From assembly GCA_944350405.1 (NCBI GenBank), contig CALVPC010000001.1:1-26790 (forward strand): a stretch of DNA of 26,790 nucleotides. Direction: 5' to 3'. The stretch comes from an uncultured Bacilli bacterium. GTDB lineage: Bacteria > Bacillota_I > Bacilli_A > RF39 > UBA660. The notes below the pieces were generated by a model, which saw nothing but the letters and a program-made list of their open reading frames with translations, had not been told where the DNA came from and ran no database searches. Shown here piece after piece: positions 1 through 26,790 of the stretch. Numbering within the stretch: the first letter of the stretch is position 1; every line of letters starts with the position of its first letter. A program made the position numbers and the translations under genes.

Positions 1-59
1 ACATCACAATATTATCACAATATTATATTAAAATCAAGCACTTTTTAGCACTTTTTTAT

Positions 60-92
60 AAAAAAAAGCAAAATAATAACACTATTTTGCTT
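60..92 (-). terminator. Rho-independent terminator of the sigma factor gene
   Basis: Perfect 10-bp inverted repeat AAGCAAAATA (66-75) / TATTTTGCTT (83-92) with a 7-nt loop, followed on the minus strand by a U-run (A60-A65). It overlaps the stop codon at 91-93. Confidence 0.8.
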
Positions 93-1596
93 AAATTTTT
101 CTAACCTTAAATCTCTTATCCTGATCTTGTTGTTCATCACTTTGTTTTTTATTTTCAATTTGATATTTCTCATATTTCGTTTGTAATAAATAATATTTCC
201 TAATAGCAATATTAATATCAGAAACTGAAACACCTAAAGATTCACAAATTTTTGGAAGAACATTAACCGGTTTACCATTCACTCCAAAATAAAGATCTAT
301 AATAGCTATTTCAACATTAGTTAAATAATTACCTTCATTATCTTTCCAATTTGAAACTTCTTGAATTTTTTCTTTACGATTTTTTTCATTTCTTTTTTTT
401 ATATCAACACCGTAACCACTTCTATTAAATATAGGACCTCTTTGAGTATATTCATCAAGACCATTCTTTGCAGCAAGAGTACGTAATTTTCTAAGAGCTT
501 TTGACTCTATTTGTCTTATCCTTTCACGAGTTACACCAAATATTTGCCCAACTTCTTCTAAAGTCTTAGATTTACCATCATCTAAACCAAATCTTAACTT
601 AATAACATCCCTTTCACGATCACTCAATAACTTAAGTATTTCAACAAGATCATTTTTAAGTGCTAAACTAATAGCATAATCTTCACCCGAAACAGAATCT
701 TTATCCGGAATAAGATCTCCGACCATAGTATCCTCATCATCACCAACAGGAGTTTCAAAAGATATAACTTCTTGAGAATTCATAATTAATTCGCGAACTT
801 TATCCTCAGATATTTGAAGTCTTTCTGCTAATTCTTTCTCACTAGGATCTCTATTTAACTCTTGAATAAGTACTCTTTGTGCTCTCATTAATCTATTTAT
901 TTCTTCAACTCTATGAACTGGTATTCTTATAGTTCTAGCTTGATCTGCAAGAGAACGAGTAATTGCTTGTCTAATCCACCAAGTAGCATATGTTGAAAAT
1001 TTATAACCTTTAGTATAATCAAATTTACCAACTGCTTTAAACAATCCAATATTACCTTCCTGAATAAGATCTAATAGAGAAAGACCACGATTAGTATAAC
1101 GCTTAGCAATACTTACTACTAATCTCAAATTAGCCTCGCAAAGTTTCTTTTTAGCTTCTTCATCACCACATTCAATACGCTTAGCAAGTTCTATTTCTTC
1201 AGAAATAGTTAATAAAGGAACTCTACTTGTCTCAGCAAGGTATAGCTTAATAATATCTTCAGTATCTGAAATATTATTATTAGTAAAAAATTCTTCTTTA
1301 TTTTCTATATCTTTATCAACCTCATTAAGTTCAGCATCTACAAACATTTTTAAATAATATAAAAATAAATACAATTTATCAGAAGGCCAACCTAAAGATA
1401 TAATTTTATCGTTATTAATTGATCCATCTTTATTAACAACATCTTTACTAACAATATTAAATTGTTCTTTATAAGGAAATTTAGAATCTCCTAAAGTATC
1501 AAATAAATATTGCACATCATCATCACTTAAATCTTCATTATTAACCAAATTTATAATATCGGTATTACTTTTACCGATTAATCTTTGCATATCCAT
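91..1596 (-). CDS. RpoD/SigA-family sigma-70 factor, probably a paralog, with a ~129 aa C-terminal extension
   Basis: Region 2 ([39 protein letters not shown]), region 3 and region 4.2 ([28 protein letters not shown]) are intact. Region 1.2 is diverged ([11 protein letters not shown]). No dnaG upstream. Confidence 0.93.
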
Positions 1597-1645
1597 AATA
1601 TCACCCCTAAAATATCTATATTACATAGACATAAAAACTGACAAA

Positions 1646-1674
1646 ATTGTACTAAAAAAATAACAAAATGTCAA
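1646..1674 (-). promoter_or_regulatory. sigma-70 promoter of the sigma factor gene
   Basis: Minus strand TTGACA (1674-1669), 17 bp, TACAAT (1651-1646), about 50 bp upstream of the ATG at 1596. Confidence 0.8.
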
Positions 1675-1725
1675 TAATTACAAATACTTATAAATAAAAA
1701 ATAATATATTTACATTATTCATACA

Positions 1726-2290
1726 TTAATCGTTAACAGATAATATATAAGGATTTGTTTCTTTTCCAGCCCCTCCGGATATAATAACATCAAAAGCAAG
1801 ATATAAAACAGGTCTTACATAAAACGGAGAATAAGCAACACTATATGAATAAATATGACCAGTTATTACCAGTGCATATCTCATCATGATAATTAGTTAA
1901 AACATGACTACAACTACTATTTGCACCATATCCATAATCACTTAAATACAGTATACCAATTTTACTAATAATATTACTCTCGTTTGCTCCATAAAAATAA
2001 TCATTCCCTATTATTTTTCTCTCATAATTATATACTTCCTCTTTTGTTATAGAAACATCGTTATAACCACCAAGATAATATTTAACATTATCAATCATAT
2101 TTTTAGCACTATTTGTCAAACCAACATAATAATCATTATTTAAATATATATTAAGTGTACTATTAGCCCAATTATTTGTCCCATTTTTTATTCCAATACA
2201 TCTCAGCAATAGATTCATTTCTAATTATCTTTATTCTGTTTTTGATATTACCAAAATCATCATCTACATAAATTATTCTTATTTTACAAT
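1726..2290 (-). pseudogene. 5'-truncated, doubly frameshifted remnant of a DUF6273-like surface/lectin-like protein
   Basis: Three consecutive frames carry family-like motifs: RIIYVDDDFG..KIIRNESIAEMYWNK; then NGTNNWANSTLNIYLN..KIGILYLSDYGY (ORF 1841-2218); then GHIYSYSVAYSPFYVRPVLYLAFDVIISGGAGKETNPYILSVND* (1860-1726). The family name is from recall of the motifs, not a search. The 5' boundary is approximate. Confidence 0.7.
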
Positions 2291-2298
2291 ATTGCTTC

Positions 2299-3255
2299 TT
2301 ATAAAAACTTTGAAAGCCAAAAAACTAAATAAACTACTATCACTAAAAAAGAAATAAATCCATAAGAAAATAAATTCTTACATCTTTTTCTATAATTAAT
2401 TATTAAACAAGATACTAAAAACAAAAGCCCTAAAATAACTAATATCAAGGTATCATTATCTGAAAACATATATACTGGATATCCTAAAAAAACTATATCT
2501 CCAATAGCTAAAACAAGTAAATTAAAAAGACAACTACCAATTATATTAGAAACGGCTATATCATAACTTTTAATATTAATTAACGCATAAAAAGTTACAA
2601 CTTCAGGAAGTGAAGTAGTAATACCTAAAAATATAGCACCTAAAAAACTACTAGAAAATGAAGGATGAGCAATTGATATGTTATTAACAATAATTGTTAA
2701 TAACACACTAGATATAACCATACATAAAGAAACAATTGCAAGTTTAACAACAGTTTTTTTAGCAGAGCCATCCTCATTAATAACATAACTCTCCTCTTCA
2801 AATTTAGGGATCTTCTTCAAATATAATATATATGTAGCAATTATAAGAATACTTGGAAATCCTATAGATAATAAACTAAAATCAAATATTTTACTAACAA
2901 ATAAATAAAGAGCTAAATAATTTAAAATGAGAATAAGAATAACAATATTATGCGATCTAGAAGTATTTGAAAAAATCATTTTTTTAATAAATACTATATC
3001 AAAAAAACAAATCATAAATAGATTAAAAAGATTACTACCTATAATATCCCCAATAGCAAGCGCAGGATTATCCACGACCATAGCACTAAAACATGTAACA
3101 AATTCAGGAAGAGAAGTAACCCCCGCTAAAACAATACCTCCAACTAATGCCTTACTAACTCCAGAAGTTTTACTAAGTAAATCAGCATAATATGAAAGTT
3201 TTATACTAAGAAAAACTGTTAAAAAAGCAAATATTAAAAAAAATATTTCATTCAT
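2299..3255 (-). CDS. Sodium/calcium (CaCA family, YrbG-like) antiporter
   Basis: Hydrophobic protein with two alpha-repeat motifs, GVTSLPE..GSNLFN and GITTSLPE..GSCLFN. Start placed at ATG 3255 after AGGTGA. Confidence 0.9.
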   Translation of the reverse strand: MNEIFFLIFAFLTVFLSIKLSYYADLLSKTSGVSKALVGGIVLAGVTSLPEFVTCFSAMVVDNPALAIGDIIGSNLFNLFMICFFDIVFIKKMIFSNTSRSHNIVILILILNYLALYLFVSKIFDFSLLSIGFPSILIIATYILYLKKIPKFEEESYVINEDGSAKKTVVKLAIVSLCMVISSVLLTIIVNNISIAHPSFSSSFLGAIFLGITTSLPEVVTFYALINIKSYDIAVSNIIGSCLFNLLVLAIGDIVFLGYPVYMFSDNDTLILVILGLLFLVSCLIINYRKRCKNLFSYGFISFLVIVVYLVFWLSKFL

Positions 3256-3313
3256 GTAAATCACCTACCAAAGTATATTTACAAAAAAACGAAATATTAT
3301 AGACAAAATAAAA

Positions 3314-4552
<1,239 letters not shown>

Positions 4553-4596
4553 TTATCTTAATTATATAATAAAATAAAGCATAATAAAACTTTTTA

Positions 4597-4625
4597 TTGC
4601 ATTTTTGTCCAAAAACGGATATCAT
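4597..4625 (+). promoter_or_regulatory. sigma-70 promoter of the FemAB-family gene
   Basis: TTGCAT (4597-4602), 17 bp, TATCAT (4620-4625). AAGGAGG RBS lies before ATG 4657. Confidence 0.6.
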
Positions 4626-4656
4626 AATATATAGAATAATACTAAAGGAGGATATT

Positions 4657-5928
4657 ATGAAAATAGTAAAACTAACCCCTGAACAATTCGATAATTTTTC
4701 AATTAATCATCCTCTACATACATATTATCAAACATCAGCATACGGAAGTTTAATGAGTAGTGAAGGATTTGAACCGCATTACTATGGATTTACTAATGAT
4801 CAAAATAACCTAGTCGGTGCATGCCTAATGCTTATACAAAAGCTATTTTTAAATTATAAATATGCTTATGCCCCTAGAGGATATTTAATCGATTATGATA
4901 ACAAAGATTTAATTATAGATGTAACTAACAAAATGAAACGATTCCTAGCTAAAAACAATATTATATTTTTAAAAATAGATCCCCCTGTCGTAAATAATAA
5001 AAGAGATAAAGATGGTAATATTTTAAGAAGTCCTTATACAAATGATCTTATACCTTTTTTAACAAAAATAGGATATGAATACTTTGGAGACAATAAAGCA
5101 TTTGGTACTCTAAAACCAAGATGGAATGCCATCTTAAAAGTAACAGGATCCAGTTCTACTTTATTTGAAAACTTAGATCCAAGTGTTAAAAACAAAATCA
5201 GAAAAGCTTCATCTAGAGGTGTTGAAGTACTTCAAGGAAATCACAATGATATTGAAATTTTTTATAAATTTGTTGCAAAAAAACATTACAGAAAATTAAA
5301 CTATTATAAAAAATTTGCTGAATGTTTTGGAGATAATTTTGAATTATATTTTGCTAAATTAAATACTGAAAAATATTTAAATAATATAAAACTAATTTAT
5401 GAACAAGAATTACAAAAAAATGAAGAATTAAATAGAGAAATACAAGATGCAGCCTTAAAAAATAAAATTAGTAATAAGTTAACAAATTCTAAAATAACAT
5501 CAGATAAAGTACTAGCTATCTATAAAAAAGAGCTTGAAACTGCTACCAATTTATTTTCTAACAACCCTCAAGGATTAATTATTGGTACCACTGCAGTCAT
5601 AATTGAACGCTACGGCGTAGAACTAATAATAGAAGGCCAAAATCCAGCTTATAAACTATTTTATCCAACATTCTTAACTAAATGGTATATAATAGAAAAA
5701 TACTCTAAATTAGGTGCTGTATATTTTGATTTAAATGCCATAACAGGTAATTTTAAAAGTAACAAGTTTCAAGGATTAAATGAAATGAAATTAGGATATA
5801 ATGCTGAAGTAACTGAATATATTGGAGAATTTGATTTAGTTATAAACAAACCAATATATAAAATTCATAAAAAATGGAAATTAGGAAAGAAAGCTATAAA
5901 AAAATCTCATAATGAAAAAAATAGATAA
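4657..5928 (+). CDS. FemAB/MurMN-family aminoacyltransferase (peptidoglycan interpeptide bridge synthesis)
   Basis: YAYAPRGYLIDY, IFLKIDP, KIRKASSRGVEV, a central coiled-coil insertion, and FKxG-like NEMKLGY..EYIGEFDL. Start after AAGGAGG. Confidence 0.9.
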   Translation: MKIVKLTPEQFDNFSINHPLHTYYQTSAYGSLMSSEGFEPHYYGFTNDQNNLVGACLMLIQKLFLNYKYAYAPRGYLIDYDNKDLIIDVTNKMKRFLAKNNIIFLKIDPPVVNNKRDKDGNILRSPYTNDLIPFLTKIGYEYFGDNKAFGTLKPRWNAILKVTGSSSTLFENLDPSVKNKIRKASSRGVEVLQGNHNDIEIFYKFVAKKHYRKLNYYKKFAECFGDNFELYFAKLNTEKYLNNIKLIYEQELQKNEELNREIQDAALKNKISNKLTNSKITSDKVLAIYKKELETATNLFSNNPQGLIIGTTAVIIERYGVELIIEGQNPAYKLFYPTFLTKWYIIEKYSKLGAVYFDLNAITGNFKSNKFQGLNEMKLGYNAEVTEYIGEFDLVINKPIYKIHKKWKLGKKAIKKSHNEKNR

Positions 5929-5940
5929 TATTATTTACAT

Positions 5941-5970
5941 AAAAAAGGCTCTAAATATAGAGACTTTTTT
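5941..5970. terminator. Bidirectional terminator between the convergent FemAB and HAD genes
   Basis: A6-G-(g)-CTCT..AGAG-(a)-C-T6: a short stem flanked by A and T runs. Confidence 0.55.
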
Positions 5971-6605
5971 TATTTAAAATTTTTATAAATAATATATGGA
6001 AGTTCATTTATAGAATTAATATAATAATCACATTTACACACATCACCAAACCCATACCTAGCCTGAATAAAAGGAATATTACAAAGTTTAGCCGCTTCCA
6101 TATCTTTTAATGTATCTCCAATATACACACACCAATCAAGCCTATAATCATTAATTATTTTATTTATAGCACAGGCCTTAGAAATATTTATCTCACTAGC
6201 AGCGATATAATCCTTAAAATATTTACCTAAATTAGAAGATATCAAGAAAGCTTCGATATATTTCTTACTAGAAGCATTACTAACTATAAATAAATCATAT
6301 TTTTCATAAAGTTTAATTAAAACATCCCTTACCCCAGAATAAACTATTCCTCCGTGATTTTTTAGATATTCAATGTTAAAAATTTCAGACTCATCAAAAT
6401 ACTTTAATCCTTTATCAAGTTCCACATTAGGAAAATATAATTTAGATATTTCAAATTTATTTAAACCAAAACTTTTAATAACAGTCTCTTTAGATACTTT
6501 ATCTAAATTATACTTTTTAACAATTTTATTAATACTTTTAAAAGTAATATCAAATGTATCCCATAATGTTCCATCTAAATCAAATAATATACCTTTTCTA
6601 TTCAT
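5970..6605 (-). CDS. HAD-superfamily hydrolase (phosphoglycolate-phosphatase-like)
   Basis: Motif I FDLDGTL, motif II VSN, a conserved Lys, and motif IV YIGDTLKD. Confidence 0.92.
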   Translation of the reverse strand: MNRKGILFDLDGTLWDTFDITFKSINKIVKKYNLDKVSKETVIKSFGLNKFEISKLYFPNVELDKGLKYFDESEIFNIEYLKNHGGIVYSGVRDVLIKLYEKYDLFIVSNASSKKYIEAFLISSNLGKYFKDYIAASEINISKACAINKIINDYRLDWCVYIGDTLKDMEAAKLCNIPFIQARYGFGDVCKCDYYINSINELPYIIYKNFK

Positions 6606-6635
6606 TTTAAACCCTTTCTTAAACTTATCAATATA

Positions 6636-6677
6636 AATAAAAAGACTATTAATAAAAATACAATATTAATAATCTTT
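6636..6677 (-). terminator. Possible terminator after gap
   Basis: AAAGA-c-TATTAATA (6641-6654) / TATTAATA-a-TCTTT (6664-6677) with a 9-nt loop and a U-rich tail on the minus strand. The stem is AT-rich, so weak. Confidence 0.4.
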
Positions 6678-6684
6678 ATGAGCT

Positions 6685-7695
6685 TTATTTTTTTATCAAT
6701 TCAGCAAAATATTTAGCACATCTTACCATTTGACTAGAATAACCATATTCATTATCATACCAAGCAACAATTTTAACCAGTTGCCCATAATCAGAATTTA
6801 AAACATTAGTAAGAGATAAATCAACAACACCACCATGTGTACTACCGATAACATCACTAGATACTATTGGATCATATGTAGCATCTAAAACCTCATTTTT
6901 ATTATTTATAAATTCTTTATTTATCAAAGAAACATCAACCTTTTTTTCAAGTTCTAAAACCAAATCAACTGCAGACCCATCACTAACTGGAACTCTCATA
7001 GCCATACCATCCATCTTACCATCAAGTTCTGGAATTACAAGGCCTATTGCATTTGCTGCCCCCGTTGAAGTAGGAATAATATTAATAGCAGCAGCTCTAC
7101 CACGTCTTGAATCAATACCTTTTTTATGACTAACATCAAGAATCATTTGATCATTTGTATAAGCATGAATAGTAGTCATAAAACCTTTTTTTATTCCAAA
7201 CTTATCATTTATAACTTTAAGTACTGGTGCCAAACAATTAGTAGTACAACTACTTGCACTAACAATTTTTTCATTACCAGTAAGTATTTCCTCATTAACC
7301 CCATAAACAATAGTTTTAACATCTCCCTTACAAGGAGCAGAAACAATTACTCTACCAGCACCAGCATCAACATGCTTCATAGCTTCTTCTTTCTTATTAA
7401 ACTTACCGCTACATTCAAAAACCATATCAATTGCTAGCTTATCCCATGGTAGATTAGATGGATCTTTCTCTGCTAAAACTAATATTTTTTTATTACCAAC
7501 TAATAAATAACCATCGCTATAACTAATTTCATTCACTTTATAATTACCTTGACTAGAATCATACTTAAGCAAATGAGCCAGTTCCCTAGCATCAGTTAAA
7601 TCATTAACTGCTACAACCTCAAAAAAACTATCCTCCATAAGAATTCTAAAAACAAGTCTTCCTATTCTCCCAAAACCATTTATTGCAACTTTCAT
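6685..7695 (-). CDS. gap: Type I glyceraldehyde-3-phosphate dehydrogenase
   Basis: INGFGRIGR Rossmann motif, catalytic SCTTNCLAP, HAYTNDQ, WYDNEYGYS. Confidence 0.98.
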   Translation of the reverse strand: MKVAINGFGRIGRLVFRILMEDSFFEVVAVNDLTDARELAHLLKYDSSQGNYKVNEISYSDGYLLVGNKKILVLAEKDPSNLPWDKLAIDMVFECSGKFNKKEEAMKHVDAGAGRVIVSAPCKGDVKTIVYGVNEEILTGNEKIVSASSCTTNCLAPVLKVINDKFGIKKGFMTTIHAYTNDQMILDVSHKKGIDSRRGRAAAINIIPTSTGAANAIGLVIPELDGKMDGMAMRVPVSDGSAVDLVLELEKKVDVSLINKEFINNKNEVLDATYDPIVSSDVIGSTHGGVVDLSLTNVLNSDYGQLVKIVAWYDNEYGYSSQMVRCAKYFAELIKK

Positions 7696-7706
7696 TAAAT
7701 CAACTC

Positions 7707-9356
7707 CTATTCAAAATAACTTCCACCAATAAATTCTCTTAAAATAGATTCACTTGGAATTTCATCCGTAGGAATCCCAACAAACATATCCAAAAAGTTT
7801 AAAAGCCTCACTGCTTCCTCATATAAAGGCGATGTACTATCAATACCAAATAAAAGAGGTTCAGCAAAAAGTTTCAAAACACCTATTTCATAAATAAGTG
7901 AAGAATTAAAGACAAAATCTACATCGTTCTGAAAAGGAAATATATATTTTTCTTCTCCCTCTCTTACTGTTTTCCATCTTCTAATTGTTTCTAAAGCATC
8001 ATATCCTCTAGTTCTATTATCTCTAATCATCCTTCTAAGAAGCCTAACGTCACTATTAGAAATCATATTATGATTATCAATATTCAAATCAGTAAGTGGT
8101 GATATATAAACTTTATATTTAGACTCTTTTGGAATAGATTTAGTCAGTTCCTCATTAATAGCATGAAGTCCTTCTATAATCAAAATATCATCTTGATCTA
8201 ATTTTATCTTATTTCCTAAATATTCACCTTTTCCTTTAAAGAAATTAAAAGTAGGAACATGAACTTCTTCTCCGTTTATTAATTTCATTAAATGATCATT
8301 AAATAAATCTATATTTATAGCTTTAATAGTCTCAAAATCATAATCTCCATTTGGAAGTTTTGGAGTATCCTCTCTATCAACAAAATAATCATCAATAGAT
8401 AAAGATTTAGGGTTTAAACCAAAAGCTTTCAAATACATAGCAAGTTTTTTAGCAGTAGTAGTCTTACCACTAGAAGATGGTCCAGCAATAAGTACTATCT
8501 TTATATGATTTCTTCTACTTTCTATTTCTTTAGCAAGATTAAGAAGATCATTACTAGAAACAACTTCAGTAAGTTTTATTACATCTGAAATTTTTCCTTT
8601 TGAAACTATATTATTAATATCAGCACTATTAAATATTCCTAGTCTTTTAGATAATTTATAATTATTATCAAATGCCTCAATTATTTTTTCTCTATCGACA
8701 TAAGGTGGTATCTTTCCATCATCAGTTAAAGTAGGAAATTGTAAGATAAATGAACTATTATCTAAATAATATAAATCATATTCTTCAAAGACTCCTGTCC
8801 TATTAGGAAGAATAGAAAAATAATAATCATACATATCTCCTATTTTATATAATGTAACATAATGGTTAGTATTATAAGTAAAAGTATCAGCTTTAGCTTC
8901 ATCATTAATACTCAAAAAATATTTCTTAGCTTCTTTTCTTTTAACCAAACACTTTTCAATAGGTAAATTACTATCAATGACTTCTTTCATCTTACTTTTA
9001 AGTAAATTAAGTCTTTCATGATTTAAAGGAAGATTAGTTCTAATCTTAATAGCTTTATCAATAGAATGACATGCTTTAATATGATAATCATATCCAAATA
9101 TTTCTTTAAACGCATAAACAAGTACAAAAATAAGTCCTTTTTGATACATTCTATTACCTACTGAATCCATCATAGTAATAAATTTAACACTAGAATTACT
9201 AACAATTTTTTTATCTAAAGAAACTATTTCATTATCAATAAAAGCAGCAAGTACAGGATATTTACCTTTATATACAGATTCTGAAACATCCAAAACAGTT
9301 ACTCCTTTATTGAATTTATAATCTTTACCATCATATTTTATATTTATTTTATCCAT
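7707..9356 (-). CDS. Uridine kinase/PRK-family P-loop kinase with N-terminal TGS and ThrRS-N2-like domains
   Basis: Walker A GPSSSGKTT, SIDDYF, IIEGLHA, RLLRRMIRD..RG. The N-terminal ~200 aa resemble the threonyl-tRNA synthetase N-terminus. Confidence 0.88.
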   Translation of the reverse strand: MDKINIKYDGKDYKFNKGVTVLDVSESVYKGKYPVLAAFIDNEIVSLDKKIVSNSSVKFITMMDSVGNRMYQKGLIFVLVYAFKEIFGYDYHIKACHSIDKAIKIRTNLPLNHERLNLLKSKMKEVIDSNLPIEKCLVKRKEAKKYFLSINDEAKADTFTYNTNHYVTLYKIGDMYDYYFSILPNRTGVFEEYDLYYLDNSSFILQFPTLTDDGKIPPYVDREKIIEAFDNNYKLSKRLGIFNSADINNIVSKGKISDVIKLTEVVSSNDLLNLAKEIESRRNHIKIVLIAGPSSSGKTTTAKKLAMYLKAFGLNPKSLSIDDYFVDREDTPKLPNGDYDFETIKAINIDLFNDHLMKLINGEEVHVPTFNFFKGKGEYLGNKIKLDQDDILIIEGLHAINEELTKSIPKESKYKVYISPLTDLNIDNHNMISNSDVRLLRRMIRDNRTRGYDALETIRRWKTVREGEEKYIFPFQNDVDFVFNSSLIYEIGVLKLFAEPLLFGIDSTSPLYEEAVRLLNFLDMFVGIPTDEIPSESILREFIGGSYFE

Positions 9357-9461
9357 AATATAACACCCTCTTTATTATATATTATTATTTTATCACATAA
9401 TGTAAAATTTTGATACGCATAATATTTAAAAATTCATCCTATAATTTAAATAGGTGATAAA

Positions 9462-10043
9462 ATGAATTTAGTTCCAACAATAATAGAAAAAGAAATAGGA
9501 GGAGAAAGATGTTATGATATATACTCTAGACTCCTAAAAGATCGTATTATTCTTCTAAATGGAGAAATTAATGATAATACTTCAAACGCAGTAGTAGCGC
9601 AATTACTATATTTAGACTCTCAAAATCATGAAGATATAAGCTTATACATAAATTCTCCCGGAGGATCAATTACTGCAGGAATGGCAATATATGACACAAT
9701 GAATTTCATAAAAAGTGAAGTGTCAACTATTTGTATAGGAATGGCCGCATCTATGGCAGCGTTTCTATTATCAAGTGGTCAAAAAGGTAAAAGACTCGCT
9801 CTGCCAAACTCAGAAGTCATGATTCATCAACCACTAGGAGGAGCCGAAGGACAAGCAACAGAAATAAAAATAGCAGCAGAAAGAATTTTAAAATTAAAAG
9901 ATAAATTAAATAAAATATTATCCAATAATACCAATCAACCAATAGAACAAATAGAACAAGATACAGAAAGAGATCATTTCTTATCAGCCAAAGAAGCCAA
10001 AAACTATGGACTAATTGACAAAATAATTGAAAATAAAAAATAA
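9462..10043 (+). CDS. clpP: ATP-dependent Clp protease proteolytic subunit
   Basis: [19 protein letters not shown], catalytic GMAASMA (Ser), MIHQP (His) and ERD (Asp). Confidence 0.98.
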
Positions 10044-10055
10044 TTTTTGTATAAT
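10027..10055 (+). promoter_or_regulatory. sigma-70 promoter for the lipid kinase gene, overlapping the clpP 3' end
   Basis: TTGAAA (10027-10032), 17 bp, TATAAT (10050-10055), 15 bp before ATG 10071. Confidence 0.6.
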
Positions 10056-10070
10056 AAACTTGGTGATGTT

Positions 10071-10988
10071 ATGAAAACCTGTGAACTTATTTGCAATCTA
10101 GAAAGCGGTAAAGGTATTAAAAGAAAAGATTTAGAAGAAATAATTAGCAAATTAGAAAGTCATAACTACAAAACAAACCTATATTTAACTGAAAAAAATG
10201 GTGATGCCAAAAATTATGTAAAAAAAATAAAACAAGCTGATTTAGTACTATCCATCGGGGGAGATGGAACATTTAATGAAATAGTAAGTGGTAACTATCA
10301 AAGAAAAGATAAATTAATCTTATCTCATATTCCTGTTGGAACAACTAACGATATAGGACATATGTTAGGATTAAATAAAAACATTACTAAAAGTGTAGAT
10401 AAAATTTTAGAAGGAGAAATAAAACAAGTAGATTTAGGACTTATCAATAATCAACCTTTTGTCTATGTCGCAGGATTTGGTAAATTCATAAATGTTCCAT
10501 ATCAAACATCAAGAAAATTAAAAAAGAAATTAGGTCACCTAGCTTATTTAATAAATGGTGCTAAAGAATTTTTTCAAACTACAAAATTATATGAATTAGA
10601 ATACACAATTGATAATAAAACATATACAGGATTTTATTCACTTATATTAATATCAAATGCTAATAGAATTGCAGGATTTAATAACATATATAGGGATATA
10701 AAATTAGATGATAATAAATTTGAAGTAATGTTTTGTAACATAACTAGAAGAAAAGACTTAGTAAAAACCCTATTACTAATAATGAATAAAGGTATTACAA
10801 ATGTCCCAGGAATATATTGTCATAGTTGTGATAAACTTGAAATACACTTTAAAGAATCAATAAAAAATAATTGGACAATAGATGGAGAAAAATTAAAAGA
10901 TGAAAGAAAAAGTTACACTTTTACAATAAATAAAGACTTAAAAATGCTTTTACCTAAAAAGAATATTGAAAAATTATTTATAAAATAA
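10071..10988 (+). CDS. Diacylglycerol/lipid kinase family protein (YegS/DgkB/BmrU-like)
   Basis: NxxSG, GGDGT, PVGTTND, VAGFG, IDGE motifs. Start placed at ATG 10071 after GGTGA. Confidence 0.92.
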   Translation: MKTCELICNLESGKGIKRKDLEEIISKLESHNYKTNLYLTEKNGDAKNYVKKIKQADLVLSIGGDGTFNEIVSGNYQRKDKLILSHIPVGTTNDIGHMLGLNKNITKSVDKILEGEIKQVDLGLINNQPFVYVAGFGKFINVPYQTSRKLKKKLGHLAYLINGAKEFFQTTKLYELEYTIDNKTYTGFYSLILISNANRIAGFNNIYRDIKLDDNKFEVMFCNITRRKDLVKTLLLIMNKGITNVPGIYCHSCDKLEIHFKESIKNNWTIDGEKLKDERKSYTFTINKDLKMLLPKKNIEKLFIK

Positions 10989-11012
10989 AAGTAGGAAATT
11001 TCCTACTTTTTT
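10987..11012. terminator. Bidirectional terminator between the lipid kinase gene and whiA
   Basis: Perfect 24-bp palindrome AAAAGTAGGAAA/TTTCCTACTTTT (10987-11010) between convergent stop codons. Confidence 0.85.
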
Positions 11013-11937
11013 AATCTCTTAATTTATCAGCAAGTTCATGAATTTTTCTAAATCTATGATTAAGTCCAGATTTACTAATATCTTGATCTGTTTCTTTAGA
11101 AATTATATAACTAAGTTCAGAAAGAGATACTTCTGGATATTTTTTTCTATAAATGATAACATCTTTAATCTTTTCAGAAACTGCATCTAATCCTATTTTT
11201 TCCTCAATCAAATTAATATCTTCAATCTGCTTTTCACTAGCACTAATTATCTTATCAACATTAGCCTGTTCACAATTATTAAGTCTATTAGTCATATTCT
11301 TATGATCTCTATAAATTCTAATATCTTCATAATATAAAATAGCATTATTAGCACTAACAATTCTTAAAAAATCTCCTATTTTTTCAGCCTCTTTAACATA
11401 AGTCATATAACCTTTATCTCTTACAATAACCTTAGCACTTATATCAAATTCCTTAAGAATATCTACTATTAAATAAGCTTCAAGTTTATTATCTATTAAA
11501 AACTCCAAATGATATCTAGATTTCTTAGGATCATTAACACTACCTTTAGCAAGAAAAAGTCCTCTAAGATAAGCTCTCTTTAAATCTTCACCATCTAAAA
11601 AATAACTTTTAGGAACAGATAAATATTTTCCATCTTCATCAAATACCATCAAATCTTTAAGAATTAAATCAATTTTTTCATGAATAATAATATTATAATA
11701 ACTCTTTTTATTAAAATTATTACTTTTACCTTGAACAATAACTGGATTAATATCATATAAGTCTTTAAAAATAGTAAATATTTTTCTAACAACTTTAGGA
11801 TTTTCAGATAAAATTATAATATTCTCATTATTATACGAGGCATTATTTCTTACAAAAGCAGAAAGCATGCAAATATTTTCTAATTTAGAGAAATCATTAG
11901 AACATATTTCATTTTTAATTTCTGTAGTAAAAGACAT
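11011..11937 (-). CDS. whiA: DNA-binding protein WhiA (YvcL)
   Basis: MSFTTEIKNE, AYLRGLFLAKGSVNDP..YHLEF, NRLNNCEQANVDK, SKSGLNHRFRKI. Confidence 0.96.
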   Translation of the reverse strand: MSFTTEIKNEICSNDFSKLENICMLSAFVRNNASYNNENIIILSENPKVVRKIFTIFKDLYDINPVIVQGKSNNFNKKSYYNIIIHEKIDLILKDLMVFDEDGKYLSVPKSYFLDGEDLKRAYLRGLFLAKGSVNDPKKSRYHLEFLIDNKLEAYLIVDILKEFDISAKVIVRDKGYMTYVKEAEKIGDFLRIVSANNAILYYEDIRIYRDHKNMTNRLNNCEQANVDKIISASEKQIEDINLIEEKIGLDAVSEKIKDVIIYRKKYPEVSLSELSYIISKETDQDISKSGLNHRFRKIHELADKLRD

Positions 11938-11941
11938 AAAA

Positions 11942-12889
11942 TCACCTCATTAAATAATTAAAAATTGCTGTTGCAAGCTTAATACTATCATGTCTGATAT
12001 AATTACCTTCAATAATAAGTAAATCTCCTTCAATTAACTCACAACCAAGTTTTAAAATATTATCCTTATCAATCTTTACTAATTGTTTATTTTCATCTGC
12101 AATATATTTATCAACTATATTCATAGGAAGCAAACTATTTGCCGCAATAACAGCATCAATTTTTCTATTTCCTAAATATTTATTTATTTCACTAACATGC
12201 TCACTTACAGTATAATTATCAGTTTCACAAGATTGTCCAACAGCATTACATGTATATAAAATTCTAGCTGAAGAACTATCTAAAGCCTTTAAAATATCTT
12301 TAGCTAATAAATGAGGAATAATACTAGTATACAAACTACCAATACTAAAAATAATCAAATCAGCATTCTTAATTTCAGATATAACCTCAGAATCTACATG
12401 AACATAATCATCATAGAAAAACCTTTTAAATTTTCTCTTCTCATGACCAATATTACTTTCACCTCTAATTATATCACCATCAATAGTCTCACCCATTAAA
12501 GTAAGATAATCTTCACTTAAAGGCAAAAGTTTATGAGACACATTAAGAAAATCACTAAGAGTTTTTATACTTTCCTTAAGATTTCCAGTCATATTATACA
12601 TTGCAACCATTATTAAATTACCAACAGGATGTCCATCTAAATCAGTATAAGTATCGAATCTATATTCTAAAAGATCTTTTATTTTTTCATCTGCATCACT
12701 AAGACTAACTATAGCTTTTCTAATATCCCCCATTGCAGGCATAAAAAATTCTTCACGAAGTTTACCAGTACTAGATCCATTATCAGAAACAGCAATAATA
12801 GCAGTTATATCAACAGGAAACTTCTTAAGACCTCTAAGTAAAAAACTTATACCAGTACATCCACCAAAAACAACAACTTTTTTATTCAT
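11942..12889 (-). CDS. yvcK: YvcK/GlmR family uridine-diphosphate-sugar-binding protein
   Basis: GGxTG loop, VSDNGSSTGKLR, HPVGNL, GSLYTSIIPHL, IRHDS. Directly upstream of whiA. Start placed at ATG 12889. Confidence 0.95.
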   Translation of the reverse strand: MNKKVVVFGGCTGISFLLRGLKKFPVDITAIIAVSDNGSSTGKLREEFFMPAMGDIRKAIVSLSDADEKIKDLLEYRFDTYTDLDGHPVGNLIMVAMYNMTGNLKESIKTLSDFLNVSHKLLPLSEDYLTLMGETIDGDIIRGESNIGHEKRKFKRFFYDDYVHVDSEVISEIKNADLIIFSIGSLYTSIIPHLLAKDILKALDSSSARILYTCNAVGQSCETDNYTVSEHVSEINKYLGNRKIDAVIAANSLLPMNIVDKYIADENKQLVKIDKDNILKLGCELIEGDLLIIEGNYIRHDSIKLATAIFNYLMR

Positions 12890-12945
12890 ATAACCACCTA
12901 TTACAATTATACTAAAAAAAATAAAAAACACCAAAAAAATTAAAA

Positions 12946-13830
12946 TTACTTATCTAAATAGGATAAAATACCCTTCAATAAAAATTGATTGTCTACTTTA
13001 TTTATAGCAAAACATTTAACTCCTAAATCTTTAAATGATGAACCACAGTGATATAGAATACTTTTATCTAGAATTATGAATCTATCATGAAAACCATTAT
13101 GTATAAAGGTACTTATATTAGAGTACTGACTATTATATTTTTTTATTAATTCTAAATCAAAGTTTTTACTATATATTTTAATACCAACTCCTATACCTCG
13201 TAATAAATCAAATAACTTCTTTCCAGCATAGTTATCGATTATTATTATTTCTTCTTTAGCACTACCTAAAATATCTATCATAAGAGAATATGCATCATAT
13301 ATTTGGCCTTCAAAGAAGATATGATTTATCTTTTCTTTTTCTTTAATTTCTAACTTTTCAAATGATTCTTGTAACAAATTTATTGATTCTTCATGTTTTA
13401 AAACCATATTATTAATATATTTTTGTTCTATTAGATTAGATGATATATATTTACGCATTGCTACAAAAGCATCCATTATTTTTATACTTACTTCTTCAGC
13501 AACTTCTGTTCTTAAAACTGCACTTAACATTGCAACTCCTTGTTCTGTAAAGGCATATGGTCTATCATATTTTCCTCCTCTGGTTTCTATATTATCTTTT
13601 TTGGTTTCAAGTTGAAACCAAAAATTTTTACTTTCTTCTTCAGTTAATTTGAAACAAAACCTTTCTGGGAATCTATTAATATGCCTTTTAACTGCTAAGT
13701 TAATAGATTTAGTACCATTCTTACATCCATAAAGAATAGCTAAATCACTATCAAGCATCACTTGTTTACCACGTACTTCATAAATTAAATCTTCTATTTT
13801 AATATTATCTTTTATAATTAAATCAGTCAT
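12946..13830 (-). CDS. ORF6N-domain DNA-binding protein with a C-terminal PLD-like domain
   Basis: N-terminal IYEVRGKQVMLDSDLA..RFP..F..FTEQGVAMLSAVL (ORF6N). C-terminal IIIIDNY..HDRFIILD..YHCGSSFKDLG. GGGAGG RBS before ATG 13830. Confidence 0.88.
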   Translation of the reverse strand: MTDLIIKDNIKIEDLIYEVRGKQVMLDSDLAILYGCKNGTKSINLAVKRHINRFPERFCFKLTEEESKNFWFQLETKKDNIETRGGKYDRPYAFTEQGVAMLSAVLRTEVAEEVSIKIMDAFVAMRKYISSNLIEQKYINNMVLKHEESINLLQESFEKLEIKEKEKINHIFFEGQIYDAYSLMIDILGSAKEEIIIIDNYAGKKLFDLLRGIGVGIKIYSKNFDLELIKKYNSQYSNISTFIHNGFHDRFIILDKSILYHCGSSFKDLGVKCFAINKVDNQFLLKGILSYLDK

Positions 13831-14177
13831 AATAAGTCCTCCCGTATTAAAATTAATACCACTATAAAACAATAAATATATTTTGTAAAATGACTATTTA
13901 ATAAATTTTTATACAATATAAAAATGAAACATAAAACTTCATAAAAGAAATTTATATATTTCATTTTAAATACACCATAAATTATTAAATTTTATAGTTT
14001 TATTTTCAATTTATTATTTACTATTTTTATAAATTTATAACTATTACTATGTTTCATATGACCTTTATAAGAATTATAACTTAAAATAAACTTTTTACTA
14101 TCAAGTAATCCATTATCGTATAACTTATTCCAAATCTTAACTTTTTTATATAATTTATTTTTAAATTTTTTATTTAC

Positions 14178-14203
14178 AAAAAAAGGATAGATTAAATCTA
14201 TCC
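14178..14203 (-). terminator. Rho-independent terminator of rpoBC
   Basis: GGATAGAT (14185-14192) / ATCTATCC (14196-14203) stem containing the rpoC stop codon, followed by a 7-U run on the minus strand. Confidence 0.85.
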
Positions 14204-17200
14204 CATTAACTCTTCTTCTAAAACCTCTAAAGGTTCATCAGATAAAAACTGTTTTTTAAGTTCATAAGAAACATCTCTATATTGTTTAGCACCCGTTCCA
14301 GCAGGAATAAGTTTACCAACAATAACATTTTCTTTAAGACCTTGTAATTTATCAACTTTACCCTTAATTGAAGCATCAGTAAGAACTCTTGTTGTTTCTT
14401 GGAATGATGCTGCAGATAAGAATGAGTCAGTCTCTAAAGAAGCTTTAGTAATACCAAGAAGTATTGGCTTACCAACTGCAGGTCTTTTACCCTTAAGAAT
14501 TGCATCTTTATTAATATCTGTAAAGTCTTTAATATTTACTAAACTTCCTATAAGTAATTCAGTATCTCCACCATCAAAAATTCTTATCTTAGAAATCATT
14601 CTACTTACAACAACTTCAATATGCTTATCACTAATATCAACACCTTGAGCTCTATAAGCTTTTTGAATTTCTTTTAAAATATATTCTTGAGTAGTAATTG
14701 GATCTGTTACTGCTAAAAGTTCTTTAGGACTAATGTTACCTTCAGTAAGTTTTTCACCAACTGTAACTTCATCACCTTTTTGAACTCTAAGTTTAGTACC
14801 ATAATTAGTTACATGTTCTACTTCTTCAAGTTTATTTTTTATTTTAATCTTGTATTTACCATGATCTTCAATAATATCTTTAACTTTACCATTAATTGTA
14901 GCAATAGTTGCTTGTCCTTTTGGATTACGAGCTTCAAATAACTCTTCAACACGTGGAAGACCTTGAGTAATATCTTCTCCACCTGCTACACCACCAGTAT
15001 GGAAAGTTCTCATTGTAAGTTGAGTACCAGGTTCTCCAATTGATTGTGCAGCCATAATTCCTATAGCTTCTCCTACTTCTACTAAATTACCAGTAGCAAG
15101 GTTTCTACCATAACATTTTTGACATACACCATTATGTGTATTACAAGTAAGAACACTTCTAATCTCAACTTTTTCTATACCAGCATCTATAATTTTTTCT
15201 GCTTCTTTTTCATTAATCATTTGATCTTTTTCTACGATAACTTCTTTAGTTTCTGGATTAATAATCTTTTTACTTGCGAATCTTCCCACTATACGATCGT
15301 AAAGTCCTTCGATTACAGTACCATCTTTATCATTAACAAATGCAGATACACTAACACCAAAATCAGTACCACAATCACTTTCTTTTACTATAACATCTTG
15401 AGAAACATCAACAAGTCTTCTTGTTAAATAACCTGAAGATGCTGTATTAAGTGCAGTATCAGCACTACCTTTACGAGCACTATGAGTAGATAAGAAGAAT
15501 TCAGAAACTGAAAGTCCTTCTTTAAATGATGAAATTACTGGAATTTCAATTGTTTTTCCACCTGGCTTAGCCATTAAACCACGCATACCAGAAAGTTGAA
15601 CAAACTGTGCAATTTTACCACGAGCACCACTCTTCATCATCATAAAAATTGGATTATCTATAGAATTATCAGCAATTTCTTGAAGTTCATTTTTAACTTG
15701 TTCTTTAGCTTTATCCCAAACACTAATAACACTTTCGTATCTTTCTTCTTCAGTTATTAAACCTCTAGCATATTGCTTATTAATCTTATCAACCATCTTC
15801 TTACCATTAGCAATAATTTCAGGTTTTGATTTACTAGTAGCAACATCATGAGTAGATACAGTAGTACCACTTATAGTAGAATACTTAAATCCTAAATCTT
15901 TAAGTCTATCTAGCATAATTGAAGTTTCTGTAGTCTTATAAAGCTTAAAGATTTGAGCAATTATTTGTTTTAAAGTCTTAACAGGAAATGGCTCAACAAG
16001 AGGCATTTCTTTAATTGCTTCTTTTATATTTACACCAGGTTTTACAAAATATTTAGAAGGTGTAATTTTTTCAATATTTGCTTTAGTTGGTTCATTAATA
16101 TAAGGAAATGTATCAGGTAAAATTTCATTAAATATTAACTTACCAACAGTTGTTATTAAATAATCATCTTTATGCTCTTCAGTAAATAATTTATGTTTAA
16201 ATGAATTAACCTTAACAGCAATTCTTGTATGAAGCTTTAAATTATCTCTTTCATATTCCATAATAGCTTCATTAGAATTTCTAAATACTCTACCTTCTTC
16301 AGGATCTTCTTTTTCCATTGTAAGATAATAATTTCCAAGAACCATATCTTGAGCTGGAGTAACAACAGGTTCACCACTTTTTGGATGAAGAATGTTATTA
16401 GCACCAAGCATTAAAAGTCTAGCTTCAGCTTGAGCTTCTTCACTAATTGGTACATGAACAGCCATTTGATCCCCATCAAAATCTGCATTAAACGCAGGAC
16501 ATACAAGAGGATGAAGACGAATAGCTTTACCACCAATAAGTTTAGGTTCAAAAGCTTGAATTCCAAGTCTATGAAGAGTTGGAGCACGATTTAAAAGCAC
16601 TGGATGTTCCTTAATAACTTCTTCAACAATATCCCATACTCTTTCATCTTGATTTTCAATTAATTTTTTAGCAGCTTTAATATTATGAGCAATACCCTTT
16701 TCCACTAAACCATGAATAACATGAGGCTTAAATAGTTCAAGTGCCATTCCCTTTGGAAGACCACATTGATACATTTTTAAATTTGGTCCAACAATGATAA
16801 CTGAACGTCCAGAATAGTCAACACGTTTACCAAGCAAATTTTGACGGAAACGTCCTTGTTTACCTTTTAACATACTAGAAAGTGACTTAAGAGCACGATT
16901 TCCAGCACCAGTAACACTTTTACCACGACGACCATTGTCAAATAGAGCGTCAACTGCTTCTTGTAACATTCTCTTTTCATTCTGAATGATTATTGAAGGA
17001 GCACCTAAATCAATAAGTTTCTTCAAACGATTATTACGATTAATAACACGGCGATATAGATCATTAAGATCACTTGTTGCAAATCTTCCTCCATCAAGTT
17101 GAATCATAGGTCTAAGTTCTGGCGGAATAACAGGAATTGCATCAAGAATCATCCATTCTGGTTTATTACCAGATTTATAGAATGCATCAAGAATATCAAG

Positions 17201-17827
17201 TCTCTTCAAAAGAGTAGTTCTTTTTTGTCCTTGAGCATTTTCTAATTTTTTACGAATATCTGCAATTTCTTTTTCCAAATCAACTTGTTTAAGAAGTTCT
17301 TTAACTGCCTCTGCCCCCATTCCTACTCTGAAGCCATCACCATATTTTTCATAATATGCACGGTACTCCTTTTCAGATAAAGTTTGTTTATTTTCAAGTG
17401 GTGCAATACCCTTATCAATAACAACGTAAGAAACAAAGTAAAGTACTTCTTCAAGATCACGTTGACTCATATCAAGTACAGTTCCCATACGAGATGGAAT
17501 ACCTTTAAAATACCAAATATGAGAAACAGGAGCAGCAAGTTCTATATGACCCATTCTCTCTCTTCTTACTTTAGAACGAGTAACTTCAACTCCACATCTA
17601 TCACAAACTATATTCTTATACTTAACTCTTTTATATTTACCACATGCACATTCAAAATCTTTAGTAGGTCCAAATATTTTTTCACAGAAAAGTCCATCTC
17701 TTTCAGGTCTTAATGTACGATAATTAATAGTTTCAGGTTTTTTAACTTCTCCATATGACCATTCACGAATCTTATCAGAAGAGGCAATACCAATCTTTAA
17801 AGCTTCAACTTTATTAACTTCTATCAT
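14198..17827 (-). CDS. rpoC: RNA polymerase beta' subunit
   Basis: Zn finger CACGKYK..CDRC, catalytic [31 protein letters not shown]. Confidence 0.99.
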
Positions 17828-20800
17828 TAGTATTCCACCTCTCTTTCTTTAACTTCTTCCGGTATATCGTCTACCTCTAAATCTGCAAATTCATCTGAAT
17901 CTTCTTGAGAATCTTCATCATTTACAGTTTCTTCTAATTTCTTAATTTCTATATCATCGATATTAAAAGTAGTATTATCATCTGTTTCTTCTTTTTCGAT
18001 TTCTTTAAGATCTAAAACTTCATCTTTATCATTGATTATTTGAATATCAAGTCCCAGTGCTTGGAATTCTTTAATAAGTACCCTAAATGATTCTGGAACA
18101 CCAGCTTGATCTATCTTTTGTCCTTTAACTAAAGCTTCATAAACCTTAACACGTCCAACAACATCATCAGATTTAACTGTAAGTATTTCTTGAAGTGTAT
18201 GTGCTGCACCATAAGCATAAAGTGCCCAAACTTCCATTTCCCCAAATCTTTGTCCACCAAATTGAGCTTTACCTCCAAGTGGTTGTTGAGTAACTAAACT
18301 ATATGGCCCAGTAGCACGAGCGTGCATCTTATCTTCGACCATGTGATGAAGTTTTATCATATACATAATTCCAACTGAAACACGATTATCAAATGGACGA
18401 CCAGTACGTCCATCATAAAGAACAGTCTTTCCATCTTCATCCATTCCAGCTTCTTTCATCATAGCTAAAATATCTTCTTCTGTTGCACCATCAAATACTG
18501 GAGTAGCAACATGTACACCAAGTTTTTTAGCAGCCATACCAAGATGAAGTTCTAAAACTTGTCCAATATTCATACGTGATGGAACCCCAAGAGGATTAAG
18601 CATAACATCAACTGGAGTACCATCTGGTAAATATGGCATATCTTCTTCTGGAAGAATAAGAGAAATAACCCCTTTATTGCCATGACGCCCAGACATCTTA
18701 TCTCCAACTTGAATTTTTCTTTTTTGAACTATATAAACACGAATCAATTTTGAAACTCCACTTGGAAGTTCATCACTATTTTTCTTAGTAAAGACTTTAA
18801 CATCATGTACTATTCCGTCACCACCATGTGGCACTCTAAGTGATGTATCACGAACTTCACGTGTTTTCTCACCAAAAATAGCATGTAAAAGTTTTTCTTC
18901 AGAAGTAAGTTCTGCCATTCCCTTTGGAGTAACTTTTCCAACAAGAATATCTCCTTCTTTTACTTCTGTTCCTATTCTAATAATACCTTCACTATCTAAG
19001 TTACGACGAGCTTCTTCACTAACATTAGGGATATCTCTAGTTATTTCTTCAGGACCTAATTTAGTATCACGACAAGGCATTTCATAGTCTTCAATATGTA
19101 TAGTAGTATAAGCATCTTCTTTTACTAATCTTTCATTTAAAATAACAGCATCTTCATAGTTATACCCATTAAACATCATAAATGCTACTAACATATTCTT
19201 ACCAAGAGCAAGTTCTCCCATATCAGTAGATGGTCCATCAGCAAGAATAGTTTTACCACGAACAACTTTATCTCCAACTTTTACAATAGGTTTATGATGA
19301 AAACAAGTATCTTGGTTAGAAGCAGTAAAATCAGATAAATAATAAGTATCTTCTCCACCTTTATTCTTAACAACTACCCTTCTAGCATCAACATAGCTTA
19401 CTACACCATCAGCTTTCGCAACAACTGTAGAACCACTATCACGTGCTGCTATATATTCAACACCAGTACCAACATATGGAGCTTCTGTTTTAAGAAGTGG
19501 TACAGCTTGACGTTGCATGTTAGATCCCATCAAAGCACGAGTAGCATCATCATGTTCCAAAAATGGAATACAACTTGTTGTAATTGATACAACTTGTTGA
19601 GGTGAAACATCTATATAATCAACTTTATCTGGAGAAACAAGTAAGTTTTCTCCACGATAACGTGCTGCAACAGTTTCATCTATTATCTTATTATTTTCAT
19701 CAGTATTAACTGTAGATTCAGAAATAATAACATCATTTTCTTCACTAGCAGTTAAATAATTAACATCATCCATAATAACTGAATTTACAACTTTACGATA
19801 TGGTGTTTGAATAAATCCATATTCATCAATTTTAGCATAACTAGCAAGTGTTGTAATAAGACCAATATTTGGTCCTTCTGGAGATTCGATTGGACAAATT
19901 CTACCATAGTGAGATTCATTAACATCCCTTACATCCATACCAGCTCTATCACGAGAAAGTCCCCCTGGACCTAAAGCACTAAGTCTTCTTTTATGAGTAA
20001 GCTCTGCAATTGGATTATTTTGATCCATAAATTGTGAAAGTTGTGAACTACCAAAGAATTCTTTTAGAATTGCTGTAACAGGTCTAATATTAATAAGAGT
20101 TTTAGGAGTCACTTCATTAATATCTTGAGTAGTCATTCTTTCACGTATAACTCTCTCCATACGAGTAACACCAACTCTAAATTGATTCTGTAAAAGTTCT
20201 CCAACTTGACGAACTCTTCTATTTCCTAAATGATCTATCTCATCAAAGTTACCAACACCTTGAAGTAAATTTAAATAATATGAACAAGCTGCATAAAAAT
20301 CAGAAATAGTAAGTCTTTTAGAATCAATACTTTGATCATTACCAATAACAATCATTACTTCTTTTGTACCAGGTTTATAAATCTTAACAATTTGAACTTT
20401 ATTATAACTATCAAGTTCTTCATTAATTTTAACTTCTTTTACTCCATATCCATTAGCAAATATAGGTTTCAATTCTTCTAAAATAGCTTTATCAATAACT
20501 GTTCCCTTTTTACAAACAACTTCTCCATCTACTTTTATATCTTCAGCAATAGTTTGATTAAGAAGTCTATCAAGCACATTAAGTTTTAAATTAAATTTGT
20601 ATCTTCCAACTTTAGCTAAATCATATCTAAATTCATCAAAAAATCTAGTAATAATTTGATTTTTTGAACTATCAAGTGTCGCTGGTTCACCTGGTCTTAA
20701 TTTTTCATAAATTTCTATTAATGCTTCATCTGTATTTCTAGTAGAATCCTTAGCAATAGTATTTTCAATAAAATCAGTTTTTCCAAATAAACCAGTAATA

Positions 20801-21417
20801 TCTTCATCACTACTAAGTCCAAATGCTCTAAGCATAGTAGTAATAGGTACTTTTCTTGTCCTATCAATTCTTACATATAAAATATCTCTTGCATCAGCTT
20901 CAAATTCAAGCCAAGTACCACGTGTTGGAATAATTTGTGACGTAATTAAACGTCTTCCATTTTTATCAATTTCTTTATTAAAATATACACTTGGAGATCT
21001 AACAAGTTGAGAAACAATAACTCTTTCTGCACCATTAATAACAAATGTCCCACTATCAGTCATTAAAGGCATATCTCCTAAAAATATTTCTTGCTCTTTT
21101 ACTTCACCAGTTTCATTATTAAATAGCCTAACATCAACTTTTAAAGGCGCAGCAAAAGTAGCATACCTTTCTTTACACTCTTTAATGGAGTATCTTGGTT
21201 CATCAAAATGATAATCACCAAATTCTAGTGATAAAGTACCTGCAAAATTTTCTACGGGGAATAGATCATCAAATACTTCCTTAATACCCTTTTCCACAAA
21301 CCAATTATATGATTTTTTTTGAATTTCTAGTAAATCCGTTAGTTCATAACTATTTTTAATCCTAGAAAAACTCCTACGCGTGCGGTGGTCACCACAATTA
21401 ATTATTTTGTATGCCAC
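17827..21417 (-). CDS. rpoB: RNA polymerase beta subunit
   Basis: [38 protein letters not shown]. Start placed at GTG 21417 ([17 protein letters not shown]) after GGGGTGA, not at the upstream ORF-track start. Confidence 0.99.
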
Positions 21418-21482
21418 TAAATTCACCCCTACTTTCAAATTTTCAAAAATCTTTGCCGCAATTAGACAAATAACCAACTTAT

Positions 21483-21512
21483 ATTATTACCATAATTTTA
21501 ACAAGTTGTCAA
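21483..21512 (-). promoter_or_regulatory. Probable rpoB promoter
   Basis: Exact TTGACA (21512-21507), then TG-G-TAATAA at 17 bp or AATAAT at 18 bp. The -10 is imperfect. Confidence 0.55.
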
Positions 21513-22096
21513 TCAAAAATACATTTTATTACAAAAAAACCTTTAAATTTTTTTATTACCTCAACTCTATAAATTTTACTCAAATCTTTAATAGCACTTT
21601 TTGCCCCTTGATCCTTATTCATAACAAAATATAAACTGCCTCCATTAACAAGGTAATCCTTTGCCCCAAAAAGTATATCATAAACCACTTTTTTACCAGC
21701 TCTAATAGGGGGATTAGTAATAATAAAATCAAATTTTTTTATAATCTTATCATAAGTATCACTTTCATAAACAGAAATATTAGATACATTATTCTTCTTT
21801 ATATTCATTTCAGTCAAATGAATAGCTCTTCTATTAACATCAATCATTTCAACATTAATATTAAAAAAAGAAGATAAAATAATTCCAATCGCACCATAAC
21901 CACATCCAACATCTAGAATGCTACCATGAAGATTTTCCTGTAAAAGTGTCTCGATCAAAACTCTACTACCAAAATCAAGACCTCGTTTAGAAAAAACACC
22001 ATTATCAGTATAAAAGCAAAAACTTCTATCTTTAATTTTAACAGTAGTCTGTTTTAAATTACTTTTCAAATCTTCATTAGTAAAATAGTGATTCAT
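21509..22096 (-). CDS. RsmC-like class I SAM methyltransferase (YbxB ortholog)
   Basis: MNHYF, TDNGVFSKRGLDFGS, LDVGCGYG, ITNPPIRAGK, KDQGAKS. Canonical position between rplL and rpoB. Confidence 0.93.
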   Translation of the reverse strand: MNHYFTNEDLKSNLKQTTVKIKDRSFCFYTDNGVFSKRGLDFGSRVLIETLLQENLHGSILDVGCGYGAIGIILSSFFNINVEMIDVNRRAIHLTEMNIKKNNVSNISVYESDTYDKIIKKFDFIITNPPIRAGKKVVYDILFGAKDYLVNGGSLYFVMNKDQGAKSAIKDLSKIYRVEVIKKFKGFFVIKCIFD

Positions 22097-22118
22097 TTTA
22101 TCTTCCCCTTTATAGCAT

Positions 22119-22148
22119 AAAAAGCCCATCATCATAATGATTGGCTTT
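22119..22148 (-). terminator. Terminator after rplL
   Basis: AAAGCC-c-ATCAT / ATGAT-t-GGCTTT stem with a 4-nt loop, followed by a U-run on the minus strand. Confidence 0.7.
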
Positions 22149-22166
22149 AAATAAACTTAAAATTAA

Positions 22167-22532
22167 TTATTTTAATTCAACTGAAGCTCCAGCTTCTTCA
22201 AGCTTAGCTTTTAATTCATTAGCTTCTTCAGTAGGAATATTTTCCTTTATATTTCCACCATTATCAGCGATTTCTTTAGCTTCTTTTAAACCTAATCCAG
22301 TAACTTCTCTAATAATTTTAATAACATTAATTTTAGCAGCACCAGCACTTGTAAGAACTACTGTTTGTTTGCTTGGTCCAGCTTCTTCTTGTGCTACTGG
22401 AGCAGCAGCGACAGCCACAGCACTTGGATCAACACCAAATTCTTCTTTCATTGCATCAACTAATTCCTTCACTTCTAATAATGTCATTTCTTTTAAAGAG
22501 CTAATAAATTCATCTTTTGTTATTTTTGCCAT
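22167..22532 (-). CDS. rplL: 50S ribosomal protein L7/L12
   Basis: [39 protein letters not shown]. Confidence 0.98.
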
Positions 22533-22566
22533 AACAAATTTCCTCCTTTTTCTATTTTATTTTTTT

Positions 22567-23058
22567 TTAATTTTCTTTTTGTTCAGCATATAAATTTAAT
22601 GCTATTGATAAATCTTTAATAATACCAATCATACCACTAGCAAGCATAGTATACAATCCTTCACGAGATGGTATTTTAGCAAACTCAGCTAATTTTGCTT
22701 GATCTGCTATATTGTTTTCGATCAATCCAGCCTTTAGTACTAAAGCATCATTCTTTTTAGCCATATCACTAAGAACTTTTACTGCAGCAATATCATCTTT
22801 ACTAAATGCAATAGCAGTTGGACCAGTTAAATACTCAGCAAAATCAATATTCAAATCTTTAAAAGCAAGTCTAAGCATAGTATTTTTATAGACCTTATAT
22901 TCAGAATCATTTTCTTTAAGCATAACTCTTAAATTTTTAATTTCTTTATCAGTAAGGCCACGATAGTCAAATAATACTACAGATTTAGAAAGAGAAAACT
23001 TATCTTTAATCTCTGAAACTATCTTTTGCTTTTCTTCTAAAACCTTAACACTTGGCAT
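22567..23058 (-). CDS. rplJ: 50S ribosomal protein L10
   Basis: DYRGLT, YKVYKNTM, LTGPTAIAF, IPSREGL. GGAGG RBS. Confidence 0.97.
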   Translation of the reverse strand: MPSVKVLEEKQKIVSEIKDKFSLSKSVVLFDYRGLTDKEIKNLRVMLKENDSEYKVYKNTMLRLAFKDLNIDFAEYLTGPTAIAFSKDDIAAVKVLSDMAKKNDALVLKAGLIENNIADQAKLAEFAKIPSREGLYTMLASGMIGIIKDLSIALNLYAEQKEN

Positions 23059-23088
23059 TACAATACCTCCTTTATAATTTATTTATAA

Positions 23089-23183
23089 GTGCAAAAGATA
23101 AAGAGTCCCATTCCAAAGACTCTCTATATATACTAAGTATAAGTCCTCGGTAGGAATTACACATAACCTACTGTCTTTGGCAC
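23089..23183 (-). ncRNA. L10 leader (rplJL autoregulatory RNA)
   Basis: Minus strand AAAGACAGTAGG..CCTACCGAGG kink-turn-type core. Closing stem GTGCCAAAGA / TCTTTTGCAC (9 of 10 pairs). Downstream hairpin AGAGTC/GACTCT with a U-rich tail. Confidence 0.88.
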
Positions 23184-23194
23184 TTGATATCAAT

Positions 23195-23223
23195 ATTATA
23201 AACTAATTATTATTAAATGTCAA
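23195..23223 (-). promoter_or_regulatory. Perfect-consensus sigma-70 promoter of rplJL
   Basis: TTGACA (23223-23218), 17 bp, TATAAT (23200-23195). The -35 lies in the last rplA codons. Confidence 0.9.
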
Positions 23224-23911
23224 AACTATTTTGTTCAATTTTTACTGCAGGACTCATAGTAGAACAAATACTAATTGATTTTACATATGTTCCTTTAGCA
23301 GTTTGAGGTTTAGCTTTAATAATTGTTTTAACAAAAGCATCTAGATTAGCAAGTAAATCTTCTTCGCTGAAAGACACTTTACCAATTACTCCATGAATAT
23401 TACCATAACTATCAGTACGATATTCTACTTTACCACTTTTAGCATCTAATACAGCTTGTTTAACATTAGTAGTAACAGTTCCAGTTTTAGGATTAGGCAT
23501 TAATCCTTTTGGTCCCAATACTTTACCAAGTTTACCAAGAAGTGGCATCATTTCTGGTGTAGCAATAAGAGTATCAAATTCAAACCAATTTTCTTTTTCA
23601 ATCTTTTCGATCATATCTGAATCACCAACAAAATCTGCACCAGCTTCTCTTGCATCTTTAGCCTGATCACCTTTTGCAATTACTAATACTTTAAGTTCTT
23701 TACCAGTTCCTTTTGGTAAAACAATAGCACCTCTTAATTGTTGATCAGCCTTTTTAACATTTAAATTTAAATTCATTGCGATTTCCACAGTAGCATCAAA
23801 TTTAGTACTAGATAGTTCTTTAATTAACTTAACTGCTTCTTCTTTTGAATAAAGCTTGCCTTTTTCTATCTTAGAAACATTATCTTTATAATTTTTTCCT
23901 CTAAATTTCAT
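23213..23911 (-). CDS. rplA: 50S ribosomal protein L1
   Basis: [42 protein letters not shown]. Confidence 0.98.
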
Positions 23912-23925
23912 ATTCTTTCCTCCTT

Positions 23926-23961
23926 ATGTGGTTATGCGGATATTTTTTATACCTCCCACAT
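23926..23961 (-). ncRNA. L1-binding leader preceding rplA
   Basis: Minus strand ATGTGG-GAGG..AA-CCACAT stem with internal loop, abutting the AAGGAGG RBS of rplA. Confidence 0.75.
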
Positions 23962-23990
23962 AGGTACAACCTATGTAAAATTAATTATAA

Positions 23991-24416
23991 TTATTCAACT
24001 ATTTCTACGCCCATGTTTTTAGCAGTACCACGAACAATTTCCATAGCTTCTTCTATATTGTATGCATTTAAATCAGGTAATTTAATTTTTGCTATTTCTC
24101 TAAGTTGATCCTTTGTTAACTTACCAACTACTTCTTTAGATCCTTTACTTGAACCTTTTTTTACATTAGCATATTTTTTAACTAAAAATGCAGCTGGTGG
24201 AGTTTTTATTACAAAATCGAAAGAACGATCTTCATAAATCGAAATTTCAACTGGAAGAACACTACCCATTTTATCTCTAGTAGCATCATTATATTTTGTA
24301 CAAAATTCTCCTAAATTAATACCAGCAGGACCCAATACTGTACCAACTGGTGGTGCTGGAGTAGCCTTACCTGCTTCAATTTGTAACTTAATTACTTTAA
24401 CAACTTCCTTATTCAC
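23991..24416 (-). CDS. rplK: 50S ribosomal protein L11
   Basis: KLQIEAGKATPAPPVGTVLGPAGIN, FVIKTPPA, GTAKNMGV. Start placed at GTG 24416 (VNKEVVK). Confidence 0.98.
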   Translation of the reverse strand: MNKEVVKVIKLQIEAGKATPAPPVGTVLGPAGINLGEFCTKYNDATRDKMGSVLPVEISIYEDRSFDFVIKTPPAAFLVKKYANVKKGSSKGSKEVVGKLTKDQLREIAKIKLPDLNAYNIEEAMEIVRGTAKNMGVEIVE

Positions 24417-24457
24417 GAAAAACACACTCCTTTATATTTTTATTTTAATTCTTCGCG

Positions 24458-24501
24458 AGTGGTAATAACAGCATATCCGCTCTTCTGCTTTGCCTCCCAC
24501 T
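24458..24501 (-). ncRNA. L1-binding leader preceding rplK
   Basis: Minus strand AGTGG-GAGG..AGCA..TGCT..TA-CCACT, the same architecture as the element before rplA. Confidence 0.75.
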
Positions 24502-24547
24502 AAATCTATATACCCATATTTAAACTAAATATAAGTAAACGTATTAA

Positions 24548-24576
24548 ATAATAACATCTTTTCTCAAAAATATCAA
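24548..24576 (-). promoter_or_regulatory. rplKA promoter
   Basis: TTGATA (24576-24571), 17 bp, TATTAT (24553-24548), with an extended -10 TG. Confidence 0.7.
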
Positions 24577-24579
24577 GTA

Positions 24580-25113
24580 CTAAGCCTTCTCTATTTGAGA
24601 AATTTCCAGTTCAACATCTGTTTCTTGTCCAAATAAGTCAAGAAGTACTACAAGTTGTTGTGTATCAAGATTAACTTCTGCAACTTTTCCTTCCATACCA
24701 GCAAATGGTCCAGAAGTAATTTTAACAACTTCACCTTCTTTAAGATCAGTAGAAACCTCAAGTCTACTCATACCCATATTATTAAGTATTTTATCAACTT
24801 CATATGGTTGTAAAGGCGTAGGCTTTGCTCCTTTACCACTAGATCCAATAAATCCAGTAACCCCAGGAGTATTACGCACAACAAACCATGCTTCATCTGT
24901 CATAATCATTTCAACTAAAACATAACCTGGAAATAATTTTCTAACCTTTTCTTTTGTAACACCATCTTTTACTTCTACTTCTGTTTGCTCTGGTACAATA
25001 ACTCTAAAAATATAATCTTCCATATTCATTGAAGCAGCACGCATCAAAAGCTTTTCTTGAACTTTCTTTTCATGCCCAGAATATGTATTAACAACATACC
25101 ATTTCTTATCCAT
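24580..25113 (-). CDS. nusG: Transcription elongation factor NusG
   Basis: WYVVNTYSGHE, LFPGYVLVEM, VRNTPGVTGFIG, and the KOW motif GPFAGMEG. Confidence 0.98.
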   Translation of the reverse strand: MDKKWYVVNTYSGHEKKVQEKLLMRAASMNMEDYIFRVIVPEQTEVEVKDGVTKEKVRKLFPGYVLVEMIMTDEAWFVVRNTPGVTGFIGSSGKGAKPTPLQPYEVDKILNNMGMSRLEVSTDLKEGEVVKITSGPFAGMEGKVAEVNLDTQQLVVLLDLFGQETDVELEISQIEKA

Positions 25114-25277
25114 TATCTTAACCCCTTAATAAGCGCAAACACAACAGTAATTAAATAAAAATATACAGAACACACGATTACAGTAAAAAACGTTGCAATA
25201 GAATATTTAATCATATACTTCTTATCAGGCCATTTTGTCTTTTTTAGTTCACTCTTAACTTCTTTAAAAAATTTCAT
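25113..25277 (-). CDS. secE: Preprotein translocase subunit SecE (54 aa, below the ORF-track cutoff)
   Basis: Manual translation MKFFKEVKSELKKTKWPDKKYMIKYSIATFFTVIVCSVYFYLITVVFALIKGLR*: ELKKxxWP motif plus one TM helix. GAGGTG RBS. TAATG overlap with nusG. Confidence 0.95.
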   Translation of the reverse strand: MKFFKEVKSELKKTKWPDKKYMIKYSIATFFTVIVCSVYFYLITVVFALIKGLR

Positions 25278-25310
25278 AACTCACCTCTAAAGTTTATGCT
25301 TTTTATTTCA

Positions 25311-25360
25311 AAATAAAAACACTTTCGTGCCTACAAGTAGAGAATAGCACACAAAAGTGT
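25311..25360 (-). terminator. Probable murT-gatD terminator overlapping the secE promoter
   Basis: Minus strand ACACTTTT..GTGC / GCAC-GAAAGTGT stem followed by TTTTATTT. Confidence 0.5.
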
Positions 25361-25369
25361 AAAAGTCAA
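25341..25369 (-). promoter_or_regulatory. secE-nusG promoter
   Basis: TTGACT (25369-25364), 17 bp, TATTCT (25346-25341), with an extended -10 TG. Confidence 0.7.
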
Positions 25370-25385
25370 GAAAATACTTTAATTT

Positions 25386-26108
25386 TTAACCATGATCACT
25401 CATAATAACTCTAGCATTATCATCTAAAAGTTCATTAAGCCTATGCTTATAAGCAGCCATAATGTCTTTCTCATAACAAAGTTTGCCAGTATAACCCATC
25501 TTTTTAAGCAATAATTTTGTAAATTTAGGATTCAGTATCAAAAGCGGACCAATTAAGTAAGTAGCATAAAAGTTTTTATAATTAATACCCTCTACAGTAT
25601 TATTATTTCCCATTCCAAGACCTTTAATAATCTTTATAAAAGGTTTAGTATCATCACCATACATTGTAGAAAAAGTACTAACACTACCAACCATTTTTAT
25701 ATTTTTATAATCTCCTAAAAAGAAATAATTTTTCCTTTTTAAAAGACTCCTCTCAAAATAAACATCAAAAAGTCCTAAACCTTCAATTTTTTTATTAGTA
25801 TCAACATCTAAAATATATTTACCTATAATTTCAATAGCATCACTAGTCACTAAAAAAATTTTTCCCTTTTCAATAAAATCCATAATTTGTTTTTTATAAG
25901 GTTTCAAATTATCAATTATAAGCTCTTGATGTACATGACTCATTGCTCCTAAATAAATCATATCTATTTTGCCATTAATAAATTTAGGTTTTTCATTAAT
26001 ATCAGTATAATAAACTTTAATATCATCACTACATCTAGACAAATATTTAATATTGTATGGATCACCATAAAAATTACAAAACTTAGGATACAAAACTTCA
26101 ATTTTCAT
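25386..26108 (-). CDS. GatD/CobQ-like class I glutamine amidotransferase-fold protein with substituted catalytic residues
   Basis: Colinear with GatD motifs: NFYGDPYNI, IYLGAMS..Q, EGLGLFD, GxGNN..EGINYKN..TYLIGPLL..NP. Coupled to the murT-like gene. Confidence 0.88.
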   Translation of the reverse strand: MKIEVLYPKFCNFYGDPYNIKYLSRCSDDIKVYYTDINEKPKFINGKIDMIYLGAMSHVHQELIIDNLKPYKKQIMDFIEKGKIFLVTSDAIEIIGKYILDVDTNKKIEGLGLFDVYFERSLLKRKNYFFLGDYKNIKMVGSVSTFSTMYGDDTKPFIKIIKGLGMGNNNTVEGINYKNFYATYLIGPLLILNPKFTKLLLKKMGYTGKLCYEKDIMAAYKHRLNELLDDNARVIMSDHG

Positions 26109-26790
26109 TATTATCGCCTCCTAATTCTATAATTCTATCATAAAATTGTTTTCTAATTTTCATAGCCTTACTAACAGCTTCCACCTCATAAAGAAAATAT
26201 ATTTTTTTAATACCTTTAATTTTTACATACTTATAAAGCTCATAATCATCGTCAGTGCAAATATATTTATCATCTGGAAATCCACCCAGTTTTAAACGCA
26301 ATTTATAATCCAAATTTCTAGGCCCACCAATAAGTATCTGCTTTATATTATCCTTATTTAAAAACTCAAAATCAGTTTCATAAAACCAAGTAATAGTTTC
26401 CATTTCTCCACCTTCAGCAGTTAAATACATTTCATTCATCAAAAATACTAGAACAATATCATCTTCATCCTTAGCAATTTGTTCAAAAACTGTAGAACAT
26501 GCAGAAACATTTTGACCTTTAGCCATTTGAGCAATAAGTTCAATTCCATTAACAGTAATACTACTTTCACGAGATTTAGGTATCTTTAACTGCTTAAATC
26601 CCAAAGCTATTTCTTCATCAGTAAATCCTACTTCTTTAAAAAAAGTAATAACAGCAATTTGATTATAAATATTAAAAATACTAGAAGAAATAAGTGGATA
26701 ATTATATATATTACTATTATGTTTAACTGCTAAAGTCTTATCTTTAGAATTATGACCAACAACTAAATAATCTGCATCATATGATTTTAA
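26098..26790 (-). CDS. MurT-like Mur ligase with C-terminal DUF1727 domain (5' part outside the window)
   Basis: The frame is open from 26790 (LKSYDADYL..FNIYNQIA..). DUF1727-like KGQN..TWFYETDFEFL..LRLKLGG. The stop overlaps the gatD start. Confidence 0.88.
   Translation of the reverse strand, partial: LKSYDADYLVVGHNSKDKTLAVKHNSNIYNYPLISSSIFNIYNQIAVITFFKEVGFTDEEIALGFKQLKIPKSRESSITVNGIELIAQMAKGQNVSACSTVFEQIAKDEDDIVLVFLMNEMYLTAEGGEMETITWFYETDFEFLNKDNIKQILIGGPRNLDYKLRLKLGGFPDDKYICTDDDYELYKYVKIKGIKKIYFLYEVEAVSKAMKIRKQFYDRIIELGGDNNEN

Follow-up and report, generated by a model that had tools for sequence, protein, structure and literature searches.

The window analyzed here is the entire 26.8-kb contig (26,790 nucleotides) of an uncultured Bacilli bacterium, from an assembly of 0.93 Mb with 26% GC and 91% completeness. 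At positions 25386..26108 of the minus strand it encodes a 240-residue protein with the GatD fold that lacks the residues of a glutaminase. This protein belongs to an old paralogous family, below called type A (and within it to subclade A'), which replaces the canonical MurT/GatD pair; it does not represent a recent loss of activity in a GatD orthologue. We consider it highly probable that the dead subunit has been retained because the ligase MurT needs it, and that the complex modifies a peptidoglycan precursor with ATP and without glutamine hydrolysis.

The gene follows the 3' part of murT (26098..26790, minus strand), which encodes the C-terminal 230 residues of the ligase and is truncated where the contig stops. 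Between the murT stop and the start of the gatD-like gene there is an 11-nt overlap (26098..26108, minus strand), an arrangement of translational coupling, and an AGGAGG motif can be read 8 nt upstream of the ATG (26117-26122, minus strand). Complete murT (462 aa) is present on other contigs of the same species (protein P0079, from L029), and the longer contigs give the full locus as ftsE-ftsX-pcsB-murT-gatD-secE-nusG-rplK. A match on contig C86 was considered as the missing MurT N-terminus and rejected, as it belongs to MurC. The position of the pair between pcsB and secE-nusG is not common to the related loci examined. Of the 110 GatD-like ORFs in the fetched loci, 105 are immediately preceded by a MurT-like ORF of the same strand.

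The catalytic positions were located by phmmer alignment to the solved GatD structures 6fqb_E, 9sq9_C, 5n9m_A and 6gs2_A (E-values from 2e-16 to 2e-13). The nucleophile elbow T-I-C94-G-G-Y-Q of Staphylococcus aureus GatD pairs with V-T-S89-D-A-I-E, the H189-G-P loop pairs with I186-G-P, and GFENHGG becomes GSVSTFS. The oxyanion glycines are also replaced, Gly60 by Ala55 and Gly95 by Asp90 (numbering of the S. aureus protein from PMC5871853). The codons of Ser89 (AGT, 25842..25844) and Ile186 (ATT, 25551..25553) lie on the minus strand, as does that of Arg125 (AGG, 25734..25736). Arg125 is the equivalent of Arg128, which sequesters glutamine in S. aureus GatD (PMC5871853), and an arginine is found at this position in 130 of 150 family representatives; Tyr17 is likewise retained, as Tyr14. 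The initial annotation had proposed a full-length frame still coupled to murT, the replacement of Cys94, His189 and GFENHGG, and a kept Arg128 equivalent, and all of these are borne out by the ORF list, the reading of the sequence and the solved-structure alignments.

With respect to the fold, an AlphaFold2 model built on 46 relatives (pLDDT 95.4) has the class-I amidotransferase architecture and also the additional C-terminal helix through which GatD contacts MurT. Its nine top Foldseek matches in the PDB are all GatD proteins (TM 0.75-0.83), with S. aureus GatD (6gs2_A) ranked best at TM 0.82. The Pfam domain GATase_3 (PF07685) is recognized at residues 3-187 with 43.3 bits against a threshold of 27, and the NCBIfam GatD equivalogs NF045636 and NF052463 give 71.6 and 62.4 bits, far below their respective cut-offs of 400 and 450.

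The loss of the catalytic residues is shared by a large number of proteins. In all 52 word-indexed homologues and same-genus or same-family relatives, the motif T-G-N-A-x-E-x-F-G replaces I-C-G-G-Y-Q-x-L-G, and the His site is occupied by Ile, Leu or Val. A profile search against 1.84 billion representatives returned 3243 matches (616 at E<=1e-30), including natural MurT-GatD fusions of about 700-760 residues. Among the best 150 representatives, the Cys-site column contains Gly (134), Ser (12) and Cys (1), the His-site column contains Leu (84), Ile (37), Val (11) and His (1), and position 90 is Asn in 138. The two changes thus mark a large conserved clade, a matter that the initial annotation had left to an alignment of homologs. 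In a scan of one genome per species, type A GatD was found in at least 584 species genomes, a count that comprises dead forms only, as the search pattern demands Ile or Leu at the His site. Among these carriers are Oscillospiraceae, Acutalibacteraceae, Lachnospiraceae and Erysipelotrichaceae, the cultured Brotomerdimonas butyrica and Oscillospiraceae bacterium WX1, both of which have dead pairs only, and uncultured Bacilli with small genomes whose records read 'Mycoplasma sp.' or 'Acholeplasma sp. CAG:878'. Helcococcus is a further carrier.

The former active site is the best conserved part of the family. Sixteen of the 30 most conserved type A columns fall in ex-active-site segments and contain new residues, namely those of T-G-N-A-x-E and G-F-K-S-Q-F. 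In the subclade of the protein under study, several of these positions are altered jointly and then conserved (E58 to His, Tyr or Phe, N90 to Asp, and K-S-Q to V-S-T). The term 'glutaminase-dead scaffold', used in the initial annotation, therefore holds in its first part, since the residues of a Cys-His glutaminase are replaced, while 'scaffold' is probably too little for a protein with so conserved an ex-active site.

In S. aureus GatD, the substitutions C94S, C94G, C94A and H189A abolish the glutamine-dependent activity (PMC6113224; PMC5871853), and the alignments support the view that the protein encoded here is unable to work as a Cys-His glutaminase. It is very improbable that glutamine would still be hydrolyzed with the help of Ser89 or of another Cys/His pair. 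Serine does serve as the nucleophile in other hydrolase families, and Arg125 and Tyr14 correspond to residues that handle glutamine in the S. aureus protein. However, the C94S variant just mentioned is inactive, position 186 is not a His, the oxyanion glycines are replaced, and the Ser column is variable, with Gly in most of the 150 representatives. Judged from the alignment, Ser89 is a species-level variant of the type A Gly and not a relic of Cys, since the nearest relatives outside the species carry Gly. With regard to a different catalytic pair in the active site, for which the initial annotation had allowed, the 40 most conserved family columns include no Cys or His, and none occurs among the invariant columns, so that such a pair is unsupported. 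The Cys and His residues that the protein does possess (Cys11, Cys26, Cys211, His58, His60, His222 and His239) are not conserved in type A, and an alternative pair was accordingly rejected on column conservation, by alignment alone.

Decay of the gene, or assembly and sequencing errors behind its substitutions, might be suspected because the protein departs from the family consensus at the highly conserved positions 58, 89 and 90, but this explanation is refuted. The three departures are conserved within the subclade, the frame is of full length, and an identical protein is encoded on at least 33 public contigs from independent assemblies; the variants in other strains carry between one and five residue changes, which leave positions 89 and 186 untouched. 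The within-species dN/dS is low, 0.04-0.14. Against a congener, the value for the gatD-like gene is 0.27 (computed from an orthologue at 66% identity), compared to 0.22 for murT and 0.07 for PNPase; by the similar values for the first two, the dead subunit is as constrained as its ligase partner. The initial annotation had doubted that this was a decaying pseudogene and had suggested dN/dS as a check, and the observed purifying selection agrees with its opinion. Its reservation that the substitutions could be unique to one assembly does not apply, given the number of contigs and the size of the clade.

The partner is a recognizable MurT-type ligase with a remodelled loop at the Asp349 position. 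The part of MurT encoded in the window matches Pfam MurT_C with 62.7 bits, and the full MurT of the species matches S. aureus MurT (6gs2_B) with a phmmer E-value of 4e-42, while the NCBIfam MurT equivalog gives 153-159 bits against a cut-off of 800. In an alignment of 33 type A members, the P-loop GTNGKT is kept, residues G55-K59, E112 and D114/E115 as well as the zinc-ribbon cysteines C206, C209, C228 and C231 are invariant, and the ATP-binding N272/N275 are nearly so. Together they cover the published MurT motif set, which comprises the P-loop G-T-N-G-K-T, an acidic Mg site, N267 and a Cys4 zinc ribbon. In S. aureus MurT, Asp349 is the third member of an inter-subunit triad. Type A MurT has Thr364 at this position, preceded by Glu363, and both residues (codons at 26395..26400, minus strand) are invariant. 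The D-N-A-A-D motif is replaced by N-E-M-Y-L-T-A-E with insertions. A change in the Asp349 loop had been remarked on separately in the initial annotation, and the alignments agree. In S. aureus, MurT D349N is inactive or severely impaired with glutamine (PMC6113224; PMC5871853). The loop, which corresponds to the incoming-substrate motif of MurE, differs among type A, the second type of dead pair described below (type B), and the subclades of both.

These features bear on whether the pair is an enzyme of the cell wall at all. We regard it as unlikely that the pair is non-catalytic there and acts by binding, for example as a sensor or trap of lipid II or of a muropeptide, or that its target is a different polymer. 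Such roles would fit the GatD and MurT equivalog scores, both far under the cut-offs, and the alterations of the D349 loop and of the D-N-A-A-D motif. However, a non-catalytic role would hardly account for the invariant or nearly invariant ATP/Mg motifs and zinc ribbon of MurT, cell-wall genes recur as neighbours, and the pair alternates with the canonical pair (see below).

We also predicted the complex of the MurT C-terminal domain with the GatD-like protein. The prediction scored 0.90, compared to 0.00 for the best of three controls, a mark that 58 of 80 solved complexes and 2 of 110 mismatched pairs attain; because a similar S. aureus complex has already been solved, the score indicates likeness to that complex and not binding as such. 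The runs had at least 78% of contacts in common, with a partner pLDDT of at least 91. On the MurT side, the predicted contacts involve residues 360-370 and 389-400, and on the GatD side residues 14-18, 141-142, 186-192 and the C-terminal helix, which is the canonical interface. In the canonical enzyme, the heterodimer forms through the MurT C-domain on one side and GatD helix alpha7 plus the His loop on the other. Residues 186-188, at the former His site, touch the MurT loop 364-367 in the predicted complex. From this model, we infer that the two proteins form a complex.

The canonical MurT/GatD pair was not detected in a search of the source genome (91% complete). Instead, a second dead pair, type B, is encoded on contig C56, with Gly and Leu at the Cys and His sites. 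In the type B MurT, the P-loop is G-S-S-G-K-G-S, the loop is G-W-x-E-I-S-R-R-Y, and the Asp349 position remains acidic. A quick maximum-likelihood tree, with 76 sequences, resolves type A as one clan and canonical GatD as a separate clan (SH-aLRT 100 for each), and places type B on that side of the type A branch where canonical GatD lies. Nearly all congeners searched have type B, and about half have type A, the latter in two subclades with 43-47% mutual identity that occupy different loci. Some genomes carry two or three pairs, in part arranged in tandem.

The distribution of canonical and dead pairs was compared in 300 genomes of the class that are at least 90% complete. Thirty-one genomes have the canonical pair only, in one copy each, and 22 have dead pairs only, in one to three copies, according to a score-based split that was checked on 12 sequences. 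None of the 300 genomes, a class sample in which related genomes are not independent, has both, and a canonical copy is also absent from five further carriers reached through their loci. That canonical and dead pairs never occur together in these genomes fits a single role in the pathway.

The genomic context of the source organism concerns both its wall type and its nitrogen metabolism. Its MurE carries E-D-P-G in place of the D-N-P-R of the diaminopimelate type, and the window includes a FemAB-family gene (4597-5928, 246 bits); on these grounds, the wall is probably of Lys-type or similar, with a tRNA-dependent branch. D-isoglutamine is usual in such a setting of Lys-type MurE and FemAB. A cell-wall context is also seen in the ftsE-ftsX-pcsB genes ahead of the pair, and in a MurJ-like flippase gene that adjoins the pair in 22 of 80 other loci. 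Searches of the source genome (91% complete) for GlnA, GlmS and class-I GATase gave no match, while each was found in 14 of 14 control genomes, and glutamine synthetase was found in one of 24 genomes of the family. The lineage seems to have abandoned glutamine-amide chemistry entirely. Absence of glutamine was rejected as an explanation for the type A family as a whole, because carriers with larger genomes do have glutamine synthetase and working amidotransferases.

For the mechanism, we propose the following steps. The GatD-like subunit would dock onto the C-terminal domain of its co-translated MurT-type ligase through the canonical interface, and only in its presence would the ligase be active. 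MurT would then activate a carboxylate of the precursor with ATP, with the D-isoglutamate alpha-carboxylate of lipid II as the likeliest choice, and the nitrogen would come from a source other than glutamine hydrolysis. In the version that we prefer, the nucleophile would be free ammonia and the product D-isoglutamine. Both the acceptor substrate and the nitrogen donor are inferred.

The laboratory precedent is provided by S. aureus MurT with GatD C94G, which keeps the NH3-dependent amidation of lipid II at pH 8.5, while MurT alone is inactive (PMC3266927). This pair of results explains why a dead GatD would be retained, and it favours ammonia-dependent formation of D-isoglutamine. By this analogy, ammonia may be the nucleophile and D-isoglutamine the product in the source organism, a proposal that we hold with slightly less than even confidence. 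As a point against it, NH4+ is not used by the enzyme from S. aureus at pH 7.5 (PMC3266927). Moreover, the ex-active-site segments are among the most conserved and have acquired new residues, which is more than a scaffold would need, and the presence of two or three pairs with differing MurT substrate loops is a diversity that ammonia alone does not call for.

Some neighbouring genes also speak against free ammonia. In the congener G010, the orthologous pair directly follows a gene similar to ornithine racemase (Orr-like, 388 bits), and in another locus (L090) an Orr-like racemase gene lies directly downstream of the pair. Class-III aminotransferase genes are found directly downstream of the pair in 7 of 80 loci. 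ATP-grasp genes are found there in 18 of the 80 loci.

These observations bring in a different nucleophile. The MurT-type ligase could join the activated carboxylate to an amine or an amino acid, for instance to D-ornithine, diaminobutyrate, glycine or a diamine; the remodelled glutaminase pocket and the remodelled MurT loop would jointly bind or present this nucleophile, and paralogous pairs would add different residues or act sequentially. We think of this as a real possibility, though short of an even chance, and nearly as likely as the use of ammonia. It would account for the conservation of the ex-active site with its new polar residues and retained carboxylate-binding Arg, for the joint re-specification of several pocket positions in subclade A', for the remodelling of the MurE-like substrate loop of MurT according to type and subclade, and for the multiple and partly tandem pairs. 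The adjacent Orr-like racemases, class-III aminotransferases and ATP-grasp genes could be seen in the same light. On the other hand, the source genome has no Orr-like or Alr-like match and its locus no such gene, and racemases or aminotransferases beside cell-wall genes may merely supply ordinary precursors. The strict alternation with the canonical pair would be equally compatible with an identical product, the Lys-type MurE and FemAB gene suggest a wall with D-isoglutamine, and no dead amidotransferase domain is known to us to bind a nucleophile. The broader generalization, that dead-GatD/MurT-like pairs are ATP-dependent ligases that add amino acids or diamines to the alpha-carboxylate of D-glutamate in lipid II, is more tentative still.

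Returning to our preferred reading of a catalytic complex that dispenses with glutamine hydrolysis, the closest known relatives are the MurT/GatD enzymes of S. aureus, Streptococcus pneumoniae and Streptococcus pyogenes (EC 6.3.5.13; 6gs2, 6h5e, 5n9m, 6fqb and 9sq9). The similarities include the order of the overlapping genes with murT first, the GatD fold with its extra C-terminal helix and the kept equivalents of Arg128 and Tyr17, the Mur-ligase middle domain, Cys4 zinc ribbon and DUF1727 C-terminal domain of MurT, and the predicted interface. In contrast to canonical GatD, the type A protein lacks Cys94, His189 and the oxyanion glycines and falls into a separate well-supported clan, and its MurT differs from the canonical one by Thr at the Asp349 position, the invariant Glu one residue earlier, and the remodelled D-N-A-A-D motif with its insertions. 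Because the pair departs from the glutamine-hydrolysing enzyme in the Cys, in the His, in the oxyanion hole and in the triad Asp of MurT, and falls short of the equivalog cut-offs, we did not file it under EC 6.3.5.13.

The engineered S. aureus variants GatD C94G and C94S (PMC3266927, PMC6113224) carry the same nucleophile changes as type A. They are, however, laboratory point mutants of a canonical enzyme, with NH3 use observed only at pH 8.5, whereas type A has also replaced the His, the oxyanion hole and the triad Asp of MurT and conserves new residues. The type B pair resembles type A in the change of Cys to Gly and of His to Leu, Ile or Val, in its coupling to MurT and in its dN/dS, but belongs to a different clan that is nearer to canonical GatD. 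A more distant parallel is the mitochondrial carbamoyl-phosphate synthetase I, in which a Cys-less glutaminase-type domain is retained in a structural or allosteric role and the synthetase uses free ammonia; it differs from the pair described here in that the synthetase is unrelated, the domain is fused and the system is eukaryotic.

A literature search found no paper describing a natural GatD without these catalytic residues, and nothing relevant on a link of MurT to group B peptidoglycan; a paper on pseudomurein does not mention the loss of catalytic residues. Features particular to the case described here are the two dead pairs in a genome of roughly 1 Mb, the lack of detectable glutamine-amide metabolism in it, and the subclade with a re-specified pocket.

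Staphylococci, pneumococci and mycobacteria cannot do without MurT/GatD, which is under study both as a drug target and for its part in determining how peptidoglycan is sensed by the host. In type A, the glutaminase has been discarded and the complex kept, and the result would be either an amidation of lipid II that depends on ammonia and is adapted to ammonia-rich guts or a scaffold re-used for other groups on the stem peptide. Either outcome would alter the prediction of cell-wall chemistry from the genomes of uncultured gut bacteria, and bears on the structure of NOD1/NOD2 ligands and on sensitivity to lysozyme or beta-lactams. If amines or amino acids are indeed attached, these pairs would be the long-unassigned enzymes behind D-Glu-linked substituents and group-B-type cross-bridges, and would represent an unrecognized peptidoglycan chemistry in hundreds of gut Firmicutes.

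In current databases, the type A proteins are labelled as hypothetical, CobQ-like or DUF1727. GATase_3 is the family of CobB and CobQ, the Pfam threshold of which our protein passes; CobB and CobQ differ from it in that they keep the Cys-His pair and act with a different synthetase.

Three functions of glutamine chemistry were searched for across the whole genome assembly to which the window belongs (G000, 91% completeness). Glutamine synthetase (PF00120), GlmS (TIGR01135) and the class-I amidotransferase domain (PF00117) each had no match in this assembly, and each was present in 14/14 control genomes. The lineage may live without glutamine-amide transfer.

The same genome carries a second murT/gatD-like pair on contig C56 (L003 725-2733, - strand), which belongs to type B, the dead clan nearer to canonical GatD. 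From its residues, Gly and Leu at the catalytic sites, this GatD is also predicted to be glutaminase-dead, and its MurT partner has the P-loop GSSGKGS and the loop GWKEISRRY. The type B pair was found in nearly all searched congeners. Two dead murT/gatD-like pairs also lie on one contig, approximately 3-5 kb apart, in Brotomerdimonas butyrica (L116 and L119) and in an Erysipelotrichaceae MAG (L115 and L121), the second pair of the latter (L121) being very divergent.

The surroundings of the type A pairs, the family of the window gene, were compared between congeners. In the congener genome G010 (L147 3817-7063), the orthologous murT and dead gatD are located directly downstream of an ornithine-racemase-like gene (NF040742, 388 bits versus a cut-off of 480) and upstream of pnp. 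Other congeners have a different type A subclade, which adjoins an alanine-racemase-like gene. Neither racemase-like gene was found in G000 by tblastn. Downstream of the dead gatD in the window (25113-25385, - strand), a short spacer with a TTGACT-type promoter-like site is followed by secE and then nusG, as judged solely from visual inspection and a comparison with L029, a longer contig of the same species; this secE has 54 codons and falls below the ORF-listing threshold.

With respect to the stem peptide, the window contains a FemAB-family gene (4597-5928, + strand, 246 bits) with a weak FemX alanyltransferase match, and its presence implies a predicted tRNA-dependent branch on the stem peptide. 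MurE of G000 (C21:7125-8585, - strand) has EDPG at the position of DNPR in diaminopimelate-type enzymes. A second, partial MurE-like ORF (C79:3414-4124, + strand) is cut by the contig end.

Four single proteins of approximately 700-760 residues (P0086, P0098, P0104 and P0198) have a dead GatD domain as their C-terminal part, and are presumably MurT-GatD fusions.
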